Source of the DNA: a virus
Lineage: Duplodnaviria > Caudoviricetes
IMG/VR virus record: IMGVR_UViG_3300045747_000505
Direction: 5' to 3' (one strand)
DNA: 64,000 nt
Positions within the stretch are counted from its first letter, which is position 1. Every line of letters begins with the position of its first letter. This document shows, one piece after another, positions 1 to 64,000 of this stretch. Position numbers and translations under genes: made by a program. Below the pieces are notes generated by a model. It saw nothing but the letters and a program-made list of their open reading frames with translations. It was not told where the DNA came from and ran no database searches.

Positions 1-1158
1 GGCATTGAAGCCCTTGGCACGCTCGTCTCCGTCATTGGTCTGAGCCTGCTCTTCGGCGCCAACCCGATCATCATTGCGCTGGCCATCGCGCTGGACGTCA
101 ACAAGATCATCAACGTCACGCTGCTCTACAGCCGTTGGCAGCAGCTTGGCTACATGATGCGCAGCTACGCGCTCGTCGCCACCTTCATCACGATGATCAT
201 CACCTCAGCCGGAGCCTACTCGTTTCTGACTGGTGAGTTTCAAAAGGCGATGTTGGGATCGCAAGAGGGCTCCATTCAAGTCGCCACGCTCAAGGAGCAG
301 CAGACGAAGTATGAGGCTCGCAAGAAGCAGATCGACGATCAGATTGCTCGCGTCCCAGACACGATGTCAGCCCGCGATCGTACTCGCGTCATCGCAAACT
401 TCAAGGTCGAGCAGCGCGACCTTCAGCTCAAGATCGCTGAGATTGACAAGCAGCTTCCAACGATGCAGGTCAAGCAGCTCAGCATCGAGGCGAAGACCGG
501 TCCAATCATCACCATCTCGAAGACCTTCAACATCACGCCTGAAGAGGCGATCAAGTGGGTCATTCTGACGATCATCTTCGTGTTCGACCCGCTCGCCGTG
601 TTCGACATCGTGGCTGGCAACTTCCTCCTCGCCGAGTGGCGTCGTAAGCGAGCGCTGAAGGCTACGCCGATTGTTGACATCGCTCCACGCAGAAAGGAGC
701 GCGATGTCTTTGGCGACGCCTACGACGAGGTTGAAGAAGCTCGTGCCGCCGTCGGCCAATCACGCTACTTCGCACCGCAAGAGCTCGTCGAGCGAATGTC
801 CGACGAGGGTAAAGCCGAACCCCCAAAAGCTGATGTGGTGAGCGACGCTAGCTCGGTGTCGGCTCAGCCACAACCTCCAGATGAGCCTCAACAGTCAGCG
901 GAAGTGGCTCAAGACATCTGGCATCCAGAAGCTCCGATCCTCGAAGACGTAGTCGATGAGACGGCTGAGCAGCAGCGTTGGTACCGCCAACGGCGCGGGC
1001 ACAACAAGTCACAAGCTCCAGATGACGTCGATCTCGACGAGCTGAACGCCGACGCCGACTCGATTCAACAGGCGTTGAAGGCACAGCGAGAGCGCCACAC
1101 GCTCGAGTCGCTTGGATTGGACCACAGCAAGGGTTTGCTCCGCACCATCGAACCGTGA
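1..1158 (+). CDS. Membrane protein with coiled coil and acidic low-complexity tail (5' truncated by window)
   Basis: Frame is open from base 1 (GIEALGTLVSVIGLSLLFG...), so the ORF starts before the window; several TM segments flank a coiled coil. Confidence 0.75.
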   Translation, partial: GIEALGTLVSVIGLSLLFGANPIIIALAIALDVNKIINVTLLYSRWQQLGYMMRSYALVATFITMIITSAGAYSFLTGEFQKAMLGSQEGSIQVATLKEQQTKYEARKKQIDDQIARVPDTMSARDRTRVIANFKVEQRDLQLKIAEIDKQLPTMQVKQLSIEAKTGPIITISKTFNITPEEAIKWVILTIIFVFDPLAVFDIVAGNFLLAEWRRKRALKATPIVDIAPRRKERDVFGDAYDEVEEARAAVGQSRYFAPQELVERMSDEGKAEPPKADVVSDASSVSAQPQPPDEPQQSAEVAQDIWHPEAPILEDVVDETAEQQRWYRQRRGHNKSQAPDDVDLDELNADADSIQQALKAQRERHTLESLGLDHSKGLLRTIEP

Positions 1159-1218
1159 CAACGGCTACACCAAGCGAACCTCTTGGTGTAGAATCTCTTC
1201 ACACTACTGCGAATCACA

Positions 1219-2139
1219 ATGGCAATCAAAAAAGTTTGGGTCGAGCGCTATCGGCCGAAGTCTGTTGCGGACATCATCATGCCGAACGAGCGTCTGCGCA
1301 AGACGTTCGACGCTTGGGTCGCTCAAGGTGAGTTCCCAAACATTCTGCTGTACGGCGGCCCCGGCACTGGCAAGACCTCGCTGAGTCTGGCGCTGCTCCG
1401 CGACATCGGCGTTCAGAAGCAGGACACGCTGCGCATCAACTGCTCGGACGAGAAGATCGACGCGCTGCGCGACAAGGTCAAGGGCTTCGCAACCACGATG
1501 CCGATCGGCAACTTCAAGGTCGTTCGCCTTGAAGAGTTCGACTACCTCAATCACGACGCTCAGGCTTTGCTGCGAGCTCTAATGGAGGACGTGAGTGACA
1601 CGTGCCGCTTCATTGCCACGTGCAATTACATCGGCAAGCTGACACCACCGCTGCGCTCGCGCTTTCAAGAGTTTCAGATTGCCGCACCGGGTCGTGAGGA
1701 CTCGCTCGTGCTGGCTGCAGAGATTCTCGAAGCCGAGGGCATTGCGTTCGAGCTCGATGACGTCGAGAAGGTCGTGGCCGCTGCGTACCCTGACCTGCGC
1801 AAGATGATTCAGCTGCTCGATGGCAACTCCATCGACGGCAGGCTCGACCTCGCCAACGCAGCAAGCGTCGCGGACTGGAAGCTCGAGTTGTTGCCAGCGC
1901 TCGAAGCCAGCGACCTCAAGGCTGCTCGCAAGATCGTGTGCGAGTCCGCCACCATCGAAGAGCTGCAGGACGTCTTTCGCTTTCTCTACGACAACCTTCA
2001 CCGCGTCAAGCGGTTGACCAAGAACCTCGACGACGCGATCGTGCTGCTCGCCGAGTATCAGTACAAGCACGCCTTCGCTGCGGACAAGGAAATCAACACC
2101 GCGGCGCTGTTCATCGAACTCAACAACCTGACCAAGTGA
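1219..2139 (+). CDS. Sliding-clamp loader AAA+ subunit (T4 gp44/RFC small subunit-like)
   Basis: WVERYRP N-terminus, Walker A GGPGTGKT, Walker B variant LEEFDYL, SRC-like LRSRF, PDLRKMI. Confidence 0.95.
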   Translation: MAIKKVWVERYRPKSVADIIMPNERLRKTFDAWVAQGEFPNILLYGGPGTGKTSLSLALLRDIGVQKQDTLRINCSDEKIDALRDKVKGFATTMPIGNFKVVRLEEFDYLNHDAQALLRALMEDVSDTCRFIATCNYIGKLTPPLRSRFQEFQIAAPGREDSLVLAAEILEAEGIAFELDDVEKVVAAAYPDLRKMIQLLDGNSIDGRLDLANAASVADWKLELLPALEASDLKAARKIVCESATIEELQDVFRFLYDNLHRVKRLTKNLDDAIVLLAEYQYKHAFAADKEINTAALFIELNNLTK

Positions 2140-2147
2140 GCCACACA

Positions 2148-2453
2148 ATGACCGACCATTCACCACACGCTGACGCCGACGAAACCACCAAGCGCGACCA
2201 CACGCGTCTCGAGCTGGCGCTGATGGAGCAAGCCCATCTGCTCTCGCATAAGGTCGAGCAGCTCACGCACCACCTCGAGCTGATGCAAGTCTCCACCATC
2301 GTTCAGAAGCTCGCGCTGCTGCAGTGCCTGCCCGAAGGCGGCGTGGTCGTCGAGGTGCCTGAGAACCAAGCTCCGCTGCTCGACGACGGCACTCGCCTCA
2401 CCCGCATTCGCGTGCTGGTTGTCGGCGACAAGCTCGACATCGAACCAGCGTGA
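2148..2453 (+). CDS. Hypothetical protein
   Basis: ATG at 2148 after the clamp loader stop; phage-like codon usage; GTGA overlap with next ORF. Confidence 0.65.
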   Translation: MTDHSPHADADETTKRDHTRLELALMEQAHLLSHKVEQLTHHLELMQVSTIVQKLALLQCLPEGGVVVEVPENQAPLLDDGTRLTRIRVLVVGDKLDIEPA

Positions 2454-2665
2454 GAACCTTTCGCATCATTGAGCGAAATCTTGGTTCGAAGCAAGGCTTT
2501 CGCGTCGAGGAGCGGCGCTGGTTTCGCTGGCAAACGCATGTCTTCGACTACGGCGAGGGCTGGAACACCACGATCTGGTTCGACTCCTACGAGGAGGCCA
2601 AGGCTGGCATCCTAGCTATTGCCCCACCGTGTGACTTCGTAGTGGGTACAATCACTATTCTATGA
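2450..2665 (+). CDS. Hypothetical protein
   Basis: Overlap-coupled ORF in the operon. Confidence 0.55.
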   Translation: MRTFRIIERNLGSKQGFRVEERRWFRWQTHVFDYGEGWNTTIWFDSYEEAKAGILAIAPPCDFVVGTITIL

Positions 2666-3174
2666 GCGACCGTTCGGCATTCGATCTCTTCTCAGGACTT
2701 GCCAGCCTTTCACGAGGTGACAAGTCCTGGTTTCAAAACCTTTCACCTGAGGGACAGAAGGCGGCAGCGCCGTTTGTGATGGCGCGTTGGATGACTGGCA
2801 CCTCGGATGCCCAGCAAATCCTTCGCATAAATACCTTTGTCAATCCCTTCCTCTTCACCGGCACAACCGACAAGAGTGGTCTGTTCAAGCTTATGGCGGT
2901 CGCCGCCACTGGCAAGAACGCTCGCTACTCTTGGCTCAAGGGCCCAGGCCCGAAGAGCAAGAAGCTCTCGCTTGAGGTCATCAAGCAGTACTACGAGTGC
3001 TCGACGCGCGAGGCCAACACCTATCGCATCGACGCCGCAAGCCTGCTTGAGATGGCCGAAGAGTGTGGGTGGGAGAAGGACGAGATAGCAAAGCTGAAGA
3101 AAGAGGTAGATGATGGATCGGGAACAGCTGAGAAAGCAAGCGTCAAGCCGGCGAAGCCAAGTAAGCGTCGTTGA
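2662..3174 (+). CDS. Probable clamp loader A subunit (T4 gp62-like)
   Basis: PFVMARW and IKQYYECSTREA segments resemble gp62-type proteins; lies just downstream of the gp44-like gene. Confidence 0.6.
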   Translation: MSDRSAFDLFSGLASLSRGDKSWFQNLSPEGQKAAAPFVMARWMTGTSDAQQILRINTFVNPFLFTGTTDKSGLFKLMAVAATGKNARYSWLKGPGPKSKKLSLEVIKQYYECSTREANTYRIDAASLLEMAEECGWEKDEIAKLKKEVDDGSGTAEKASVKPAKPSKRR

Positions 3175-3862
3175 GGAGACCGTCAAGCCTGACGTCAAGT
3201 GGCCGTGCGAGTTCTGCGGTCACATCTTCTCGTTTGAGAAGTCCTTCATGAACCATCGCTGTCGCGAGCGTGATCGCATTGAAGTGCTGCGCGGTCCAAA
3301 GGGTCAGGCTGCCTACGCGCACTACAGCGACTGGATGCGCATGAAGAAGCGCAGCGTCCCGCCGATTGAATCGTTCGGCGCCTCCAAGCTCTACTCGACC
3401 TTCGTCAAGTTCGCCGAGTACGCCGACCGCACGCACATGCCGAACATCCCGCTCTTCATTCGGTTGATGGTTGAGCACGACATTTCACCGACGCTGTGGA
3501 GTCGCGATCAAACTTACTCGATGTACCTTCAGTGGTTCGACAACGCTCACCCGCCAGAGGTTCAGGTCCTTGAGTCGCTCGAGCTGCTCACCACGATTGC
3601 GCTCGACTACGAGTGCTATCGCCCAGACGTCTTCAAGGTGATGCCGCTCGGCTTGCTCGTGCAGCTCATTGAACGGCGCAAGCTCAGTCCGTGGTTTCTG
3701 CTGTCGTCGAAGGTCTTTCGCGACCACGTCGGCTCGCTGAACCAAGAGGACAAGGCGCGACTTCAGCGTGCGGTCAATGAGGGTGCGATGGTCAATCGCA
3801 TTCAACAGGACCAAAGCCGCTTCGCCTTCTTCAACAAGGTTACTCGGGAAGAGGGTCTCTAA
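3110..3862 (+). CDS. Conserved-type phage protein with N-terminal C2H2-like zinc finger
   Basis: CEFCGHIFSFEKSFMNHRC motif. Confidence 0.7.
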   Translation: MMDREQLRKQASSRRSQVSVVEETVKPDVKWPCEFCGHIFSFEKSFMNHRCRERDRIEVLRGPKGQAAYAHYSDWMRMKKRSVPPIESFGASKLYSTFVKFAEYADRTHMPNIPLFIRLMVEHDISPTLWSRDQTYSMYLQWFDNAHPPEVQVLESLELLTTIALDYECYRPDVFKVMPLGLLVQLIERRKLSPWFLLSSKVFRDHVGSLNQEDKARLQRAVNEGAMVNRIQQDQSRFAFFNKVTREEGL

Positions 3863-4071
3863 GTGGCACGGCGTGTCTTCGCCTCGATGCCACTTGACTG
3901 CGCCAAGTTCTACAATCGTCTTATGAATAGGTTGGTGCTCAACATCTGGGCAGTTAGAATGGGTCTGTTCGATACGCTGCTGTGCGAGACGTCGGACCCA
4001 TTCGTCTTCGTGCGCTGGTGCGAAGCGCTACCAAGAATCATTGAAACCATCGAAGCCAACGGAGGCTCATC

Positions 4072-4647
4072 ATCGACGTCGACATAGACACGCAAACCAG
4101 CTTCGACCCAGTGAAGCTCTTCCCATCGTGGGTTCGCGCCTCGGTCGTCCGCGATGGTCGCCTGACGCCACACCCATGCGGCGTCTACCCTCAGCGCATG
4201 CCACGCGACCCACTGACCAAGCTCGCCGCCATTCCGCACGAGGCAGCGGAGGACTTCGGCTTTCTCAAGGTCGACTTTCTGCACCTGAGCGCCTACAACG
4301 GGTTCAAGTCCCGTGAGGAGATCGAGCGCCTCGTCGCGCTTGAACCCAACTGGTCGCTGCTTCAGCTCACCTCAACGCACGGCAAGCTGTTTCAGCTGTC
4401 CAAGCATGGTGACATGTTGAAGGCGGTCAAGCCATCATCCGTCGAGGAGCTCGCGGACTGCATGGCGCTGATTCGACCTGGCAAGAAGGCTTTCCTCGGT
4501 CTCTACACGAAGGAGCGGGCTGCGGCTCGCGTGCTGCTGTACGCCAAGGACCCCGAGAGCGGCTACGCTTTCAAGAAGTCGCACGCGCTTGCGTACGCGC
4601 TGGTGGTCGTGCTTCAACTTCATCAGATTGAGCAGGGCAGCTTGTGA
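4072..4647 (+). CDS. Stand-alone minimal DNA polymerase III alpha (DnaE)-like catalytic domain; probable ATC start
   Basis: DVDID (4075-4089), HPCGVY, GFLKVDFL, ALIRPG and GYAFKKSHALAY match DnaE motifs. The DxD motif lies upstream of the called GTG (4111); GGAGG at 4061-4065 precedes ATC 4072; in-frame TGA at 4042. Confidence 0.8.
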   Translation: MDVDIDTQTSFDPVKLFPSWVRASVVRDGRLTPHPCGVYPQRMPRDPLTKLAAIPHEAAEDFGFLKVDFLHLSAYNGFKSREEIERLVALEPNWSLLQLTSTHGKLFQLSKHGDMLKAVKPSSVEELADCMALIRPGKKAFLGLYTKERAAARVLLYAKDPESGYAFKKSHALAYALVVVLQLHQIEQGSL

Positions 4648-4802
4648 ACGCGAAGCAGCTAGCGAAGGTCGCGTGGTTCGTCCATCGAACGGGCTGTGAT
4701 GCCGCCGAGGCTGAGAAGTTCCTGAAGGAGGCGAAGTTCAGAATCGACGAAGCCATCAAGCTTCGGCGCGACCACTGGCAGCGAGTGTACAGTAAATCGT
4801 AA
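4644..4802 (+). CDS. Small UBA-like (EF-Ts N-terminal-like) protein, 52 aa
   Basis: Translated by hand: MNAKQLAKVAWFVHRTGCDAAEAEKFLKEAKFRIDEAIKLRRDHWQRVYSKS; GTGA overlap with the DnaE-like stop. Confidence 0.5.
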   Translation: MNAKQLAKVAWFVHRTGCDAAEAEKFLKEAKFRIDEAIKLRRDHWQRVYSKS

Positions 4803-4847
4803 CGCCGCTCAGTCGTTACACTCTGAACCCGCAGGCTGGTGTATAAT
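4799..4847 (+). promoter_or_regulatory. GTAAC/GTTAC-box promoter (representative of about 14 copies)
   Basis: GTAAC-N11-GTTAC-N22-TATAAT; see findings for other copies. Confidence 0.75.
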
Positions 4848-4873
4848 GACTCAACGTCAACAAGGACACCACC

Positions 4874-5116
4874 ATGAAGTCTGCCACCAAAGTCGCCCTG
4901 TTTGCCTACCTTGAAGCCCTCAAGGCCGAAGGCTTCACGCACATTCATGCTGGTAGCGTCATCCCAATGCGCGCCGGACAAGCTGCCGTCGAAGCCAGGT
5001 GGACGCAATTCCCGCTGATCGGCGAGACCGAGCTGCCCGAAGGCATCTTCTACGATCGCCTGAGCGGCTGGTTCTTCTTCGATGAAGTCATGTACCTCAA
5101 GGTTCAAGTTCGCTAA
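4874..5116 (+). CDS. Hypothetical protein
   Basis: AAGGA RBS, upstream TATAAT promoter. Confidence 0.7.
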   Translation: MKSATKVALFAYLEALKAEGFTHIHAGSVIPMRAGQAAVEARWTQFPLIGETELPEGIFYDRLSGWFFFDEVMYLKVQVR

Positions 5117-5126
5117 GGAGCCGCCC

Positions 5127-5348
5127 ATGGCAATCACGAGCATGACCATTCGCGGTCTCGTTGATGAGGACGGCGACACCGTTATTCGCAACGTTGACGC
5201 CGCGACGCTGGTCCACTTTCTCAGCTACACTTGCAGCGAGGTGGCGGCGATGAGCTCAACCGAGTTCTTCTTCGCTGCTCTCAACTATCTCGAGATGTAT
5301 ACAAGCATCGCTGACACCGACTCCGCCAAGATCGACACGTGGTACTGA
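5127..5348 (+). CDS. Hypothetical protein
   Basis: AAGGAG RBS then ATG 5127. Confidence 0.65.
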   Translation: MAITSMTIRGLVDEDGDTVIRNVDAATLVHFLSYTCSEVAAMSSTEFFFAALNYLEMYTSIADTDSAKIDTWY

Positions 5349-5416
5349 ACCTCGATAAACCCACTTCACATCGGCTCATTGTGTGGTAGAATGATCTTCT
5401 CTACACGAAGGAGCCC

Positions 5417-5587
5417 ATGATGAGTAAGAAGCGATTGAAGGCCTGGGCCAATGGCGAGATCGATCTCGAGGACATGACCACTAAGGAGATCAAGTACGTA
5501 CTCGAGCTGGTCTTCACGAAGGTGACCGAAATCAAGTTCGCTCGCCCTGGTGTTGTCGTCTACGGTCAGCACTCGACGGTGCAGTAA
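5417..5587 (+). CDS. Small hypothetical protein (56 aa)
   Basis: AAGGAG RBS; MMSKKRLKAW...HSTVQ; TAATG overlap with next gene. Confidence 0.65.
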   Translation: MMSKKRLKAWANGEIDLEDMTTKEIKYVLELVFTKVTEIKFARPGVVVYGQHSTVQ

Positions 5588-5904
5588 TGGCCCACACGCT
5601 CGAGGAATACGAGGCCCAAAAGGGCTGGTCAAGCGAGTTGTTCGCTGACCACGCTGGTCAGCTGATGCGCGAGCTCATTGACCTTGGCGTGCGCGTCACC
5701 ATTCATCGCACGGTCATTCACCTGCGTGGCAAGACCGGCTCGATCAAGGCCTACGTTCATCACAACGGCCGCTCACCCGAGTGGGCAACGCTGACGAATT
5801 GGCGTGGCGAGGAGCTCGGCTCCTTTCACCACACCGACTTTGATCAATTGGCTGCTTCGGTGAAGTGTGCCATTCTGGAGAGTAAATACTGGGTTACAGT
5901 TTGA
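5587..5904 (+). CDS. Hypothetical protein
   Basis: Coupled ORF, phage codon usage. Confidence 0.65.
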   Translation: MAHTLEEYEAQKGWSSELFADHAGQLMRELIDLGVRVTIHRTVIHLRGKTGSIKAYVHHNGRSPEWATLTNWRGEELGSFHHTDFDQLAASVKCAILESKYWVTV

Positions 5905-5967
5905 AGTGTAACATCGCCCCCTCGTTACACCTGAACTCTGTACAGTGGAGTACAATGAGCACCTGAT

Positions 5968-6252
5968 TTGGAAGGGACTTTGAAAGTGAAGATTGTCTAC
6001 GAACCGCTGCCCGCCGGCATCAAAGCTCACAAGTTCTATCCGGGCGAGCGCTGCGTCCTCATCGACGACAAGCACCTCGCGGTTTGGGTCGACAATCAAC
6101 TCATTCAAGCCGACCGTCCACTCCCGCAAAACAGCGGCTACCTGCGCGTCACCAACGAGCCGTTGCCCTCCATCCTCTACGCCCACCACACTCAAATTGC
6201 CCACATCGCTCGCGAACGCATCACCCTGCCGTTCGCACTAAAGGAGTTCTGA
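5968..6252 (+). CDS. Hypothetical protein
   Basis: Downstream of promoter at 5951; TGATG overlap with next gene. Confidence 0.6.
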   Translation: MEGTLKVKIVYEPLPAGIKAHKFYPGERCVLIDDKHLAVWVDNQLIQADRPLPQNSGYLRVTNEPLPSILYAHHTQIAHIARERITLPFALKEF

Positions 6253-7298
6253 TGAAAGACGTTCTGTTTCAAGTGACCTACGGGTCGCGCCTCTACGGCA
6301 CCAACACGCCCACCTCGGACACCGACCTCAAGTCCGTGTTTCTGCCAGCCATAGACGACCTGCTGCTCGGGCGCAAGCTCGGCACCTCCAAGACGCGCGT
6401 GCACAGCGACGGGTCGCCAGTGCCCGACAAGAGCTCGATGCCTGACAACGGCGTGGAGCACGAGTACTTCCCGCTTCAGACCTTCGTGCGCGACTTCGTG
6501 CAGGGTCAGACGTACGCGCTCGAGATGGCGTGGGCGGTCCTCGCCAACGGGCCGGATGGCCACACTCTTCAAGCGGCTCGTGAGCACGAGCTGATGGTCG
6601 AGCTGGTCGAGAAGTTCGGCAACTGCTCGGTGTACTCGATGGTCAGCTTCGCGATGAAGCAGACGTTCGACTACGTGAAGCGCGGTGAACGGCTGGAGCA
6701 GGCTCGTGAGCTGCTCGACGTGCTGAACGTCTGCATGGAGATGTTCGACTGTCTCGACGCAATGGACCCAGGCAGCTATCTGAACCCGCGCCTCGACACC
6801 GTGCTGCCCGACGGCGAAAAGCTCCTTCACAAGCTGTCTCGTGAAACCAACCTCGAGCTCGGCACCAGCGTGAACAACAACCGCGCCTTCGAGACGCTGA
6901 AGCTCAACGGCCGTGAGTACCTCGAGACTACGGCGGTGTCACACCTCGTGCTCGCCGTGCAGAAGCTGGTCAGCGAGTACGGTGAGCGCACCAATCGCGC
7001 TGCGAAGGAAGTTGTCGACTACAAGTCGCTGAGCCACGCGGTGCGCGTCTATGAGCAGGCTCTCGAGCTGCTGGACACCGGCCGACTGACGTTCCCACGT
7101 CCGAACGCCGACTACCTGCGCTCAGTGAAGCAGGGTCTCGTGCCGCTCGAAGAGGTGAAGGCTCGACTGCTCGAGCTGGACGAGGAAGTCCTCGCCAAGC
7201 AAGAGAGCTCTACTCAACGTCGCAAGACGCCAGAGCTGGTCGAGGCATCGGAAGAATGGTTGCTGACGAAGCTCCGCCAGCTGTACCTTCTTGACTGA
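6252..7298 (+). CDS. Pol-beta superfamily nucleotidyltransferase (RlaP/Nuc-transf-like)
   Basis: YGSRLYGTNTPTSDTD (GS...DxD) motif; AAGGAG RBS; C-terminal helical domain with KSLSHAVR. Confidence 0.85.
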   Translation: MKDVLFQVTYGSRLYGTNTPTSDTDLKSVFLPAIDDLLLGRKLGTSKTRVHSDGSPVPDKSSMPDNGVEHEYFPLQTFVRDFVQGQTYALEMAWAVLANGPDGHTLQAAREHELMVELVEKFGNCSVYSMVSFAMKQTFDYVKRGERLEQARELLDVLNVCMEMFDCLDAMDPGSYLNPRLDTVLPDGEKLLHKLSRETNLELGTSVNNNRAFETLKLNGREYLETTAVSHLVLAVQKLVSEYGERTNRAAKEVVDYKSLSHAVRVYEQALELLDTGRLTFPRPNADYLRSVKQGLVPLEEVKARLLELDEEVLAKQESSTQRRKTPELVEASEEWLLTKLRQLYLLD

Positions 7299-7764
7299 TC
7301 GCCTGTTGTAGCAAGTCGAGGGCCTTACGGTCCTCGCTTGACCGCTTCAGTCGAATCTCCGTTCCGGCTGGAATCAAATTGACTCGGCGGCGTCGAACTT
7401 TCGGCGCCGCTTCGAGGGCATAGTTGAAGTTATTGCCGATGAGGCGCGTGACGTGCGCCAGCTCAAATGTCTTGTAGATTCGATTCGTCATCGGCGTAAT
7501 ACCGAGACGACTGAATTCAAAGCTCAGCGGATATTGACCTGACCCACGGTAGAACCATTGCGTGACGACCGAGAGGATTTGTCGAACGTCAAGGCGCTCT
7601 TGCTGAGCGAAATCAAGAACGTATGCACCAATCTCCTCCTCGGAGATATTGTCGATCACGACGAGATAGTTCTCTCGCCGATACTCAAGCACTGATAGGT
7701 AGTAGAGATTGCCGCTGTCGCTGGCGAACTCCACAATGAGTGAGGGCACTCTCTTCTTCGCCAT
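7210..7764 (-). CDS. Hypothetical protein (only convincing minus-strand gene)
   Basis: Fills an otherwise empty gap with natural-looking composition (YYLSVLEYRRENYLVVIDN); AGGAG upstream on the minus strand. Confidence 0.75.
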   Translation of the reverse strand: MAKKRVPSLIVEFASDSGNLYYLSVLEYRRENYLVVIDNISEEEIGAYVLDFAQQERLDVRQILSVVTQWFYRGSGQYPLSFEFSRLGITPMTNRIYKTFELAHVTRLIGNNFNYALEAAPKVRRRRVNLIPAGTEIRLKRSSEDRKALDLLQQAISQEGTAGGASSATILPMPRPALASCDVE

Positions 7765-7917
7765 ACTGGCTCCTACTGATTTGTGTCTCCTATTTATTGG
7801 TTCGGGACCGCCCTCTTTCAGGACGAGGGCGTTACAGGTTCAGGGGCGTTACACTTGACCGATGTACAAACCCTAGGTTCGCATTATAATGACTTCATCG
7901 TCAACTGGAGATCAACC

Positions 7918-8250
7918 ATGTCTACCGTCACCCTGAACAGCCTGATGTCCCAGATCAAGACCCTCTCGATCGCCGACCAGCGCGCTCTGAACAAGCTGCT
8001 CTGCGCGAATCTGAAGGCCGCCATGAAGGTCGCCGCAGTTGGCAAAGCCATCACGTTCGACATCGGCGACAAGGTCGTGTTCGACGCCAAGACCCGTGGC
8101 ATCATCAACGCCGAGATCATCGGCTTCAGCCGTGACCTGTCCAAGATCAAGTGCAAGCAGATTGGTGGCCTCCGCCCCGGCTGCCTGTGGACCGTCACCG
8201 CCAACCTCGTGACGACCGCCAAGGCTCTCACAGCCGCTCTGCCGAAGTGA
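7918..8250 (+). CDS. Hypothetical protein (SH3/KOW-like beta-rich C-terminus)
   Basis: GGAG RBS, promoter ATGTAC-N17-TATAAT; FDIGDKVVF motif. Confidence 0.75.
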   Translation: MSTVTLNSLMSQIKTLSIADQRALNKLLCANLKAAMKVAAVGKAITFDIGDKVVFDAKTRGIINAEIIGFSRDLSKIKCKQIGGLRPGCLWTVTANLVTTAKALTAALPK

Positions 8251-8535
8251 GGAAACCGTGAGCCTCCGCAAAGCCATCTCCAACTGGTTTCTCGCCTCGT
8301 GGTGGTTCGTGCCACCGACGCAGCCGGTCTACGTGCCACCGCCGAAGCCGAACCTGACCGTGACACGTCACACTCGGCCTCGCTGCCCGACCGGTCCAGC
8401 CCGAGGCGTCTACATTCAGCGCTGATCGTTACAGACCCTGAAAATTGTTACACCTCAGGGTCAACACTTCGTCCTAAAAAGGGATATAGTAACACTTGTC
8501 GAAAGACTTGTTCCACAACCTCACCGGAGTTCATC

Positions 8536-10116
8536 ATGTCAGTCAATCGCTTCGCTCGCCTTTCCCTCGTCGCCTCGGCCGTTTGCGTCCTGGCCGCGTG
8601 TGGTGGTGGCGGTGACGGTGGCTCGACGAGTTCCTCACCCGCTCCTGTCGGCAACGCCCCTGTGTCCAACGCGCCGGTCGTCGATAGTCCCGTGTCCAAC
8701 CCGCCTGTTGTCGCTGGCCCCACCCTCTTCAAGCTTCGTCTCAACGGCGTCGCCTTCACCAGCCGCGACACCCTCGTCAAGACCACCAGCGCCCCCACGG
8801 TAGCCGCCGCCAGCACCCGCGCCCACGCCATGGGCGTCGACAAGGACCTGCCCGAGCTGGAAGGTGCCGAACACGACTTCACGAACACCGTTCGCGAAGG
8901 TCTGCTCTCTGGCCTTGGAACTTCGCTCGTCGACGTCGACGGCAAGGAAGTTCCGTGCAAGCTGAGCAAGGCCAACATCGAGGTCACCAACCTCTTCACG
9001 ATGAACTACGCCACGGGCGACATGATCGCCACGATTCTGGCGCCGAGTCAGGTCAATCTGATCACTCGCAACGAAGTCACCAAGTGCCACGTCTCCTACG
9101 AGCAGCACGACTACGTCATCACTGGCGCTGGCAAGGTCATCAAGGCCGACGAGCTCCGAATCTACGACATCAAGGATGTGCTGGCCGCTCACGACGACGC
9201 CTTCAACACCTCCGGCTCCGCCGTGCTGTACTACAACGACTTCATGTACCGCACGCTCGAGGTCACGGCCGACACCGCTCAACTCGTCGATCTGACCCAA
9301 GCCAACGCTCCGATCCTCACCGAGCGTGGCCGAGTCGTCTACGACGGCACGTACCTCATCGGTCAAGCTGCCTTCATCGAAGGCAAGTTCTACCCGCGCG
9401 ACGACACGACTCACGGCTCGCTCATCGTCTACCAACGCAACTCCGCCAAGTTCGGCATCATCTGGGCCAACACCAGCCGCCACTACGGCCTCTTCATCGG
9501 CACCGATGGCAAGACCTATCTGAACGAAGGCCGCACCGGCTCTGGTGATGGTCCCGAGTTCGACGGCATGCACACGCTGGACCCAGCCGGTCTGATGGCT
9601 GGAACCTCCAACGGTCGTGGCCCGGTCTTCATGCCGCCTGAGCTGACGATGCCCGACGGTGGCTGGGACTACACCAGCGAGGTCGCGCTGCTGCCCGAGG
9701 TTGCTCCCGGCCCCATCGGTGGTCGAGTTGGTGAGTGGGTCATCGGCAACAACTGCCAACCGTGGAACATGCGCACTGGCCAGACCGCGAAGGTGATGAC
9801 TCAGCCCACTTGGACTCAGCCGAACTACGCTCGCGTCATCGACGGCAAGCTGCTCTGCGTCTCGAACGGCAGCAACGAGTTCGTTCAGCATGACCTGATC
9901 ACGAACCAAGCCTCGAAGATCAATCTGGGCGACAAGGGCTACATGGTCGGCAAGTACAAGATGTACGCTGACCGTGCGATGGTCGAGGTCCTCGACACGC
10001 AAACCGCCGACCGCAAGTACGTCAACGTCGACTTCAGGACCGGCACCGTCAAGAACCTCGGTGTGATCAGCGGCGATTCACGCAAGGTCGTCGACCTCCT
10101 CTCTGCTGGCAACTGA
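8536..10116 (+). CDS. Large lipoprotein (526 aa), probably beta-propeller-like
   Basis: Signal peptide with lipobox LAAC then GGGG linker; CCGGAG RBS; P/S-rich linker followed by a beta-rich domain. Confidence 0.8.
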   Translation: MSVNRFARLSLVASAVCVLAACGGGGDGGSTSSSPAPVGNAPVSNAPVVDSPVSNPPVVAGPTLFKLRLNGVAFTSRDTLVKTTSAPTVAAASTRAHAMGVDKDLPELEGAEHDFTNTVREGLLSGLGTSLVDVDGKEVPCKLSKANIEVTNLFTMNYATGDMIATILAPSQVNLITRNEVTKCHVSYEQHDYVITGAGKVIKADELRIYDIKDVLAAHDDAFNTSGSAVLYYNDFMYRTLEVTADTAQLVDLTQANAPILTERGRVVYDGTYLIGQAAFIEGKFYPRDDTTHGSLIVYQRNSAKFGIIWANTSRHYGLFIGTDGKTYLNEGRTGSGDGPEFDGMHTLDPAGLMAGTSNGRGPVFMPPELTMPDGGWDYTSEVALLPEVAPGPIGGRVGEWVIGNNCQPWNMRTGQTAKVMTQPTWTQPNYARVIDGKLLCVSNGSNEFVQHDLITNQASKINLGDKGYMVGKYKMYADRAMVEVLDTQTADRKYVNVDFRTGTVKNLGVISGDSRKVVDLLSAGN

Positions 10117-10237
10117 CCATCGTAAGGTGTAACAGAGACGAAAAACTGTTACACCTTCGAACCAACAGCTGAACCAAAAAGAGGATATAGTAACACTTGT
10201 CGAAAGGCTCGTCTCAACAACCTCACCGGAGCTCACC

Positions 10238-10975
10238 ATGTCTGCCACCCTTCGCCTTGCCATTGTCGCCTCAGCCGTTCTCGCCCTGTCCGCTTGCGGA
10301 GGTGGCGGCAGCGGTTCGACGGCTTCTTCAGCCCCCACAGTCGTGGCGCTGAGCGACGTCACTGGCGTCTACACCAGCGGCGATGACACGGTCATCCTCG
10401 CGTCCGACAACACCTACTGGAGCGTTGGCCAAGTGGTTGACACCGGCGGCTTCTCCGTGGATGCTGCCGGTCGCTTCGAGAGCTGGAACTACAACGTTGG
10501 TGATGGTAGCTGGCAACCAGCCGGCACGGTCAGCGCCAGCGGTCTGACGTACACCAAGAGCGGTGAATCCTTCACTCGCGTTCCGAGCAACAGCGCCGTG
10601 TCTGGCGCCATCGGCAACCTTGTCCCGGCAACATACCCGCTGACCGGCGCGATGTTCAACTCGGCCGTCGTCGACACTGGAGCGGTCTATCTGGTTGTGG
10701 CCGGTAACGACTTCATTCACGGCAACATGGGTGGCTGTGGCTTCACCGGCACCGTGAAGAACACTGGCCGTGGCTACTCCAGCGTCGTCATCAAGATGGC
10801 TGGTGTTGATCTGAACAATCCCGATGCTTGCATCTTCCCGAGCGCACGGTTCGAGGGAGTTGCCTCCTTCAACATCACGACCGGCAAGTTCACCTTCATC
10901 ACGCGGAACCTGTCTGCCCCGAACGCCATCTTCTTCGCCGAAACCCCCAAGGGTCCAGTCGACCCGACCCTGTAA
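10238..10975 (+). CDS. Lipoprotein (245 aa)
   Basis: Lipobox LSAC-GGGGS; leader duplicated from the upstream lipoprotein gene. Confidence 0.8.
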   Translation: MSATLRLAIVASAVLALSACGGGGSGSTASSAPTVVALSDVTGVYTSGDDTVILASDNTYWSVGQVVDTGGFSVDAAGRFESWNYNVGDGSWQPAGTVSASGLTYTKSGESFTRVPSNSAVSGAIGNLVPATYPLTGAMFNSAVVDTGAVYLVVAGNDFIHGNMGGCGFTGTVKNTGRGYSSVVIKMAGVDLNNPDACIFPSARFEGVASFNITTGKFTFITRNLSAPNAIFFAETPKGPVDPTL

Positions 10976-10988
10976 GCCTTCTTCGCCA

Positions 10989-11051
10989 GGTGTAACGATT
11001 TCAGGATCGTTACACCTTTCGGTTGTACGAAATCCCAGGATGATGTATAAT
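10989..11051 (+). promoter_or_regulatory. DNA ligase promoter with perfect 11-bp inverted repeat operator
   Basis: GGTGTAACGAT-N6-ATCGTTACACC, then TTGTAC-N17-TATAAT. Confidence 0.8.
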
Positions 11052-11078
11052 GGACACATCCACTCTTCGAACCTGATC

Positions 11079-12392
11079 ATGACCAACTTCGCACAAGTCA
11101 TTCAAGCCTGCCAGGATGCCAACGGCGCCGGCTCCAAGGCCACCATCGCTGCAACCCTCGCCATGGCGGACAAGGACGCTCGTGACCTGATCATCGCTGC
11201 GATGAACCCTTACGCCACCTACGGCGTCAAGCAGTACGACATGCCGACGACCTGGCAAAAGCCCGGCTACTGTGGCGTTGGCCAGATGTTCGACCTGCTT
11301 CAAGCCCTCGAATCACGCTCGCTGACCGGCGATGCCGCCCGTGCTGCCGTGACCGCCAACCTGGCTCTGTTCGATGAGACGCTCGGCACCATGCTGACGC
11401 GAGTGCTGGACAAGGACCTTCGCGCCGGCTTCAGCGCTTCGACCGCCAACAAGGCCTGGGAGAAGGCTGGCTTCGAGGAGCGCGTTCCCGAGTTCGACGT
11501 GATGCTCGCCGACAAGTGCGAGGACACCGCCGACTTCGAACGGTACGTCACGTTCCCGTGCCAAGCGGACTGGAAGTACGACGGTCAGCGCACCATCTGC
11601 ATCGTCCGTCAAGGTCAGCCGGTCGAGTACCGCTCGCGCCCTGGCCTGATCATGGAACATCTGGCTGGCATCTACGACGCTGACCTGATGAACATTCGGT
11701 ACAACCTCGGCTACGACTTCGTCATGGACGGTGAATCGTTCGCCGGTGACTTCACCGAAACGATGAACGCCAAGAAGTCCGGCAACGACGCCGCCAAGGC
11801 TGCCCTTCGTCTTCGTGCCTTCTTTCTGATGCCGCTCACCGACTGGATGGCTCAGAAGACGACGATCACGATGCGTCAGAACCGTCTCGCCCTCGATTAC
11901 CTGATCACGCACGCAAACTGCAAGCGCATCGAGATCAGCAAGGGTCGCGAGGTCAAGGACTTTCAGGACATGACCGAGTACTGCAACCACGTCATCGACG
12001 TCGAGAAGCAGGAAGGTCTGATTCTGAAGGAGTGGGACGCCGTCTACACGTGGGACCGCTCGTTCGCCTGGACCAAGGTCAAGCGCTTCTACGACGTCGA
12101 TGCTCGCTTCATCTCGTTCTACCCCGGCAAGCCGAAGTCGCGCCTCGCCAACACGGTCGGCGGTGCCAAGTGCGTCGCCTTTCTGGAAAGCGGTGAGCGC
12201 GTCGAGTTCGACGTCGGCTCTGGCTTCAGCGACAAGCAGCGCGACGACATGCGCGACAACCCCGCCAAGTGGCTCGCCGCGACGCACGTCATCAAGTATC
12301 AAGACGTCTCGCGCTCGAAGAACAAGACGGTCGCCTCCCTTCGCTTCTGCACGTACCAACACAGCCGCGACGACAAGCTCGTCGAGATCTGA
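11079..12392 (+). CDS. lig: ATP-dependent DNA ligase
   Basis: Motif I KYDG, motif III DGE, motif IV EGLILK, motif V KVK, OB-fold VGSGFS. Confidence 0.95.
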   Translation: MTNFAQVIQACQDANGAGSKATIAATLAMADKDARDLIIAAMNPYATYGVKQYDMPTTWQKPGYCGVGQMFDLLQALESRSLTGDAARAAVTANLALFDETLGTMLTRVLDKDLRAGFSASTANKAWEKAGFEERVPEFDVMLADKCEDTADFERYVTFPCQADWKYDGQRTICIVRQGQPVEYRSRPGLIMEHLAGIYDADLMNIRYNLGYDFVMDGESFAGDFTETMNAKKSGNDAAKAALRLRAFFLMPLTDWMAQKTTITMRQNRLALDYLITHANCKRIEISKGREVKDFQDMTEYCNHVIDVEKQEGLILKEWDAVYTWDRSFAWTKVKRFYDVDARFISFYPGKPKSRLANTVGGAKCVAFLESGERVEFDVGSGFSDKQRDDMRDNPAKWLAATHVIKYQDVSRSKNKTVASLRFCTYQHSRDDKLVEI

Positions 12393-12412
12393 ACCGTCAA
12401 GGAATCCCCATC

Positions 12413-12574
12413 ATGATCCACTTCCATCGCATCAACAAGCTTCGTCACGAATCGTTTCTCAAGAACGGTCCTGGCAGCTCCGACTGGTCCAAGGACGAGA
12501 AGGTCCTTGCCGGCGTGGCTGCGGTGCTCGTCGCGATTCTGGTTGTCAGCATTCTCGTTCGCTACTTCAGGTAA
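12413..12574 (+). CDS. Small membrane protein
   Basis: AAGGA RBS; C-terminal TM segment. Confidence 0.6.
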   Translation: MIHFHRINKLRHESFLKNGPGSSDWSKDEKVLAGVAAVLVAILVVSILVRYFR

Positions 12575-12580
12575 ATCATC

Positions 12581-12778
12581 ATGAGCTTCAACATTCACTG
12601 GTCTGAAAACGCCGCGTGGTCCATCTGTCTCTCGACAATGTTCCTCGCCATCATGGGTGCCATCGGCGCCATTGCCTGGGGCAGCGCCACCAAGGTGACC
12701 GAGTGCCACAAGGCACAAGCTGCTGCCTTCGCCTCGTCCAACCCCGATGCCCTTACGAAGGTCCCGCTCTGCCCATGA
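12581..12778 (+). CDS. Small membrane protein
   Basis: N-terminal TM segment, coupled ORF. Confidence 0.6.
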   Translation: MSFNIHWSENAAWSICLSTMFLAIMGAIGAIAWGSATKVTECHKAQAAAFASSNPDALTKVPLCP

Positions 12779-13035
12779 CCGACGCCGTCGTCGTCTATGA
12801 CATGATCACGACGCGCGAGCGGGCGTGCATCATGATGCGCAAGCTGGCGCTGAAGAAGCACGCCAAGCTCGGCTTCTCCTACGAGCTGCGTGATCTCGAC
12901 CTCGAGTTCACCGGCAAGTTCTCGCATCCGATCGAGATCGCCGCTGAAAAGGCAGGCGTTCGCGTCGATGGTGAGGTCGTTGGCGGTGGCGATGCAGTGC
13001 GCTTCATTGTGCGTCGGGCGATCGCTCGGGCATAA
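12775..13035 (+). CDS. Hypothetical protein
   Basis: ATGA overlap; phage codon usage. Confidence 0.6.
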   Translation: MTDAVVVYDMITTRERACIMMRKLALKKHAKLGFSYELRDLDLEFTGKFSHPIEIAAEKAGVRVDGEVVGGGDAVRFIVRRAIARA

Positions 13036-13238
13036 ATACAACGATGAACTACTGGGTGTCCCTTGAAGCTGTACGACTTTTCTGCTTACGCTCACCGAAG
13101 AGCGGAGCGCCACGCTGCTGAAGCGGTGGCACGAGTCGTGGCGACCGTCGAGCAGCCCTGCTCAGTCGTCGAGCTCAAGACCAAGGTCAACGAGTGGTTT
13201 CGTCTTCACAACGAGGTGCTTCGTCAAGCACACAACTA

Positions 13239-14087
13239 ATGCTCATTCGACTTCACTCTGATCTTCACCTCGAAGGTTTCTACGGGCGCGACGCCGAGAC
13301 GCTCGCTCTCGACTTCATTCCACCAGACTTCCGTGATGCTGAAGCGATGCTGGTGCTGGCTGGCGACATCTCGTCGCACGGCCCGCAGGTGCTCGACTTC
13401 ATCGAGGTCTGCCGTCAACGGTTCAAGTACGTGCTGTACATTCCAGGCAACCACGAGTACTACCGGCACAACTACGACACGTACGGCGTGACGCTCGACC
13501 ACGAGCTCATCGCTCGCTACGGCGAGGCCAGCGCTCAAGTGTTCTGGGCGATCAACTGTGTGACGTGCACCGACATCGACGGTGTGCGCTTCGTCTACGG
13601 CACGCTGTGGGGTGATGGTGGTCCGACGATCGCCGACCAAGCCAAGACCGGCTGGTTTCTCAATGACTTCCGCCTCATCAAGCGACGGTTCAGCGATGCC
13701 GACGGTTCGACGCGCGATCGCCTCCTCACCGTGGCTGACATGATCAAGATCTACAAGGAGCACCGCGACACCATCGACACCTTTCTGCGGCTTGAGGATG
13801 GTCCAGAGAAGAGCGTCGTGGTCACTCACCACCTGCCGAGTCGTCGTCTCGTGTCGCCCCGCTTCCGTGAGAAGGACGGCAGCGACGGAGCGAACGGTGG
13901 GTTCGTCGGTGACTGCGAGTTCATTCTCGCCTACGACCACGCGCCGGACCTCTGGCTGCACGGTCACACGCACGACTTCATCGACACAAAGTTGTGGAAT
14001 ACCCGCGTCGTCTGCAACCCAACTGGGTATCGTGGCGAGTGGGACAATGGTCTGTCCGGAACGAATAACTTCTTCATCGAGGTGTAA
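13239..14087 (+). CDS. Calcineurin-like metallophosphoesterase
   Basis: SDLH, AGDI, PGNHEYY, THHLP and HGHTH motifs. Confidence 0.92.
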   Translation: MLIRLHSDLHLEGFYGRDAETLALDFIPPDFRDAEAMLVLAGDISSHGPQVLDFIEVCRQRFKYVLYIPGNHEYYRHNYDTYGVTLDHELIARYGEASAQVFWAINCVTCTDIDGVRFVYGTLWGDGGPTIADQAKTGWFLNDFRLIKRRFSDADGSTRDRLLTVADMIKIYKEHRDTIDTFLRLEDGPEKSVVVTHHLPSRRLVSPRFREKDGSDGANGGFVGDCEFILAYDHAPDLWLHGHTHDFIDTKLWNTRVVCNPTGYRGEWDNGLSGTNNFFIEV

Positions 14088-14088
14088 T

Positions 14089-14268
14089 GTGATTCAGATT
14101 TGGAAGCAACCTGAAATGCCGTTGTTCGACTTCGAGCCGATCGCCGATGACGTGCTGATTTGGTTTGATACTCAGCACAACGTCGAGTATATCTTCAACG
14201 TCACTCGTCAAATGTGGCTTTGGTGGTATTCGGGCTCCTCAATCGAAGAAGTAAAGTCAGTTGGCTGA
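14089..14268 (+). CDS. Small hypothetical protein
   Basis: Short ORF filling the gap; start uncertain. Confidence 0.4.
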   Translation: MIQIWKQPEMPLFDFEPIADDVLIWFDTQHNVEYIFNVTRQMWLWWYSGSSIEEVKSVG

Positions 14269-14656
14269 CATCATTCAATTCAGACCTCGCGTAGCGCCAC
14301 CAACATTTGCGGTGCTGCGCGAGCGTGCCGTCGAGGATATTACTTCTGATTGGGAGCGCTTCGCGCACGATAATCACCTCAACGATTACTTCATTCAAAG
14401 CGTTCCGCAGTGGACCGAAATCGGTCGCAATTACCTGGGCGATTTGAATTTGATTAGCGTCGTCGAGCAGAAGGTCAAGCTCGACCTGCAAATTACAGCA
14501 CCCTCCTACGACGGCGAGCGTCTCGGCTGGACGGCGTCCTTTGGGCTTTTCGAGTACGGTCTGACTGTCACTCCACCGATGGTCTTCGAAACGTACGCTC
14601 GCTGTTTTGCCGTGCTGCTCTTCCTTCGGTTGAAGCGTGACCTGTTGAAGTTGTAA
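14261..14656 (+). CDS. Hypothetical protein
   Basis: TTG start, MADIIQF N-terminus. Confidence 0.65.
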   Translation: MADIIQFRPRVAPPTFAVLRERAVEDITSDWERFAHDNHLNDYFIQSVPQWTEIGRNYLGDLNLISVVEQKVKLDLQITAPSYDGERLGWTASFGLFEYGLTVTPPMVFETYARCFAVLLFLRLKRDLLKL

Positions 14657-14726
14657 CAACCCAACTTCGTTACACCTGGATTGCAGGTTCGGTGTATAAT
14701 GGCTCAACGCCTACCGGAACCCAATC

Positions 14727-14930
14727 ATGTCCCCCACCACCTTCGTCTACACCTTCATCGTCTACGCGCTGGTCTACGAAATCGTCGCTGCCGACGATGA
14801 CAGCGCGCAGCGCGCCGCGAGCATCAAGCTCCTTCAGGACAAGATCACCGACCCCGGCTCCGCCTACTACTGGGAGCGGGACGAGGACAGCCCCGAGGTC
14901 TTCCGCTTCATCGAACGCTTTGTGGAGTGA
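14727..14930 (+). CDS. Hypothetical protein
   Basis: CCGGA RBS after TATAAT promoter. Confidence 0.65.
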   Translation: MSPTTFVYTFIVYALVYEIVAADDDSAQRAASIKLLQDKITDPGSAYYWERDEDSPEVFRFIERFVE

Positions 14931-14932
14931 TC

Positions 14933-15097
14933 ATGCACTACACTCACAACTTCCCGCACGAAATCGTCTGGCTCGAAGCTCGCATCGCCGAGCTCGAAAC
15001 CATGCTTGGTCGCAAGCCGAGCGTGAGCCGCCAGATCACCGACCTCAAGCGTCAGATCCGCGAACGCGAACTGGCTCTCACCTTTCACGGATTCTGA
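14933..15097 (+). CDS. Small coiled-coil protein (54 aa)
   Basis: GGAG RBS; MHYTHNFPHEIVWLEARIAELE... Confidence 0.55.
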   Translation: MHYTHNFPHEIVWLEARIAELETMLGRKPSVSRQITDLKRQIRERELALTFHGF

Positions 15098-15098
15098 A

Positions 15099-15266
15099 AT
15101 GAAAAATCGCTTCACCAAGGACTACGGCCGCTACACCATCTTCGGCTGTGGCGTCATCACGCTCCGCTCGCAGCACGCGATCGACACGTGCCTGGACTAC
15201 GGATTTCCGATCCACACGCTCTTCGGCCGCAAGTTCGGTTTCTCCATCTTCCACGTGGCGAAGTGA
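15099..15266 (+). CDS. Small hypothetical protein (55 aa)
   Basis: Tightly packed ORF MKNRFTKDYG... Confidence 0.5.
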   Translation: MKNRFTKDYGRYTIFGCGVITLRSQHAIDTCLDYGFPIHTLFGRKFGFSIFHVAK

Positions 15267-15268
15267 CC

Positions 15269-15823
15269 ATGCTCACCTACTTCAAAGAGGTCGACCTCGA
15301 CGAGGGCTTCGCCGTCCTCGGCCTGCCCAAGAGCCAGCGCCTCATCGGCGGCAGAACGTTCGACCCTGCCGCCGGCAAGGAGCTCTACCTTGCCATGCTG
15401 CTCGCTGACCAACCCCTTCGGTGCTGGCAGTGCGGTCTGCTGGCGAACTGCTTCATTCTGAACCGTGGCAAGAACGACCACGTGCGTCGTCCGGTTCTCG
15501 ACCTTTACAGCAAGAACAACGGCGTTTACACGCTGATGACTCGGGATCACATCATCCCGAAGTCGCGTGGAGGCACGAACGATGTCGCCAACCTGCGCGT
15601 CGGCTGCGGTCCGTGCAACCACTCACGTGGCAACTACATGACCGAGGAAGAGGTCGCCTTTCGCGACGCCAACCCGCACCTCTGGAAGCCCGAGCTCGAC
15701 AAGGGTGAGACGGTGCTGGCGCCGAAGATGACGCCAGCTCAGAAGCGTCGTCGGTGCCGTCGTCGCAAGAGCAAGTCGACCTTCCCGAGCCGCGTTACAA
15801 CCTGCGCTCTGGCCTTGGCGTGA
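15269..15823 (+). CDS. HNH endonuclease family protein
   Basis: CWQC and DHIIPKSRGGTNDVANLRVGCGPCNHSRGN. Confidence 0.88.
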   Translation: MLTYFKEVDLDEGFAVLGLPKSQRLIGGRTFDPAAGKELYLAMLLADQPLRCWQCGLLANCFILNRGKNDHVRRPVLDLYSKNNGVYTLMTRDHIIPKSRGGTNDVANLRVGCGPCNHSRGNYMTEEEVAFRDANPHLWKPELDKGETVLAPKMTPAQKRRRCRRRKSKSTFPSRVTTCALALA

Positions 15824-16101
15824 CCAAGTTCACCGAAGCTGAACAAGCCGCGCTTGATTGGCTTGTTTACGAAGGCGGCAGCATGCTCGTCTCGAAGATC
15901 CCTGACCGAAACGAGGTCGATGGCGTCTTTCGTAACATCACGCCCGGCCTGCCGGTGTTTCGCAAGCTCGAGAAGCGTGGCCTCCTCTACTTCACCGAGG
16001 GTGAAGAGCTCAAGCTGGACGATGGTTCAATTTTTCAATTTACGCCGGACGTCTACCTCGTAACAGATCCGTCAGGATGTTACACCTTTCAAGTAGCCTG
16101 A
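15820..16101 (+). CDS. Hypothetical protein (winged-helix-like)
   Basis: GTGA overlap; FRKLEKRGLLY. Confidence 0.55.
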   Translation: MTKFTEAEQAALDWLVYEGGSMLVSKIPDRNEVDGVFRNITPGLPVFRKLEKRGLLYFTEGEELKLDDGSIFQFTPDVYLVTDPSGCYTFQVA

Positions 16102-16128
16102 ACCGCCTTTTCGTGATAGAATGACATC

Positions 16129-17538
16129 ATGCAAACGGAGATCACAATGACTGATGCACTCAATGCCCAACTCGCCGACGCGCTCACCACGCTCGGCGCC
16201 GCCATGGAAGAACGCAACCTTCGCCAACTGGTTAGCGTCCGCACCATCGACCGTCTCGAACCCATCGAAGGCGCCGACCTGATCGAGCTCGCCGTGATCG
16301 GTGGCTGGAAGGTCGTTGTCAAGCGTGGTGAGTTTCAACCGCTCGACCAGTGCGTCTACTTCGAGATCGACTGCTTCCTCCCCGATGGCAATCCGGCCTG
16401 GCAATTCCTGGTCGACAAGTCCAGCCGCCTGTTTCAAGGCGTCAAGGGTCACAAGTTGCGCACCATCAAGCTGCGCGGCCAGATCAGTCAGGGCCTGATC
16501 CTGCCGATCGACGCTCTGCCGGTCGTTGCCTACGTTGCGGCCACCGGCGCCGTTGGCCGCAAGCACCTCGGTGCCATGCTGACCGACGAAGTTCGCAACG
16601 AGGCTGACACGCTCTGCCAAGTCATCGGCATGAAGGACGACGAAGGTGTCGAGACCGAGGTCACCGACTTCGACTTCGCCAGCCTGCTCGGTGTCGTCAA
16701 GTGGGAAGCCGAGCTGCCCGCCTGCCTGGCTGGTCAAGCTCAAGGTCTGTTCCCGAGCTTCATTCGCAAGACCGATCAAGAGCGCTGCCAGAACCTGGTT
16801 GGCGAGATCTTCGGCTACGATGACCGGCTGGTTCCGTTCGACGTCACGCCGCTGATCCCTGAAGCGCTGGCTGCTCTGCAAGAGCAAGGCATTCTGAAGC
16901 AGGTCGATGGCGAGTGGTTCAAGCTCCTGAAGGCCAAGGCCGACCGTGACGCTCGCTACGAGATCACGATGAAGCTCGACGGCAGCAGCACGACGTTCTT
17001 CCACCGCGACGGCGAGGTCGGTGTTTGCAGCCGCAACCTGCAGCTCAAGATCAGCGAAGAGAACGCCGAGAACAGCTTCGTTCGCATGCTGTTCGACAGC
17101 GGCCTGAACTGGGCTCTGCCGACGCTCGGCAACGTCGCCATTCAAGGCGAGCTGATGGGTCCTGGCATTCAAGGCAACCGTGAGAACCTGAAGCAGTTCG
17201 AGTTCTTCGTGTTCGACGTGCAGCTGATCGACGAAGGTCGCTTCATGACCGCCGACGAACGGATGGCGCTGATGAACCAGCTGGCTCGAATTGGCGTCAA
17301 CATGGGCATCGTCCATCACGCTCCGGTGTTCGACGGCAAGAAGTTCGTCAGCGACTTCATCACGCCGACCTTCACGCTGGACGAGCTGGGCATCACCGAT
17401 GTCGCTGGACTGCTGAAGTTCGTCGAAGGTCCGAGCCTGAACCACGCCATCCGTGAAGGTGACGTCTTCAAGCGCGACGACGGCAAGTTCAGCTTCAAGG
17501 GAATCAACAACCTGTTCCTGGCCAAGGAGAAGGAATGA
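16129..17538 (+). CDS. RNA ligase (Rnl2/DRB0094-like) with N-terminal OB-type domain
   Basis: Motif I KLDGSS, QGELMGPGIQGN, FFVFD, EGDVFK, SFKGINNLFL. Confidence 0.92.
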   Translation: MQTEITMTDALNAQLADALTTLGAAMEERNLRQLVSVRTIDRLEPIEGADLIELAVIGGWKVVVKRGEFQPLDQCVYFEIDCFLPDGNPAWQFLVDKSSRLFQGVKGHKLRTIKLRGQISQGLILPIDALPVVAYVAATGAVGRKHLGAMLTDEVRNEADTLCQVIGMKDDEGVETEVTDFDFASLLGVVKWEAELPACLAGQAQGLFPSFIRKTDQERCQNLVGEIFGYDDRLVPFDVTPLIPEALAALQEQGILKQVDGEWFKLLKAKADRDARYEITMKLDGSSTTFFHRDGEVGVCSRNLQLKISEENAENSFVRMLFDSGLNWALPTLGNVAIQGELMGPGIQGNRENLKQFEFFVFDVQLIDEGRFMTADERMALMNQLARIGVNMGIVHHAPVFDGKKFVSDFITPTFTLDELGITDVAGLLKFVEGPSLNHAIREGDVFKRDDGKFSFKGINNLFLAKEKE

Positions 17539-17756
17539 CCACGACCAACCTCACCTTCGACGCTGTGTCGATGCTGAAGCTCCTGGCCAAGCAGATTCAG
17601 GCGGACATCGACTACGCCTACCCGCACAACGGCCTTGCCGGAGACCGGAGCAAGCATCTCTTCAACCCCGGCAAGGGCCACACGGCCCTCGTCTCCATTC
17701 AAGGCGAAGTGCGCGCCATGGAAGCCGTGCTCGACAACCTCAAGGAATCAACGTGA
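17535..17756 (+). CDS. Hypothetical protein
   Basis: AGGAG RBS, ATGA overlap. Confidence 0.6.
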   Translation: MTTTNLTFDAVSMLKLLAKQIQADIDYAYPHNGLAGDRSKHLFNPGKGHTALVSIQGEVRAMEAVLDNLKEST

Positions 17757-17965
17757 CCTGGCTCGCAGACGTCTCCAAGGATCGCCCGACCGGCGATGCG
17801 CTCGACAAGGTCATGGCTCAACGCGCCAAGCTGATCGCGCAAATCGAAGCCCTCAAGGCCTCGCCGTGTGGCAAGTCTCAGTCTGCCATCAACGGTCGCC
17901 TCGAGGACCTCACCGCGCTGGCCAAAAAGGTCACCGCTATTGATCGCAAGATCGGAAGAACATGA
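17753..17965 (+). CDS. Hypothetical coiled-coil protein
   Basis: AAGGA RBS, GTGA overlap. Confidence 0.55.
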   Translation: MTWLADVSKDRPTGDALDKVMAQRAKLIAQIEALKASPCGKSQSAINGRLEDLTALAKKVTAIDRKIGRT

Positions 17966-18243
17966 CCTCAGCTACTGACTTCGCATCGCTTGACCTGCTT
18001 GACCCACCAGCCGTTGTGGCTCGTGGCGCCGTGCTGCCAGGCGTGCCGAAGCCACCAGCAGCACGGCGCGCTGTACCGAAGGTTCAAGACCCGCGCTTCC
18101 CGCACATTCGGTTCCTCAAGAACGAAGGTTCGCTGCTGCGCGATTTGAACGACCGAATCGGGCCACAGGTCATCGCGTTCATTCCAACCGTCGCCATCAT
18201 GGGCGGTGTCGTCTTCGTCGCTCGTCACTTTCTATTCGGCTAG
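17962..18243 (+). CDS. Hypothetical membrane protein (ends in TAG)
   Basis: C-terminal TM; TAG is in frame with the next ATG. Confidence 0.6.
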   Translation: MTSATDFASLDLLDPPAVVARGAVLPGVPKPPAARRAVPKVQDPRFPHIRFLKNEGSLLRDLNDRIGPQVIAFIPTVAIMGGVVFVARHFLFG

Positions 18244-18246
18244 CCA

Positions 18247-18630
18247 ATGGCACGCTCCAATCTCACCGTCGCGCAGAAGGTCGTTGTCGTGGCGGCGATC
18301 GTCACGGTGTTTCTCACGCTGTTCGGCTGGTTCGTTCTTTGGTGGGATGGTATCTTCACCGGACTGAACCACTTCGGTCTGCCGTGGTGGGCAGCGCTGC
18401 TCTGTCTCATCGTGCTCTTTGTTCTGCTACCACGCCTCACAAGCTTCTGTTGCATGCTGCTTGGCGTCTGGACCGCCTACGTCCTTTGGGACTGGTGGTT
18501 CATCTTCGCGGTCTCGCTCTACATGCCAACCATCGCGACCTTCATTAAAGGTCTCGTCTTCAGTCTCATTGTCGCAGTCTTTGAAGTACTGCTAACCGTC
18601 GTGACCATCGTCTTTGGAAACAAATCATGA
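18247..18630 (+). CDS. Multi-pass membrane protein
   Basis: 3-4 hydrophobic segments. Confidence 0.7.
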   Translation: MARSNLTVAQKVVVVAAIVTVFLTLFGWFVLWWDGIFTGLNHFGLPWWAALLCLIVLFVLLPRLTSFCCMLLGVWTAYVLWDWWFIFAVSLYMPTIATFIKGLVFSLIVAVFEVLLTVVTIVFGNKS

Positions 18631-19766
18631 TCAATCAACTGCTTCTCTGGTTCGCGCTGCTGCCGATCGGGCTTGGCGTCGCCATCTGGTACTTCCTGCG
18701 TGGGCAAGACACTCGCTACACCGGACCACGCTCGATCTACTTCGGCGCCGCCTTCGCCTTCGTCGGCGTGCTGATCTCGGCTGGAGCCTTCTACGGCTCG
18801 AGCGCCGCAGCCACTGCCGACACTGAAATCTGGAACGGGCAGGTCACCGGTAAGGACCGTGAGCACGGCACCTACGAGCAGCCGTACTCGTGCAACTGTC
18901 GAACCGTGACGACCGGGTCCGGCAACAATCAAACGTCCACGACCGTGTGCGACACCTGCTATGAGACGCACTACACCGTCAAGTGGACGTGCAACTCCAC
19001 CATCGGCGGCTTCACCATCGATAGCAAGGACTCGACGTCGAGCAGCGTCTATCGCTCAGCGGACCCGAGCTTCTACGTGCAAGCGCAGCCCGGCGACCCG
19101 GCAGCCAAGACGCACACGTACACCAACTACGTGCAAGCCGTGCCTGAGAGCCTGTTCAAGCCGTCGCCAGCAGCCCTCAAGGCGAAGTTCGCAGGGCTCG
19201 TCCCGGCCTATCCGGATCAGATCTTCAACTTCTACAACATCAATCGCTTTCTGACGCCGGGCTACTCGACCCCTGACGCAGCGGCTTGGAACCGTGACAT
19301 CAGTCTGATGCTGCGCGAGCTCGGTCCCAAGAAGCAAGTCAACCTCATCGTGGTCGTCGCCAAGACGGCGGACATGGACTATGAGTACGCTCTGCGAGAT
19401 GCGTGGGAAGGCGTCAACAAGAACGACGTCGTCGTCCTCATCGGCAGCGCAGCGTGGCCCAAGATCGACTACGTTCGAGTGCTGAGCTGGACTAAGAAGG
19501 AGATCTTCAAGATCGAGCTGCGCGATTCAATTCAAGCTCTCAACACGATTCAGCGCGAACCCATTCTGAACCTGATCAGCGCACAGATCAACAAGAACTT
19601 CGAACGGCGCCACATGAGCGAGTTCAAGTACCTCGAAGCCGAGATCGATCCTCCGACGTGGCTGCTGATTCTGCTAGCGGTCAGCCTGATCCTCTCAGCC
19701 GGTGGTATCGCTGCTGCCGAGCTCGGAATGTTCGCCAAGAAGAAGTCTAGGTTCGGACGCTACTGA
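18627..19766 (+). CDS. Membrane protein with Cys-containing periplasmic domain
   Basis: Two N-terminal TMs, CNC...CDTC motif, C-terminal TM. Confidence 0.8.
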   Translation: MINQLLLWFALLPIGLGVAIWYFLRGQDTRYTGPRSIYFGAAFAFVGVLISAGAFYGSSAAATADTEIWNGQVTGKDREHGTYEQPYSCNCRTVTTGSGNNQTSTTVCDTCYETHYTVKWTCNSTIGGFTIDSKDSTSSSVYRSADPSFYVQAQPGDPAAKTHTYTNYVQAVPESLFKPSPAALKAKFAGLVPAYPDQIFNFYNINRFLTPGYSTPDAAAWNRDISLMLRELGPKKQVNLIVVVAKTADMDYEYALRDAWEGVNKNDVVVLIGSAAWPKIDYVRVLSWTKKEIFKIELRDSIQALNTIQREPILNLISAQINKNFERRHMSEFKYLEAEIDPPTWLLILLAVSLILSAGGIAAAELGMFAKKKSRFGRY

Positions 19767-19849
19767 ACCTGAAAAGAGCGAACCTGAGGGTTCGCTTACC
19801 AACTATAATCGCATCTGTTCTATCAACCCTCCACACCACCGGAGTCCAA

Positions 19850-20413
19850 ATGAAAGCTTCCAACGTCATCGTCATCGCCACCGTCGGTGCCATCGCTCTC
19901 GTCGGCATCGCCACCTACGTCTCCAACGCGAACCTCGGCAATCGCCTCGAGGTCTCCATCAAGGCCAAGTACGCCGACAACGAGAACGTCTACGCGCAAG
20001 GCACGCAGAAGGTCATCGAGATCGCGCAAGTGCCCGAGATGTACCGTGATGACGTCAGCAAGGTCACCCGCGACGCCATCGGCGGCCGCTACGGTGAAGG
20101 CGGCTCGAAGGCCGTTTTCCAGATGCTGCGTGAGCAGAACCCGCAGCTCGACGCCAGCATGTACAAAGCCATTCAACAGGCCATCGAAGCGTTCCGCAAC
20201 GAGTTCAGGAACTCGCAGACCGAGCTGCTCGACAAGTGCCGCAACTACGAGACGCTGCGCGGCAACGTGTGGTCTGGCATGTGGCTGAGCATCGCCGGCT
20301 ACCCGAAGCAGGACATCAACAAGATGTGCACCATCGTGTCGACCGCCAAGGCCGCCGCGACCTTCGAGTCCAAGCGCGACACCGGCATCACCCTTCGTCC
20401 GGCCCCGAAGTGA
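19850..20413 (+). CDS. LemA-like membrane-anchored helical protein
   Basis: N-terminal TM then long amphipathic helices; CCGGAG RBS. Confidence 0.55.
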   Translation: MKASNVIVIATVGAIALVGIATYVSNANLGNRLEVSIKAKYADNENVYAQGTQKVIEIAQVPEMYRDDVSKVTRDAIGGRYGEGGSKAVFQMLREQNPQLDASMYKAIQQAIEAFRNEFRNSQTELLDKCRNYETLRGNVWSGMWLSIAGYPKQDINKMCTIVSTAKAAATFESKRDTGITLRPAPK

Positions 20414-20511
20414 GCAAGCAGCAGGGCTCGACCCTGCTCGACCTGGTCATCTGGGTTGTGCTCGGTCTGATTCTCTACCTCGCGATCATCGAGCCAACCC
20501 TTCACCCCTAA
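20410..20511 (+). CDS. 33-aa prepilin-like peptide
   Basis: MSKQQG/STLLDLVIWVVLGLILYLAII resembles the type IV prepilin motif KxxG/FTLIE; GTGA overlap. Confidence 0.5.
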   Translation: MSKQQGSTLLDLVIWVVLGLILYLAIIEPTLHP

Positions 20512-20523
20512 GGACATCATCAC

Positions 20524-21171
20524 ATGTGGTCATCAATCAAAGGCGCCATCTTCGAAGCCGATCCGGCCGAAGCCACCAAGGCAGCGCCCGCACCGGCTGG
20601 ACAAGCCAAGCCAGCCATCACTGGCGCTCCCATCGCCATCTCGGCCGGCGTCAATCAAGACATGGTCGGCGCGATCAAGAAGGTCACGCTCTCTCGCAAC
20701 TCGGCCTACACTCGCCTGCTTCAAGCAGCCGAAGCGCTGGCTGACGTCATTCCCGACGCCGTGATGCGCCTCAAGGCCGCGCACAAGACCGGCGGTGCTG
20801 GCGCCACTGGGCAGCAGATCGGTGCCGCAGTCGACATTCACCTGCAGGACGTCGATGCCGAGGTTGGTCGCTTCAAGGCCAGCGTCGAGGGCAAGATCAA
20901 GTCCGAGGTCGGTCAGCTCGAGAACGAAGTGCAGATGGCTGCCGCAGGCATCACGACTGCCAACTCGCAGATCGAAGCCGCACGCAAGCGCATCATCGAG
21001 CTCGAAGACGCCATTCGCGACCTCAACGCCAAGGGCGCCGCAGCGCAAGCCAGCGCGCTCACAACCCGCGCTCAGTACGAGAACGCGATCAACGAGTTCA
21101 CCACGGCCGCTGCCACAGTTCGCGATGAGCTGAACGCCAGCAAGGCCGCCATTCTTTCCACCCTCAAGTAA
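20524..21171 (+). CDS. Coiled-coil protein
   Basis: AAGGA RBS; Ala-rich heptads. Confidence 0.8.
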   Translation: MWSSIKGAIFEADPAEATKAAPAPAGQAKPAITGAPIAISAGVNQDMVGAIKKVTLSRNSAYTRLLQAAEALADVIPDAVMRLKAAHKTGGAGATGQQIGAAVDIHLQDVDAEVGRFKASVEGKIKSEVGQLENEVQMAAAGITTANSQIEAARKRIIELEDAIRDLNAKGAAAQASALTTRAQYENAINEFTTAAATVRDELNASKAAILSTLK

Positions 21172-21183
21172 GGACAATCCACC

Positions 21184-22209
21184 GTGTCAGACCTCAATCA
21201 AAAGATGAAGTCCTTCTGGGAACGCCCAGAAGGCAACACCGGCATGATCGTGCTGGCGCTTGGCGCCGCCGGTCTCTGGTTCGCCAAGGACGCGCTGCTC
21301 AGCGGCGTGACCACGCTGCGCTCGCTCGTCAACGAGACGATCTTCCTCACCATCAGCGGCGTGGCTCTGTTCCTGCTGCTCAACATCATCTTCAACCCGC
21401 GGGTGCAGAACCTCGTCACCTACGGCTTCAAGTCGATCATGCGCCTGATCACGCAGGCCTTCGTCGAGATCGATCCGATCGGCATCATGAGGTCCTACGT
21501 CGATCGCATGAAGGACAAGCGCGAGGTCATGAGCACGCTGCGTGACAAGTTGAAGGGTCAGCTCCGAATCATCGAGCAGAAGATCAAGGACAACTCGACT
21601 GGCTACGACAACGCCATGCGCATGGTCAAGGTCGCCAAGGAGCAGGGCAAGACCGCAGCGCTGACCGTGCAGTCCCGTCAAGCTGGCCGGCTCGAGAAGC
21701 TGAACGCCGAGACCTATCTGCCCCTCAGGGCTCAGATGGAAGCGCACCTTCGTGCCGCCAACAAGTACCATGAGGTGACCGGCATCGTCATCGAGGACCT
21801 GGAGAACGAGGTCACCGCTCAGTCTGATCGTCGCAAGATGATGACCGCCTCCTACGGTGTGATGAAGGCTGCCAAGTCGATCATGTCCAGCGGCGGCACC
21901 GAGCGCGAGCTGTTCGACCAAGCCATGGAGTACGTGGTCGAGGACTACGGCATGAAGCTCGGCGAGATCGAGCAGTTCATCGAGAACTCGCAGCCCTTCG
22001 TCGACGGTCTCGACATGCAGAACGGCATGTACGAAGCCTCGGCCCTCGAACGTCTTCAGGCCTGGGAAGCCAAGGCCGATGGCATTCTGCTCTCGCCGAA
22101 GGACAAGCAGCAGCTGCAGCTCGAGAACGCTCCGACCGCAGCGACCTTCAACTTCGCCATCGGCAACCCGGCAGCCGTCGACTACGACGCGCTCATTCGC
22201 AAGCAGTAA
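21184..22209 (+). CDS. Membrane-anchored long coiled-coil protein (PspA/IM30-like)
   Basis: Two N-terminal TMs then extended coiled coil; IDPIGIM segment. Confidence 0.7.
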   Translation: MSDLNQKMKSFWERPEGNTGMIVLALGAAGLWFAKDALLSGVTTLRSLVNETIFLTISGVALFLLLNIIFNPRVQNLVTYGFKSIMRLITQAFVEIDPIGIMRSYVDRMKDKREVMSTLRDKLKGQLRIIEQKIKDNSTGYDNAMRMVKVAKEQGKTAALTVQSRQAGRLEKLNAETYLPLRAQMEAHLRAANKYHEVTGIVIEDLENEVTAQSDRRKMMTASYGVMKAAKSIMSSGGTERELFDQAMEYVVEDYGMKLGEIEQFIENSQPFVDGLDMQNGMYEASALERLQAWEAKADGILLSPKDKQQLQLENAPTAATFNFAIGNPAAVDYDALIRKQ

Positions 22210-22219
22210 CACGGTGGAA

Positions 22220-22272
22220 CCAACGGCTACGGCCGTTGGAGTGGCGGGGACGAGATCGAAAGGTCTCGTCCC
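22220..22272 (+). terminator. Two tandem hairpins (UACG- and GAAA-capped)
   Basis: CCAACGGC-TACG-GCCGTTGG; GGGACGAGATC-GAAA-GGTCTCGTCCC. Confidence 0.6.
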
Positions 22273-22385
22273 TTGTTGCGTTGTGAACCTAGAACAAGTC
22301 AACACAACTTTTCGCCTTCAAGCTATAATGTCTTCACGCTCTTCAAGAGCGAGCTGACCATCTCAACCGCAACTCAAGGAAACAA

Positions 22386-24080
22386 ATGCTGTCACGTATG
22401 AAACCCCTCCCGAAGGCCATTCTGCTCGCGCTCGTCGTGGGTGGTGCCGTCTTCGCCTACAAGCAATTCGCTGGTGACTACTTCAAGCCGAAGGCTGAGG
22501 TCGCCGTGGCCGTGCCCGACAAGATCGATCTGCCGACCGCCGTCGCTGGTGCTGCAACCTCGACCACGATCGGCGCCACGCCGGTGACGAGCGCCGAACC
22601 GATTCGCGCTGACATTCTGGCGTGGAACGCTCAGATGGGCCTGCCCTACGCCAATGGTGGTGTCACGACCGCCGCTGGCTCGCTGATGGCCAAGCGCGGT
22701 CTGACCGTGACGCTCACGCGTCAGGACATGTACGACCAGATGCAATCCAACCTGGCCGCCTACGCCAAGGACCCGAAGACCGGCACGCAGATCGCCGTGA
22801 TCATGGGCGACGGCTATCCGGCCTTCGCCATCGGTGCGAACACCGCGCTGAAGCCGTTCAATCAGAACGTCGTCGTCATCGGCTCGCTCGGCTACAGCCG
22901 TGGTGAGGACAAGTGCGTGGTCGACGACAAGCTGTCGAGCTTGCGTGGTGCCGTTGTCGCTGGCGTGCTCGGCGATGGTGACATCAACATCTGCATCAAG
23001 AAGGCTGCCGACGACGGCATTGCCGTGAACTCCAACCCGAAGACCTACGACCCGGCCGCGCTCAACTTCGTCGGCACCAAGGACTTCGTCGAAGCCGACG
23101 AGAAGTTCATCGCTGGCTACTGTGAAGACCGCAAGAACACCGTCACCGGCAAGTCTGGCAACGTGTGCGTGAACGGCTCGGCCACGTGGACGCCTGGCGA
23201 CGTGAAGCTCGCGACCAAGCGTGGTCACATCAAGGTCATGGCCTCCACGAAGGAATACGCTTGGCAGATGCCGGCGACGATCATCGCCAACAAGCAGTGG
23301 GCAGCCGCTCACGCTGATCAGGTCAAGGCGTTCCTCGCCGCGGCCCTCGAAGGTGGTGAGATCGTTCGCAGCAACCCCGCCGAGCTGCTCAAGGGTGCTG
23401 CAGTCAGTGCCGCCGTGTACAAGGAAGAAGCCGCAGCCTACTGGGCGAAGTACTACACCGGCGTCGTCGAGATGGACAAGACTGGCAACCAGATCTTCCT
23501 CGGTGGTTCGACCTCCAGCGGTCTGGCTGACAATGCGTTCCTCTTCGGTCTGAACGGCAACGACAACCTGTACAAGAAGGTCTACACGGTCTATGGCAAC
23601 ATCGCCGTCAAGTACTTCCCCGACGTGATGCCTGGTGGTCTGCGTGACTACGACTCAGTCGTCGACACGAGCTACCTGCAAGCGCTGCTCGGTGCCTCCA
23701 CGGCTCTGGCTGCTCCGCAGACTCCGTCGTTCGGTGGTCAGACGACTGGCACCTTCGCCGCTCGGACCTACGCCATCGAGTTCGACACTGGCAAGGCGAC
23801 CTTCACGCCGAAGACCGTGGCCGTGCTCAACACCGTGCTGGACAACGCTGCGGTCACCGCGCTGAACGTCCAGATCAATGGTCACACCGACTCGGTCGGC
23901 GACCCGACCAGCAATCTGGCCCTGTCCAAGGCTCGTGCCGAGGCCGTCAAGAACTTCCTGATGACCAACGCTCCGAAGAACTTCCCGGCAGAGCGCGTCA
24001 CGACCCGTGGCTTCGGCGACACGATGCCGATCGGCACCAACGCTCAGAACCGCCGCGTTGAAATCGTCTTCCTCAAGTAA
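22386..24080 (+). CDS. ABC-type substrate-binding domain fused to C-terminal OmpA-like peptidoglycan-binding domain
   Basis: N-terminal anchor; periplasmic binding-protein-like core; IEFDTGKA...GHTDSVG...LSKARAEAVK...GFGDT...NRRVEI. Confidence 0.88.
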   Translation: MLSRMKPLPKAILLALVVGGAVFAYKQFAGDYFKPKAEVAVAVPDKIDLPTAVAGAATSTTIGATPVTSAEPIRADILAWNAQMGLPYANGGVTTAAGSLMAKRGLTVTLTRQDMYDQMQSNLAAYAKDPKTGTQIAVIMGDGYPAFAIGANTALKPFNQNVVVIGSLGYSRGEDKCVVDDKLSSLRGAVVAGVLGDGDINICIKKAADDGIAVNSNPKTYDPAALNFVGTKDFVEADEKFIAGYCEDRKNTVTGKSGNVCVNGSATWTPGDVKLATKRGHIKVMASTKEYAWQMPATIIANKQWAAAHADQVKAFLAAALEGGEIVRSNPAELLKGAAVSAAVYKEEAAAYWAKYYTGVVEMDKTGNQIFLGGSTSSGLADNAFLFGLNGNDNLYKKVYTVYGNIAVKYFPDVMPGGLRDYDSVVDTSYLQALLGASTALAAPQTPSFGGQTTGTFAARTYAIEFDTGKATFTPKTVAVLNTVLDNAAVTALNVQINGHTDSVGDPTSNLALSKARAEAVKNFLMTNAPKNFPAERVTTRGFGDTMPIGTNAQNRRVEIVFLK

Positions 24081-24090
24081 GACGTGACAC

Positions 24091-24115
24091 GAGGCAGCGC
24101 AAGCTGCCTCCTTTC
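24091..24115 (+). terminator. Intrinsic terminator-like hairpin
   Basis: GAGGCAGC-GCAA-GCTGCCTC followed by CTTTC. Confidence 0.55.
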
Positions 24116-24152
24116 AAAAGAACCTGCTCAGGTTCTTCTAAAAGGAGCTCCA

Positions 24153-24320
24153 ATGTTCACGCTCATGATCATCTACTCAGCATCGACGCAAGGTGCTATG
24201 ACCAGTCAGCTGAAGGACTTCGCCACCAAGGATGAAGCTGATGCGGTGGCTGCTAGCCTCAGAGAGCGAGCCAACCAAATCGCCGGCTACCTCACGATCA
24301 TCAAGCTCTACGAAGTATGA
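24153..24320 (+). CDS. Small hypothetical protein
   Basis: AAGGAG RBS. Confidence 0.6.
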   Translation: MFTLMIIYSASTQGAMTSQLKDFATKDEADAVAASLRERANQIAGYLTIIKLYEV

Positions 24321-25090
24321 GCTCACTCTTCACGCCATTCAGTCTGGGGCGGCGCTTCAGCGTCAAGTTCCTTGCGGCCGGTCAGCTAGTCATTCTACTT
24401 GCTCTCTGGTTCGTCGCCCCAGCCTCTTCAGGCATTCCAAACCCGCTCGACATCGCGAGCTCTTGGAATGACCTTGCTCTGCACAGCGGGCTGCTCGTCG
24501 AGCTCGGCAACTCGGCGCTCGTCATCGCCGAAGCCATCGTGCTGTCGACGGTCATTGCGCTGACGCTCGCCTACCTCGGCACCGCAGACATCTTCAAGGC
24601 CGCTGGCTCGCTCACATCAGCACTTCGCTTTCTCGGCTTCGCTGGTCTCACGTATCTCTTCACGCTGTGGACTAGCAACGGTCATCAGCTCAAGCTCTCG
24701 CTGCTGACCTTTGGCATGACGGTCTTTCTGGCTCGCTCGGCCATTGACATCGTCAACTCCATTCAGCCGAGTGAGGTCGACTACGGTCGCAGCCTCGGGC
24801 TCAGCGGTTGGGGTCTGACTTGGGAGCTGGCCGTTCGTGGTCGTCTGCACGACATGCTCGACCTCATTCGTCAGAACGCTGCGGTTGGTTGGACGCTGCT
24901 CGCCATGGTCGAGGGCATCACTCGCAGTCAAGGTGGCATCGGTGGCATGCTCCTCAATCAGAACAAGGCCTTCAACCTCTCGGCCGTCTTCGCCATTCAA
25001 CTGACCATTCTTGCCTACGGCATTCTTCAAGACGTGGCGCTGGCCTACGCTCGCACCGTTGTCTGCCCATACCTCAACACTCACAAGTAA
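24317..25090 (+). CDS. ABC transporter permease (TauC/SsuC/NitT type)
   Basis: About 6 TMs; EAA-like loop EVDYGRSLGLSGW; GGIGGML. Confidence 0.88.
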   Translation: MSSLFTPFSLGRRFSVKFLAAGQLVILLALWFVAPASSGIPNPLDIASSWNDLALHSGLLVELGNSALVIAEAIVLSTVIALTLAYLGTADIFKAAGSLTSALRFLGFAGLTYLFTLWTSNGHQLKLSLLTFGMTVFLARSAIDIVNSIQPSEVDYGRSLGLSGWGLTWELAVRGRLHDMLDLIRQNAAVGWTLLAMVEGITRSQGGIGGMLLNQNKAFNLSAVFAIQLTILAYGILQDVALAYARTVVCPYLNTHK

Positions 25091-25098
25091 GGACCGCC

Positions 25099-25470
25099 AT
25101 GTTCCCAGACGACGCATTTGAATACGCCCAGGTCGCCGCCAAGACCATTCCCGCCGCCAAGTCAATCAACGAACCCTACTCGCCAGCCGACGCCGCAGCG
25201 GCCAAGACATCGGCCATTCCGCCGGTGGTGTTCGCCGTCATCAACGAGCTGCTCGCCACGCACGTCTCCAATGGTCGTGCGACCTTCAAGCAGTCCGACA
25301 TCATCGAGGGCGTCAGAACTCGCACGGGGGAGCCCTTTCAGCACCAGTGGTTGTCGTTCGCAGATGTCTATAAGGCGCGGGGCTGGCACGTCTCCAGCGA
25401 CGTTCCTGGTTACAACGAGAGCTATCCGGCGCTGTACACGTTCTCCGACGCTTCACGCTGGGCATCGTAA
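25099..25470 (+). CDS. Hypothetical protein
   Basis: AAGGA RBS; similar style to the next ORF (ends with YTF). Confidence 0.7.
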   Translation: MFPDDAFEYAQVAAKTIPAAKSINEPYSPADAAAAKTSAIPPVVFAVINELLATHVSNGRATFKQSDIIEGVRTRTGEPFQHQWLSFADVYKARGWHVSSDVPGYNESYPALYTFSDASRWAS

Positions 25471-25557
25471 CGCTTGAACCTAGGTTTGGCGAACCTAAGC
25501 AGGCGACGGTGGAGTATGATGGCACTACCAACTCCACTTCACCGTCGAAAGCACACC

Positions 25558-25881
25558 ATGGCAGTCAAGCCCCTTTCACCTGCTGAAATCGTCGCCAAGC
25601 GCGTCGCCGCCATTCCCGACGGCATCATCACCGAGCTCAACGAGTTCCTTGTTCAGGCGTACAAGCCTGGCCAGTCAGTCGCGATTCACTTCGGCTTGCT
25701 GAACAAGTGGCTGACCGCCGAGAACATGCACAATGGGCAGTCCGCCATGCGCGAGACCATCGTCGACCTGTTCCGCGACGCGTGGATCGTCACCGAGCGC
25801 ATCGCCGACGCGAACGAGGACTTCGAGCCGTACTACACCTTCGCCGCGCCGACCCCGCATCGCAACGCCGAGCGGGACTAA
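25558..25881 (+). CDS. Hypothetical protein, probable distant paralog of 25099-25470
   Basis: IPxxIxxxxNExL and YTF shared with the previous ORF. Confidence 0.65.
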   Translation: MAVKPLSPAEIVAKRVAAIPDGIITELNEFLVQAYKPGQSVAIHFGLLNKWLTAENMHNGQSAMRETIVDLFRDAWIVTERIADANEDFEPYYTFAAPTPHRNAERD

Positions 25882-25884
25882 GCG

Positions 25885-26679
25885 ATGCCGCGCACGTACG
25901 CTCGTGCCGAGCGCCTGCTGACCATCGACAAGCTGGACATTCGCTACGGCGCGAAGATCGTGCTGCGCGATGTCAATCTGCACGTCGACAACATCACGCG
26001 CGTCGGCCTCAGTCAAGGTCAGTGCGTCGCGCTGCTCGGCCCGTCGGGCATCGGCAAGACGCAGCTGTTCCGAGCCATCGCTGGCCTTCAACCACCGACT
26101 CAAGGGTCAGTGACGCTGGCCGACGGCAAGCCGGTGATCGCTGGTCAGATCGGCGTTGTGCAGCAAGCCTATCCGCTGCTCGCCCATCGCACGGTCATGG
26201 GCAACCTTCGTCTCGCCGCCGACAAGCACGGCACGCCGCTGGACCAGATCAACCACTACCTCGAGTACTTCGAGCTGGCGGACAAGGTCGACAGCTACCC
26301 GTCGCAGCTCAGCGGTGGTCAACGGCAGCGCATCGCCATCATTCAACAGCTCGTGTGCTCCAATCACATTCTGCTGATGGACGAACCGTTCAGCGGTCTC
26401 GACCCCATCGCCAAGGGCAAGGTCTACGACACCATCACGAAGGTCACCACCGAGCACGAGCTCAACACGGTCATCTTCACCACCCATGACATTGGCTCGG
26501 CCGTTCGGCTGGCCGACGAGCTCTGGGTGCTTGGTCGCCAGCCTGGTCTGCTTGGCGCCACGGTGGTCAAGCGCATTGACCTCATCGCCGCTGGTCTCGC
26601 TTGGGACAAGGGCATCAATCACAACCCGAAGTTCTGGCCGATGGTCAATGAGCTTCACGACCTCTTCAAAACACTATGA
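25885..26679 (+). CDS. ABC transporter ATP-binding protein (TauB/SsuB type)
   Basis: Walker A GPSGIGKT, signature LSGGQ, Walker B LLMDEPF, H-loop TTHD. Confidence 0.95.
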   Translation: MPRTYARAERLLTIDKLDIRYGAKIVLRDVNLHVDNITRVGLSQGQCVALLGPSGIGKTQLFRAIAGLQPPTQGSVTLADGKPVIAGQIGVVQQAYPLLAHRTVMGNLRLAADKHGTPLDQINHYLEYFELADKVDSYPSQLSGGQRQRIAIIQQLVCSNHILLMDEPFSGLDPIAKGKVYDTITKVTTEHELNTVIFTTHDIGSAVRLADELWVLGRQPGLLGATVVKRIDLIAAGLAWDKGINHNPKFWPMVNELHDLFKTL

Positions 26680-27047
26680 CCACCTACGTCATCAAGTACA
26701 AGGATTCGCCAGGCGGTCCAGCCGGTGGCCCGATCAACGTCTACAACCTTGGCAGCGGCTTCGAAGCCACGCTCGAGGAGGCGACGCAGTACACGAACTG
26801 GCACGAGGCCAAGGAGAAGTGCGGCGAGCTCTGCGGCGTCGAGGGCGTCTACGAGTACGAGGTCGAGCTCTCGCGCCTCAAGCTCTCGCAACCGCAGCCG
26901 AACTTCATCACGCGCGAGCAGCTCATCGGCGCCATTCAAGAAGCGACCGACGTCTACAGCTACTACGATGATGAGGGCCACGTCACTCGAACCGTCACGT
27001 ACGTCGACGCGAACCTCCTCATCAAGGCCATTCAGGAGTTGTCATGA
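26676..27047 (+). CDS. Hypothetical protein
   Basis: ATGA-coupled ORF. Confidence 0.6.
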   Translation: MTTYVIKYKDSPGGPAGGPINVYNLGSGFEATLEEATQYTNWHEAKEKCGELCGVEGVYEYEVELSRLKLSQPQPNFITREQLIGAIQEATDVYSYYDDEGHVTRTVTYVDANLLIKAIQELS

Positions 27048-27271
27048 ACCTCTTCGACCTCTTTGAAGAACTGTGGCCTGGCGAACCGCTTGATGCCTAT
27101 GATGAGCTGCTGTGGCTCACGCCCTACCCATGCGCTGACGTCGCCACCATCGAGCAGCGACTGCGTGAGTTTCGTGCTGCCAACGGCCCGGTCATCGCCA
27201 AAGCCATCAATGTCGGCTACGCTGCGCTGCCAACCAGCATTCATCCCGAACCTAAAAACGACCCGACCTGA
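27044..27271 (+). CDS. Hypothetical protein
   Basis: AGGAG RBS, ATGA overlap. Confidence 0.55.
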   Translation: MNLFDLFEELWPGEPLDAYDELLWLTPYPCADVATIEQRLREFRAANGPVIAKAINVGYAALPTSIHPEPKNDPT

Positions 27272-27332
27272 ACCGAAGGTTTGGTTGTACAATGGCTTCA
27301 CCATCCACCCATTCCACCTACCGGAGTTCCAC

Positions 27333-27629
27333 ATGTCCTTTTCCCGTATGAAGCCCCTGCCGAAAGCCCTTCTGCTCGCCGTCCTCGTCGGCGGTGCCGT
27401 CTTCGCCTACAAGACCTTCGTTCCCTCCACGCCCAAGGCCGTCGAGCCTCCGCCGGTCGCTGCCGTTCAAGTGCCGGCCGAAGTGCCCGTCGCCGCACAG
27501 GTCCCTGTCGCCACCGTGCGCAGCACCTCCACCCCTGTCGCTGAACCGCCTGCCGCTCAGGCTCCGGCTCTCACGCCCGCCCCGACCAACGCCGGTCTGG
27601 ACGCCCTCCTCGGCACTGGCAAGAAGTGA
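27333..27629 (+). CDS. 98-aa membrane-anchored Pro/Ala-rich protein sharing its N-terminus with the SBP-OmpA protein
   Basis: SRMKPLPKALLLAVLVGGAVFAYK vs SRMKPLPKAILLALVVGGAVFAYK. Confidence 0.75.
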   Translation: MSFSRMKPLPKALLLAVLVGGAVFAYKTFVPSTPKAVEPPPVAAVQVPAEVPVAAQVPVATVRSTSTPVAEPPAAQAPALTPAPTNAGLDALLGTGKK

Positions 27630-27634
27630 ACACC

Positions 27635-28552
27635 ATGCAAGACAAGTACCTCTCTCCGACCCTCGGCGCGGTCGTCATTGCGGTTCTCGCGATGGTTGCC
27701 GTTGACGCCAAGGCGCAGACCGTCATGGGCATCGCCTCGGGCCAGGTCGGCAGCACGACCCACTCGATGATGACCGACGTCGCCAGGGTCTGCCCGAACG
27801 TGAACGTCGTCACCAGCGAAGGCTCGCTCGACAACATCTTCCGCATCTCCAGCGACAAGGCGGTGCAGCTGGGCTACACCCAAGAAGATGCCGCCGTGTA
27901 TCAGAACGGGCAAGACCCCGAGATGATGAAGAAGATTCAGATGCTCTTTCCGCTGTTCAGCGCCGAGATGCACCTGGTCGTTCCCGCAAACAGCAAGATC
28001 AACTCGCTGGCTGATCTGGCCGGCAAGAAGGTCTACGTGTCGGCCGAGGGCACTGGCACCTGGGTTTCGACCGAGGTGATTCGCAAGCTCACTGGCATCG
28101 CGTGGTCTGGCTTCAACATCACCAAGAAGGAAGACGGTCTCAAGGCGATTCAGCAGGGGCTGGTCGATGCTGGCTTCTTCGTCGAGGGTGCACCGGTCAG
28201 CCTGCTCGCGAACGCGCAGGGTATCAAGCTGATTCCGATCAGCCATCCCGCGCTCGACGGCTTCAAGTACTACACCAAGACGATGATCCCGTCGGGTGCT
28301 TACGCGTGGCAGACTGGCACGACGCCGACCTACAAGGTCAAGTTCGCGCTGATGACCTACGCGTTCAAGCAGCAGTACCAAACCGAGATCGGCAGCCTGG
28401 TGTCGTGCATCACGCGCAACATCGGCAAGCTGCAAGCCACCGGCCACGCCAAGTGGCGCAACGTGGACCCGTCCGAGATCGACAAGATCAGCTGGGCGGT
28501 CCATCCCGCGGCTCTGGCCGCGATCAAGCGTGAAACCAAGGGAGGCAAGTGA
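27635..28552 (+). CDS. TAXI-family TRAP transporter solute receptor
   Basis: Signal peptide; IASG...GS, SEGSLDN, LFSAEMHLVV, SLADLAGKKV, GTGT. Confidence 0.85.
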   Translation: MQDKYLSPTLGAVVIAVLAMVAVDAKAQTVMGIASGQVGSTTHSMMTDVARVCPNVNVVTSEGSLDNIFRISSDKAVQLGYTQEDAAVYQNGQDPEMMKKIQMLFPLFSAEMHLVVPANSKINSLADLAGKKVYVSAEGTGTWVSTEVIRKLTGIAWSGFNITKKEDGLKAIQQGLVDAGFFVEGAPVSLLANAQGIKLIPISHPALDGFKYYTKTMIPSGAYAWQTGTTPTYKVKFALMTYAFKQQYQTEIGSLVSCITRNIGKLQATGHAKWRNVDPSEIDKISWAVHPAALAAIKRETKGGK

Positions 28553-28788
28553 TCATGACCATCCTCTACATCGTTCTCGGCTTCATCGCCGTCATCTGGA
28601 TCGCCGTCACCGGCTTCGCCCTGCTAGTGAACGTCATCACCTCGTCTGGCCAGGCCGGCTTCTGGGCCTCCATGTTCCGCCGCTGCACTCCGATGGAGGT
28701 GGCCCTCATGTCGCCTGGTCTGCTTTGGGTCCTGCCGCTCGCAGCAGCCGCTACCGCCATCCGCGGCATTTCACGGCTGCGCAAGTAA
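28549..28788 (+). CDS. Small membrane protein
   Basis: Two TMs; GGGAGG RBS. Confidence 0.55.
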   Translation: MIMTILYIVLGFIAVIWIAVTGFALLVNVITSSGQAGFWASMFRRCTPMEVALMSPGLLWVLPLAAAATAIRGISRLRK

Positions 28789-28792
28789 GACG

Positions 28793-29314
28793 ATGGCCAC
28801 GCACCTCATTCCGACCGTCGGCGCCACGTGGACTCGCGCCACCAAGGTCGACGGCCTCAAGGCCAAGCACATGGGCGCTCTGCTGACGGACAACACCGTC
28901 GTCAGCAAGTTCCTCATCGACACGATCGAGGGTGAGGAGCCCATCGAGCCGACGAACATGTTCTGCATCGGCGTGACGAATGATGCGTGGCAGCAGCCGC
29001 CGCGAAAGCTGCTGCGCAAGTACGACGTCATCGACGTCACACCCGACGGTTGGCTCGTCTGCGTACCGAAGCCTGACAACCGCATCGACTACTTCACGCT
29101 CACGCTCGAGCACGTCTCGAAGTTCGTCGACGCTCGCATGGGTGACACGTTCGTCATTCAAGGCATCTACGGCAAGACCATGCCTGGCCTAGGCGAGAAC
29201 ATGCAAGAGCTCGTCATCGGCGATGCCATCTGCCGCCAGGTCAATGAGTTCACCGACCAGTGGGTCGTCGAGAAATCGCTGTTCGCCAGGTCCTACAAAG
29301 ATGTAACGACCTAA
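28793..29314 (+). CDS. Hypothetical protein
   Basis: Phage codon usage, fills the gap. Confidence 0.7.
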   Translation: MATHLIPTVGATWTRATKVDGLKAKHMGALLTDNTVVSKFLIDTIEGEEPIEPTNMFCIGVTNDAWQQPPRKLLRKYDVIDVTPDGWLVCVPKPDNRIDYFTLTLEHVSKFVDARMGDTFVIQGIYGKTMPGLGENMQELVIGDAICRQVNEFTDQWVVEKSLFARSYKDVTT

Positions 29315-29418
29315 CCTAAACTGTTACGCTTTCGACCCAACCAGGATCTCGAAAGCGTGGTATAATCACTCAACGCTCTGAAAGCGCTTTCCATCAACCT
29401 ACCCAAGGAACTTTCCAC

Positions 29419-30078
29419 ATGACCAAAGCCGTCCTCTTCGTTTCGTCCAACATTCAAGCCGCGCTGCTCAACGAGTTCCTGCTCGCCGAGATGCAGGACG
29501 GCTTCTGGCGTGACATGCGTCCCGCCGGCCACGGCGCCGTCTGGGCCGGCGTCTCAGTCATGGTGACGCCCACCGATGCCGTCGGTCCGCTCGGCTTCAC
29601 GCCGTTGAAGAACTACGACTTCCTCAATCCCGAGTTCACCAAGCTGAACGAAGCCAAGCTGGTCGCCATTGCGCAGACCGTCAAACCCAACATGACCTTC
29701 AAGGCCCTGAAGAAGGAGCTCATCGAGCTGGCCCGCATCATCGGCGGTCGCATGACCGACAAGACCAAGGAGCCTGCACGCCTCTTCCGTGGCAACAACC
29801 GCGCCGACTTCGACGTGATCCGCTCGGTCGAACGCCAAAAGGTCGTGACCGTCGCCGGCGCCAAGGCGGCAGTCGATGCCGCTGCCGCTGACGTCAAGAA
29901 GACCGCCGTCAAGAAGAAGACTGAACCCATCGCCGAGCCGGTGGTCGCCGCCAAGAAGACCGCAACCAAGAAGTCCAACAAGGTCAAGCTCGACGTCGAA
30001 GAAGGCGTGACCATCACCGTGACCTCGAGTGGCGCCACCGTTCGCAAGGTCGCCGCCAAGACCACCGCCAAGGCCTGA
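29419..30078 (+). CDS. Hypothetical protein with Lys/Ala-rich histone-like C-terminus
   Basis: AAGGA RBS; VKKTAVKKK, AAKKTATKKSNK, RKVAAKTTAKA. Confidence 0.8.
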   Translation: MTKAVLFVSSNIQAALLNEFLLAEMQDGFWRDMRPAGHGAVWAGVSVMVTPTDAVGPLGFTPLKNYDFLNPEFTKLNEAKLVAIAQTVKPNMTFKALKKELIELARIIGGRMTDKTKEPARLFRGNNRADFDVIRSVERQKVVTVAGAKAAVDAAAADVKKTAVKKKTEPIAEPVVAAKKTATKKSNKVKLDVEEGVTITVTSSGATVRKVAAKTTAKA

Positions 30079-30081
30079 ACC

Positions 30082-30360
30082 ATGGCAACCCTCACCACGA
30101 CTGTCGAGCTGATGCCGTTCGCCGTACCAGATGGTGTCATTGTCAAGCAGCCGCCACGCAACCGTGGCGATGGTTTCTCACCATTGCCGAAGATGAATCT
30201 GAACCAGCTGGACTACGCGACGCTCGATGCCCTTTGCCGAGAGTGGCGTGCCGAAGTGTTCAGCCGAGCCGGTGTTACCGACAGCGCGCCGTCCGCGACG
30301 CGCTCGGCCTACGTCAACAACTTCTCGCAGTGGGACGACGGCGCCATCGAACCGCGCTGA
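30082..30360 (+). CDS. Hypothetical protein
   Basis: Follows previous gene; terminator downstream. Confidence 0.65.
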   Translation: MATLTTTVELMPFAVPDGVIVKQPPRNRGDGFSPLPKMNLNQLDYATLDALCREWRAEVFSRAGVTDSAPSATRSAYVNNFSQWDDGAIEPR

Positions 30361-30380
30361 GTTCAGCGCACCCAACGACA

Positions 30381-30401
30381 GGGACCGAACGGTCCCTTTT
30401 T
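30381..30401 (+). terminator. Rho-independent terminator
   Basis: GGGACCG-AA-CGGTCCC-TTTTT. Confidence 0.7.
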
Positions 30402-30593
30402 GGTGCCCGCAAGATTATAACATTATCCCAGCGTAATACAGGATGATGCCGATGATTTAACAGAGGATAATGAGAACTACTTCACAGTCTGAGTAAGGTT
30501 AAGCGACGTAAATGTAGGCGTAATGTTGTATAATGCTCCCAGAGCACTGAACAACAGCATGCTCGACCCCCATACTCTAAAGGGCACCTACAC

Positions 30594-33365
<2,772 letters not shown>

Positions 33366-33411
33366 GGCGTGATCAACGGGGAGGCTTCGGCCTCCACTCA
33401 CTGAGCCAACC

Positions 33412-34401
33412 ATGACTCGCAAAGCAATTCTTCTGGCCAGCAGCCTGCTCATCGCGCTGCTGGCCTTTTTTGTACTCCTCACTCAACCAACCGCTGCGGC
33501 TGAACGGCTCGGCACCGGCAACGAGACTTGGGGAGCTGACTACTTTCCAAACTACGTGCTGACCGATCAAGACGGTAAGCAACACAAGTTCTACGATGAC
33601 CTGCTCAAGAACAAGGTCGTCTCCATCAATCTGATCTTCACAAGCTGCTCAGCGACCTGTGGTCTTGAGACGGCTCGCCTTCGTGAGGTCAAGCGTCTGC
33701 TCGGTGACCGCCTTGGCAAGGACGTGTTCTTCTACTCGATCAGCATCGACCCACTCAACGACACACCCGCCGCGCTGAAGGAGTACGCCAAGCGCTTCGA
33801 TGTCGACGTCAAGGGCTGGAGGTTTCTGACTGGCAAGCCGAAGGACATCGAGGTCATTCGCCAGAAGCTGGGCATGTACGACGACCTCATTGGCGAGGAC
33901 AAGAACAAGAGCGACCACGTGCTGCACACGATGCTTGGCAATCAAGCCACTGGGCGCTGGATGAAGGGGTCGCCGTACGAGAACCCAGCCTACACGGCCG
34001 ACCAACTTGGAAGCTGGCTGCACAACTACAAGGACTATCGTGGCGACGTCGCTCGCTTCGAAGCGGCGCCAACCTATCTGCGCAATCAATCGGACGGTGA
34101 GAAGCTGTTCCGTCATCGCTGTCAGTCGTGCCACACCATTGGCAGCACTAGCGGTGATCGACCACTTGGACCAGATCTTCAAGACGTCGTGAAGCGACGC
34201 GATGCGAAGTGGTTGAGCCGTTGGTTGCGCGAGCCGAACCGAATGATCGCCGAGAAGGATCCAATCGCACTCGAGCTGCTGGCTCGCTACAAGATTCCGA
34301 TGCCGAACATCAGCCTCGATGATCACGATGTCAGACTGCTTGTTGAGTTCATGGCTGCCGAGAGCGCGCTGACACCGGACAGAAAGAACCTCAGATCATA
34401 A
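33412..34401 (+). CDS. SCO1/SenC copper chaperone fused to c-type cytochrome
   Basis: Signal peptide; CSATC (CxxxC), FYSISIDP, conserved His; CQSCH heme motif, GPDL, axial Met in MP. Confidence 0.92.
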   Translation: MTRKAILLASSLLIALLAFFVLLTQPTAAAERLGTGNETWGADYFPNYVLTDQDGKQHKFYDDLLKNKVVSINLIFTSCSATCGLETARLREVKRLLGDRLGKDVFFYSISIDPLNDTPAALKEYAKRFDVDVKGWRFLTGKPKDIEVIRQKLGMYDDLIGEDKNKSDHVLHTMLGNQATGRWMKGSPYENPAYTADQLGSWLHNYKDYRGDVARFEAAPTYLRNQSDGEKLFRHRCQSCHTIGSTSGDRPLGPDLQDVVKRRDAKWLSRWLREPNRMIAEKDPIALELLARYKIPMPNISLDDHDVRLLVEFMAAESALTPDRKNLRS

Positions 34402-34427
34402 TACGCTGAACCTAGATTGACCACTAG

Positions 34428-34458
34428 AGGGGTGTGACTTTTGTCACACCCCTTTTTT
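34428..34458 (+). terminator. Rho-independent terminator
   Basis: AGGGGTGTGAC-TTTT-GTCACACCCCT plus T-run. Confidence 0.8.
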
Positions 34459-34558
34459 GTTGGGTTCGCTTCTTAACGTTCACTTAACTCTCGGTCTCTA
34501 TAATGCAGACAGCATCGAAACGGTGCGCAAGTTCTCAAACCACCTCAAGAGGTAATCA

Positions 34559-37500
34559 ATGACAAATCGCAAGAAGTTTCACTCGAGCCCAGTCGCTCTG
34601 GCCGTCGGAACTTTCGTTGCGCTCACCACCCTATCGGCTCAAGCCGGTCCGGGCTATGGTGACGCATACGATCTCAACAACGTCCCCTTCGTCGTTCAGT
34701 CCTACTTCGCCTCCAGCCCGAGCGGTGCTCGTCTCTGGACCGACGTGCAACCCGATGGCACCACCACCGGCGTCGCCGATCCTCTGACCGGTGCACCCGC
34801 TGGCTACAGCCCCGCCAACCGTCTCGCCTATCAGGCCGCTGTCGCTGCCATGTACCCCGGCGGCTATCCCGGCACCGGCAAGGCTCTGCGCAAGTTCGTC
34901 GACCCACTGCCGCTGCCCGGCCAGGTCGTGACCCTCGCTGATGGCGTCACGAAGAAGTCGCTGACCGTCGCGTCGGCCATCAAGTGGGTGAACCCCGAGG
35001 GCGTCCTGACCGGTGACGACTACTACGAGATCGCCGTCGTCGAGTACAGCGAGAAGTTCCACAGCGACCTGCCGAAGGCTTCGACGCTGCGCGGCTACGT
35101 TCAGATCGACCACGTTGCATCGAACAGCGCTGGTGCCACCACGCTGCCTGGCTCCAAGAACCTGGCCCTCTACTACCCGAACAGCTCCGGCGTTGTCGCC
35201 TTCGCAGCCACCGACGTGGTGCCAGCCGATGCCAAGCCGATCATGATCGGTCAGACCGACGCCAACGGCAAGCTGACCGGCGTTCAAGTTCAAGCCCGCG
35301 TCTTCGAGGCACCGCACTACCTCGGTGGTTCGATCGCCGCTACTCAGAACGTCCCCGTTCGCCTCAAGTTCCTGAACCTGCTCCCAGTCGGCCGTGCCAC
35401 GCTGGACGTCAATGGCAAGGTCATCGCCCGCAACGGCGACCTGTTCCTGCCAGTCGACCCGTCAATCGCTGGTGCCGGCTTCGGTCCCGATGGCATGACG
35501 CAGTACACGCAGAACCGCGCCAACGTTCACCTTCACGGTGGCGACACGGCATGGATCAGCGATGGCACTCCGCACCAGTGGATCACGCCGGCCGGCGAAG
35601 CCGACGCAACCGTCGCTGGCTCGCTCGCCGCTGACCCGACCATCGACCCGACCATCCTCGGCAACTTCGTGCGCGGTGTCAGCGCCGTCAACGTGCCGGA
35701 CATGAACGACCCGGGCGCTGGCGCCCAGACACTGTACTTCCCGAACGGCCAATCGGCCCGCTTCGAGTGGTATCACGACCACTCGCTCGGCATCACACGC
35801 CTGAACGTGATGGCCGGTATCGCCGCCGGCTACTTCCTCACCGACGCCGTCGAAGCCGACCTCATCGCTCGCAAGGTCATCCCCGATGGCGCTCACACGC
35901 TGCCGCTGGTGCTGCAAGAGAAGTCCTTCGTGCCCGCCGACATCGCGCTGCAAGACGCTCGCTGGGATACGGCCGCTTGGGGTTCCAATGGCGACCTGTG
36001 GTACCCGCACGTCTATGAGACCGTGCAAGATCCGGGTCAAGCGACCAACTTCAACGCGGTTGGTCGTTGGCACTGGGGTCCGTGGTTCTGGCCTTCGTTC
36101 CCGTCGCTGTACAACCTGCCGACCGGCGTCTATGGTGACGTGACCACCGTGCCCGAAGCCTGGGGTGATACCGCGCTCGTCAATGGCGTGGCCTACCCGA
36201 CCGTGGCCGTCGACCCGACGGCCTATCGTCTGCGCATCCTCAACGCGTCCAACGACCGCTTCTTCACGTTCAACATGTTCGTGGCAGACAGCACCGTGAC
36301 GGCCGATGACGGCCGCACCAACACCGAAGTCAAGATGGTGCCTGTCAACTCGTGGACCACGCTGTGCGCCCCCGGTGTGACGAAGTCTGACGGCGTCTGC
36401 ACGCCCGATACCTGGTCCACCGACGTCTATGGCCACAACGGCGGCGTCCCCGATGCCACCACACAAGGCCCGACCTTCTATCAGATCGCATCTGAAGGTG
36501 GTCTGCTGCCTGGCGTTGCGACCAAGGACTCGATGCCCGTCTCGTACCTGCTCGACAAGGGTCGTGCCGCCGTGCTGAACGTCGACTACGGCGCCTCCGG
36601 CCTGCACCTCGGCAACGCCGAACGTGCCGATGGCATCGTCGACTTCTCGGCCTACGCTGGCAAGACGCTGATCGTGTACAACGACTCTGGCGCTCCCGTC
36701 CCGGCCGCCGACCCGCGCAACGAGTACTTCACCGGCTACGGCGACAACTCGGCCACTGGCGGCGCTGAAGACACGCGTCCTGGCTACGGCCCGAACACAC
36801 GCACGCTGATGCAGATCGTGGTTCGTCCGACGGCCATCGGCCCGGTTGCTGCCCCGCTCAACAAGGCTGCACTCGACGCTGAAATCAAGACCGCCTACAA
36901 GGCTTCGCAACCGGCACCCGTCGTCGCTCAGTCCGCCTACAACGGCGCGCTCGGCACCACGTGGACCGACACCAAGGCCTTCGCCTCGATCTACACCGGC
37001 TCGCTCAAGTCGCCAACGTTCGACTTCGTGCCCGGCAGCCTGATCCCAGCGCTGTTCAACTCGATCCTCGTGTCCAACATGGGTGCCGGCTATCTGACGC
37101 CGCCCGATGTCACGCTGACCGGTGGTGGCGGTACTGGCGCAACGGCCACCGCATCGCTGAAGATCGACAAGCTGCACGTCGTCAATGGTGGCAGCGGCTA
37201 CACCGTCGCTCCGACCGTGACCATCACGTCGCTCGGCAAGGGCTCTGGTGCTGGCGCTACGACCACGCTGAAGGTGAACGCGATCAAGATCACCGCTGGT
37301 GGTGCTGGCTACAGCAGCACGAAGCCGCCGGTCGTGACGTTCGCCAAGCCGTCCGGCTTCACGCTCGCCGCTGATGGCCGCACTCGCGTCCCTGGTGTTC
37401 AGGCAACTGGCACCGCCGTCGTGAGCACCACTGGCACGATCACTGGCATCACCGTGACGAACGCCGGCTCTGGCTACGCTTCGGCTCCGACCGTGACCTT

Positions 37501-39313
37501 CTCCAGCGTCGGCACCACCGGCACTGGCGCTCGTGCCACGACCACCGGCTCCGTCGCCGCGCTGCTGCTGAACATCCCTGATCCGCTGAACCCTGGCACT
37601 GCTGGCGGTGGTGGCTACGACAACCTCGTGACCCTCGCAACCGTGGACGCTACCTCGACCGTCGCTGGTCTGACCATCACGCTGACCGCTCCGCCGGTTG
37701 GTGGTGTGACTGCTACGGCTGGTGCGACTGGCAAGGTCTTCGACATCACCTTCACGAACCTCGGCAAGAACTACACCTCGGCTCCGACCGTGGCTGTGAC
37801 GGCTCCCGTCGCCAACACCGTGCTCGCCGCACCGCTGGTCACAGCAGCTGCGTCGACCGATACGGCCGCTGGTGTTCCGCAAGGTCGAATCCTCGTCAAG
37901 ACCAAGGCGATTCAGGAGCTCTTCGAGCCGACCTACGGCCGACTCAACGCTACGCTGGGTGTCGAGATTCCGTTCACTAGCGCGCTGACACAGACGACGA
38001 TCCCGCTGGGTTACGTCGATCAGGCGACCGAAGAATTCGCCGACGGTGAAGTTCAGATCTGGAAGATCACGCACAACGGTGTGGACAGCCACCCAGTGCA
38101 CTTCCACCTGCTCAACGTGCAGCTGATCAACCGCGTGGGTTGGGACAACTTCGTCACGCCGCCCGAGCCGAACGAGTTGGGCTGGAAGGAGACGGTCAAG
38201 ATGTCGCCGCTGGAAGACGTGATCGTCGCTGTTCGCGCCAAGAAGCCGACGCTGCCCGGCTTCGGTCTGCCGAACAGCCAGCGCCTGCAAGATCCGACGC
38301 AGCCCGAAGGTGCGATGACCGGCTTCACGCAGATCGACCCGAACACTGGTCTGCCGGCTCCGATGACCAACATGTTCGTCGACTACGGTTGGGAATACGT
38401 CTGGCACTGCCACATCCTCGGCCACGAAGAAAACGACTTCATGCGCGCCATCAAGTTCAACGCCAACGAAGCGATGCCAATCGCCGGCGTGCTGACTGGT
38501 GTGCAAGCTGGTTCGACCGTGGCGCTGAACTGGACCGACCTGTCGCAGACCGAGTTCATGTACCGCGTCGAGCGTGCTGCCCCTGGTGGTACGGTCTGGA
38601 CGGTGCTCGACAACCTGCTGGCCAACAGCACGAAGTACGTCGACCTCACGGCCGGTCTCAACGCGAACTACGACTACCGCGTCGTCGCAGTGGGTCAAGC
38701 TGGTGAAGTCGCTTCGAACGTGGTCGCAGTTCGCTCGATGCCGTCTGGTCTCGGTGCTCTGACCTTCGTGCCGCGCACCATTGCTCCAGTGACTCTCAAC
38801 TGGGGTGACGCAACCGCCGAGACGTCGTATCAAGTTCAACGTGCCGTCAGCGGTTCGACGAACTTCGCTACGATCGCCACGCTGGCTGCCGATGCCGTGA
38901 CCTACACCGACAACACCGCCGTGGGCACCACGGCCTACGTCTACCGTGTCATCGCGCTGAACGCCTCGGGTCAAGCCGTGTCGAACACCGTCAATGTGCC
39001 GATCGTGCCGCTAGCTCTGCCTGGCGCTCCGAGAAGCCTGAATGGCAACAAGACGAACATCAACGCTTCGATGGCTCGCATCACGTTGACCTGGCGCGCT
39101 CCGACCACCGGTGGTGCAGTGGCTTCGTACATCATTCAGTCGTGCTCCGGCCCGACGAACTGCACGAACTTCACGCAGCTTGCCACGACGGCGAACCTGA
39201 CCTACACAACCGGTCAAGTCAACCGTGGAACGCCGTTCAGCTTCCGCATCCAGGCGGTGAATGCCGCTGGCAAGTCGACGACGTTCAGCAACGTGTTCCG
39301 CGTCACACCGTAA
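34559..39313 (+). CDS. Giant secreted multicopper oxidase 2 (1584 aa; MofA-like putative Mn(II) oxidase) with C-terminal FN3 repeats
   Basis: Sec signal (AQA); Cu motifs [32 protein letters not shown]; about three FN3-like repeats (LNW...Y-V-R...Y-YRV-A). Confidence 0.92.
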
Positions 39314-39341
39314 TCGAAAGACCGCTCAGGCGGTCTCCTGT

Positions 39342-39367
39342 AAAGGGCTCCTTCGGGAGCCCTTTTT
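39342..39367 (+). terminator. Rho-independent terminator
   Basis: AAAGGGCTCC-TTCG-GGAGCCCTTTTT. Confidence 0.85.
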
Positions 39368-39483
39368 GCGTTTGAACCTAACCTAAAAACAGACAACATG
39401 GGGTCGACGCCCGATATATAATAAGAGCATGCTGAGAACACAGAGTTCGAAGCGCTTCACAAGTCAACTCGAGGAGCTCGAAC

Positions 39484-40137
39484 ATGACGACCAAGGTTCA
39501 CTACCTCTACAAGACTGTCTGTCAAGCGACTGGTCGGTTCTATGTAGGAATGCACAGCACTACGAACATCGACGATGGATACATAGGTTCAGGTGACCTG
39601 TTGCAAGCGTCCGTCAAAAAATACGGCAAAGCGGCGCATGTAAAACAGATCCTCGAGATGCTCCCGTCTCGTGAGGCGCTGAAGCTCGCCGAAAAGGCGC
39701 TGATCACCGAAGACCTTCTAAAGGATCGTCGGTGTATGAATGTTGCACCAGGCGGAGGAGGCGGGCGACACGCCGGCTTTACGCATGATGAGGCCACCAA
39801 ACAGAAGATCGGCAAGAACACCCGTTCGCGCGACACGATGGTTCGTGAGAAAATATCTCGTGCGTTGGTTGGACGCACCAACGATGAACATTCTGCTCGC
39901 CAACTCGCCAGGTTTGCAGACAAATCCAATCATCCAAAAACCAAAACGCTGTGCTTGACATCGCCGGATGGAGCTTCTGCATCATTCGTTGGCTACGAAG
40001 CATTTTACACTCGATGCAAAGAGCTCTCAATCTCTGCAACGCGATTGATCAAGTTCTTTGGATCCGCAGTGCCAGACGGCACTGTCAAGGGCGGTAAAAC
40101 CGTCACACATAATACCATTGGCTGGAGCCTCAAATGA
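39484..40137 (+). mobile_element. Free-standing GIY-YIG homing endonuclease (Seg-like) with NUMOD3-type motif
   Basis: YLYKT...FYVGMHST...DGYIGSG; NVAPGG; HDEATKQKI; more A-rich codon usage than neighbours. Confidence 0.85.
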
Positions 40138-41279
40138 AAGATGTCTGCGTATATGTCGGTCGCTTCTCGCCGTTCCACCTGGGCCACGCCTACGTGCTCG
40201 AACAGGCTCTGAAAAGCTACAAGCTGGTTGTCGTGCTGGTCGGATCGTCCGACAAGGCTCGCACGCCCCGCAATCCGTTCACCTTCGACGAACGGCGTGA
40301 CATGATCTACAGTTGGGCCGGCATGCCTGACAACCTCATCGTTCTGCCGATGCGCGACTTCGCCTCCAACAACATGTGGATCAAGTCGGTGCAGGCAACC
40401 GTGAAGGGTGCCATCAAGAACTTCTGCCATCCGCGTCGCCTGATCCTCACGGACATCTACTTGACCGGCTCTGATCGCGACGACACGACCTGGTATCTGA
40501 ACGCCTTCCCGCAGTGGAAGACTGACCTGCTCCCGCCGCGCCAGCACAACCCAGGCACCGCCAACGACCTGAGCGCGACGAGCGTTCGCGAGGTTCTGTA
40601 CGAGACGCCTGATCGCTTGATCGCCACCAACGTGCTGCGGCTGATGAACAAGCTGCCGCTGTCCACCGTCAAGTTCCTCGAGAACTTCGTGACTCGCGAG
40701 GACTCGCCGATCTGGGCGCTGCGCAAGGAGTACGAGTTCGTCGCCAAGTCGAAGGCAGCCTGGGCCGGTGCGCCGTACCCAGTGAACTTCATGGCCGCCG
40801 ACGCCGTCATCATTCAGTCTGGCCACGTGCTCGTCGTCAAGCGCGGGAACTATCCAGGCTACGGCCTCTGGGCTCTGCCTGGCGGCTACGTGAACGTCAA
40901 TGAGCGCATTCGTGCTGCCGCTGTTCGTGAGGCCATGGAGGAGACCGGCATTCGCCTCACCACCGGCAAGCGCGCTGAAGAGCTGACCCGAATCATGCTC
41001 AACAGCTCCATTCGGGATCATGAGATCTTTGATGACCCGAAGCGTAGCGAACGTGGTAGAATGATCACCGTAGCGTATCTGATGCGCCTCGATGACACGA
41101 AGCCGCTACCCGCCGTGGCTGGACAGAAGATTCCCTTCTACGAGGCCGATGGCAAGGACGAGCTCGAGACCCTCGAGGTGATCTGGCTCCCGCTCGACCG
41201 AGCATTCGACAATCCGACCAACTGGTTCGAAGACCACCTGCAGATCCTTCAATGGGGTGCAGATCAACTGGATGACTGA
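40134..41279 (+). CDS. nadM: Bifunctional NMN adenylyltransferase / ADP-ribose pyrophosphatase (NadM-Nudix)
   Basis: GRFSPFHLGH (HxGH), RNPFTF, SATSVR; Nudix box GG...ERIRAAAVREAMEETG; DDPKRSERGR. Confidence 0.95.
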   Translation: MKDVCVYVGRFSPFHLGHAYVLEQALKSYKLVVVLVGSSDKARTPRNPFTFDERRDMIYSWAGMPDNLIVLPMRDFASNNMWIKSVQATVKGAIKNFCHPRRLILTDIYLTGSDRDDTTWYLNAFPQWKTDLLPPRQHNPGTANDLSATSVREVLYETPDRLIATNVLRLMNKLPLSTVKFLENFVTREDSPIWALRKEYEFVAKSKAAWAGAPYPVNFMAADAVIIQSGHVLVVKRGNYPGYGLWALPGGYVNVNERIRAAAVREAMEETGIRLTTGKRAEELTRIMLNSSIRDHEIFDDPKRSERGRMITVAYLMRLDDTKPLPAVAGQKIPFYEADGKDELETLEVIWLPLDRAFDNPTNWFEDHLQILQWGADQLDD

Positions 41280-41282
41280 ACA

Positions 41283-42656
41283 ATGACCACCGACTGGCAC
41301 TACCACAACGATTGGGCGTCGTCACCAGCTGATCGCAACACCTTCGCAGACCGTGAAGCGCAGCGTCTTCAAGGACGACAGAGCGCCGCGCTGCCGACCT
41401 GGAACTTCGACGACACTCCGGCGAGCGACACCCCATCCAAGACCCGGTGGCGCTTCAACGATGGGCCGTGGCAGTATCCAGTAGGAACAAACAACATGAT
41501 CAACGACCGCGTTCTCAAGCACTACCTGGCGCAGTGGATCCACAAGCATGGCTGCGTGACTATCAACAATGATCCTGAAGACGACATCGAAGACACGCTC
41601 GCGCAAGCCATGGCCGACACCGCCTCGTTGCGTGCGGCTGGCTTCATTCGGCCGGATCAGCACGCGTGTGAAGCCGCGTATCATCACTCGATGGCCTATG
41701 CTCATGTGGAGTCCATTTATCACGATCTCTACTATGATGCATCCGCCGACTGCTACAAGACTCCAGAATCCAATCCATCAGCGCGCTGGCCTACGGCTGA
41801 TGGTTCTACAACGGCCGACAAAGGAAACGCAATGAGCAATACCTCCAATCTGTTCGGCAACATGCCGGGCTCCAGCAAGTTCATGGATCGCCTCTTCAAG
41901 AAGGCGGACAACATCGTCTGGGATCTGATGACCGGCCGCGTCGGCATTCAGACCGCCGATGGCATCGCCACCCTCGAGGGCGATGGCGATGACGCGCAGA
42001 TCACCATCAACCTGATGGACCAGTTCGGCATGGGCATTCCGGCCTTCGCCCAATCGACCCCGATCAGCGCCGTCAATGTCGGCGACATCATCTTCTTCGG
42101 CGCCAAGGACGCACCGGGCTGGGTCATCGAGAAGAAGGGCAACGTCATCACGACGCCGGGCACTGCCGCCAAGCGTGGCTCCAAGGGTGTTCCGGCCGTG
42201 GCCGCAGTAGCGCCGACCGTCACCGTGACCTCGCCGAAGTTCGTGCTGATGAAGGTCGACGGCACCCGCTCGACCTGGACCCCGCCGAAGGTCTCCATGC
42301 TCGGCATGGACAGCGGCGTGATGGTGCTGCGCTCGCTGATGTCGATGCTGCCTGGCGGCCAAGCCGGTCTGCAAGGCATGCAGTCGATGCTGATGCCGAT
42401 GATGATGTCCGGCATGATGGGCGACGGTGATGACGGTGGCATGAACATGGAAGCCATGATCCCGATGATGCTGATGGGCCAGCAGCAAGCGCCGCTGGTT
42501 CAGGCTGCCGACGGCACCGTCGTCGCCGCTCCGAACCCGATGGCCCAGATGATGCCGATGATGGCTGTGATGGCCATGATGAAGAAGATGAACAACGGCG
42601 GTGGCAACGGCAACTCGAACAGCGGCAACGGCGGTAAGCGCAGCCCTTTCAACTGA
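41283..42656 (+). CDS. Hypothetical protein with Met/Gly/Asn-rich C-terminus; strong in-frame internal start at 41832
   Basis: One open frame; AAGGA-N6-ATG at 41832; MMPMMAVMAMMKKM tail. Confidence 0.65.
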   Translation: MTTDWHYHNDWASSPADRNTFADREAQRLQGRQSAALPTWNFDDTPASDTPSKTRWRFNDGPWQYPVGTNNMINDRVLKHYLAQWIHKHGCVTINNDPEDDIEDTLAQAMADTASLRAAGFIRPDQHACEAAYHHSMAYAHVESIYHDLYYDASADCYKTPESNPSARWPTADGSTTADKGNAMSNTSNLFGNMPGSSKFMDRLFKKADNIVWDLMTGRVGIQTADGIATLEGDGDDAQITINLMDQFGMGIPAFAQSTPISAVNVGDIIFFGAKDAPGWVIEKKGNVITTPGTAAKRGSKGVPAVAAVAPTVTVTSPKFVLMKVDGTRSTWTPPKVSMLGMDSGVMVLRSLMSMLPGGQAGLQGMQSMLMPMMMSGMMGDGDDGGMNMEAMIPMMLMGQQQAPLVQAADGTVVAAPNPMAQMMPMMAVMAMMKKMNNGGGNGNSNSGNGGKRSPFN

Positions 42657-42742
42657 CGCTGGCCGACGAGGACAAGGTCGAGGACGAGCGAAGCCGGTAT
42701 CTTGACGGCATCAATCAACTCGACCGGTCAGTCAGCGATAGT

Positions 42743-43129
42743 TTGGGTCCAACAATCACCGTCACTGGGCTGACGAAGAACGCAGCGGCGCGTCGCGTCA
42801 TTCTGGATGCCTCACACGAAGCCTACGCTGTTGACCAGTGCCTGTTCCTCGTCGCTGACGTGAACAACCCGTTCAACAAGGAAGGTGTGATGCTGCACGA
42901 CGGCAAGGCCAAGATTGGCGTTGTGCACAGCACCGACAAGGCTCGAGCAGTACGCAAGTACCTCGACGAGCTGAGCGCTAAGCTAGGCTATGACGTGGTG
43001 CTGGTGGTTTCATCGCCACCGCTTGGCAAGGAGTTCCTCGGGTTCACGTCGCTGAACGTGCACATCGAGGGTTATGTCTATGAACGGTACGCGCGCAAGT
43101 TCGCCGCTGTCGTTCGATCGAAGGAGTAA
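42743..43129 (+). CDS. Hypothetical protein (start uncertain)
   Basis: Frame is open further upstream; fills the gap before the vWA gene. Confidence 0.5.
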   Translation: MGPTITVTGLTKNAAARRVILDASHEAYAVDQCLFLVADVNNPFNKEGVMLHDGKAKIGVVHSTDKARAVRKYLDELSAKLGYDVVLVVSSPPLGKEFLGFTSLNVHIEGYVYERYARKFAAVVRSKE

Positions 43130-43132
43130 ATC

Positions 43133-44038
43133 ATGGGTGGTGGAACCTGGTCAAGCGCATCGTACGACACGTACGCGCGCACAACGAACTATCAAACGGC
43201 GCCGCAAGAGAAGGTCTTCTCGCGGTACATGAACGCTGCGCTTGACCCGCGCAACATTCGCGTCGGCGCTGGTCCGAACGTCGGTCGTCAACTGCGCGAG
43301 AGCTGCGACAGCCCCGAGAACCCGAAGTCAACGCCGATCATCCTCGGCCTCGACGTCACTGGCTCCATGGGCGAGATCGCTGAGCAGATCGCCAAGATCG
43401 AGCTGCCGAAGCTGATGACGCAGATCCACGAGACCAGCGTGGTCAAGGACCCGCACGTCATGTTCATGGGCCTCGATGACGTCTACGCTCAAGGCCACGG
43501 CGCGCTGCAAGTGTCGCAGTTCGAGCCGGACATTCGCATCGTCGAACAGCTTCGTCAGATGTGGCTGGTCAAGAACGGTGGTGGCAACGGCAGCGAGAGC
43601 TACGACCTGGCCTGGTACTTCGCAGCCAACTACACTGTTGCCGACAGCTACGAGAAGCGTGGCAACCGTGGTTTCCTGTTCACGTTCGGCGACGAGCCGG
43701 CACCGTTTCAAACGATGTCGACGCACGACCTCGAAACGATCTTCGGACCTGGTCAGTACGAGAGCGCGAAGCCGGCCGACAGCCTGCGCGCCGCTCAAGA
43801 GAAGTATCGCGTCTTCCACATCATCGTCGAGCGCGGTGGTCGTGATCGCAAGACGCACGCGTCGTGGACCGAGATGCTCGGCGACAACGCGATCTTCCTG
43901 CGCAACCCGGCGTACCTCACCGAGGTCGTGCTGGCGACGATGTGCATCGCGAACGGCGAGGACATTCACGAGGTCATCAACTCGTCGGACCATCCCGACA
44001 CGCTGACCTACGCGTTTCAGAACGCTCTGCAAGGGTAA
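43133..44038 (+). CDS. von Willebrand factor A domain protein
   Basis: MGGGTWS N-terminus; MIDAS-like DVTGSMG; GGGNGSESY; LFTFGDE. Confidence 0.88.
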   Translation: MGGGTWSSASYDTYARTTNYQTAPQEKVFSRYMNAALDPRNIRVGAGPNVGRQLRESCDSPENPKSTPIILGLDVTGSMGEIAEQIAKIELPKLMTQIHETSVVKDPHVMFMGLDDVYAQGHGALQVSQFEPDIRIVEQLRQMWLVKNGGGNGSESYDLAWYFAANYTVADSYEKRGNRGFLFTFGDEPAPFQTMSTHDLETIFGPGQYESAKPADSLRAAQEKYRVFHIIVERGGRDRKTHASWTEMLGDNAIFLRNPAYLTEVVLATMCIANGEDIHEVINSSDHPDTLTYAFQNALQG

Positions 44039-44041
44039 GCG

Positions 44042-44212
44042 ATGTCCGACCAGCGCATCTCGAAGTATTCCATTCTGGTGGCCGAGACCACTCGCGACCT
44101 TGCGCGGATGGTCGATGAAGAGCTGAAAAAGGGTTGGCAGCCGTTTGGCTCCGTCTATCTGAATGAGCAGGGCTTTCCTTGCCAACCCGTCATTCGTTAT
44201 CTAGGGACTTGA
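44042..44212 (+). CDS. Small DUF1737-like protein (56 aa)
   Basis: YSILVAETTRDLARMVDEELKKGWQPFGSV. Confidence 0.55.
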   Translation: MSDQRISKYSILVAETTRDLARMVDEELKKGWQPFGSVYLNEQGFPCQPVIRYLGT

Positions 44213-44213
44213 C

Positions 44214-45431
44214 ATGACATACGTGGTGATTGGCGCGAACTATGGCGACGAGGGCAAGGGTCTCATGACCGACTACCTGACTCGCCAGCATGGGGTTGAC
44301 CTCGTCTGCCGCTTCAACGGCGGTGCGCAGGCTGGCCACACGGTGGTGGACGGCGACTACACGCACGTCTACAAGCACATCGGCTCTGGCCACAAGGCTG
44401 GCGCGCAAACCTATCTGGGCAAGCGCTTCATCGTGAATCCGCTGCTGCTGGTCAACGAGGTCGCCGAGCTGTCGCAGACCGTTGCGCCGGCTGGTGAGGT
44501 CGTTGTTCACCCAGACGCGATGGTCACCACGTTCTACGATATGGTCCTCAACGCCTCGCTTGAGGAGGCACGTGGTGTTGACCGCCACGGCTCCTGCGGC
44601 TTCGGCATCAACGAGACCGTGACGCGCCACCTGGCCGGCTTCAACCTGATGATCAAGGACGTGAAGTCTGCATCGCTTGGGCTGCTCACGCAGATGATTG
44701 AGGAGCTGGCCACCATGTGGGTACCAAGTCGCGCTCACGACCTTGGCCTCTCGCGTCAGCTTAAAGACCCCAACTCGCTGCTCAGCAAGACGCTCGACCC
44801 TGCCAACTACGCGCAGTACGCAAGCGACCTGCTCAACGGCGCCGCGCTGCTGACGGTCATGGACTCCAACCAGTTCATCACTGGCTCGTCGGTCCTCTTC
44901 GAGGGTGCTCAAGGTCTGGCGCTCGACGAGCTGCTTGGTGAGTTCCCACACGTCACTCGCTCGCTGACTGGGCTGCCGTACGCCATCGAGCAGGCTGCAG
45001 AGCTCGGCCTCGAATATCTGCAGCCGTTGTACGTGACGCGCTGCTACGCCACTCGGCACGGCGCTGGTCCGTTGCCGAACGACAATCTGGCCGTCTCGAA
45101 CAAGCCGCTGGTCGACACGACGAACGTCACCAATCAGTGGCAGGGCAAGCTGCGCTACGCGCCGCTCGACATCGTGGCGCTGCGGCGACGCATTCAAGCC
45201 GACTATGACCGTAGCACGCTGCTTGCTCACATGGTTGGCGTCGAGCTGAACAGCCCAGAGGTCGCCGTGACGTGCCTTGATCAGGTCGGCATGGGCGCTT
45301 GGTTCGACGTGGACGGCTTCATGCAGTTCGTTCAGGTCAAGGACATTCCTCAGTTCATCGAGAACGCGGTTGGGTTCAAGGTCACCTTCACCAGCGCTGG
45401 ACCGACGGCTACCACAGTTTCGATTCGTTGA
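44214..45431 (+). CDS. purA: Adenylosuccinate synthetase-like protein
   Basis: GANYGDEGKG, RFNGGAQAGHT, HGSCGFGI, FEGAQGLALD, TRHGAGP. Confidence 0.88.
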   Translation: MTYVVIGANYGDEGKGLMTDYLTRQHGVDLVCRFNGGAQAGHTVVDGDYTHVYKHIGSGHKAGAQTYLGKRFIVNPLLLVNEVAELSQTVAPAGEVVVHPDAMVTTFYDMVLNASLEEARGVDRHGSCGFGINETVTRHLAGFNLMIKDVKSASLGLLTQMIEELATMWVPSRAHDLGLSRQLKDPNSLLSKTLDPANYAQYASDLLNGAALLTVMDSNQFITGSSVLFEGAQGLALDELLGEFPHVTRSLTGLPYAIEQAAELGLEYLQPLYVTRCYATRHGAGPLPNDNLAVSNKPLVDTTNVTNQWQGKLRYAPLDIVALRRRIQADYDRSTLLAHMVGVELNSPEVAVTCLDQVGMGAWFDVDGFMQFVQVKDIPQFIENAVGFKVTFTSAGPTATTVSIR

Positions 45432-45592
45432 ACACTGCCAACCTAAACAAGGTTCAAGGAGTGTTACTATTTCACAGGTTGCGACTTGATTAACCTACAT
45501 TAAAGTGGAGACAGGTTGATCTACATCATATAATTAAAGTACGTTAACAAACGCTGTGACGTACTTCAAACACTCAACCTGGACTCCACTAC

Positions 45593-46915
45593 ATGAAGCA
45601 GACACGAACCCTTCGCCTCAAAGCGCTGGTCACGGCCCTCCTCGCCGTCCCACTCATCGCCATCGCCTGCCCAGCAGATCAGGCCAAGCCATTCACGTCG
45701 GGTCCCCTCGATGCACAGGGCATGTTCTCAACCTGGATCGTCGACTCGAACGGTGTCGGCCTCTCGGTCTGCAACGTGAGCGTGACGAACGACGGCAACC
45801 CGCCACCGTGCTTCTACGATCCCGTCACGGCGACGAACCCGCTGGCCGTGGCGCTGGGCCGTGGTGGTGAAGCCTTCTTCGTCCTGTCGGACAGCGTGTG
45901 GACCACGACAGGTGCCAACCCCGTCGACGCCGTCATCGTGATGGGCATCGAGTCGGCCTTCCTCAGCCCCGATGGTCAGCCGCTCGCCGGCACTCAGACG
46001 CAGTTCCAGCGTCTTCGCACTCGCCTCAACGTGTCCGCCGTCGGTCACTACACCGTCGAAACCCCGTGGCGCACCACGACCTACACGGTCGACACGCTTC
46101 TCGCACCCGGCAATGGTCAGAACCGCTCCGAGATCTCCGACCCGATCGACATCACCTTCACGCCGAACTCGTCCGTGCCTGGCATGGTCGCTCCGTTCCT
46201 CGTCGCCACCCCGCCGATTCCTGGCTACGGTCCTGCCGAAGGCTACATCGGCGACGGTCTCACGCTGACCAACGTCACTGGCTCGCCATGCGGCACCAAC
46301 TACGTCAAGGTCACGGCTGTCGGTCTCGACGGTGTCACGCCGATCGACATCAACAACGGCTCCAACGTCTACGTGAACCCGCTCTTCACCGCGATGGGCA
46401 AGCTGGCTCCGACCGCAGCGGCTCCGCTCGCCGTGACTGGCTCCTTCTACACGACTCGTGCTGGCTCGACCACAGTGACCGTGATGGCTGATGGCGCTAC
46501 CACTGGTGCCGTGTCCGCCACCATCGACGCTGTGACCGTGCCGCTGGCTCGTGACGGCTCACGCTTCTACGCTTCGGTGCCAGTCGCAACGCTGCCAGCC
46601 ACCGTCTCGCTGACCGCCACCGATACCTCACGCCCGTCGACGTCGAACACGCAGACCGCCGGCGTCAAGGACCTCGTGACGATCGGCCTGGCCGAAGCGC
46701 GCTGCTCGATCACCGGTTGCCAGCTCTCCGTGCAAGCCTCGTCGAGCGACGACGGTTCGGTGACTGCTGCGCCGACGCTCACGCTGTCGCATCTCAATCA
46801 AGGCCTGACCCTCGGCTCCATCACCGTTCCCGCTGCCGCCATCCCGGCCTCGGTGACCATTCTCTCCTCGGCTGGTGGCGTGACCTCGCGCCCTGTGACC
46901 GTCATCAACCAGTAA
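45593..46915 (+). CDS. Secreted Cys-containing Ig-like protein (paralog A)
   Basis: Signal peptide; GPLD...SVC...PCFYDPV...GGEAFF; Thr/Ala/Val-rich beta domains. Confidence 0.85.
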   Translation: MKQTRTLRLKALVTALLAVPLIAIACPADQAKPFTSGPLDAQGMFSTWIVDSNGVGLSVCNVSVTNDGNPPPCFYDPVTATNPLAVALGRGGEAFFVLSDSVWTTTGANPVDAVIVMGIESAFLSPDGQPLAGTQTQFQRLRTRLNVSAVGHYTVETPWRTTTYTVDTLLAPGNGQNRSEISDPIDITFTPNSSVPGMVAPFLVATPPIPGYGPAEGYIGDGLTLTNVTGSPCGTNYVKVTAVGLDGVTPIDINNGSNVYVNPLFTAMGKLAPTAAAPLAVTGSFYTTRAGSTTVTVMADGATTGAVSATIDAVTVPLARDGSRFYASVPVATLPATVSLTATDTSRPSTSNTQTAGVKDLVTIGLAEARCSITGCQLSVQASSSDDGSVTAAPTLTLSHLNQGLTLGSITVPAAAIPASVTILSSAGGVTSRPVTVINQ

Positions 46916-46928
46916 GCAGATCAAACCC

Positions 46929-49742
46929 ATGAAACAAACTCTCATCGCTTCCCTCGTTGCCACGGCGCTGGCATCCATTGCCATGAGCACTGGCGCTCAA
47001 GCGCAGTGCGACATCGTCGGCACCGGCACCATCGCCTCTGGCGCAACGCCCGTCACCGCTGGCCCGCTCAACCCGGTCACTGGCTTCCCTGACTACGTGT
47101 CCGACACGCGCGGCACCTCGCTGCAGCGCTGCATCGACCCGCTCGTCTGCTTCTTCGACCCAGTCGTTCCGTCCGACCCGTTCTCGCTGCAGATCGGCAG
47201 CGGCGGTGAAGCCTTCTACTGGAGCGCTGATGCCGTGCTGTTCAACGCAGCTGGTGATCGCTTTCTGTCCGTCGGCACCGCTGCTGAAACGGCCTTTCTG
47301 CAGACTGGCCCGCTCGGCCAGCCGATCAATGGCGCGCAGTTCCCGTTCCTGCGCCTGCGCTTCGTGCTGGGCGTGCCGGTTGATGGCACCTACACGATCA
47401 AGCACCCGTACGGCACGAACGTCTTCAAGATCACCGGTGCCACTGGCACTCGCGACGTCTTCTCGACCTCTGACCGTGGCCTCGTTGCCTCGTCAACCGT
47501 GCTCGGCGCCGTCGGTCCGTTCCTCGTCACTGACCTCGCGCTCAACACCGCACCGCTCGGCTTCGTCGGTGACGCCAATGGCGCTACCGTCAACGTGGTT
47601 GGCAGCCCATGCGGCCGCAACTCGGTCGAGCTGACCGGCATCAACGCCTTCACCGGCGCGGCAGTCGACTTCGGTGTTGGTGAGACCGTGCTTTACACCG
47701 ACCAGTTCGTCGTGCAGGGCATGACGTTCGATGGCAAGGTTCAGACCCCGATGACGGCTTCACGCCTGTCCTACTCGCGCAGCCTGGCTGGCGCTGGTCA
47801 GATCGATGCGTTCGCAACCTCCACCACAACCGCCGTGGTCACCGTGCAAGATGGTCCGACCATCGCCGCTGGCACTGGTCGCATCGCGCTGCCAGTCACG
47901 CTGAGCAGCCTCGCGCTGAACGCCACCGATGGCATCGACTCGACCAGCGTGGCCGTTGTCGACGCTTCAGCTGTGCCGAAGATCCTGTCCATCTCTGCAA
48001 CCGACGCGCTCACCGACAAGACCACGTACAACCTGCCGCTGGTCGACTTCGTCGACGTGTCGCAGGCCGACTACGATCCGGCCACCGGCGTGCTGTCCAT
48101 CGCTGCCGCCTCTGGCGACCAGCGCGTGGCTCCGACGCTGACCGTGCGCGATCTCGGTGTCATCACCGCCAACCCGATGCTCTTCACGACCGTGGCTCCG
48201 CCGTCGCTCGTGATCGTCGACTCCTCGGCTGGTGGTTCTTCCTCGGCTCCGGTTCGCATCATCGCTGCTGCACCGCCGGCTGCTCCTACTGGCCTGGTCT
48301 CGACCGGCGCCACGTCGCTGACGATGACGCTGTCATGGGCTGACAACTCGACCAACGAGACCGGCTTCCGTGTCTATCAAGTCGTTGGTGCCACTCGCAC
48401 TCTCGTTGCCACGACCGCTGCCAACGCCACGACGTACACCGCCACTGGCCTCACCGCTGCAACGGCCTACACGTTCCAGATCGACGCGTTCAACAACTCC
48501 GGCATCGCCTCGTCGAACACCGTCGTCGCCTCCACGCTGGCTCTGCCGGTCGCACCGTCTGGTGTCGTGGCTGCTCTCGGTGCCGCTCGCACGGTCAACC
48601 TGGCCTGGGTGGACAACTCGCTCGATGAGACCGGCTTCCTGATCCAACGCGCTACCGTCGCCGCTGGCCCGTACACCACGCTGACCACAACGCTCGCCGG
48701 CGTGACCTCGCTGATCGATGCAACGCCTGCCACTGGCACGACCTACTTCTACCGTGTCACAGCGGTGCGTGGTGTCGACGTCAGCCCAGTCGCTCAGTCG
48801 CTCGGCCTGACCACTCCGACCGTGCCGACCTCCGCTGGCGTGCCGACCTTCACCGCAGTGTCTGGCACCTCAGTGACCGTGAACTGGGCTGACCGCTCGC
48901 TCAACGAGACCGGCTTCCAGGTCTACCGTCGTGCTGGCACCCTCGGCGCCTTCACCGCCATCACTGGCGTTCTCGCTGCGAACTCAACGTCCTTCATCGA
49001 CTCGACCGTCGTGGCTGGCACGCAGTACTTCTACCGTGTCGATGCCAGCAACTGGGCTGGTGTGGCTCCGTCTGGTGTCTCGCTCGGTGTGACACCGTCC
49101 GCCGCTGCACAACCGCTCGTTGCCGTCGCTGGTCTCACCGCCACCCCGACCGCTGCACCGACCGTGCTGACCTGGACCGACCAAGCCAGCGAGACCGGCT
49201 TCCGCGTTCGTCGTCGTGCCATCACGATCGACGTCGACGGCAAGGTCACCACTGGTGCCTTCACCACGCTCGCCACGACGGCTGCCAACGTGACGTCCTA
49301 CACGACGCCAGCGGTGCTTGCCAACTCGATCTACGAGTACGAAGTGGCTGCGGTCAGCGGTGTCACGGTTGGTCCGATCGCTCCGGTGGTTCGTGCCGTG
49401 CCTGGTGGCATCGGTGGTGTGGTTGGAACGCCAGCCATCTTCATCGCCAACAACGGTCGCATCGGCTTCGACTTCAACCGCGTCAATCAGCCTGCCGTTG
49501 GTGGCTATGACATTCAGCGCTGCACCGTGACGGTCACCGACACCTGCGCAGCAACCAGCGCCGGTTGGGCAACCCGTGGCACGATCCTTGGTCGTCAGCG
49601 CGCCTCGCCTGTGACGTTCAACGAGACCATCGCCGCGTCGAACCCGCGCAAGACGTACCGCTACCGCTCTGTCACCACGACCGGTCCGATCGTGACTGGC
49701 GTGACCGGAACTCCGTCCGCAACAGCGCAGATTGTCCGATAA
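46929..49742 (+). CDS. Secreted protein (937 aa): paralog of A at the N-terminus plus about 4-5 FN3 repeats
   Basis: Signal peptide; GPLN...QRC...CFFDPV...GGEAFY; repeated W-D-S-NETGF...Y-YRV. Confidence 0.88.
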   Translation: MKQTLIASLVATALASIAMSTGAQAQCDIVGTGTIASGATPVTAGPLNPVTGFPDYVSDTRGTSLQRCIDPLVCFFDPVVPSDPFSLQIGSGGEAFYWSADAVLFNAAGDRFLSVGTAAETAFLQTGPLGQPINGAQFPFLRLRFVLGVPVDGTYTIKHPYGTNVFKITGATGTRDVFSTSDRGLVASSTVLGAVGPFLVTDLALNTAPLGFVGDANGATVNVVGSPCGRNSVELTGINAFTGAAVDFGVGETVLYTDQFVVQGMTFDGKVQTPMTASRLSYSRSLAGAGQIDAFATSTTTAVVTVQDGPTIAAGTGRIALPVTLSSLALNATDGIDSTSVAVVDASAVPKILSISATDALTDKTTYNLPLVDFVDVSQADYDPATGVLSIAAASGDQRVAPTLTVRDLGVITANPMLFTTVAPPSLVIVDSSAGGSSSAPVRIIAAAPPAAPTGLVSTGATSLTMTLSWADNSTNETGFRVYQVVGATRTLVATTAANATTYTATGLTAATAYTFQIDAFNNSGIASSNTVVASTLALPVAPSGVVAALGAARTVNLAWVDNSLDETGFLIQRATVAAGPYTTLTTTLAGVTSLIDATPATGTTYFYRVTAVRGVDVSPVAQSLGLTTPTVPTSAGVPTFTAVSGTSVTVNWADRSLNETGFQVYRRAGTLGAFTAITGVLAANSTSFIDSTVVAGTQYFYRVDASNWAGVAPSGVSLGVTPSAAAQPLVAVAGLTATPTAAPTVLTWTDQASETGFRVRRRAITIDVDGKVTTGAFTTLATTAANVTSYTTPAVLANSIYEYEVAAVSGVTVGPIAPVVRAVPGGIGGVVGTPAIFIANNGRIGFDFNRVNQPAVGGYDIQRCTVTVTDTCAATSAGWATRGTILGRQRASPVTFNETIAASNPRKTYRYRSVTTTGPIVTGVTGTPSATAQIVR

Positions 49743-49753
49743 ATAGCTGAATC

Positions 49754-49782
49754 AGCAGGAGGTCGAGAGTCGACCTCCTGCT
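49754..49782 (+). terminator. Strong hairpin terminator
   Basis: AGCAGGAGGTCGA-GAG-TCGACCTCCTGCT. Confidence 0.7.
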
Positions 49783-49892
49783 TCCTCTGAACCTAGATTT
49801 TGAGTTACCAGAAATTGCCCAACTGAGCTATAATCAGTCTACCGACAGGACAAAGAGTCCTGCTCATTCAACCACTCGTTAGGAGCTAACGT

Positions 49893-51413
49893 ATGAACCG
49901 CCAAGAATCCCGCGCCATTTCCACCAAGTTCGATGTCCGCACGCTGCTGCAACCCAAGGACACCGACAAGCCGTATCCGATCATCGACGACCTGCTCGTC
50001 AGCCTGATCTTCCAGACCGACAGCTACAAGTTCACCCACCCCTTCATGTTCGCCGAGCTGAACAAGCGCGTCGGCAAGCCGCGTGTTGTTGGCATGTCCA
50101 GCTACGGCGAAGCCCGTGTCGGCCGCAGCGAGAAGGTTACCGTGTTCGGTGGCCAGATGGGCGTCAACAAGCTGTTCTCACGTCCCATCACGATGAAGGA
50201 CGTCGATGCCGCCGAAGCCTTCGCGCTGGCCCACTTCGGTCGTCCGCTGTTCGCCCGCTCTGCCTGGGAGAAGGTCGTCAACGAGTACGATGGCTACATC
50301 CCCGCCATCATCCGCGCCGTGCCGGATGGCACCGTCATCCGTGGTGGTCTGCCGATCTACTCGGTCACCGTCCTGGACATCGACCTGTTCTGGATGTCGA
50401 GCGGCATCGAGACCGCTCTGCTCCGTGCCTACTGGTACCCGACCACCATCGCCTCGCTGGACCGCGACACCAAGGTCGAGCTCAAGCGCTTCTACGAAAT
50501 CGGTGGCGCCGATCTGGCCGGTCTCGAGTTCGCGCTGCACGACTTCGGCGGTCGCGGCGTCACCTGCTCCGAACAAGCGCAGGTTGGCGGTGCCGCTCAC
50601 TTGGTCTCCTTCATGGGCTCCGACACCATCGAGGGTGTGCTGGCCATGAACTACTACTACGACTCGCCGATGTCGGCCTTCTCCGTGTTCGCCACCGAGC
50701 ACAGCGTCGAGTGCTCCTTTGGTCTGGACGACGCCGGTGAGCGCGATTACCTCAAGGCGCTGCTCATCAACGCCGTCGAAGGATCCATCGTCTCGATCGT
50801 CATCGACGGCAAGGACATGTGGCGTTGTGCCGAGACGCTGTGCTCGCCCGAGTTCCGTGATCTCATCATCGCCTCCAAGGCCAAGGTCGTCTTCCGTCCT
50901 GACTCTGGCGACATGCTGGAAGTTGTGCCGCGTCTCCTGCGCCTGCAAGACGCTGCCTTCGGTCACACCGTCATCAACGGCTACAAGAAGATCAACTACG
51001 TCGGCATCATCTACGGCGACGGCGTCGATCGCATGAACATGCTCACGATGGTCGGCAACATCATGGCCATGGGCTACGCTCCTGACTGCATGGTGTTCGG
51101 CTCCGGCGGTGCGCTGCTGATGAAGGTCAACCGCGACACCTACAAGTGGGCTCAGAAGGGTTCATGCCTGTTCTTCGAAGACGGCACCACCCTCGGCATC
51201 GCCAAGGACCCGGTCACCGACCATGGCAAGAAGTCGAAGGAAGGTCTGATGACCGTGTTGCGCCACAAGATGACCGGTGAACTGAGCGCCGGCCGCCTCG
51301 ATCTCGGTCCCATCAGCGACGAGTTCGAAGACATCCACGTGCTGATGTACCACACCGGCAAGGTCTACAACAAGACCAACGCTGCTGAAGTGCGCGAACG
51401 CGCTGCGGTGTAA
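49893..51413 (+). CDS. nadV: Nicotinamide phosphoribosyltransferase (NAMPT)
   Basis: TDSYKFTH, ETALLRAYWYPTTIAS, LHDFGGRG, AHLVSFMGSDT, ATEHS, RPDSG, YGDG, FGSGGALL, KDPVTDHGKKSKEG. Confidence 0.96.
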   Translation: MNRQESRAISTKFDVRTLLQPKDTDKPYPIIDDLLVSLIFQTDSYKFTHPFMFAELNKRVGKPRVVGMSSYGEARVGRSEKVTVFGGQMGVNKLFSRPITMKDVDAAEAFALAHFGRPLFARSAWEKVVNEYDGYIPAIIRAVPDGTVIRGGLPIYSVTVLDIDLFWMSSGIETALLRAYWYPTTIASLDRDTKVELKRFYEIGGADLAGLEFALHDFGGRGVTCSEQAQVGGAAHLVSFMGSDTIEGVLAMNYYYDSPMSAFSVFATEHSVECSFGLDDAGERDYLKALLINAVEGSIVSIVIDGKDMWRCAETLCSPEFRDLIIASKAKVVFRPDSGDMLEVVPRLLRLQDAAFGHTVINGYKKINYVGIIYGDGVDRMNMLTMVGNIMAMGYAPDCMVFGSGGALLMKVNRDTYKWAQKGSCLFFEDGTTLGIAKDPVTDHGKKSKEGLMTVLRHKMTGELSAGRLDLGPISDEFEDIHVLMYHTGKVYNKTNAAEVRERAAV

Positions 51414-51417
51414 GACC

Positions 51418-51513
51418 GTGCTTGCCTCACTCTACGAGCATCGCCCCAAGATCATGTCAGCGCTGCTCATCTGCCTCGCGATCATGATCGGCGCCTGGAT
51501 CGTCATCTGGTAA
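51418..51513 (+). CDS. 31-aa membrane peptide
   Basis: MLASLYEHRPKIMSALLICLAIMIGAWIVIW. Confidence 0.4.
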   Translation: MLASLYEHRPKIMSALLICLAIMIGAWIVIW

Positions 51514-51596
51514 GCGTTACAACTGTTACAGACGCGTAGCGTCAACCTTGGAGTATAATGGCCTCATCGACAACAAGTCTTTGAGGCCATTCTCGT

Positions 51597-51866
51597 ATGC
51601 AACTCTCACACTCCGACCTTCAGGTCTATCGTCTCCTGACCGATCCACTCGTCGGCGAAGGACCAGGCGAATACTTTCGTCGGCAGCGCGACACGCTCGC
51701 CGTGCAAGATGTCGGCAACGCCGAGTTGATTCGCCTCTGCAACGTTCGTCGTCAAGCCGACTACGTCGAGGGCCTCGTCGAGCGCCTCAAGGCGAAGGAT
51801 GCTGGTACCCTCGACGCGCTGGTTGAAGCCGTCGTTCTCCTCCTCAACACTCAATACAAGCCATGA
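51597..51866 (+). CDS. Hypothetical protein
   Basis: GAGG RBS after TATAAT promoter. Confidence 0.65.
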   Translation: MQLSHSDLQVYRLLTDPLVGEGPGEYFRRQRDTLAVQDVGNAELIRLCNVRRQADYVEGLVERLKAKDAGTLDALVEAVVLLLNTQYKP

Positions 51867-52087
51867 CCACCATCGCCCTCCCCAATCCCTGGAACAGCAT
51901 CGAAGCCACGCCCGAACAGTGCCGGCTCATGCATCAGCTGCACGCTGATGAGCAGCGCTCCATCGCCGCTGGCCAGCACTATCAGGCGGTCGCCGTGGCC
52001 ACTGGCTCCACTCCACAGCAGAAGCGCGACGCTTACGACGCCTACCGCTACTCGCTGGATGCCAACCACCCCGCCAACTTCTGGTGA
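51863..52087 (+). CDS. Hypothetical protein
   Basis: ATGA-coupled ORF. Confidence 0.6.
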   Translation: MTTIALPNPWNSIEATPEQCRLMHQLHADEQRSIAAGQHYQAVAVATGSTPQQKRDAYDAYRYSLDANHPANFW

Positions 52088-52091
52088 GACC

Positions 52092-52430
52092 ATGGCCCTC
52101 ATCTTCATCGCCGTCCCCACCTCCGGCGTCGTCACGGACAGCGTGCTCAACGAGAGCTTCATCGCCGACGTCGCCAAGCTTCACGAGCTGTATCCACAGC
52201 ACACATTCATCGTGCCGATGATTCAGGACTACGCGCTGCTGCCGTACCTGAAGGTCGAGGCGACGTGGGAGGTCTGGGGCCACCACTGCAAGGCGCTCAT
52301 CGAAGCGTGCCGCGAGGTCTGGATCCTGATGTATCCCGGCTGGGCCAAGTCGACCGGCGTTCGTGGCGAGATTGAAATCGCCGAGGACTTCGGCACTCCG
52401 GTGGTCCGCATTCCGATCCCGCTGCGATAA
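52092..52430 (+). CDS. DUF1937-like (nucleoside deoxyribosyltransferase-fold) protein
   Basis: IFIAVP...W...C.EVWILMYPGWAKSTGVRGEIEIA. Confidence 0.6.
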   Translation: MALIFIAVPTSGVVTDSVLNESFIADVAKLHELYPQHTFIVPMIQDYALLPYLKVEATWEVWGHHCKALIEACREVWILMYPGWAKSTGVRGEIEIAEDFGTPVVRIPIPLR

Positions 52431-52457
52431 ATAGGAGACACATAGCAGGAGACGAAG

Positions 52458-52643
52458 ATGGTCATACGGTCCCGTCGGCAGGAAGCGCCAGTCGTTGAAG
52501 AAACAACTGAAAGGCCTACGTACGGAATCATTGTCATCGACGTCTTTCAAACGGACCTGACCGAGGATGAGCTGAGCGACATCAAGCGCATCTTCGAGCA
52601 GATTCGGCGTGATCTCGATTCCATCGTACAGGGACAACCATGA
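52458..52643 (+). CDS. Hypothetical protein
   Basis: AGGAG RBS after ATAAATA. Confidence 0.55.
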   Translation: MVIRSRRQEAPVVEETTERPTYGIIVIDVFQTDLTEDELSDIKRIFEQIRRDLDSIVQGQP

Positions 52644-53221
52644 AGCTTCTTGAAATCCGAGCCGTCGGCAACTCGCCGATCGACCTCTCCGACCCAGACA
52701 ACAGGCCTGGCGCCTACGAGCGTGAGGGTGCTGCACGCGACTCCTACGCGCAGAAGATCGCCAAGGGCTCAGCCGAAGCCGACAAGATGGCTGAAAAGCT
52801 CGGTGGCACGCTGAAGAAGCATCCGCCAAGCCAGTTCATTTCAGGCGACACGCCGTTCTGGACAATCTCTGGTCTCGACTTCGAAACGAAGGGTGGCAAG
52901 AAGGTTCGCTGCTCAATCGACCGTGAGCCTCATCACCGTCGTCAGGCGCTGTTCTTCCGCAACACCTTTCTGAAGCATCCGAAAGGCGTTCACAGCCACG
53001 ACAACGAGGCGAAGCGCACCATCGAAGCCCTTGAGCGTGAGATCAGCTCTGCTCATGAAGAAGCCTTCGGCAAGCGGGCGCTTGGCACCGACTTCCTCTA
53101 TGATTCGAACGACAAGGACTACACGCTCATCGGCCTCAGCGTTGGCATTCCGCTGATGGACGGCGTCAAGGGAGTTCAGTTCGTCAAGAAGGTCATCGCT
53201 CTCATCACGAAGCAGTTCTAA
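52640..53221 (+). CDS. Hypothetical protein
   Basis: ATGA-coupled; phage codon usage. Confidence 0.7.
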   Translation: MKLLEIRAVGNSPIDLSDPDNRPGAYEREGAARDSYAQKIAKGSAEADKMAEKLGGTLKKHPPSQFISGDTPFWTISGLDFETKGGKKVRCSIDREPHHRRQALFFRNTFLKHPKGVHSHDNEAKRTIEALEREISSAHEEAFGKRALGTDFLYDSNDKDYTLIGLSVGIPLMDGVKGVQFVKKVIALITKQF

Positions 53222-53895
53222 TGCCAACCGCCCAGCTTCGCTCGCTGGCTGCCAAGTCAGACAAGACTCTTGGTGACCTCGAGCGCTACTGGGCAGACGC
53301 CAAGGTTGAAGCTCATCACAAGTTCAAGAAGAAGGACAAGCACTTCTGGGCCTACGTCGTCGGTATCGTCAAGCGCCGCGCTGGGCTGAGCGAAGAGGAC
53401 ATCAGCTTCAAGACCTATCTGCTCCTCATCGAGGACGACAAGGCGCACGGCAAGGCTCTCGAGCGAACAGGCTTCTGGGGCAAGGCTGGTGCGGGTTGTA
53501 TCATTTTAGCTCGGGACACGGGAAGAATCTGCCTGCCGAAGCGAAGCAAGGACGTGGAGCAACCACACACTTGGGGAACTTGGGGTGGCGCTATCGACGG
53601 AAGAGAGGCGCCTAAGGCCGCTGCAGAGCGCGAGGTCCGTGAGGAAGCTGGATATACAGGCAAGCTCGAAATCGTTCCCCTGTACGTTTATAAGCATCCC
53701 AGTGGCTTCACCTACCACAACTTCCTGGCCATCGTGGACAAGGAGTTCGAGCCAGAGCTGAACTGGGAAACGTCGACCTACCGTTGGTGCTCGCCAACGA
53801 AGCTGCCGTCGCCGCTGCACTTCGGTCTGAAGGGTCTGCTTGCCGACGCCGCAAGCTGGCAGAAGATCAAAGACGCTCAACCTAAAAAGACGTAG
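53221..53895 (+). CDS. Nudix hydrolase with N-terminal helical domain
   Basis: Nudix box GGAIDGREAPKAAAEREVREEAG. Confidence 0.88.
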   Translation: MPTAQLRSLAAKSDKTLGDLERYWADAKVEAHHKFKKKDKHFWAYVVGIVKRRAGLSEEDISFKTYLLLIEDDKAHGKALERTGFWGKAGAGCIILARDTGRICLPKRSKDVEQPHTWGTWGGAIDGREAPKAAAEREVREEAGYTGKLEIVPLYVYKHPSGFTYHNFLAIVDKEFEPELNWETSTYRWCSPTKLPSPLHFGLKGLLADAASWQKIKDAQPKKT

Positions 53896-53924
53896 CCTGA
53901 AGACTGAGACATAGAGTAAAATAC

Positions 53925-54256
53925 AGACATGGGTGCTACAGCCATTCTGTAGTGATTGTTGTAATTCGGAGCAAGTTGAAGGATTCTGGACGCGGGTTCG
54001 ATTCCCGCCAGGTCCACCACAAAACACATACCGCCGGCTGTAGAATTCGGCAACACCTTAGGGACGATCCACGTGGTGTGTGTTTTGTAATGGGCCTGAC
54101 CTGGTCTCGACAGGGTTACGGAGATGCGCACACGCAACACGAGAGTCGACCGACGTAATCGGCGAAAACACGCTAAGTGCAAACGAAGCAAACTTCCGTC
54201 TGGCTGCTTAATACCCAGCTCACGGTGAGGCTAACCACCTTATAAAGCAACGGTGA
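53925..54256 (+). ncRNA. ssrA: Circularly permuted (two-piece) tmRNA; tag ANEANFRLAA*
   Basis: 3' acceptor piece GCGGGTTCGATTCCCGC-CAGGTCC-A-CCA ends at 54019 and precedes the 5' piece GGGCCTGAC-CTGGTCTCGAC at 54092; G3.U70 pair; tag frame 54179-54211; outer ends approximate. Confidence 0.9.
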
Positions 54257-54282
54257 GGACAGGACACTTCGGTGTCCTGTCC
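54257..54282 (+). terminator. Hairpin after tmRNA coding piece
   Basis: GGACAGGACAC-TTCG-GTGTCCTGTCC. Confidence 0.75.
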
Positions 54283-54306
54283 GCTATCATTTATACTGGA
54301 GACCCT

Positions 54307-54795
54307 ATGCGCAAGCTGCTCGCCGCTCTCATGCTCACCCTCTCGCTGGGCGCTGCTGCCCAGTCGGAGCCGCATGTTCAGATCGGCGCAGCAGACTTCA
54401 CGGTCTTCAAGGTCTATCCGAACTTTGCGCTGCTCTTCGACCGCGAGTCGATGCATGGTGATGCCAACACCGGCGACGCGGTGATGACGATCAAGATTCA
54501 CCTGAAGTCCCCAGACCCAAGGCTCGTGCCGAAGTTTCCGGTCAAGTTCCTCGTCAACACTCTCTTCATCGAGTGCGAGAAGGATCAAGTCACGGTGCTG
54601 GTCAGCCAGATGTATGACGATGAGAATGACCTCGTCGGCATTCGTCGATACTACCCGCCCATTTCGAACCCACACTCAGAAGGTGCGCCGGCCACTGAGG
54701 TCCTCGACTTCGCCTGCGCCTCGAATCCGAAGTACCCGAACAAGCGTAACACGCCTATAATTGTTACACCTGACGATGACCGGAATGGTGTATAA
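54307..54795 (+). CDS. Secreted protein (surface-adhesin-like small beta protein)
   Basis: Signal peptide MRKLLAALMLTLSLGAAA; two Cys. Confidence 0.75.
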   Translation: MRKLLAALMLTLSLGAAAQSEPHVQIGAADFTVFKVYPNFALLFDRESMHGDANTGDAVMTIKIHLKSPDPRLVPKFPVKFLVNTLFIECEKDQVTVLVSQMYDDENDLVGIRRYYPPISNPHSEGAPATEVLDFACASNPKYPNKRNTPIIVTPDDDRNGV

Positions 54796-54816
54796 TAGCC
54801 TCATGGAATCACAAAA

Positions 54817-54891
54817 GCGTCGTTAGCTCAATGGTAGAGTACGGGCCTCTAAAACCCAGGGTTATCGGTTCGATCCCGATACGACGCACCA
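54817..54891 (+). tRNA. tRNA with CUA anticodon (amber suppressor), tRNA-Lys-like body
   Basis: Acceptor GCGTCGT/ACGACGC-A-CCA, D-arm GCTC/GAGT, loop CT-CTA-AA (CTA 54849-54851), T-arm ATCGG-TTCGATC-CCGAT; anticodon stem has only 3 Watson-Crick pairs. Confidence 0.85.
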
Positions 54892-54912
54892 CCTCTTTTC
54901 AAGGAACCCAAA

Positions 54913-55206
54913 ATGTCTCTCTACGATCGCATGCCCCGCACGTCTGGCGAGAACATCGCCAACCGTCTCGCCTCGCAGAAGCTGAGCACCGACATGTGGG
55001 TGGGCAAGTTCGACAAGTGGCCTGATGGCTGCGGTGTTCGCAACGCCTCGCTCGCCCTCGGCAAGTGGATGGGCCTGTACGAAGCGCTCGGTCAGATTCA
55101 GCCTGAGCTGATCACGCAAGAGATGCAAGCCACGATGCGCGTCTACGCTGACGCCTGGGAGCGCATCGAGAATGTTCCACTTCGCCAGTACGAGCGGCTT
55201 GCGTGA
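54913..55206 (+). CDS. Hypothetical protein
   Basis: AAGGA RBS, co-transcribed after the tRNA. Confidence 0.7.
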   Translation: MSLYDRMPRTSGENIANRLASQKLSTDMWVGKFDKWPDGCGVRNASLALGKWMGLYEALGQIQPELITQEMQATMRVYADAWERIENVPLRQYERLA

Positions 55207-55442
55207 AGGGTCTCAGTCCACTCGGCCTCGTCAAGGATCATCACATTGATCGAGGTCCGTGGGCGATTCGAATTGGGCAGATGCTGAAGGACGTTGGGCG
55301 ACAAGTGTTGCCCATCTCGAATCAAACGGTGCTGCCGGTGCTGACTGACATCGTCGAGGACGAGTTCGTTGCCACCGTGCCAACGATCGACAAGCACGAA
55401 GTTGGATTTCAAATTGGGGACATGGTGCTACCAAATGATTGA
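55203..55442 (+). CDS. Hypothetical protein
   Basis: GTGA overlap. Confidence 0.5.
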   Translation: MKGLSPLGLVKDHHIDRGPWAIRIGQMLKDVGRQVLPISNQTVLPVLTDIVEDEFVATVPTIDKHEVGFQIGDMVLPND

Positions 55443-55617
55443 AGTCATCAAAGCAAGAGACAAGGCCGTGTGGAAGGTCAAGCTCGACAAGAAGCTGGTC
55501 GGTGAGATTCGCTTTCTCAATCCAGGCTTTCAGTACTTTCCGCGTGGCTCGAAGGAGGGTGGCGGTGTGCTGCCCTCGCTGAACGCCGTCATCAAGTCGC
55601 TCGAGGACTATTCCTGA
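55435..55617 (+). CDS. Small hypothetical protein
   Basis: GGGGA RBS; MIEVIKARDK... Confidence 0.55.
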   Translation: MIEVIKARDKAVWKVKLDKKLVGEIRFLNPGFQYFPRGSKEGGGVLPSLNAVIKSLEDYS

Positions 55618-55764
55618 ACCTAAACAAATCGATGTACAAGTCCTAAGGACAGTGTACAATAGGAACTGTTGAGAAGCTCACAGTGGTGAGCAGTATCTTA
55701 GATAGTTGGCATAGACCGGGACCCCGTTGTCGCCCAGCCACAAACGACGACATCAACTAGTGAG

Positions 55765-56151
55765 ATGATCATGTAGATCCGCACTTCCAAAACCTACCTC
55801 TACGCAATCACACGCCGCGATCTCCCACTCGCGCAACAGGCTGTTCAAGCTGGCCACGCCGCCATTGAGCACGCTTACCAACATGGTCGTCCGCACGATC
55901 ATCATCCGTCGTACATCAAGCTGACGACGCGAGACAAGGCCGCTCTTCTCGAGCTTCAGGCCACGCTTGCCACGCACGGCATTCAAACCGCAGAATTTCA
56001 CGAGCCATACAAAGCTTGGGGCCTCACCGCAATCGCCTGTCTTCTCGGCGAGGAACAACGCTGTCTGTTACGACAGTTACAGCTTTGGACCACGCAGAAT
56101 GCTCAGGTTCGTGATACAATGGACACATCAACCACTCGGAGTTTCTCATGA
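55765..56151 (+). CDS. Peptidyl-tRNA hydrolase type 2 (Pth2)-like protein with in-frame TAG at codon 4 (missed by the ORF track)
   Basis: ATG ATC ATG TAG ATC CGC...; KTYLYAITRRDLPLAQQAVQAGHAAIE...FHEPY...GLTAIA; TGA overlaps the next ATG. Confidence 0.75.
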
Positions 56152-56627
56152 CTCATCCCCTCGTTACCAAGTGCCTCGCCGCTCAGGCCGAGGTCGACAG
56201 CATCGTAGCCCTGCTCAAGGGAAATAGCAAGCACCAGATCGACATCATGAAGGAGCTCATCGAGCGCGCCGACATGCCCGAGATCAAGCTGGACAAGCGC
56301 TTCGCTGGTCTCTTCAGCTACGACTACATCGAGATCGAGGTCTCCAGCGCTGGCCGCGCCTCCTTCAGTGTCTGGGAGGATGCCTACGCCGATATCCCGG
56401 AGGAGAACGTCGGTGAGTTCGACCTCAGCGAGCACATCCTCGACGGTCGTGACGACGACTTCCGGCTCGAGTACGAAGCCTACGTGGCTCGGATCGCCGA
56501 GGCCTTTCGTGAGCGCGCGTGGATTCAGCGCGACGCCGAGATCGCTCGTGCTCGCGCCACCCTCGACCAGCTCGAGCGGCAGCGCGAAGCCATCATCGCC
56601 CACGGCCCCATCAGGATCAAGTCATGA
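56148..56627 (+). CDS. Hypothetical acidic protein with C-terminal coiled coil
   Basis: CGGAG RBS after TACAAT promoter. Confidence 0.75.
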   Translation: MTHPLVTKCLAAQAEVDSIVALLKGNSKHQIDIMKELIERADMPEIKLDKRFAGLFSYDYIEIEVSSAGRASFSVWEDAYADIPEENVGEFDLSEHILDGRDDDFRLEYEAYVARIAEAFRERAWIQRDAEIARARATLDQLERQREAIIAHGPIRIKS

Positions 56628-56869
56628 ACCTCGCCGAAGCACAAGCCGCCCACAAGGCTGCGATCGACCTGCGAACCGAGCTGTGGCGCCGGGTTCCCAA
56701 GACCATTCAACTACCCGACTGGCGCGATGAGGGTGAGTTCGACACCTTCGAGCTGTACCACATCGACGCCATTGGTCTGACGGCCAGCTATCGCATGTAC
56801 ATCGGTCGCAATGAGTACGACTACTCTGCGGCCCAACCAATCATCCTCACCGAGCTCTTCAAGGACTGA
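56624..56869 (+). CDS. Hypothetical protein
   Basis: ATGA overlap. Confidence 0.6.
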   Translation: MNLAEAQAAHKAAIDLRTELWRRVPKTIQLPDWRDEGEFDTFELYHIDAIGLTASYRMYIGRNEYDYSAAQPIILTELFKD

Positions 56870-56870
56870 C

Positions 56871-57344
56871 ATGACCACCTTCACCATCATTCACCTCACG
56901 CCGGCCTCGAACAGGGACTGGAGCGGCGAAGATCAGAGCTACATCACTCAAGAAGCTCAGACCCGAATCGACATCACACGCGTCATCGAGCGCGCGGCCG
57001 ACTTCTGGATGGACGGCATCAAGAAGGCCGGCCATGAGAAGAACACGTTCATCCTCATCAACGGTCGCGAGCCCGAGGACTATCCCTACAACCAGGACGT
57101 GGACGTCAACGACTACCTCGACGATGACCCCTACACTCCCGAGGAGCTGGGCGACTACGCTACGCTTCGCGCCATTGTGAACGCAAAGGTCGACGACTGG
57201 AAGGCCGAGAAGGCCGCAGCTGAAGAAGCCGAACGTCAACGCCTCGCAAATCTGGCTGCTGCAAAGGCTCGTCAAATCGCTCAGATGCAGCGTGACAAGG
57301 ACGAAGCCGACTTTCAGCTGCTCAGGCGCAAGCTGGGCAAGTGA
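56871..57344 (+). CDS. Hypothetical protein with C-terminal coiled coil
   Basis: AAGGA RBS. Confidence 0.7.
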   Translation: MTTFTIIHLTPASNRDWSGEDQSYITQEAQTRIDITRVIERAADFWMDGIKKAGHEKNTFILINGREPEDYPYNQDVDVNDYLDDDPYTPEELGDYATLRAIVNAKVDDWKAEKAAAEEAERQRLANLAAAKARQIAQMQRDKDEADFQLLRRKLGK

Positions 57345-57397
57345 TCACAACCGTCCGCGCACTTCTAATAGCATTAGTTGGCAAATAAGGAATTGCA

Positions 57398-57490
57398 ATG
57401 ATCTAGGTAAACGCAGTCGCTCGTGGTCCTCCGAGGTTGAATGACACATTCACGGTTCATTCACTTCACATTTCAAGGATCACATCATGA
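57398..57490 (+). other. Amber-interrupted leader ORF (ATG ATC TAG ... TGA) coupled to the next gene
   Basis: AAGGA RBS at 57387; read-through frame has no other stop until TGA 57488-57490, which overlaps ATG 57487. Confidence 0.55.
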
Positions 57491-57873
57491 CCAAGCTCTA
57501 CGACAATCTCTACGCCGAGTTCTCCTTCACCTCCCGTGAGGAGTATCTCGAGGCATCCAAGCGCTGGAAGGCTGACTACGCTCAGCGCTCAGCGAACATT
57601 CGCACCACCCGTGCCGCCTTCAAGGCCGCGCAGCGTGAGGTCTCCAAGGCCGAGCTCGCGTTCGACGGCAAGCCGCTCTGGCACCTCGACTACGACAACC
57701 CAGCGCGCAAGGCTTGGGTTGCAGCGTCCAAGCCGATGGCCGAAGCCATGTACGCCCTTCGGGATCAGCGTCGCATGGCAGTGCTCATGCTCGAGGTTCG
57801 CTCTGGCATGAAGTGCGAGGCTGGCAATCAGCGTGAGCTGCGTCTTCAGGACGAAGCGCTGAAAGCGGCTTGA
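57487..57873 (+). CDS. Helical phage protein (SREEYL...WKADY type)
   Basis: AAGGA RBS; amphipathic helices. Confidence 0.75.
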   Translation: MTKLYDNLYAEFSFTSREEYLEASKRWKADYAQRSANIRTTRAAFKAAQREVSKAELAFDGKPLWHLDYDNPARKAWVAASKPMAEAMYALRDQRRMAVLMLEVRSGMKCEAGNQRELRLQDEALKAA

Positions 57874-57952
57874 CATAGGACAACCTTGTGATAAATACTG
57901 ACGGTCGAACCTAAACTCGACCGTCAGTACAACTAATCTCAAGGACGCTCCT

Positions 57953-58534
57953 ATGAAGAAGTCTCTCATTGCTCTCGCCCTGCTCGCCGCTACCTCCGCC
58001 TTCGCTGGTGGCACCGGCTTCGTCTCCTACGACTACGACCGCCTCAACAGGGGTCAAGGCCCGCTGCGGTATCAACAGACCGTCAAGACCGGCGTCGCAT
58101 TCGACACTGGCCTTGGCACCGTTGACCTGGCTGGCATCGGTCGTCAGCTCGTCGGCACCGCCAAGGACAACAACCTTGGCGTCGAGGTCGGCTACGGTCT
58201 CAAGCACAAGTACATGGGTGCCACGCTTGGCGCCCGCGCCGCCTGGACTCGCGTCAATCTCGTTGACACTCACAACCGTACCTTCCGTGGTCGCAGCGAG
58301 TACTACACGCTTGGCGCTGACCTGTCGGCTCCGCTGTCCAGCAACACGGCAGCCTTCGTTGGCTACACTCACCTGTCCCCGCTGAACGGTGGCACCTCAC
58401 GCGCCAACCGTACGACCCTCGGTCTGGACCTCAAGCTGACCTCAGCGATGTCGGCTCGCCTCGGCTACGCCTACACGGTTCAAGACGGTCAGTCCCTGAA
58501 CGGGTTCACGACCGCCGTGTCGTACGACTTCTAA
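57953..58534 (+). CDS. Outer-membrane beta-barrel protein
   Basis: Sec signal MKKSLIALALLAATSAFA; alternating amphipathic strands; C-terminal YDF (BAM-type Phe). Confidence 0.8.
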   Translation: MKKSLIALALLAATSAFAGGTGFVSYDYDRLNRGQGPLRYQQTVKTGVAFDTGLGTVDLAGIGRQLVGTAKDNNLGVEVGYGLKHKYMGATLGARAAWTRVNLVDTHNRTFRGRSEYYTLGADLSAPLSSNTAAFVGYTHLSPLNGGTSRANRTTLGLDLKLTSAMSARLGYAYTVQDGQSLNGFTTAVSYDF

Positions 58535-58558
58535 GACCCCGAACCTAGATATAGAGCC

Positions 58559-58620
58559 TTAGGTTCAGGGTTCCTGAACCTAAATAGGACGTACTCGTCC
58601 TGGGCTCAGGGGGTTATAAT
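58559..58620 (+). promoter_or_regulatory. GAACCTA-box promoter (representative); perfect inverted repeat of the box
   Basis: TTAGGTTCAGG-GTT-CCTGAACCTAA; box ends 32 nt before TATAAT. Confidence 0.7.
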
Positions 58621-58665
58621 CAACCCATCGTGTTAAAGAGAGCCCTCACACAATAGGGCTCTCAC

Positions 58666-58983
58666 ATGAAACGCACTCCAAACAAATCCCCTAATCACAA
58701 CCAACTTTGGTATCGTGCGCAGTTGACGCCCATGTCGACCTCGCTATTTACCGACGCTTTTTATCCGAAACCGAAACGAGGTTCAGGCGCACAATACGTG
58801 TTCTTCACCCAGATTGACGTGACACCAACCACGCACAAGGTTATCTTGGCCTCACGCCTGGAAGAATCCGGTGTTAGAATGGTGACACACGAACTGGCAA
58901 CGAGAATCCTCATCCCGAAGGAAAAAGCGACCAAGGCTGAAATGGCAAAACTGAACGAACTGACCGCAAAACTGAAAGTCTGA
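58666..58983 (+). CDS. Hypothetical protein
   Basis: Follows TATAAT promoter; start lies in or next to hairpin GAGAGCCCT/AGGGCTCTC. Confidence 0.6.
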   Translation: MKRTPNKSPNHNQLWYRAQLTPMSTSLFTDAFYPKPKRGSGAQYVFFTQIDVTPTTHKVILASRLEESGVRMVTHELATRILIPKEKATKAEMAKLNELTAKLKV

Positions 58984-59633
58984 TGACCTACTTTACCTAC
59001 CTCTACTCGGACCCAAAAGTTGGCGTCTGGCGATACGTAGGTAAGGGCGACTCTTTTAGACCGTTCGCTCACCAACGAAAGGCTTCTAACAAACAACTGA
59101 CATCGATGATTCGGAAGAGAATGAATGAAGGGTTCAAGATAGAACCAGTCCTCATTCAAGCGCCATCTGAGATGTCGGCCTTTGCGATGGAAATCTTTTG
59201 GATTGCGGTTATTGGGCGTGAAGACCTTGAGTTAGGAACGCTCTTCAACAAAACAAATGGCGGCGAAGGTGTAAGCGGACGAGTTGTAGGACCAGAAGAA
59301 CGAATGGCTCGTTCGGTCTTGCGAAAAGCCGAATACGCTAGACGCACACCAGCAGAGTGGGAACACTTCAACAGACAACGTAGTCAAAACCTCCATTCAA
59401 AATCAGATAGCGAAAAGGCTATCATCGCTGAAAAAATCTCGCTCGCTACATCGGCATCCTATCAGGGAAAAGATGAGGCGTCCAAGGCTGAAATCTCTAG
59501 GAAGAAGGCCGAAGCGAAAACAAAGTATCATCAAGGCCTGAGCGAAGAACAACGTGCCGCACGTGCGAAGAACATCGCCGACGGTATGGCTCGAGCCAAA
59601 GCCCTAAAACTCTCGGAAAAACTGAAGGTCTGA
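58983..59633 (+). mobile_element. Free-standing GIY-YIG (LEM-3-like) homing endonuclease
   Basis: YTYLY...YVGKG...R...H...EIFWIAVIGR...GTLFNKTNGGEG; A-rich; flanked by a 16-nt direct repeat. Confidence 0.8.
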
Positions 59634-59635
59634 AC

Positions 59636-59875
59636 ATGAACGACATGATGCTCGAGCTGTACGAACGTCTCAAGGAAATGAGCAAGGCCTACGACGTCAC
59701 CATCGTGACCACGCCGCGCGGTTGGGTGCAACCCGTGGAGCTGGCCTTCATGACCGCCAAGCCGAAGGCTGACGCCACGATCGTCAAGTTCGAGCAGCTC
59801 AAGGTTCGTGAGTCCGCCGAGTACATGACCAACATCCTTCGCTTCGACCCACACGCCGGCAATCAATCATCGTGA
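59636..59875 (+). CDS. Hypothetical protein
   Basis: Phage codon usage resumes after the endonuclease. Confidence 0.65.
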   Translation: MNDMMLELYERLKEMSKAYDVTIVTTPRGWVQPVELAFMTAKPKADATIVKFEQLKVRESAEYMTNILRFDPHAGNQSS

Positions 59876-60420
59876 AGACAGCACGCCACCTCTGGCTTGA
59901 CCTTGAGGACACCATCATCACGCCAGTTCTGAATGGCTGGTTCAATGTTCAGCTCATGAACATTGTCAAGGTGCGGCAGGTCATCAAAGAGTTTGAGCCA
60001 GACTACGTGCACATCTTCTCGTTCGCCATCTGGGATCAGGCGCAGCTGCACGGCTTCAACACTCTGCTGCGTGATCACCTTGAACGTGCACTTGGCGTTG
60101 AGTTCAGCGTGGTGCCAACGGTGGACGACGACATTCTGCCACGCTGCTGCAAGGTTGCTGGCATTCACCGTGACACGGTCTCCTTTCTGGAGATGAGCGA
60201 CTTCTGGGGCAAGCACGAGGCGTTTCGCCTGTTCATGCGCTCGACCTACGCCAACATGCAACCCGACGTCTCCGTCGACGTCATGCTGCTCGACGACTCG
60301 GTCATCAACGAATCCTTCAACTGGCCTGACCTTCGAATCTCAGGTCGCATCTTCAACATCGAGAAGCCCATATGTCTTCAACCGTCATCTCAGCCTATCT
60401 GGACGCCGCGAACGGCGTGA
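59872..60420 (+). CDS. HAD-superfamily-like hydrolase
   Basis: LWLDLEDT (motif I-like), IFS (motif II), MLLDD (motif IV). Confidence 0.55.
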   Translation: MKTARHLWLDLEDTIITPVLNGWFNVQLMNIVKVRQVIKEFEPDYVHIFSFAIWDQAQLHGFNTLLRDHLERALGVEFSVVPTVDDDILPRCCKVAGIHRDTVSFLEMSDFWGKHEAFRLFMRSTYANMQPDVSVDVMLLDDSVINESFNWPDLRISGRIFNIEKPICLQPSSQPIWTPRTA

Positions 60421-60767
60421 CTCCCGTTGCTCCGGTCCCTGCGAAGCAGGCCAAGCCGAAGCGTGAGCCGAAGCCAGCACGGATCACCGTCACCGACGAA
60501 ACGCGTGAGCGTCGTGCCTCCTACAAGAGCGCGCTCAAGTGCGGCAAGTGGGTCATCGAGTTCATCAAGGTCGACGGCACGCCGGCCGTGATGGAGTGCA
60601 CGCTCGACGCCAAGTACCTGCCCGCCGTCGATCCGCTGAAGCCGATCGTGTCGCGCCCAGATGTCAGCGAACACCTGCTCCACGTCTACGCCACCGACCG
60701 TCAAGCCTGGCGCTCGTTCACCGTCGACAACGTCACGAAGTTCTACAAGCTCGTGGAGTCGCTGTGA
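60372..60767 (+). CDS. WYL_2/Sm-like phage protein
   Basis: IEFIKVDGT..MECTL...VY.TDRQAWRSF..DNV. Confidence 0.7.
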   Translation: MSSTVISAYLDAANGVTPVAPVPAKQAKPKREPKPARITVTDETRERRASYKSALKCGKWVIEFIKVDGTPAVMECTLDAKYLPAVDPLKPIVSRPDVSEHLLHVYATDRQAWRSFTVDNVTKFYKLVESL

Positions 60768-61207
60768 CCGCCCCGCTCATCGGCGACACCCGTCCAGCGC
60801 CAGACGGCAACGGCACCGAGTACTTCACAGACAAGGGCTGGGTGTTGATTGCGTCCGCACCATCGTATTCAAATCCGTTCACCGACATCTTCGCAGCGCA
60901 GGCAAAGCAGCACGATGCCCTGCTCGCCAAGTACGGTCCCAACTACAATCGCCCAGCGCTGGTGTTCAATCTGAACGTGGCCGAGAAGGCCGTCGTTGAT
61001 GCGTGGCTCGAATCCCTGCTGCCTGAGATCAAGGCGAAGGGTGGGCGCATCGACGTCGGCGGCACGCCGTACTACGGCGCTATGGGTGGCGGCGTCATCT
61101 ACAGCTTTCTGTCGACCAGCCTCGGCGACATCATCACCGTCAAGGAGGCGATCACGGGCAAAGAGCTCAACGTGACCGAAGCTCTTGGCTGGTTCTTCTT
61201 CGGTTAA
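60764..61207 (+). CDS. Hypothetical protein
   Basis: GGAG RBS; GTGA overlap. Confidence 0.6.
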   Translation: MTAPLIGDTRPAPDGNGTEYFTDKGWVLIASAPSYSNPFTDIFAAQAKQHDALLAKYGPNYNRPALVFNLNVAEKAVVDAWLESLLPEIKAKGGRIDVGGTPYYGAMGGGVIYSFLSTSLGDIITVKEAITGKELNVTEALGWFFFG

Positions 61208-61221
61208 CTTCAAGGACTTCA

Positions 61222-61542
61222 ATGATCATCAAGTGTCTCAAGCTCATCGGCGGTGAAGAAATCGTCTTCGACTATCAAGGTACCGCCACCGTCGAGGGCG
61301 TTCGCTGCCACATCGTGCAGAACGTCGTCGCCTTTCAGATGCTGCGGCATCCAGAAACCGGTCAGCCGATGGAGGCCTTCGGTGAGTGGCCGAAGCTGGC
61401 GCAGCCAGGTCAGGTTCAGCATATCCCTCTGACCTCGGCGATAAATATGCCGTTGGACGCCAACGAAGAGCTGGCTCGTCACTATCAACAATCCATCACC
61501 GGCATCAGCCTGCCACCGACCCCGAAAATTCTGCTCAGCTAA
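61222..61542 (+). CDS. Conserved-type T4-like small protein (Sm-like)
   Basis: IKCLKLIGGEEIV...Y.QSITGISLP. Confidence 0.7.
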   Translation: MIIKCLKLIGGEEIVFDYQGTATVEGVRCHIVQNVVAFQMLRHPETGQPMEAFGEWPKLAQPGQVQHIPLTSAINMPLDANEELARHYQQSITGISLPPTPKILLS

Positions 61543-61551
61543 GGAGACCGC

Positions 61552-61788
61552 TTGAACTACGCCGCCATCATGAACGCTCTGCCGAAGGACGTTGCCACGC
61601 TTCTTCAACGCCACCTGGATGCCATGGAGATCGACTTTCTCGCTCCAGACCTCGTCCACTCGCTTGTTGTCGAAGCCGTCGAACGGACCAAGACGGAGAT
61701 GACCGTTGATGCCGGCGTGCGTGGCATGGTCGAAATGCTGCTTGGGCAGATGCCAGACGCCGCCGTTCAAGTGCTCTGCATGTCATGA
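61552..61788 (+). CDS. Hypothetical protein
   Basis: AAGGAG RBS then TTG. Confidence 0.6.
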   Translation: MNYAAIMNALPKDVATLLQRHLDAMEIDFLAPDLVHSLVVEAVERTKTEMTVDAGVRGMVEMLLGQMPDAAVQVLCMS

Positions 61789-61964
61789 GCATTGAGGATC
61801 AAGTAGCTGCGCTGATCAAGAAGCACGACGAGCAGGCGCGACGCCTTCACCTTGCCGAGCTTCGTCTGAAGGCGCACGTTGCCAAGCTGGAGGAGCAGGC
61901 AAGACGCATCGCAGCTCTTCAAGCTTCGGTCACGGCGCTCTCTCAGCGGGTCAGCCGATCCTAA
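61785..61964 (+). CDS. Small coiled-coil protein (59 aa)
   Basis: ATGA overlap; heptad pattern. Confidence 0.55.
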   Translation: MSIEDQVAALIKKHDEQARRLHLAELRLKAHVAKLEEQARRIAALQASVTALSQRVSRS

Positions 61965-61994
61965 TCAGGACCCTCCACAGTTTCCGCAATCCCG

Positions 61995-62002
61995 TATAAA
62001 TA
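61995..62002 (+). promoter_or_regulatory. T4-type late promoter TATAAATA; related ATAAATA at 13032, 49739, 52427, 57891 and TAAATA at 63816
   Basis: Exact T4 gp55 consensus in an intergenic position; variants sit at gene boundaries. Confidence 0.55.
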
Positions 62003-62146
62003 GAACATCAGCTCAGGAGATACCCTTCCGTGTCCTACTCGTCCTTGTCATCGCTAGCCTATTGCTCACCACTGGTGGGTAGTGGCGCGCCTACACTTGG
62101 ACCACGCAGAGGTTCCCAACGATAAGAGATCACTAAGATCCAATCG

Positions 62147-62178
62147 AACGGGAACCCTCGAAAGAAGGTTCCCGTTTT
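62147..62178 (+). terminator. Rho-independent terminator
   Basis: AACGGGAACC...GGTTCCCGTT-TT. Confidence 0.7.
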
Positions 62179-62202
62179 CGTATCTGTGTGATACAATAGA
62201 AC

Positions 62203-62808
62203 ATGTCTAAATTTTACGCCTACATTTATAGAGACAACGAGGTTCCGTTTTATGTTGGTAAGGGAACAGGCAATCGTGCCTATCTTCATCTTACCGACCG
62301 AAGAGGATCACACTTTACAAATAGGGTTCAGCGTCTCGTAAGAGAAGGTCGAGCCCCGACAATAGAAATCATCGAAGCGCTGGACGAGGACCACGCCAAG
62401 TTTTTAGAAGTTTGTCTCATCGAGGTCATTGGTCGTGCCGACCTTGGCAAAGGAACATTGTTGAACCTAACCGATGGTGGCGATGGTAGAACAACTTGGT
62501 CTGAAGAACAGAAACGGCATCACTCTGAAAAAATGACGGGACAGAAGAGAACGGAAGAAACCAAAAGACTGATGTCTGAAGTACAATCGCAGATACCAAG
62601 ACAGAAGGCAAAACCAGGCGAAAAGAAACGAGGACCAGCGAAAGGAACGAAGTACGCAAATCGTGTCAACGGAACCTTTAGCGACGAACATCGACTAAAG
62701 TTGGCGCAATCTCAAACCGGAAAAACGCATTCGCCTGAGACCCGTGCCAAGATCGCAGAGACACGGCGGAAGACAGAAGAACGAAAGAAGATGTTACAGA
62801 CAACCTAG
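62203..62808 (+). mobile_element. Free-standing GIY-YIG homing endonuclease with NUMOD3-type repeats
   Basis: YAYIY...FYVGKGTGNR...H...GTLLNLTDGGDG; HSEKM, HSPETRAKIAE; A-rich. Confidence 0.85.
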
Positions 62809-62954
62809 GTCGTTACAAAAAAGTGATGTACAGGGTCTGAGAACATGATAGAATAGCTTCATCGGTTGGAAATACAAGCTCTCACAAATCTTGTTACGAA
62901 CAACCTGAGACGTTACAAAAAAGTGGTGTACAATCGATAGGATTATGTTATAGT
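62793..62954 (+). promoter_or_regulatory. Two tandem sigma70-like promoters, 100-bp period, each with a GTTAC pair
   Basis: GTTAC-N14-GTTAC-N9-(A/G)TGTAC-N17-TAGAAT/TATAGT at 62793 and 62893. Confidence 0.8.
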
Positions 62955-62960
62955 AGCTCT

Positions 62961-63352
62961 ATCGATTGGACACGGTCCAGTAAGCAAGCCCTAAACACCT
63001 TGCGACCCTCTGCAAAGAGGCTGCTCTAGAAGGCAACGATGCCTTCGATCAAAATTTGAACATGCCAACAGCTTACGCTGATGGTCAATGCATCTGGTTA
63101 GAACGGGCTCCAATGGGCGCCCCAGTATTGCCGGTCACGTTGATTGTCTAACGTAAGAACTTGTCTTGCCTCTAGTGTATGTGCCTGAAATAACCGGTCC
63201 TTGTAGGCCGAAGGCTGAAACGTGTACCGTAAGTTCGAAAGGACTGAGGAGTCGTCAGTGGTCGTCGCTAGAACGTAAGACAAAACCTGGACTGTTGGCG
63301 ACTTTGACACGACGCTGTATTGCGCTCCTCTGTCATCGTTAGTAATGGTCCA
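62961..63352 (+). ncRNA. Unassigned structured RNA (~390 nt) at the head of the tRNA operon
   Basis: No credible ORF; several tetraloop-capped hairpins and nested complementary segments. Confidence 0.55.
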
Positions 63353-63356
63353 CTAT

Positions 63357-63431
63357 AGGAGATTAGCTCAGAGGCAGAGCAACGCCCTTACAAGGCGAAG
63401 GTCGGGATTTCGAAATTCCCATCTCCTACCA
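63357..63431 (+). tRNA. tRNA-Val(TAC)
   Basis: AGGAGAT/ATCTCCT-A-CCA; loop CT-TAC-AA; TTCGAAA. Confidence 0.92.
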
Positions 63432-63502
63432 TATCAAAGATCATCAGAGACACAGCCGCCCTAAGCCGCGGAAGTATGGTGGTGATCGGTGTTCTTTGAT
63501 AT

Positions 63503-63590
63503 GGTTGTATGGGTGAGATGGCTGAAACCGCCTGTCTGTAAAACAGGTTCCCGAAAGGACACGTTGGTTCAAATCCAACTGCAACCACCA
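63503..63590 (+). tRNA. tRNA-Tyr(GTA)
   Basis: GGTTGTA/TGCAACC-A-CCA; CCTGT-CTGTAAA-ACAGG; long variable arm. Confidence 0.9.
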
Positions 63591-63597
63591 GAATAAT

Positions 63598-63683
63598 GGA
63601 TGACGAGTAGCACTGGCGACTACAGCGGACTGTAACCCCGCCGCCTTATGGCATACTAGGTTCGACTCCTAGGTCATCCACCA
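63598..63683 (+). tRNA. tRNA-Tyr(GTA), second divergent copy
   Basis: GGATGAC/GTCATCC-A-CCA; loop CT-GTA-AC; long variable arm; CTAGG-TTCGACT-CCTAG. Confidence 0.88.
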
Positions 63684-63687
63684 GATT

Positions 63688-63795
63688 TATCAGCTCGGCG
63701 CGACGTGCGCTGGCAGACATGGAAACGGCGATGCTTCGGCATTTAGGTCCGCCCATAGCGTCCGGGAAACACAGGCCTGGATTTACCGAGCTGAG
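63688..63795 (+). ncRNA. Unassigned small structured RNA (~105 nt) ending the tRNA operon
   Basis: Closing helix TCAGCTCGG/CCGAGCTGA then T-run; internal ATGC-TTCG-GCAT hairpin. Confidence 0.5.
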
Positions 63796-63842
63796 TTTTT
63801 GTATTAGGCTAATCGTAAATAGTCGATAGCAAGGAGACATTG

Positions 63843-64000
63843 ATGAACTTGTCCGAGATCTACGACCAACGAAATAAGTCTGGCTGGCTTTACCTTTGCG
63901 AAGCGCCTCAGCAAATTGGCGATGTCGATTGGAACCTCTCAGACCCAAAGGTGAATGCTGAACATCGTGACAAGCTGCTTGCATCGCATCCAACCAGCCT
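63843..64000 (+). CDS. Hypothetical protein (3' truncated by window)
   Basis: TAAATA, AAGGAG RBS, MNLSEIYDQRNK..., open to the end of the window. Confidence 0.6.
   Translation, partial: MNLSEIYDQRNKSGWLYLCEAPQQIGDVDWNLSDPKVNAEHRDKLLASHPTS

What the first reader, a model, noticed from the sequence alone, without database searches (positions are those of the whole stretch)
54817..54891. Amber-suppressor tRNA in a phage that is not globally TAG-recoded
Seen: CUA anticodon, its own GTTAC promoter, body resembling enterobacterial tRNA-Lys (G.GTCGTTAGCTCA...ACGAC.CACCA), and a weak anticodon stem (C27.A43, C31.A39). Long genes contain no internal TAGs and mostly end in TAA/TGA. Inferred: a low-efficiency, regulatory suppressor rather than a code change.
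Basis: partly seen in the sequence, partly recalled or inferred. Interest (0 to 1): 0.7.

Follow-up and report, generated by a model that had tools for sequence, protein, structure and literature searches.

The report
Phage stop-reading tRNA with dedicated targets
A giant freshwater phage that uses the normal genetic code carries a real UAG-reading tRNA. Its conserved job appears to be reading a UAG placed right after the start codon of a small tRNA-hydrolase-like gene 0.9 kb downstream, which gives the puzzling "suppressor tRNAs" of standard-code phages a concrete target.

Summary
The tRNA at 54817-54891 is real: ARAGORN calls it, it scores 60 bits against Rfam tRNA, its anticodon is CUA and its CCA end is encoded. 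The phage is not TAG-recoded.

Suppressor tRNAs in standard-code jumbo phages are already published or annotated (XacN1, RsoM2USA, Atu_ph07, GAP32). No target was known for them.

I find a target. A Pth2-fold gene at 55765-56151 opens ATG-TAG. Its homologues open RBS-ATG-(0-5 codons)-TAG in 26 other phage lineages that also carry a CUA tRNA, usually within 3 kb. Two phages with neither feature have an ordinary start.

One complete 343-kb phage has switched both sides together. Its Pth2-like and HD-like genes are gated by TGA, and its two tRNAs at the same position carry UCA.

Position 27·43 is Watson-Crick in 5 of 28 of these tRNAs, against 129 of 162 sense tRNAs. Published work links this trait to better read-through, not worse.

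So a regulatory or dedicated suppressor is supported, and "low efficiency" is not. Nothing here is experimental.

This scan has noted the tRNA/Pth2 pairing before, on this genome (e1-5322696) and on at least 46 others.

The parts
54817..54891 (+). Elongator-type tRNA gene with anticodon CUA (34-36), loop CUCUAAA, A73 and encoded CCA. The anticodon stem is reduced to three G-C pairs by C27.A43 and C31.A39.
   Evidence: ARAGORN; Rfam RF00005 60.1 bits; sequence; alignment of 30 related CUA tRNAs in which 17 of 19 cloverleaf pairs show compensatory changes.
54791..54796 (+). TATAAT -10-like box 20 nt upstream of the mature tRNA 5' end. It overlaps the TAA-TAG tandem stop of the upstream ORF. It is a candidate promoter of the tRNA; no matching -35 was found.
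   Evidence: Sequence. The sigma-70 scan did not call it. Similar GTG(N)TA(N)AAT boxes stand before other genes.
55765..56151 (+). Pth2-fold gene whose frame opens ATG ATC ATG TAG. The probable start is the ATG at 55771 and the TAG is at 55774-55776. No ATG, GTG or TTG follows for 115 codons, so the protein needs UAG read-through.
   Evidence: AlphaFold model pLDDT 85; the top 15 Foldseek PDB hits are all Pth2/Bit1. Profile search of the PDB puts Pth2 on top at E 0.004. Pfam PF01981 scores only 15.8 bits, below the cut-off of 23. An independent metagenome contig (X3) is identical over 55653-56068.
57398..57490 (+). Candidate second target in this window: a mini-leader ATG ATC TAG (TAG at 57404). 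Its read-through frame runs 27 codons into the start of the next gene (57487-57873).
   Evidence: I did not test it further. Earlier notes e1-5322698 and e1-5322691 treat it.
53884..54282 (+). Circularly permuted (two-piece) tmRNA gene with tag ANEANFRLAA. It is the conserved upstream neighbour of the suppressor tRNA in many relatives.
   Evidence: ARAGORN; Rfam RF01850 140.6 bits and RF04321 125.3 bits. The order tmRNA, then suppressor tRNA, then Pth2-like gene (all three within the fetched flank) recurs in 8 of 18 IMG/VR loci: 7 with a CUA tRNA, plus L228 with its UCA tRNAs. XacN1 also has a tmRNA beside its two CUA tRNAs, although its Pth2-like gene lies elsewhere.
53893..53895 (+). One of only three TAG terminators of + strand genes in the window; this one ends the NUDIX gene. 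Read-through would add 3 residues. The other two are at 62806 (+5 residues) and 18241 (would fuse with the next ORF).

Best explanation
The gene encodes a functional phage elongator tRNA that decodes UAG. It does not serve a recoded genome. It works as the private key for a very small set of phage genes that carry a stop codon immediately after their start codon.

In this phage the clear target is the Pth2-fold (peptidyl-tRNA-hydrolase-like) gene 0.9 kb downstream, which opens ATG-TAG. A ribosome that starts there meets UAG at codon 2. With release factor alone it ends at once and no protein is made. With charged tRNA(CUA) it inserts an amino acid at a non-conserved N-terminal position and makes the whole protein. 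The amino acid is most likely Lys, given A73, U35 and the Lys-like acceptor stem, but it is not determinable here. The mini-leader ATG-ATC-TAG at 57398 is a probable second target.

In relatives an HD-like partner gene is gated in the same way. Expression of this module therefore depends on the level, maturation and charging of the phage's own tRNA.

What is shown by comparison: the tRNA is real, the gates are conserved, and stop codon and anticodon covary. What is inferred: that read-through actually happens, which residue is inserted, and that the arrangement serves as a timing or licensing switch rather than a constitutive quirk.
For: (1) The tRNA is real and under selection. It scores 60 bits against Rfam. 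In 30 related CUA tRNAs, 17 of 19 cloverleaf pairs show compensatory changes, and CUA and its loop context are near-invariant. CUA tRNAs are each other's nearest relatives, for example the window against L051 at 83%.

(2) The target is conserved. Pth2-like homologues open RBS-ATG-(0-5 codons)-TAG in several groups. The GenBank records are GAP32, XacN1, Xoo-sp13, RAS14, ME3, RsoM2USA, Arash, pT24 and LR756511. There are 17 distinct IMG/VR contigs. The codons before the TAG differ between lineages. Each of these 26 lineages carries a CUA tRNA, often 0.1-3 kb away.

(3) Negative controls. S-CBWM1 (36 tRNAs) and RaK2 (about 10 tRNAs) have no suppressor tRNA, and their homologues start normally.

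(4) Covariation. The complete 342,591-bp phage G001 (locus L228) has ATG GAA TCG TGA on the Pth2-like gene and ATG ACA TGG TCG TGA on the HD-like gene. It has two tRNA(UCA) at the position where relatives have tRNA(CUA), and no CUA tRNA in the genome. TGA is still its commonest terminator, at 243 of 444 ORFs, so it is not code 4. Its UCA tRNAs resemble relatives' CUA tRNAs (0.73-0.77) more than its own sense tRNAs (at most 0.71).

(5) The tRNA acts in elongation. GAP32's HD-like gene has an internal TAG at codon 47.

(6) The window is standard-code.
Against: There is no experimental evidence that the tRNA is expressed, charged or reads UAG. No RNA data were available.

A genome-wide count of ATG-(0-3 codons)-stop before long ORFs shows no general excess of TAG over TAA or TGA in GAP32, XacN1, ME3 or RsoM2USA. 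The set of targets is therefore tiny, and the case rests on orthologue conservation.

In XacN1 an in-frame ATG lies 4 codons after the TAG, so that gene could be made without read-through.

LR745206 has the module with a gate-like TAG, but I found no CUA tRNA there. L285 and L286 have no tRNA within 4 kb.

G001 tolerates opal suppressors although most of its genes end in TGA. Either suppression is weak or context-dependent, or something is missing from this picture.

The purpose of the gate is not shown by anything tested.
Confidence: 0.8

Rival explanations
1. The tRNA serves partial (block-wise or late-gene) TAG recoding, as in code-15 crAss-like or Lak phages, with the recoded genes lying outside this 64-kb window.
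For: I could read only 64 kb of a genome of roughly 270-350 kb. Code-15 phages carry CUA tRNAs (PMC13037316).
Against: The window holds large structural-size and metabolic genes of up to 1584 aa without any in-frame TAG. Coding coverage is 94% under code 11 and does not rise when TAG is read as sense. Complete relatives with the same tRNA (XacN1, GAP32, RsoM2USA, G001) behave as standard-code.
Confidence: 0.05
2. The tRNA is a general read-through agent. It extends host or phage proteins that end in TAG, to disturb host proteins or make C-terminal extensions, with the neighbouring tmRNA coping with the consequences. On this view the early TAG in the Pth2-like gene is a side issue.
For: A tmRNA lies 0.5 kb upstream and is syntenic in many relatives. 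The papers on RsoM2USA and Atu_ph07 assume many terminal stops as targets. The TAG at 18241 would fuse two ORFs.
Against: The XacN1 authors read through all 18 terminal ambers and found no meaningful extensions. TAG ends only 2-3 genes in this window, and two of these have a back-up stop 3-5 codons on. This rival does not explain why the gate codon and the anticodon switched together in G001.
Confidence: 0.07
3. ATG-TAG is a start-stop mini-ORF that regulates the downstream frame without read-through, by stalling, reinitiation or peptidyl-tRNA drop-off as with lambda bar minigenes. On this view the tRNA is unrelated.
For: XacN1 and Xoo-sp13 have an in-frame ATG 4-5 codons after the TAG. Very short ORFs are known to cause drop-off, which Pth enzymes clear (my own knowledge).
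Against: In the window, GAP32, RsoM2USA and RAS14 no canonical start follows the TAG before conserved residues. The stop is always TAG and never TAA. It is TGA exactly where the tRNAs are UCA. The co-occurrence with the suppressor tRNA is near-perfect.
Confidence: 0.04
4. The tRNA is a decaying or accidental mutant of a sense tRNA (Lys or Trp type) with no function.
For: It has two mismatches in the anticodon stem. As a single sequence its fold is no better than shuffled controls (z -1.4).
Against: The anticodon, the loop and the mismatches themselves are conserved across 28 unique relatives with abundant compensatory changes. The synteny is conserved.
Confidence: 0.02

Closest known systems
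Suppressor tRNA genes reported in standard-code jumbo phages: XacN1 (two CUA; PMC5852040), RsoM2USA (CUA; PMC8504454), Atu_ph07 (UCA; PMC6102473). Also annotated as Sup, CTA or 'OTHER' in the GenBank records of GAP32, ME3 and pT24.
   Same: A phage-encoded CUA tRNA in a large phage that still uses TAG as a stop. The XacN1 tRNAs are 76% identical to this one and share the C31.A39 mismatch and a neighbouring permuted tmRNA.
   Different: Those papers found no target. [quoted passage not shown] RsoM2USA and Atu_ph07 assumed many terminal stops. Here a conserved start-proximal target and a stop/anticodon covariation are shown.
Genome-wide or late-gene stop-codon recoding in phages (TAG to Gln 'code 15', TGA to Trp 'code 4': crAss-like, Lak and other gut phages; PMC9523058, PMC10879173, PMC13037316)
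   Same: A phage-encoded suppressor tRNA makes otherwise untranslatable phage genes translatable, and this may time their expression.
   Different: In recoded phages, tens to hundreds of in-frame stops sit at sense positions in many genes. Here there are one to three stops per genome, placed at codons 2-7 (once at codon 47) of a specific two-gene module, and the genome keeps that stop as a terminator.
Stop-codon-reading tRNAs with a shortened (4-bp) anticodon stem, and laboratory amber suppressors with an optimised anticodon arm (PMC13092985 and its references 43, 79, 84-86)
   Same: An unpaired 27.43 top pair and the loop CUCUAAA, features that raise read-through in tested tRNAs.
   Different: Those are cellular tRNA-Trp(CCA) reading UGA by near-cognate pairing, or engineered E. 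coli tRNAs. Here the tRNAs are natural, fully cognate CUA tRNAs of phages, often with a second mismatch at 31.39.
prfB (RF2) autoregulation and other programmed in-frame stops
   Same: An in-frame stop early in a translation-factor-type gene makes its expression depend on the state of termination or decoding.
   Different: prfB is bypassed by a +1 frameshift and senses RF2. Here the stop is read by a dedicated tRNA. The switch from TAG to TGA in one lineage shows that the circuit is not tied to one release factor.

Membership tests
tRNA (Rfam RF00005), class I elongator | Cloverleaf with 7-bp acceptor stem, D arm, 7-nt anticodon loop with U33, a T arm with GTTCGA-type loop, and a score above the gathering threshold | tested here: met
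   60.1 bits against 29 over the full model; ARAGORN. The 1:72 pair is G-C and there is no initiator-type C1xA72, so it is an elongator.
Natural amber suppressor tRNA | Anticodon CUA at positions 34-36, kept by relatives | tested here: met
   Thirty related phage tRNAs keep CUA. The only switch is to UCA, together with TGA gates.
Natural amber suppressor tRNA | Is aminoacylated and inserts an amino acid at UAG in vivo | not testable with these tools
   No RNA run holds the stretch. Indirect support only: genes that are conserved, yet untranslatable without read-through.
   The best full-length GenBank phage matches are tRNA-Lys at 72-76%. XacN1 and Xoo-sp13 CUA tRNAs are closest to Lys-UUU at 0.80-0.82, but the LR756511 one is closest to Gln-CUG, and the anticodon arm equals that of the S-CBWM1 tRNA-Trp(CCA) arm but for one base. 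The discriminator is A in 19 of 26 and G in 6.
tRNA-Pyl (ARAGORN's label) | pylT-type structure and pyl genes | tested here: not met
   ARAGORN names any CUA tRNA 'Pyl'. This one has an ordinary class I cloverleaf that matches the general tRNA model end to end. No pyl genes turned up among the window proteins that I scanned, although most ORFs were not scanned.
Stop-codon-recoded phage (code 15 type) | Many in-frame TAGs at sense positions of conserved genes; gene calls improve when TAG is read as sense | tested here: not met
   One TAG in the window has coding-like frames on both sides. Coverage goes from 93.8% to 93.3% and ORF number from 77 to 71 with TAG as sense.
Pth2 peptidyl-tRNA hydrolase (PF01981) - the target gene | Pth2/Bit1 fold | tested here: met
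   Model pLDDT 84.9. Foldseek ranks 1-15 are all Pth2/Bit1 or close structural-genomics relatives, E down to 1.6e-5, TM-score 0.42-0.73 across the 15 (0.53 or higher for the top 13).
Pth2 peptidyl-tRNA hydrolase (PF01981) - the target gene | Passes the family's sequence threshold and keeps the catalytic residues | tested here: not met
   Pfam scores 15.8 bits, below the cut-off of 23. NCBIfam gives no hit for the window protein. The phage family's invariant residues (Q24, H27, E31, F-H-E-P 74-77, T84) do not include the GKGK lysine motif seen in 2zv3. Hydrolase activity is therefore unproven.

The most novel reading that the evidence does not exclude
Standard-code giant phages keep a 'private codon' lock. 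A dedicated suppressor tRNA with a deliberately loosened anticodon stem is the only key to a two-gene tRNA-salvage-type module (a Pth2-fold protein plus an HD-like protein) whose reading frames are closed by a stop at codons 2-7. Expression of the module therefore reports on the phage tRNA's own synthesis, maturation and charging. This would act as a built-in timer, or as a sensor of tRNA-pool integrity or of attack on tRNAs during infection. The lock can be re-keyed from UAG/CUA to UGA/UCA.
Probability: 0.35. Interest if true: 0.85.

Novelty: new variant of a known kind. Interest (0 to 1): 0.72.

Why it matters
Suppressor tRNAs in phages that do not recode their genomes have been reported for years without a known function. 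The XacN1 study searched explicitly for targets and found none, because it looked only behind terminal stop codons.

A conserved target at the very start of a specific gene pair, together with a coordinated TAG-to-TGA and CUA-to-UCA switch, turns that open question into a testable one in several cultured phages.

It also bears on annotation. The gated genes are missing, truncated or split in GenBank records of GAP32-like, RsoM2USA, RAS14 and Arash phages.

It offers a natural example of single-gene control by a private tRNA and stop-codon pair, a design used in synthetic biology.

Finally, it supplies about 30 natural cognate suppressors with 3-4-bp anticodon stems, relevant to current work on how anticodon-stem length tunes stop-codon reading.

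Tried and rejected
- **Whole genome.** None is held for this window. The tRNA is not in IMG/VR by exact pattern. The flanking protein 54253-54795 has no relatives there.
- **Close relatives in GenBank.** Megablast of the region against GenBank phages found only tmRNA fragments.
- **RNA evidence.** No RNA holder was listed. The metagenome contigs laid on the region cover the tRNA in only one run, which may be the source.
- **Genome-wide enrichment.** A count of start-proximal TAG against TAA and TGA in GAP32, XacN1, ME3, RsoM2USA, S-CBWM1 and the window showed no general excess. The idea of a large suppressor regulon was dropped.
- **The CUA tRNA as an initiator reading TAG as a start codon.** Rejected. 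The 1:72 pair is G-C, an in-frame ATG always precedes the TAG, and GAP32 uses the tRNA at an internal codon 47.
- **GTTAC as a -35 element.** Rejected on spacing.
- **Inferring the inserted residue.** The position in homologues aligned with GAP32's internal TAG is variable, so nothing can be inferred.
- **HD-like partner gene in this window.** None was found by tblastn. Pfam gives no family for the HD-like proteins; there is only a weak HDIG hint for XacN1.
- **Atu_ph07 (UCA suppressor).** It did not appear among homologues of either module gene, so it could not serve as a second covariation case.
- **More TGA/UCA phages.** A second IMG/VR search around G001 found none.
- **Alignment A1.** It was too diverse to seed a locus search.

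Full report
**1. The observation**

ARAGORN finds a 75-nt tRNA at 54817-54891 on the + strand with anticodon CTA. It labels the gene 'Pyl', as it does any CUA tRNA. Rfam's general tRNA model matches it end to end at 60.1 bits, against a gathering score of 29.

The sequence shows these features:
- acceptor stem GCGTCGT/ACGACGC, discriminator A73 and an encoded CCA;
- anticodon loop CUCUAAA;
- an anticodon stem in which only G28-C42, G29-C41 and G30-C40 pair, while C27.A43 and C31.A39 do not.

A perfect TATAAT lies at 54791-54796, 20 nt upstream. The promoter claim is therefore only half supported.

The best full-length matches among GenBank phage tRNAs are annotated tRNA-Lys at 72-76% identity, so the Lys resemblance is fair.

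**2. Context**

All genes of the window run on the + strand, and GC content is about 60%. The gene content is that of a jumbo phage: NAMPT, a NUDIX hydrolase, RNA and DNA ligases, multicopper oxidases, a circularly permuted tmRNA 0.5 kb upstream of the tRNA, and a tRNA array at the window's end.

No whole genome is held for this window. Metagenome runs that hold the stretch come from pond and wetland samples.

**3. The phage is not recoded**

- Crude + strand gene calls end in TGA 31 times, TAA 26 times and TAG 2-3 times.
- Of 136 TAG triplets on the + strand, only one (18241) has open, coding-like frames on both sides. TAA has five such sites and TGA two, which is what adjacent genes in the same frame give by chance.
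- Reading TAG as sense does not raise coding coverage: 93.8% becomes 93.3%.
- Two of the three TAG terminators have another stop 3-5 codons downstream.

**4. What is already known**

The XacN1 paper reports two CUA suppressor tRNAs in a standard-code jumbo phage. [quoted passage not shown] RsoM2USA (CUA; PMC8504454) and Atu_ph07 (UCA; PMC6102473) are reported in the same way, with terminal stops assumed to be the targets. The GenBank records of GAP32, ME3 and pT24 annotate such tRNAs.

A suppressor tRNA in a non-recoded phage is thus a known, unexplained observation. My literature searches found no paper that names a target.

**5. The lead and my test of it**

Earlier notes of this scan pointed to a gene at 55765-56151 that opens ATG-TAG. 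I checked this independently.

The frame reads ATG ATC ATG TAG ATC CGC and so on. No ATG, GTG or TTG follows for 115 codons.

The protein has the Pth2 fold:
- The AlphaFold model, built on 17 homologues, has pLDDT 84.9.
- The 15 best Foldseek hits in the PDB are all Pth2/Bit1-type proteins, with E down to 1.6e-5.
- A sequence profile puts archaeal Pth2 on top at E 0.004.

However, Pfam's threshold is not reached, at 15.8 against 23 bits. The family's invariant residues differ from the Pth2 lysine motif. I therefore call it Pth2-fold and do not claim that it is a proven hydrolase.

**6. Conservation of the gate**

In GenBank phages the homologue opens as follows:

| Phage | Opening codons |
|---|---|
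| GAP32 | ATG GCA CAA TAG |
| XacN1 | ATG AAG TAG |
| Xoo-sp13 | ATG AAG AAG TAG |
| RAS14 | ATG AAG TAG |
| ME3 | ATG ACT TAG |
| RsoM2USA | ATG TTG TAG |
| LR756511 | ATG ACT CAC TAG |
| Arash | ATG CTG TAG |
| pT24 | ATG AAA TAG |

Most are preceded by a Shine-Dalgarno sequence.

In IMG/VR I fetched 18 loci whose protein is 56-75% identical to the window's, plus 6 more. All but one open ATG (once GTG), then 0-5 codons, then TAG.

Each of the nine GenBank phages has a CUA tRNA. So do 17 distinct IMG/VR contigs, usually 0.1-3 kb from the gene and often behind a permuted tmRNA. In the record of Arash this tRNA is annotated as tRNA-Phe.

Three contigs with the gate show no tRNA in the sequence that I could fetch: L217, which is a short contig, and L285 and L286.

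Two phages lack any suppressor tRNA: S-CBWM1, with 36 tRNAs, and RaK2. Their homologues have ordinary ATG starts.

One exception remains unresolved. LR745206 has the module with a gate-like TAG, but I found no CUA tRNA among its roughly 60 tRNAs.

**7. Covariation**

Locus L228 lies in a complete, terminally repeated 342,591-bp phage (G001).

- Its Pth2-like gene opens ATG GAA TCG TGA.
- At the place where relatives carry one or two tRNA(CUA), between the tmRNA and the gene, it carries two class I tRNAs with anticodon UCA.
- The genome has no CUA tRNA and has a normal tRNA-Trp(CCA).
- TGA still ends 243 of its 444 long ORFs, the same pattern as in the window, so it is not a code-4 phage.
- Its second module gene also opens with a TGA gate, ATG ACA TGG TCG TGA.
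- Its UCA tRNAs are closer to relatives' CUA tRNAs (0.73-0.77) than to any of its own sense tRNAs (at most 0.71).

Four coordinated changes, in two gates and two anticodons, are hard to explain unless the tRNAs read the gates.

**8. A second target**

The second gated gene encodes an HD-like protein of about 190 aa.

- It is TAG-gated in RsoM2USA and in at least ten IMG/VR relatives.
- It is fused to the Pth2-like domain behind a single gate in XacN1, Xoo-sp13 and RAS14, and in the opposite order in pT24.
- It is ungated in ME3.
- It is interrupted by an internal TAG at codon 47 in GAP32, and GenBank splits it into fragments throughout the GAP32 group.

The internal site shows that the tRNA acts in elongation. 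I found no HD-like homologue inside this window. The window's second candidate target is the mini-leader ATG ATC TAG at 57398, which I did not pursue.

A genome-wide count of start-proximal stops shows no general TAG excess. The set of targets is therefore very small.

**9. The tRNA family**

Thirty CUA tRNAs align into a full cloverleaf in which 17 of 19 pairs show compensatory changes. The consensus anticodon stem has only three pairs.

Among 28 unique sequences, compared with 162 sense tRNAs of the same phages:

| Feature | CUA tRNAs | Sense tRNAs | Fisher p |
|---|---|---|---|
| Loop CUCUAAA | 24 of 28 | - | - |
| 27.43 Watson-Crick | 5 of 28 | 129 of 162 | 4e-10 |
| 27.43 mismatched | 15 of 28 | 14 of 162 | 1.5e-7 |
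| 31.39 mismatched (mostly C.A) | 13 of 28 | 7 of 162 | 4e-8 |

The sequences are related to one another, so these p values overstate independence. The 27.43 trait nevertheless recurs in most of 17 clusters defined at 80% identity.

PMC13092985 reviews experiments in which unpairing 27-43 in CUA-anticodon tRNAs raised read-through.

The amino-acid identity is unresolved. A73 in 19 of 26, U35 and the Lys-like acceptor stem favour Lys for this tRNA. This rests on established E. coli work on LysRS identity and on mischarging of amber suppressors, which I cite from my own knowledge. Other members look Gln- or Trp-like. Phages with two copies usually pair one A73 tRNA with one G73 tRNA. Because the codon sits in a non-conserved N-terminal peptide, the residue may matter little.

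**10. Mechanism and its limits**

The best-supported reading is a dedicated suppressor that licenses translation of the Pth2-fold gene, and of partners in relatives, by reading a stop placed directly after the start codon.

Shown by comparison:
- the tRNA is real;
- the gates are conserved;
- gate and tRNA co-occur;
- stop codon and anticodon covary;
- the tRNA is used in elongation.

Inferred:
- read-through actually happens;
- which residue is inserted;
- the arrangement is a switch for timing or for sensing tRNA state.

Why the gate sits at codons 2-7 is unexplained. An unsuppressed event there costs only a di- to hepta-peptide. Termination on very short nascent chains is reported to be poor (my own knowledge), which would favour the tRNA. 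How G001 avoids mass read-through of its many TGA terminators is an open problem for any strong-suppressor model.

**11. Verdict**

The tRNA itself is a new member of a known but unexplained class. The target and the covariation make it a new variant of suppressor-tRNA use in phages, undescribed in the literature that I could search. This scan has noted the pairing repeatedly, on this genome (e1-5322696) and on at least 46 others.

Noticed in passing
window 53884-54282: Circularly permuted two-piece tmRNA (tag ANEANFRLAA) just upstream of the suppressor tRNA. Of the fetched relatives' loci, 8 (7 with a CUA tRNA, plus L228 with its UCA tRNAs) hold the order tmRNA, suppressor tRNA, Pth2-like gene. 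XacN1 has a tmRNA next to its two CUA tRNAs, but its Pth2-like gene lies elsewhere in the genome.
   Followed up: partly
window 57350-57400: In four pond and wetland metagenome runs, contig depth jumps about 3- to 14-fold just before and over the ATG ATC TAG leader, and many contigs break there with unrelated sequence on either side. A short element seems to be shared by many different genomes.
   Followed up: no
window 17962-18630: The ORF 17962-18243 ends in TAG. One codon later the next ORF (18247-18630) starts in the same frame, with no obvious ribosome-binding site between them. Read-through would fuse them. Neither has a PHROG family.
   Followed up: partly
window 54787-54798: The ORF upstream of the tRNA ends with tandem stops TAA TAG, and these overlap the TATAAT box. 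Several other -10-like boxes of the window contain TAG (TAGAAT at 1189, 5387 and 16117), which accounts for many of the window's TAG triplets.
   Followed up: partly
L054 6339-6884 (GAP32 290482-291027): The HD-like gene of GAP32 carries an internal in-frame TAG at codon 47. It is annotated as two or three small ORFs in GAP32, CBB, BF, fHe-Yen9, the pEa_SNUABM phages, XbC2 and Kaldavass. The Pth2-like gene is unannotated or truncated in many of these records.
   Followed up: partly
L249 4310-4384 (Salmonella phage Arash): A tRNA annotated tRNA-Phe in the GenBank record has anticodon CTA by ARAGORN. It lies 1.3 kb from a gene annotated 'peptidyl-tRNA hydrolase' whose full frame opens ATG CTG TAG.
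   Followed up: yes
L228 4857-4933 (G001): The second tRNA(UCA) of the TGA-gated phage has two U.U oppositions in the middle of its anticodon stem. It may be an unusual suppressor or a decaying copy.
   Followed up: no
L213, L214, L218, L222, L224, L056: Phages with two suppressor tRNA genes usually have one copy with discriminator A73 (U73 in L222) and one with G73, together with different acceptor stems. This suggests two different charging identities for the same codon. L213 is the exception: both of its copies have A73.
   Followed up: no
L252 / LR745206.1 338197-339730: A 635-kb uncultured phage has the Pth2-like plus HD-like module with ATG AAC AAT TAG at its head, but ARAGORN found no CUA tRNA among its roughly 60 tRNAs. 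Intron-split tRNAs were not excluded.
   Followed up: partly
L278 4593-5573 (Tenacibaculum phage pT24): Here the Pth2-like and HD-like domains are fused in the opposite order to XacN1 (Pth2-like first), behind one ATG AAA TAG gate. The module therefore occurs split, fused N-to-C, and fused C-to-N.
   Followed up: partly

Follow-up and report, generated by a model that had tools for sequence, protein, structure and literature searches.

The DNA analysed here, called the window throughout, is a 64-kb stretch with a G+C content of about 59%, and nearly all of its genes lie on the + strand. A NUDIX gene (53221-53895, +) is located upstream of a circularly permuted, two-piece tmRNA (53884-54282, +), which was detected by ARAGORN and by the Rfam models beta_tmRNA (140.6 bits) and tmRNA_permuted (125.3 bits). 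The TAG of the NUDIX gene is followed by C, a poor context for suppression, and read-through there would add only four residues (53221-53907). The tmRNA encodes the tag peptide ANEANFRLAA and is the upstream member of a translation module. A tRNA with the amber-suppressor anticodon CUA (54817-54891, +) was found further downstream by ARAGORN and by the Rfam tRNA model (60.1 bits). This tRNA is 75 nt in length and carries an encoded CCA end and A73 as its discriminator; its anticodon stem is weak, with two C-A mismatches. When the tRNA was compared with E. coli genomes by blastn, nothing matched. Between the tRNA and the gene described below lie three small ORFs and a non-coding gap of 147 nt. 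Within this gap, a consensus scan matched a sigma-70-like promoter, TGTACA-16-TACAAT (55633-55660, +), at 9 of 12 positions, which is weak evidence for a promoter.

The gene of interest is preceded by the Shine-Dalgarno (SD)-like sequence GTGAG (55760-55764, +). This is followed by ATG (55765-55767), ATC (55768-55770), a second ATG (55771-55773), and an in-frame TAG (55774-55776), which we refer to as the gate; the base after the TAG is A. From there, 124 sense codons are open (55777-56148), and the frame ends with TGA (56149-56151, +). The original prediction had read the locus as ATG-ATC-ATG-TAG in front of an intact Pth2-like frame, and our reading of the sequence confirmed this. It had also stated that no ATG, GTG, or TTG lies between the TAG and the conserved core. 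The first such in-frame codon was found 115 codons past the TAG; thus, the stretch from the TAG to the core offers no canonical start. The suppressor tRNA, which had been placed 0.9 kb away, is located 880 nt upstream of the ATG at 55771. The predicted RNA fold around the gate (55700-55840) was no better than that of shuffled sequences (z 0.28). An antisense ORF of 101 codons and high GC3 (55753-56058, −) overlaps the Pth2-like gene and was favoured by a crude GC3-based gene caller. Homology backs the + frame only, so this antisense ORF most likely results from the G+C content.

Another SD-led leader, ATG-ATC-TAG, was found at 57398-57406, ahead of a gene for a 128-aa protein at 57487. If this leader were read through, 31 codons would be translated up to a TGA that overlaps the ATG of the 128-aa gene. 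No leader of this type was present upstream of the homologues of the 128-aa gene in seven relatives, and the leader may be specific to the window or a chance match. The motif TAGTTGGCA is common to the two leaders of the window. It was considered as a promoter and rejected, as its 19 copies in the window lie mostly within genes and on either strand.

The sequence of the locus recurs in pond and wetland metagenomes. Contigs X2 and X3, from two further samples, were identical to the window across the TAG, and strain X4, about 94% alike, kept ATG-TAG unchanged at 55771-55776. Thus, the TAG in the window is not a sequencing error. In X4, the T at 55766 is replaced by C, so that the first ATG becomes ACG. 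Furthermore, the spacing GTGAG-N6-ATG agrees with that of a relative (L020) for the second ATG only. These two observations indicate that the true start is probably the ATG at 55771. The original prediction had counted the in-frame TAG as codon 4; the TAG itself stood, and its number is probably 2. A megablast search of the locus against a phage collection returned no near relative.

We examined the relationship of the encoded protein to known families. The window protein matched Pfam PTH2 with 15.9 bits (E = 0.015), below the gathering cut-off of 23, and had no match in NCBIfam. Its matches in PHROGs were families of unknown function. In a large protein collection, 94 homologues of 85-139 aa were found with E-values down to 2e-41, none of which was informatively named. 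An AlphaFold2 model of the window protein, built on an alignment of 56 homologues, had a pLDDT of 90.9. The top 13 PDB matches of this model in a Foldseek search were Pth2/Bit1 chains and related structural-genomics proteins of unknown function (E 1e-5 to 3e-4), with TM-scores of 0.50-0.69 when normalised by model length. The best fold matches were Bit1/PTRH2 (1q7s), archaeal Pth2, and PTRHD1 (TM 0.65-0.73), and those in Swiss-Prot were all Pth2 or PTRHD1. A profile search of PDB sequences gave nothing meaningful, and the link to Pth2 came from the fold search only. Within the family, Pfam PTH2 was matched by 11 of 59 members at E ≤ 0.01, the best at 3.7e-8, and the homologue in phage XacN1 exceeded the gathering score with 25.3 bits.

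The window protein shares the alpha/beta fold with Pth2 (PF01981; Bit1 1q7s, PH1539 1wn2, AF2095 3erj) and PTRHD1 at a Foldseek probability of 1.0, and the Q-x-x-H-A helix motif of Pth2 is present. It differs from Pth2 in its identity of only 12-23%, in its score under the Pfam cut-off, and in a shorter loop before the Q-x-x-H-A helix with Q-Q in place of G-K; when the motif was read by eye, the Lys of the Pth2 G-K loop corresponded to Gln. Residues Q24, H27, F74, E76, and T84 are invariant. The original prediction had noted EPY where EPD is usual and had doubted catalysis on this account. The window protein does contain FHEPY. The residue after E-P is D, Y, or S depending on the clade, and Y is nearly invariant within the clade of the window, which weakens that doubt. 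On the basis of the model, the predicted protein is a divergent member of the Pth2 fold with putative enzyme activity. The first ten residues of the model had a pLDDT of 88 and were assigned as coil by DSSP.

We next describe how far the early stop is conserved. At 31 IMG/VR loci, many of them on contigs of 330-370 kb, the homologue almost always followed an SD, an ATG, zero to five codons, and a TAG. Further scans beyond these loci brought the total to 129, of which 104 were distinct. Distinct gated contexts numbered 83. In each, a start codon and zero to seven more codons preceded a stop at the equivalent place, before the Y-L-Y/R-x-D core; the stop was TAG in 81 and TGA in 2. In the window, no alternative start is available to the conserved ORF. 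The start codon was ATG in 74, GTG in 6, and TTG in 3 contexts, and an SD-like motif was present in 74 of the 83. Counted with its start codon, the leader had one codon in 18 contexts, two in 10, three in 41, four in 11, six in 2, and eight in 1. The last codon of the leader varied (TCG 17, ATG 11, CAC 9, CTG 8, and others), as did the codon after the stop (ATT, AAC, ATC, GTT, AAT, ACC, and others). The base immediately after the stop was A in 68 contexts and G in 15 and was never a pyrimidine, compared with 51% purine after ordinary stops. In context studies in E. coli by Bossi and by Miller and Albertini, a 3' purine is said to favour amber suppression. Some homologues in the databases have Q at the gate position and are translatable only when TAG is read as Q.

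The gate was present across the deepest splits of the family tree, and the lineages that keep the stop are only 32-40% identical. A recent nonsense mutation, which had been offered as an alternative in the original prediction, was rejected on this ground. Judged from these comparisons, the early stop is a conserved feature and not damage or a broken gene. About 12 members among the distinct loci are ungated, implying at least three to five losses, and a few others are ambiguous. Half of the ungated members still adjoin a tRNA-CUA; thus, the link between the gene and the tRNA does not strictly depend on the gate. This suggests that the link between the protein and the tRNA goes deeper than the gate.

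Several loci depart from this simple division. L025, L027, and L028 had been scored as ungated, which was incomplete. In these loci and in L137 and L138, a gated fragment covers about 40 N-terminal residues of the gene at 82% identity to the window, and about 550 nt further lies a full-length ungated copy that is 56% identical and starts with MKNYLY. The leader upstream of this ungated copy is conserved in L141, L145, and L146. Another kind of control may have replaced the gate in loci of the L025/L027/L028 type. L088, a metagenomic relative from the clade of Serratia phage BF, seems to be frameshifted and not ungated: a 10-codon leader ends in TAG (4960-5060 of L088) one base out of frame with the body of the gene. 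This offset reflects a genuine frameshift or else an indel introduced by assembly.

To relate the stop to the tRNAs, we used the 44 TAG loci that are flanked on each side by 2.5 kb or more. ARAGORN found one or two tRNA-CUA in 37 of these 44 loci and tRNA-UCA in none; the tRNA-CUA of L017 was missed by ARAGORN and recovered with Rfam and by eye. All 70 suppressor tRNAs near the gene shared its strand; 57 were upstream, and the median distance was about 1 kb. Both relatives with a TGA gate carry tRNA-UCA: L024 has two, and L030 has one 3.8 kb downstream. In the complete 342.6-kb genome of L024, no CUA tRNA was present among the ARAGORN tRNAs in the regions holding all 44 Rfam tRNA matches. Thus, the stop and the neighbouring anticodon match in 37 of 44 TAG loci and in both TGA loci; the sample contained no TAA gate with a tRNA-UUA. 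A single evolutionary event may underlie both TGA cases, as the family tree does not resolve them. The original prediction had tied the TAG to the CUA tRNA of the phage and had proposed looking for the TAG in relatives with this tRNA; the stop was kept there, and the anticodon changed with it in the TGA relatives.

Two suppressor tRNAs were present in 9 of the 46 well-flanked gated loci. Some of these pairs differ in length and in the discriminator base (A73 or G73), and their members might insert different amino acids. Global alignment of 79 distinct suppressor tRNAs with 195 canonical phage tRNAs revealed no clear parent. Of the 46 related gated loci with good flanks, 15 also contain a tmRNA. 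Among four complete relatives examined, three (L076, L077, and L078; genomes G007, G005, and G008) have a gene for a short release-factor-like protein of the RF1 type that contains GGQ and a P-x-T-like motif, and the fourth has an RF-1 domain match. The RF1-like proteins of L076, L077, and L078 have an in-frame TGA about 35 codons in, whether the suppressors are CUA or UCA. We take this TGA to be at the place where E. coli RF1 has Trp.

The gated gene is also found in cultured phages. In Serratia phage BF (L032, 3983-4321), it begins with ATG-ACG-CAC-TAG, lacks an annotation, and is followed 3.6 kb downstream by a tRNA-Sup. In the Erwinia and Yersinia relatives of phage BF, the matching region likewise carries no annotation. 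In Acinetobacter phage ME3 (L066, 2992-3327), the gene begins with ATG-ACT-TAG, 0.4 kb downstream of a tRNA-CUA, and its CDS is annotated from an internal GTG. Standard annotation therefore misses or truncates the gene in BF, its Erwinia and Yersinia relatives, and ME3. The 595-kb record LR756511 also carries a gated gene.

In phages XacN1, Xoo-sp13, and RAS14, the Pth2 domain forms the C-terminal end of a fusion protein of about 280 aa. The SD-led start of this fusion, ATG-AAG-TAG or ATG-AAG-AAG-TAG, lies 190 codons upstream of the Pth2 domain, and the annotated starts fall 5-23 codons past the stop. The domain before Pth2 (about 175 aa; XacN1 ORF364, L033 3443-4303; L034; L068) has a faint HD/HDIG match (E 0.008-0.02), and the early TAG precedes the entire fusion of the HD-like and Pth2 domains. 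XacN1 has two CUA suppressors; its authors read through all 18 amber stops of the genome, and no suppressor target was identified (PMC5852040).

The conserved stop, the purine 3' to it, and its co-variation with the anticodon together speak for reading of the stop by the neighbouring tRNA. Based on these patterns, we consider it likely that the phage suppressor tRNA gates the Pth2-fold protein, and that the two form a lock-and-key translation cassette of a giant (jumbo) phage. In the window, ribosomes would initiate at the ATG at 55771 and reach UAG immediately. The tRNA(CUA), encoded on the same strand, would have to out-compete release factor 1 for the 124-residue protein to be made. Read-through would thus take place at the gate, and the amount of the Pth2-fold protein would both report and depend on the activity of the suppressor tRNA. 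The gate probably lies in the first codons because a disordered tail accepts any residue and no truncated protein is made.

We weighed this reading against translation that bypasses the stop. The leader could be a separate mini-ORF, and ribosomes could re-initiate, or initiate non-canonically, at the codon following the stop (the ATC at 55777 in the window) and translate the hydrolase frame independently of the suppressor. Bacteria rarely start at ATT, with infC as a known case. The codon following the stop was ATT or ATC in 40 of the 83 contexts and GTN in 15, and in XacN1 and L030 a canonical start lies one to five codons past the stop, as re-initiation would have it. However, this codon was AAC, AAT, ACC, ACA, AGC, or AAA, none of them an initiator, in 28 of the 83, and the ATC at 55777, named as a possible start in the original prediction, was rejected for this reason. 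The SD is spaced for the upstream ATG, and re-initiation does not predict that the type of stop should change with the neighbouring anticodon. We consider this explanation improbable.

Slightly less probable to us is read-through without regulation, in which a stop is nearly neutral in a tolerant N-terminal tail once the phage owns a suppressor, and simply persists. The stop does sit in a variable, disordered tail, and the relatives that have lost it kept the gene. However, a neutral site should interchange with sense codons, whereas this stop has been kept across highly diverged lineages. The 3' purine is invariant although the next codon varies, and the stop switches in step with the tRNA. 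These features favour gating by the tRNA over neutral persistence.

The original prediction had favoured a minigene like that of lambda bar, in which the unsuppressed leader makes peptidyl-tRNA and the suppressed locus makes the hydrolase that clears it. Lambda bar (AUG-AUA-stop) resembles the present loci in being a very short, SD-led phage ORF with a tie to the biology of peptidyl-tRNA hydrolase. The leaders are within the size range of minigenes, and TCG was the commonest last codon (17 of 83). However, the 18 leaders of one codon, probably including that of the window, are bare start-stops. A start-stop carries fMet-tRNA only, so no peptidyl-tRNA would be formed. Bar sequesters a scarce tRNA as peptidyl-tRNA, whereas here the leaders range from one to eight codons, their last codon is not conserved with no rare one kept, many are start-stops, and the frame continues into a conserved gene. 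A minigene of two or three codons that traps a scarce tRNA does not describe these leaders, and we hold this account to be very improbable. It did not survive the comparison, and gating by the suppressor tRNA remains our preferred reading.

The least probable explanation is that TAG is a sense codon throughout the genome, as in code 15, and the gate merely one such codon: a suppressor tRNA is present, of 65 + strand genes predicted in the window by a crude caller, only about 2 end in TAG, and some gene callers rendered homologues with TAG as Q, but window frames of 944, 948, and 1586 codons are open without any stop and so without TAG, a screen of all TAGs in the 64-kb window found no other gene interrupted likewise, the NUDIX gene seems to terminate at TAG, backed up by a TGA three codons later, and the TGA-gated relative keeps TGA as its main stop, so that neither many internal copies of the stop nor loss of the terminator was observed.

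In code-15 phages, TAG is read as Gln via phage suppressor tRNAs (Borges et al., bioRxiv 10.1101/2021.08.26.457843; Peters et al., PMC9523058). As in the present loci, a phage tRNA that reads a stop unlocks genes with an in-frame stop, and a regulatory role has been proposed. Those phages differ in that dozens to hundreds of genes, mostly late ones, have TAG at many internal sites and the code is in effect a different one. Here, the standard code is kept, and one stop, at codons 2-9, interrupts a single small gene adjacent to the tRNA.

The strength of suppression was considered separately. Avoidance of the stop might have pointed to strong suppression, but it was dropped as support: the window uses TAG rarely, yet the TGA-suppressor relative does not avoid TGA. 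In that relative (L024), 67 of 125 genes still end in TGA. TGA is thus still the main terminator beside an opal suppressor, which indicates that the suppressors are weak, brief, or tolerated.

The purpose of the gate may be one of two. In the first, which we slightly prefer, the gate would match dose: a tRNA-ester hydrolase whose amount scales with read-through would clear the by-products of suppression beside the tmRNA. Alternatively, the enzyme might trim the acylated form of the suppressor itself and so provide negative feedback. A more elaborate version, which we think unlikely, is a self-limiting controller of suppression. The Pth2-fold protein would act on the acylated or peptidyl form of the suppressor, or, jointly with the HD-like domain of the XacN1 type, on the 3' ends of tRNAs, so that the suppressor drives its own brake, and the RF1-like factor and the tmRNA would help to set the level of read-through.

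Two other systems invite comparison. In prfB, which encodes RF2, an in-frame UGA at codon 26 likewise places an early stop in a gene of termination or quality control, where it senses decoding at that stop. However, prfB uses a +1 frameshift and senses its own product, whereas here a dedicated tRNA would read through in the same frame, and feedback by the product is only a hypothesis for the phage cassette. Synthetic suppressor-tRNA gates and feed-forward loops (PMC7969014, PMC13276491) also use an early amber codon to make the output need a co-expressed suppressor. Those gates were engineered, whereas the phage cassette appears natural and widely conserved. Full-text literature searches found no published description of a suppressor tRNA paired with a gated Pth2-like gene.

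Suppressor tRNAs are common in large phages that otherwise keep the standard code, and what these tRNAs target has been an open question. The cassette supplies a conserved and specific client gene for these tRNAs, and XacN1 itself has one. The question of suppressor targets is now directly testable in cultured phage-host pairs. If the proposed gating is true, the cassette would be a natural example of the tRNA-gated logic built by synthetic biologists, and the gate could act as a built-in reporter of the strength of suppression during infection.

Follow-up and report, generated by a model that had tools for sequence, protein, structure and literature searches.

The region at 57398–57490 of the 64-kb DNA analysed here, from a large uncultured phage (the whole stretch is called the window; coordinates are those of its + strand unless a contig is named) may be an amber-gated ribosome-arrest leader, in which read-through of a UAG codon would result in stalling at an R-G-P-P motif and the unmasking of the downstream start. 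Judged from the sequence, we give this reading about an even chance. The candidate gated gene (57487–57873) encodes a 128-aa protein of unknown function.

An amber mini-ORF upstream of the 128-aa gene

Direct reading and translation confirmed the predicted AAGGA followed by ATG ATC TAG at 57398–57406 (ATG 57398, ATC 57401, TAG 57404–57406). The AAGGA (57387–57391) is separated from the ATG by a 6-nt spacer, a motif and spacing like those at bona fide gene starts of the window, and TAG terminates only about 3–5 of the about 60 genes here. If the TAG is read, the frame (57398–57490; M-I-X-V-N-A-V-A-R-G-P-P-R...) ends as predicted on a TGA (57488–57490) that overlaps the ATG of the 128-aa gene (57487–57489), but its length was counted as 30 codons and not the predicted 31. 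Gene junctions of the ATGA-overlap type are common in the window phage.

The leader was compared across the window and the contigs L001 and L002/L003 of diverged relatives, which amount to only two effectively independent lineages (window/L001 vs. L002/L003). The equivalent of the mini-ORF is ATG AAA TAG in L001 (893–901) and, in L002/L003, AAGGTG followed by 4 nt and ATG TAG (L002:2472–2477). An SD-ATG-(0/1 codon)-TAG arrangement (SD, Shine–Dalgarno sequence) is kept in all compared sequences; the middle codons and the SD context differ, and the stop is always TAG. This ATG and that of the 128-aa gene are 89 nt apart in the window and 80 nt apart in L002, and hence the frame is identical. Despite this 9-nt difference in length, the read-through frame reaches a TGA/ATG overlap in the window, L001 and L002; in L002, a second in-frame TAG stands directly 3′ of PPP, 10 codons in. 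The intergenic sequence of L002 is ~50% diverged, with indels, and its mini-ORF lies in a different sequence context, 24 nt farther from a repeated element (see below) than in the window, yet SD, ATG, TAG, frame, RGPP and SD-sequestering stem are all retained. In dinucleotide shuffles, SD plus ATG-(0/1 codon)-TAG arises by chance at about 0.1–0.3% per intergenic region, and together with a frame open to ATGA at 0.03–0.05%. The window and L001 share a mosaic pattern of identity, and conservation of the leader 3′ half between these two was dropped as evidence because it falls inside a long near-identical mosaic block. The comparison supports the amber mini-ORF before the 128-aa gene as a conserved, selected feature.

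Searches of IMG/VR and a phage collection with the flanking proteins and DNA as queries recovered no close relative, and a scan of metagenome contigs found nothing. No RNA runs containing this DNA turned up either. The upstream 157-aa protein has a homologue of its N-terminal domain in another context, without the leader. Homologues of the 128-aa protein share 88% and 66–70% identity with it; there are about 100 remote homologues as well, and the leader is absent from 2/2 inspected loci. The protein is predicted to form a long helical hairpin (AF2 pLDDT 91), and comparison of the model with the PDB gave no significant match, only non-specific ones. Pfam and PHROGs yielded no function for the protein or its neighbours, and the Atlas no usable match for the protein.

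The leader's AAGGA falls within a repeated intergenic element of ~40 nt (57355–57394) that also includes TAGTTGGCA and is marked in metagenome contigs by a depth spike and loose ends. Three copies occur in G001, a phage contig that has nothing but this element in common with the window; a tRNA, the Pth2-like gene and a homologue of the 128-aa protein are all absent from it. A hairpin follows each G001 copy, terminator-like after two of them, and in G001 the element precedes an apparent normal gene start at the same spacing as in the leader; no copy other than the leader's has ATG...TAG behind it. The original prediction noted TAGTTGGCA upstream of both amber leaders, as weak evidence; as a regulon mark it is not supported: the copy at 57375 belongs to the ~40-nt repeat, and the copy at 55703 matches the 9-mer only and is absent from L002. 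With one mismatch allowed, TAGTTGGCA was observed 19 times vs. 6.6 expected; as most of these sites are antisense within genes, over-representation as a motif was rejected and the excess read as codon bias. The 15-aa ORF described as coupled to the upstream gene does exist (GTG 57341 to TAA 57386–57388), but it is missing in L002 and broken in a G001 copy of the element, and its role as a coupled ORF is not supported. Two promoter readings were rejected by eye: a sigma-54 promoter (TTGGCA...TTGCA), in which GG and GC stand 3 nt too far apart, and a sigma-70 promoter, with no −10 at 16–18 nt.

The RGPP motif and the hairpin over the downstream SD

The read-through frame contains CGT GGT CCT CCG (57422–57433), encoding R-G-P-P, a putative ribosome-arrest core. 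RGPP is found likewise at L001:917–928 and L002:2487–2498, and in each case its translation depends on the UAG being read; the stretch from TAG to RGPP contains no start codon. Its 12 nt differ between the window and L002 at three positions, all of them synonymous third positions, and in both sequences 65 nt separate RGPP from the ATG of the 128-aa gene. Apart from the leader's motif, neither RGPP nor RAPP occurs on the + strand of the window or in any reading frame of L001 or L002. The probability of R[AG]PP in this frame by chance is 1.5e-4 to 4.5e-4. The peptide 3′ of RGPP is not conserved.

Among RAPP-like cores, RGPP gives the most robust, EF-P-resistant arrest, operates behind a range of N-terminal sequences and is over-represented in uORFs that precede genes of many kinds (PMC12992588); the stall state of RAPP-type arrest has been described (PMC10951233). 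The nascent chain at the stall would be M-I-X-V-N-A-V-A-R-G-P in the window and M-X-I-S-N-R-G-P in L002. It contains no N-terminal signal or TM segment for release by Sec/YidC, and at 8–11 residues it is too short to exit the tunnel. The RAPP/RGPP arrest peptides already characterised have longer nascent chains (PMC7897499, PMC10951233, PMC12992588), and a search of the arrest-peptide literature found no documented case of arrest with a chain of 8–11 residues.

A canonical, ideally spaced SD (AAGGA 57475–57479) belongs to the 128-aa gene itself and is predicted to be paired in both the MFE and the centroid structures of the window, L001 and L002 folded separately. In the window, the anti-SD strand GUGGUCCU (57423–57430) pairs with the 3′ strand of the stem, AGGAUCAC (57476–57483), which holds most of the SD, and an inner hairpin is predicted within this stem (57433–57467). 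The SD pairing probability is about 0.72–0.78 in the window, which is high yet no outlier among the gene starts of the window, and 1.00 in L001 and L002. By stability, the window hairpin is thermodynamically unexceptional (z = −0.65 to −1.1); that of L002 has z = −2.5. The anti-SD differs between lineages, being GUGGUCCU in the window and L001 and UCCUUAG in L002 (2498–2504). The block CGYGGUCCYCC partly overlaps the window anti-SD, and in L002 T-to-C changes break the window-type pairing and leave the codons synonymous.

With a ribosome modelled on the first TAG, the SD was still paired (0.69, 0.98 and 1.00 over the three sequences), and a ribosome on the mini-ORF falls short of the hairpin in the modelled placement. 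With the ribosome at the Pro codons, the hairpin was gone (0.56, 0.54 and 0.44), the MFE changing from −24 to −6/−8 kcal/mol. In silico and for both lineages, the anti-SD falls between about −7 and +12 nt relative to the P site of the stalled ribosome.

In the mechanism that we propose, ribosomes would initiate at ATG 57398 on the AAGGA and encounter UAG at codon 3. Where the release factor wins, a dipeptide would be freed and the hairpin formed by GUGGUCCU and AGGAUCAC would not be reached; the 128-aa gene would then be poorly translated because the hairpin keeps its SD paired. Where the UAG is instead read as sense, the phage tRNA with anticodon CUA being the most plausible decoder, five more codons would bring the ribosome to R-G-P-P. 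A ribosome stalled there would have its footprint over the anti-SD, releasing the SD and letting new ribosomes initiate at ATG 57487. Ribosomes that escape the stall would terminate at the UGA overlapping this ATG, where reinitiation is possible and out-of-frame entry into the gene would be avoided. For this scheme we infer that the tRNA-CUA is made and charged and that UAG is read at the leader, that RGPP arrests a nascent chain of 8–11 residues, and that translation is limited by the hairpin.

By analogy, the layout of the leader is the architecture of arrest-peptide leaders. Because the conserved RGPP sits on the strand that sequesters the downstream SD, the actuator is likely not simply termination and reinitiation at ATGA, and the ATGA ending may be secondary.

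The amber suppressor tRNA and its candidate targets

A tRNA gene with anticodon CUA (amber suppressor) and an encoded CCA is located at 54817–54891 (ARAGORN; Rfam tRNA, 60.1 bits), 2.5 kb upstream of the leader. A putative extended −10-like promoter element, TGTATAAT (54789–54796), lies just 5′ of it, and the same translation-related island contains a phage tmRNA (53884–54282; Rfam RF01850, 140.6 bits; a permuted tmRNA by ARAGORN). The anticodon loop, CUCUAAA, is common to the tRNA-CUA genes of phages XacN1, GAP32, BF and RsoM2USA. The anticodon stem has only three Watson–Crick pairs, flanked by C·A mismatches. The leader and the tRNA-CUA are known together from the window phage only, the L001, L002 and L003 contigs being too short to show the tRNA.

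The first amber-dependent target is a Pth2-like gene (55771–56151) that opens with ATG TAG (TAG 55774–55776) and has no canonical in-frame start 3′ of the TAG. It has no Pfam match at E<0.01 and only weak PHROG matches of unknown function; in an Atlas feature search, 93/100 of the nearest clusters carried PF01981 (score 0.94). The ATG TAG opening is kept in L002, and an early TAG is also found in metagenome variants. The two amber leaders had been thought to share an ATG-ATC opening, but relatives lack the first ATG of the Pth2 case (55765): L002 has GCG ATC ATG TAG, and three metagenome variants carry T>C at 55766. By sequence, the conserved start is ATG 55771, with TAG directly after it. The cultured jumbo phages BF, GAP32 and RsoM2USA each have both an early-TAG Pth2-like gene and a tRNA-CUA. 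Reading TAG as sense alters one real gene in the 64 kb, the Pth2-like gene, and in a genome-wide scan of RsoM2USA this gene was the only clear early-amber gene. These observations support the view that the Pth2-like gene truly requires UAG decoding, here and across the phage group. The RsoM2USA scan for SD-ATG-(0–3 codons)-TAG gave no excess over TAA/TGA controls, and neither such a leader nor an amber-gated R[AG]PP leader was found genome-wide in that phage. The fourth-base context of gating vs. gene-end TAGs was not used, as cases were too few.

Because the mini-ORF is conserved, the tRNA-CUA is present and the Pth2-like gene appears to need UAG decoding, a small set of amber-dependent targets in the window phage is credible. 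The original prediction of an amber read-through regulon is partly supported, with the likely actuator changed from reinitiation alone to the conserved RGPP. More tentatively, the phage tRNA-CUA could activate the translation of a small regulon in trans, gating the Pth2-like gene directly through its codon-2 UAG and the 128-aa gene indirectly through a UAG lock, an RGPP actuator and an SD-hiding hairpin. Such a regulon could work as a timer, or could sense the tRNA-vs-RF1 balance or tRNA integrity.

Alternative readings and known systems

Other readings of the leader were weighed against amber-gated arrest. If translational coupling were the whole story, as in the original prediction, read-through ribosomes translating all 30 codons would melt the hairpin in passing, end at the UGA and reinitiate at AUG 57487, RGPP being incidental or a pause. 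A frame that stays open to ATGA in the window, L001 and L002 regardless of length fits such coupling, as does the frequency of ATGA junctions in the phage. We nevertheless consider it unlikely: a second UAG would have to be read through in L002, the SD of the 128-aa gene is canonical and ideally spaced, and coupling leaves unexplained a conserved RGPP with synonymous-only changes, followed by a peptide that is not conserved. Alternatively, the mini-ORF could be active without read-through, holding or recycling ribosomes close to the 5′ end, sensing RF1 activity or shedding peptidyl-tRNA, with the downstream frame irrelevant. Lambda bar minigenes consist of AUG AUA and a stop; ATG ATC TAG is similar to them, and a Pth2-like gene is nearby. 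The bar pattern (SD, AUG, one sense codon, stop) fits the window and L001 but not L002/L003, where ATG TAG is a true start-stop, and so the two-codon pattern is not the conserved feature. Start-stop and upstream-RBS elements are themselves known regulators (PMC13285730). Peptidyl-tRNA drop-off, however, cannot be the conserved function because in L002 the ATG is not followed by a sense codon, and a mini-ORF of this kind would account neither for the exclusive use of TAG nor for the conserved frame and RGPP, with its ribosome stopping short of the hairpin; we regard this reading as quite improbable.

A further possibility is that only the RNA matters, with the ~40-nt repeat acting as a promoter or a 3′/5′ UTR signal, the hairpin stabilising the mRNA or tuning translation, and ATG...TAG and RGPP arising as by-products. 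The SD and the 9-mer do belong to an element that another phage carries three times, with a hairpin behind every copy, and the CGYGGUCCYCC block does coincide in part with the window anti-SD. Against this, the L002 T-to-C changes disrupt the pairing and spare the codons, the L002 mini-ORF has been kept or re-created at a different distance and context, and the remaining copies of the element have no ATG...TAG; an RNA-only role is accordingly as doubtful to us as a mini-ORF without read-through. That the leader has no function, being a fossil gene start behind the repeated element that was left by mosaic recombination and retained by descent, is suggested by the G001 copy with its apparent normal gene start and by the mosaic identity of the window and L001. 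Retention of every part of the leader in L002 through ~50% divergence and indels makes this very unlikely.

Amber-gated arrest, the reading that we prefer, has relatives among known systems. The bldA tRNA-Leu(UAA) of Streptomyces reads the TTA sense codon in a regulon, and prfB is autoregulated through an in-frame UGA and frameshifting that sense release factor. As proposed here, the supply of one decoding factor gates few genes with a rare codon, but neither system uses an arrest leader. The ermCL/ermC and cat leaders resemble the present one in that a ribosome stalled on a short ORF remodels an SD-hiding hairpin; their input is an antibiotic in the ribosome tunnel, whereas the presumed input here is amber suppression. 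RAPP/RGPP arrest leaders (ApdA, ApdP, SecM RAGP and Streptomyces lividans uORFs; PMC7897499, PMC10951233, PMC12992588) share a small co-directional uORF, an R-[AG]-P-P core and an SD in a stem that a stalled ribosome can open. Those known are 50–300-aa secreted or membrane monitoring substrates relieved by nascent-chain pulling, in contrast to 8–11 residues with no targeting signal here, where the regulated step would be the passing of a UAG 0–1 codons after the start. In synthetic amber switches, too, translation is tightly controlled by a UAG near the ORF start together with a suppressor tRNA that can be induced (PMC7969014, PMC6412442), but these are engineered and carry the UAG inside the target protein, neither of which applies to the leader.

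Stop-codon-recoded phages likewise encode suppressor tRNAs, and their in-frame stops have been proposed to time translation (Borges et al., bioRxiv 10.1101/2021.08.26.457843); in these phages, 26–71% of genes have in-frame stops and the code 11 coding density is low. The window phage, unlike them, uses the standard code, with genes intact in code 11 and a single gene and a single leader with an amber codon in the 64 kb, and the leader's amber codon lies in a putative regulatory uORF, outside the protein. XacN1 (PMC5852040) and RsoM2USA (PMC8504454), a distantly related phage type, also have a tRNA-CUA with the CUCUAAA loop, adjoined by a tmRNA in XacN1. No target was identified for it in either report, whereas two candidate targets are visible here. 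A literature search found no published description of a natural stop-codon-read-through sensor of the leader's design.

If the proposed mechanism is true, the leader would represent a natural stop-codon-read-through sensor, a type of riboregulation that we did not find in the bacterial or phage literature, and would offer a small natural component for building gene switches controlled by a tRNA. The RAPP/RGPP family, which recent work found widely distributed ahead of many kinds of genes (PMC12992588), would be extended by a new input, stop-codon read-through instead of nascent-chain pulling. In jumbo phages with the standard code, the orphan suppressor tRNAs would gain a regulatory purpose and concrete clients. 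The amber leader and the Pth2-like gene together suggest that standard-code phages use suppression as a regulatory signal, with no change of code.

The amber leader and its conservation

Reading and translating the sequence confirmed the amber mini-ORF 5' of the 128-aa gene (57487-57873) as originally predicted: AAGGA (57387-57391), 6 nt, then ATG ATC TAG (57398-57406). With TAG read, the frame runs for 30 codons in all to a TGA (57488-57490) overlapping ATG 57487. Genes of this phage have AAGGA at 5-8 nt as their standard ribosome-binding site, so the mini-ORF lies in a normal initiation context. The + strand of the whole window contains nine ATG-(0-2 codons)-TAG strings, only two of which have a good Shine-Dalgarno (SD) sequence: the start of the Pth2-like gene and the leader mini-ORF.

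A search of 5.8 billion proteins for relatives of the 128-aa protein yielded two, at 88% and 70% identity. Contig L001, from the closer relative, has the same layout as the window, with ATG AAA TAG at 893-901; the middle codon carries two substitutions, and ATG and TAG are unchanged. In the more distant L002/L003 contigs the intergenic region shows about half identity to the window, with indels. L002 reads AAGGTG, 4 nt, ATG TAG (2472-2477), and its read-through frame, with one further TAG inside, also ends at a TGA overlapping the ATG of the gene. The ATG-to-ATG distance is 80 nt in L002 vs. 89 nt in the window, which preserves the frame. As a chance test, dinucleotide shuffling of each intergenic region gave ATG-(0/1)-TAG in ~3% of cases, together with an SD in 0.1-0.3%, and with the frame also open to the ATGA in 0.03-0.05%. 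Among metagenome contigs aligned to the window, only window-type and L001-type leaders were seen, none with ATG or TAG lost. This conservation in relatives, rarity in shuffles and integrity in metagenomes indicate, on comparative grounds, that the amber mini-ORF is real and under selection, in a leader present in only two independent lineages.

Two side claims of the original prediction fell away. The 15-aa ORF from GTG 57341 is not conserved, and the 9-mer TAGTTGGCA, noted upstream of both amber starts, belongs at 57375 to a repeated ~40-nt element (about 57355-57394) that also contains the leader's AAGGA; its copy 5' of the Pth2-like gene is otherwise unlike and lacks conservation in L002. 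The element (consensus CCGCGCAC-N4-AATAGCATTAGTTGSCAAATAAGGAAT) accumulates in metagenome contigs from wetlands and fresh water, next to several different flanking sequences, and is 83-100% identical between phages lacking other nucleotide similarity. G001, a 116-kb phage contig recorded as IMGVR_UViG_3300045747_000454, has copies at 27093-27119 (-), 69851-69889 (+) and 99070-99127 (-). Each copy lies just 3' of a gene stop codon, with a hairpin next; two of the three G001 hairpins are terminator-like, and one copy precedes an apparently ordinary gene start. The element may be a promoter, a UTR signal, a small RNA or something else.

Another repeat, ATAAATA, occurs seven times in the window (2827, 13032, 49739, 52427, 57891, 61441 and 61996), usually after G/C-rich bases and mostly directly 5' of genes, resembling the T4 late promoter TATAAATA. 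The copy at 57891, upstream of a DUF481-like outer-membrane-type gene (57953), is conserved in L001. No SD is visible for the gene at 58666; its ATG is preceded, at 3 nt, by an 8-bp hairpin (58630-58668; L001 2127-2166; L002 2966-3005), kept in L001 and, with different sequence, in L002, and a TATAAT-like box lies ~30 nt upstream. Its L001 counterpart has an in-frame upstream reading GTG TCA TAG.

Probable amber decoding in the phage group

The window (~59% G+C, strand-biased) comes from a large uncultured phage with a source contig of 273.5 kb, and its DNA was found in pond and wetland metagenomes. It encodes DNA ligase, RNA ligase and NAMPT; among cultured phages its nearest relatives, jumbo phages including Burkholderia FLC9 and Xanthomonas XacN1, are only distantly similar. 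A translation-related island at 53.9-57.9 kb comprises a tmRNA (Rfam, 140 bits), a tRNA with anticodon CUA (54817-54891; ARAGORN; Rfam, 60 bits), the Pth2-like gene (55771-56151), three small genes and the leader stretch. The tRNA-CUA has regular acceptor, D arm and T arm and an encoded CCA, with an extended -10-like TGTATAAT immediately 5'. Its anticodon stem (54843-54859) has only three G-C pairs, with C27.A43 and C31.A39 mismatches on either side. XacN1 has two tandem tRNA-CUA genes (AP018399; 36047-36122 and 36130-36205) with the same CUCUAAA loop and this unusual stem, including analogous A.C and C.A mismatches, so the stem appears to be a family trait, not a sign of decay. As in the window, the XacN1 genes are paired with a tmRNA, in XacN1 ~1 kb away (~37201-37621).

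The Pth2-like gene, PTH2-like by Atlas search, opens ATG TAG and has no canonical in-frame start after the TAG. L002 keeps ATG TAG ATC; among metagenome variants, one lacks 3 nt, in frame, directly 3' of the TAG, and another starts ATG TCG TAG. Pth2-like domains located by tblastn in cultured jumbo phages have an early in-frame TAG at codon 3-4 in Serratia phage BF (KY630187; ATG ACG CAC TAG, ~286083-286094; gene unannotated), Cronobacter phage GAP32 (JN882285; ATG GCA CAA TAG; annotation begins only at an internal ATG) and Ralstonia phage RsoM2USA (MG752970; ATG TTG TAG; gene unannotated). Each of these phages carries a tRNA-CUA (~289666-289741, 293273-293345 and ~55744-55821, respectively). 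The XacN1 domain (ORF364) forms part of a longer fusion protein and is without an early TAG. Together, the L002 conservation, metagenome variants and cultured-phage cases show that the early TAG is kept. The authors describing the suppressor tRNAs of XacN1 (PMC5852040) and RsoM2USA (PMC8504454) state that no target was identified. Amber decoding thus appears to function in the biology of this phage group, which makes read-through of the leader UAG credible, not proven.

The Pth2-like 5' UTR also contains a hairpin with compensatory changes between the window (55676-55700, GCUCAC/GUGAGC) and L002 (~336-362, GCUACC/GGUAGC), followed 3' by a conserved AGUAUCU. Elsewhere, the gene at 17962-18243 ends in TAG one codon before an ATG (18247) in the same frame, where read-through (18241-18249) would fuse two genes (93 + 127 aa); at the other two plausible TAG-ending genes (53893 and 62806) it would add just 3-5 residues. 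In RsoM2USA (68259-68300), RsoM2USA_92 ends ATG AAA TCG TAG in frame with RsoM2USA_91, starting 27 nt on; read-through would fuse them, and this may be coincidence.

RGPP and the predicted hairpin

The read-through frame encodes Arg-Gly-Pro-Pro (RGPP; CGT GGT CCT CCG, 57422-57433), with identical codons in L001. The L002 codons (CGC GGT CCC CCT, 2487-2498) differ from the window's at three positions, every one a synonymous third position, and RGPP lies exactly 65 nt from the ATG of the 128-aa gene in both lineages. There is no start codon between TAG and RGPP, so RGPP could be translated only after UAG read-through. The six-frame translation of the 64-kb window contains three R[AG]PP strings, the two non-leader ones antisense to genes; the leader's is the sole one in L001 and in L002. 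By chance, R[AG]PP would be expected in the leader's read-through frame with a probability of 1.5e-4 to 4.5e-4. RGPP arrest is the most robust among RAPP-like ribosome-arrest cores, is EF-P-resistant and tolerates varied upstream sequences; many bacterial proteomes avoid RGPP more than any other tetrapeptide, and small ORFs located 5' of diverse genes are enriched for it close to their ends (PMC12992588).

Predicted folding pairs the SD of the 128-aa gene (AAGGA, 57475-57479) in both minimum-energy and centroid structures, GUGGUCCU (57423-57430) pairing with AGGAUCAC (57476-57483) around an inner hairpin, with modest z-scores. L001 has the same predicted fold. L002, folded separately, buries the SD via a different partner, UCCUUAG (2498-2504) with CUAAGGA (2539-2545; z = -2.5). 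Predicted SD pairing probabilities are 0.78, 1.00 and 1.00 in the window, L001 and L002; with a ribosome modelled on the first TAG they are 0.69, 0.98 and 1.00, and with one at the Pro codons they fall to 0.56, 0.54 and 0.44, with ~16-18 kcal/mol of structure lost. In both lineages a ribosome stalled at RGPP would cover the SD-pairing strand with its footprint, leaving the SD, 40-45 nt beyond, clear.

A candidate two-step switch and its alternatives

We propose, at about even odds and from sequence-based evidence, that the leader is an amber gate coupled to an RGPP arrest actuator for the 128-aa gene. A ribosome initiating at ATG 57398 would meet UAG at once, and upon release the hairpin would never be reached. 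If UAG is read, the ribosome would reach RGPP five codons on (three in L002) and stall with a nascent chain of only 8-11 residues, occupying the pairing strand and freeing the SD for translation of the 128-aa gene. Ribosomes escaping the stall would terminate at the ATGA overlap or, in L002, at the second UAG directly after PPP.

The frame's exact ending on the next start codon, emphasized in the original prediction, is real and would suit pure termination-reinitiation coupling, a reading we consider unlikely; under the arrest-leader reading the overlap is probably a secondary feature. We regard a start-stop or bar-like minigene acting independently of read-through as decidedly improbable: the L002 mini-ORF has no sense codon, and such a minigene accounts for none of TAG, frame or RGPP. 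An element acting at the RNA level only is no more probable. A fossil gene start has very little probability. Two classes were rejected: 'recoded phage', as a single gene changes with TAG as sense, and 'monitoring substrate', as the leader lacks a targeting signal and its chain would be that short.

The product of the putatively gated gene is a predicted helical hairpin of 128 aa (pLDDT 91), whose model has no significant structural match; it has ~100 remote homologues, and the leader is absent at both of two loci inspected. The 157-aa upstream protein has an 89-aa homologue of its N-terminal half in another uncultured phage (Logan SRR30574980 contig, 451-1853), directly 5' of a T4-type RNA ligase gene.

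Unmasking of an SD, proposed here, is a known feature of RAPP/RGPP arrest leaders, and phage suppressor tRNAs, matched here by the tRNA-CUA, are likewise a known component. Unlike phages with whole-genome recoding (Borges et al.), the window has only one gene altered when TAG is read. The parts are known; their combination is a UAG 0-1 codons after an arrest-leader start, in a standard-code phage with a matching tRNA. A literature search on it gave nothing beyond whole-genome recoding, orphan suppressor tRNAs and engineered amber switches, and no published description of the combination was found. The input to the amber step could be time since infection (through tRNA accumulation), the balance of tRNA vs. 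RF1, or the integrity of attacked tRNAs.

Follow-up and report, generated by a model that had tools for sequence, protein, structure and literature searches.

What does a giant freshwater phage keep between strong promoters and the first gene of a tRNA operon, and is that stretch one RNA or an assembly of parts? The stretch in question, positions 62961-63352 of the window (the whole 64,000-nucleotide piece of DNA that was analyzed), is the untranslated leader of a tRNA operon, with two tandem promoters on one side of it and tRNA-Val on the other. It is present in public wetland and pond metagenomes, and the phage of the window also has tRNA clusters, a suppressor-type tRNA and a two-piece tmRNA (53884-54282), the beta type of which suggests a betaproteobacterial host. 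The initial annotation, made from the letters of the window, had taken the leader for a single structured RNA of about 390 nt. Our analyses showed it instead to be a modular operon leader and not a single 390-nt RNA fold; the conserved unit within it is an 80-nt three-way junction with its closing stem, P1 (together about 123 nt, 63161-63283).

Setting, homologues and coding potential of the leader

A homologous leader was identified directly ahead of tRNA-Val (nhmmer, E = 6.6e-18) in L001, a 106-kb IMG/VR contig that was reached via a syntenic protein and that has the gene order of the window: tmRNA, amber-type tRNA, shared ORFs, then Val-Tyr-Tyr. The leaders of related jumbo phages (other L numbers) were gathered via a conserved neighboring protein. 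In addition, contigs of four runs (X numbers) were aligned to the leader, and the resulting variants included an L001-like contig from X7 and a 380-nt contig, X8, which was rebuilt by script from a difference table in which all 19 substitutions and 8 gap letters were listed.

The features that frame the leader are as follows.

62810-62854, plus strand: promoter 1, with an A-tract, a -35-like TGTACA (62827-32) and a TG-extended -10 box TAGAAT (62849-54) at a spacing of 16
62910-62954, plus strand: promoter 2, a near repeat of promoter 1, with TGTACA (62927-32) and the -10 box TATAGT (62949-54) at a spacing of 16
63357-63431, plus strand: tRNA-Val(UAC), the first gene of the operon, 4 nt past the end of the leader; RNase P would be expected to cut at its 5' end

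Both promoters have the TG extension and an A-tract upstream, and the same layout of A-tract, TGTACA, TG-TATAAT and AGCT stands ahead of the tRNA arrays in L001, L011, L014, L017 and L026. The leader begins about 7 nt past the -10 box of promoter 2, ends 4 nt before tRNA-Val and has no plus-strand terminator between the promoters and that gene, in agreement with the initial annotation, which had placed it directly after strong promoters and at the head of the tRNA operon. In the contig of a close relative, 62866-63052 is missing (joint 62865-63053), promoter 2 included, and promoter 2 is therefore read as a strain-level insertion or duplication. In one contig from the RNA library X11 the same interval is replaced by 26 bases containing CTCTTTAAC.

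Two free-standing genes of the window resemble GIY-YIG/NUMOD3-type homing endonucleases (62203-62808 and 58983-59633). The former ends 20 nt ahead of the promoter region and has no counterpart at that place in L001; the indels between close strains, 62866-63052 and 63081-63287, cluster just downstream of it. Further along the operon, ARAGORN called the third tRNA (63598-63683) as a second tRNA-Tyr(GUA), which falls below the Rfam tRNA threshold and has tRNA-Sec as its best match (25 bits, E = 0.02). This tRNA is followed by a multi-hairpin element of about 105 nt (63684-63805) with a 9-bp closing stem and then UUUUUG. This element could be the terminator of a short operon or another small RNA, and separate contigs of it occur both in run X8 and in the RNA library X11. 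The boxA-like string GTTCTTTGATA in the Val-Tyr spacer (63491-63501) is the 3' strand of the long hairpin of that spacer and is probably due to chance, because related spacers form end-to-end hairpins without it.

Open ORFs are found on both strands of the leader, and none is conserved. The homologues are separated by indels that are not multiples of three, and the only plus-strand frame common to the window and L001 is broken by a stop in the rebuilt X8 variant. The leader is non-coding, as initially annotated. That it should encode a small protein or leader peptide, from GAGGAG followed by GUG or from an open plus-strand frame across the core, is hardly credible. The string GAGGAG-N6-GUG (63247-63261) is invariant in the window, L001 and X8 and does resemble a translation start, and the plus-strand frame is open in the first two; however, translation from the GUG would give unrelated peptides of 6, 33 and 16 residues, the indels and the X8 stop codons run against a shared frame, and no ORF of this kind was found when the pseudo-ORF across the core was searched in the protein database.

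Is the leader transcribed? The RNA libraries X11 and X26 hold small shares of it, and their contigs, in which carry-over of DNA is possible, speak to presence and not to ends or levels. Of the phage stretch, one X26 contig (record 5) covers 63051-63288 alone, and in this small run only that interval and the tRNA-Val region are covered. An X11 contig (record 2), from a variant that lacks the junction, extends from 62975 into tRNA-Val. These contigs give weak support to transcription of the leader and to its co-transcription with tRNA-Val.

The three-way junction and its closing stem

Compared with shuffled sequences, the predicted folds had z = -3.3 for all 392 nt, -3.2 for 63161-63283 and -3.7 for 63284-63356. 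Searches of 62961-63352 against Rfam 15 identified no family at the gathering threshold (RNase P, 6S, SRP, introns, GOLLD, ROOL, YrlA, riboswitches and self-cleaving ribozymes included), and at E<10 the sole match was a 16-bit chance match to an archaeal snoRNA model. The initial annotation had likewise recognized no RNase P, 6S, SRP or group I signature. The parts of the central fold are listed here.

63161-63185, plus strand: 5' strand of the closing stem P1, the same stem in independent minimum-energy folds of the window, L001 and X8, with differing letters
63260-63283, plus strand: 3' strand of P1, from the minimum-energy folds
63183-63262, plus strand: conserved three-way junction of 80 nt, from nhmmer, covariance model R1 and the pair table, with UGAAAUAAC as J1/2 and AAG as J2/3
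63195-63199 paired with 63206-63210, plus strand: P2 of the junction, 5 bp with a 6-nt loop
63214-63259, plus strand: P3 arm, 46 nt, containing a GNRA-capped hairpin (63232-63245) and two internal loops that are invariant

When the window, L001 and X8 were each folded alone, the same shape was obtained. P1 consists of about 22-25 pairs with small bulges, and its sequence is rewritten from lineage to lineage (e.g., UCUAGUG/CGCUAGA, UGUGA/UCACG and AGCAU/GUGCU). The initial annotation had called for covariation to be sought, and in the junction it was found. In a pair table of 20 pairs in three sequences, the only junction variants in hand, all 60 cells hold standard pairs; four of the 20 pairs show compensatory changes and one shows a one-sided change. 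The compensatory changes are two of G-C to A-U in P2, one of U-A to A-U at the base of P3, and one of U.G to G-C in the hairpin, the last being the GTTC-GAAA-GGAC stem of the initial annotation (63233-63244), which in L001 is GTGC-GCAA-GCAC. Pairing is kept at all nine variable paired positions. Six of the 34 unpaired positions vary, five of them in hairpin loops, and 27 of the 28 bases of the junction and internal loops are fixed.

On its own, the 80-nt core did not exceed shuffled sequence in stability (z = -0.05 and -1.1), which indicates that conservation, and hence selection, lies in its unpaired bases. Such fixed unpaired bases are as expected for a binding or tertiary-contact surface, and would not be the mark of a mere hairpin.

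Could the shared core instead be functionless spacer DNA that was recently transferred between phages? The junction is patchy, being absent from near-identical strains, and it is very similar between otherwise distant phages (94% identity in the core between the window and L001, as against 48-63%, about 55%, for the neighboring proteins). Recent transfer, however, predicts uniform similarity, whereas the stems are rewritten with compensation and the loops are fixed, and we consider this explanation improbable.

The range of the junction was then defined by several searches. Model R1, built on the core, scored 109 bits in both the window and L001 and found nothing elsewhere; it detected no further copy either in the complete L001 record (106 kb) or among 25 related loci. 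Scanning for core patterns returned only the L001 contig from IMG/VR and nothing from 185,579 prokaryote genomes. With blastn, the leader had no match in 50,697 phage records, and a wider query matched only at the tRNAs and a promoter-like 46-mer. Apart from the L001 contig, the loci fetched by short core patterns (L003-L010 and L029-L034) were all rejected as chance matches, lying in coding regions or having no further likeness. The eight pattern matches in JGI metagenomes had no nhmmer signal, and a looser pattern gave six further viral loci (R1 E = 0.07-1.1), one of them within a 542-aa ORF and one within a short ORF with its own ribosome-binding site; both sets were treated as due to chance.

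The junction thus recurs in L001 and in metagenome variants, and close relatives are without it, which shows that it is dispensable. Judged from the sequence comparison, it is a real, conserved and uncatalogued RNA fold of narrow range. The initial annotation's proposal of a novel structured RNA holds in so far as there is covariation and no Rfam match, but the 5' third of the leader and its inner hairpin vary between strains. To speak of a new ncRNA class is premature, because the motif was found in only two phage lineages, along with a handful of metagenome variants, and is missing from close relatives.

The initial annotation had also entertained a ribozyme. A new self-cleaving or otherwise catalytic RNA would be in keeping with a compact multi-helix junction that has invariant unpaired bases and a GNRA loop, and the string CUGAGGA resembles the CUGANGA box of the hammerhead. 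That string, however, lies not at a three-way junction but in a two-strand internal loop of P3, and the fold has neither the GAAA nor the cleavage-site element of the hammerhead. Moreover, no ribozyme family was matched in Rfam at E<10, no known catalytic core was recognized, and no contig end or joint marks a cleavage site or otherwise gives evidence of cleavage. We regard catalysis as very improbable.

Other likenesses were considered for the invariant loops. Hammerhead, K-turn and Y-RNA readings were judged by eye and dropped, and an assignment of the GUA/GA loop as a bulged-G (loop E-like) motif is only a guess. A likeness of CUGAAACGUGUACCGUA to CUGAAACCGUGUACGUA of E. coli 23S rRNA was rejected, as 24% of shuffles reach its score. 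The P2 loop (63200-63205 in the window) contains a Val codon in all three variants (GUA, GUA and GUU), which is expected about once in five by chance; UUGUA in the loop of the window is complementary to five anticodon-loop bases of the following tRNA-Val and is not kept in X8. No T-box motif or Rfam T-box match was found in the leader.

Leader signals, scaffold strands and exchangeable cargo

Around the junction, the leader contains the following features.

62961-63028, plus strand: strain-variable 5' hairpins UUGGAC/GUCCAG and CCUCU-GCAA-AGAGG (z = -2.7), not conserved in L001 and absent from X11 record 1
63029-63046, plus strand: boxB-like hairpin GAAGGCA-ACGA-UGCCUUC, directly 5' of the boxA position
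63043-63054, plus strand: decayed boxA CTTCGATCAAAA, aligned to GCTCTTTAACAA of L001
63063-63077, plus strand: segment A, UGCCAACAG, then CUUACG; invariant in four phage lineages
63080-63148, plus strand: lineage-specific long hairpin, absent from L001 and present in the RNA-library contig X26 record 5
63289-63299, plus strand: segment B, GGACUGUUGGC, which can pair with segment A or segment C
63288-63352, plus strand: 3' hairpin domain, in which B is paired with segment C (63343-52); -25.1 kcal/mol, z = -3.7, 46% of the ensemble

Ribosomal RNA (rrn) operons are laid out as P1/P2, boxB-boxA-boxC and a leader-trailer helix (PMC10250234), and the boxA consensus is GYTCTTTAANA (PMC5725501). L001 has a canonical boxA, GCTCTTTAACAA, 20 nt ahead of the conserved stem, and this 12-mer is exactly the boxA of the E. 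coli rrnH leader. At the L001 locus the exact boxA match is at 14556, and there were five near-matches as compared with 1.07 expected. At the homologous place, boxA with a hairpin upstream was identified in L001, L011, L012, L014, L017, L024, L026 and L027, always in the leader and on the plus strand, and every aligned relative has a hairpin at this place ahead of boxA. L024 has two perfect copies, while the boxA sequences of L011, L012, L014, L017, L026 and L027 are within one or two mismatches; L012 and L017, like L024, have two copies each. In the window, boxA differs from the consensus at four of the ten specified positions, and its leader holds no closer boxA and none with two or fewer mismatches, while a close relative's contig has a canonical boxA where that of the window is decayed. 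Nus-dependent antitermination is consequently doubtful for the phage of the window, and the boxA comparison makes an antitermination reading appear well founded for the phage family.

The decayed boxA raises the question of whether the junction replaces it as an RNA that acts directly on RNA polymerase against termination, in the manner of HK022 put or EAR. The junction does lie in the promoter-proximal leader of a long untranslated operon, and in the window it occurs together with a decayed boxA. However, L001 has the junction with a perfect boxA, and relatives have boxA without the junction. The junction, with its three arms, also has no known likeness in shape, and none in sequence as compared via Rfam, to put RNA, which consists of two hairpins. 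This reading has in our view a slim chance of being correct.

The strand that immediately follows boxA, UGCCAACAG, shows no variation among the window, L001, L017 and L026. It is complementary to CUGUUGGC (63292-63299), 230 nt downstream, and the adjoining CUUACG is complementary to CGUAAG at 63152-57 or 63275-80, a pairing that in L026 has become CUCACG/CGUGAG. Segment B is conserved in L001 and L026, and L017 has GAUUGUUGGC in its place. The 3' hairpin ends 4 nt ahead of tRNA-Val; equivalent helices are found in L001, L026, L017, L012, L014 and L011, and the pairing partners in relatives end 4-5 nt before the first tRNA. In a duplex test of the pre-tRNA bases against the post-boxA region, five of six leaders (L001, L017, L012, L014 and L011) gave better pairing than shuffled controls, while in the window the B:C pairing was not above them. 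The A:B helix and the 3' hairpin use the same bases. As the minimum-energy folds of the 3' part favor the hairpin, the enclosing A:B helix may be only transient. Viewed as a boxC or leader-trailer strand, the post-boxA strand is invariant, complementary to a later strand and in competition with a more stable 3' hairpin.

These competing helices could be those of a riboswitch-like sensor, in which a ligand or protein bound by the junction stabilizes A:B, CUGUUGG otherwise pairs ahead of tRNA-Val, and the processing of the tRNA or the extent of transcription is altered. The A:B and B:C pairings exclude each other, and both are conserved in the window, L001, L017 and L026; the fixed bases of the junction and its loops could make up a pocket. 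Nonetheless, there is no terminator, ribosome-binding site or downstream ORF to serve as an expression platform, as what follows is a tRNA. In relatives the A, B and C strands are retained, and what stands where the junction would be is a plain hairpin or another cargo; no riboswitch family was matched. We give a sensor of this kind a low probability.

Comparison of the leaders also bears on the stems that had been listed in the initial annotation, all of which exist as complementary strings but only some of which are backed by homologues. L001 lacks any counterpart of GAGGAG/CTCCTC, of GTCGCTA/TGGCGAC or of the end-to-end TGGAC/GTCCA, and CCTCT-GCAA-AGAGG is missing, with the rest of the first 90 nt, from a close relative's contig. 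GAAGGCA-ACGA-TGCCTTC does fold at 63029-63046, the place at which relatives also have a hairpin. CAGC-TTAC-GCTG is better read within the longer CUUACG/CGUAAG and GCCAACAG/CUGUUGGC helices.

The material between the scaffold strands differs from phage to phage. In the window this cargo is a 69-nt hairpin and the three-way junction, and in L001 it is the junction alone. L026 (13690-13800) has two tandem repeats of about 25 nt and no junction, and L017 has a plain palindromic hairpin. The X11 contigs match the window at 97-98% identity in their flanks and have, at the cargo place, 62-75 different bases instead of 63081-63287. In these alignments, relatives keep the leader scaffold, with a different cargo or none.

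The scaffold of L026 reads boxA, UGCCAACAG, CUCACG...CGUGAG, GGACUGUUGGC, CAACAGUCC and tRNA-Val. A second conserved structured RNA, multi-branched and 130-165 nt long, is present in L012 (13003-13152), L017 (9889-10018) and L024 (13580-13746), where it lies between the two boxA copies of the tRNA-array leader and has fixed blocks such as AUCGGAGUAAC and GUAGCCGGGAAACCGGAGC. It has no Rfam match; its model, R2, finds L012, L017 and L024 only, and it is absent from the window and L001.

Proposed operation of the leader and comparison with known systems

We think it probable, with some reserve, that the stretch is the 5' leader of a tRNA operon on the plan of rrn leaders, with tandem promoters, the boxA and Nus signals of its relatives, a scaffold slot holding the junction, and release by RNase P. 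On this plan, host RNA polymerase would start at the two tandem sigma-70-type promoters and produce an untranslated transcript, and in the relatives boxA would recruit host Nus factors, such that the long untranslated transcript escapes Rho-dependent termination. At the place of boxC, UGCCAACAG would pair with CUGUUGGC like a leader-trailer helix and enclose the variable cargo, which in the phage of the window would be its private hairpin and the 80-nt junction on the long P1. The 3' hairpin would reuse the CUGUUGG strand, and RNase P would cut at 63356/63357 and release the leader. The invariant unpaired bases of the junction may be where a protein, or the machinery of transcription or processing, docks, and cuts in P1 and at the tRNA may free the junction as a stable fragment. 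Within the leader reading, we speculate that the most likely role of the junction would be that of a protein-docking module which is freed in this way.

A more far-reaching reading, which we consider possible and rather unlikely, is that these jumbo phages run a miniature rRNA-type operon, in which the Nus machinery transcribes and folds interchangeable cargo RNAs and hands them over for excision, each of them a new trans-acting class with a protein partner. The cargoes would be the junction, the 130-165-nt family of L012, L017 and L024, and the repeat element of L026.

The tRNA arrays of huge phages are many kilobases long and are never translated, and we know of no study of how their transcription proceeds past Rho or how they are folded and cut. 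On the rrn-type leader plan that we favor, the locus suggests that these phages copy the start signals of host rRNA operons and have in the leader a slot that takes small folded RNAs, which differ even between close strains. With its fixed loops and compensated stems, the 80-nt junction makes a compact candidate, open to testing, for a new RNA-protein interaction in the phage takeover of translation. In our literature searches, neither boxA leaders on phage tRNA arrays nor the junction motif were described in any paper.

Stable RNAs are known from other tRNA operons. RNA C and RNA D of T4 are stable RNAs in a phage tRNA cluster, and 3'ETS-leuZ of E. coli is an sRNA derived from a tRNA-operon spacer. 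The phage element would resemble these as a non-tRNA RNA that is co-transcribed with tRNAs and released by tRNA-processing enzymes, but differs in standing first in the operon, at its 5' end, within a long stem, and no relation in sequence is expected. With GOLLD, ROOL and the YrlA-type Y RNAs it shares a linkage to tRNA genes in phage genomes; in contrast to these, it has no match to their models at E<10, is much smaller than GOLLD or ROOL, and is without the Ro60-type stem-bulge signature of the Y RNAs.

The lambda nut and HK022 put sites are similar to the phage leader in being promoter-proximal RNA signals in a phage transcript, with a logic of boxA and hairpin. However, in the phage leader the hairpin precedes boxA, which is the order of rrn rather than of nut, and, unlike for nut, we know of no N-like protein for it.

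There is also a close resemblance to the rrn leader. Common to both are tandem promoters, a hairpin and then boxA, a conserved strand after boxA with complementarity to a later one, such that pairing would enclose a folded RNA, and an untranslated transcript that contains tRNAs. The phage leader differs in enclosing the 80-nt junction or another small cargo rather than 16S rRNA, in belonging to an operon of tRNAs and small RNAs only, in the decay of boxA in the window, and in a trailer strand that is also able to pair with the bases before the first tRNA. What is new here is modest: the leader would be a variant of the rrn-type leader, and the junction that it carries is an uncatalogued motif of narrow range.
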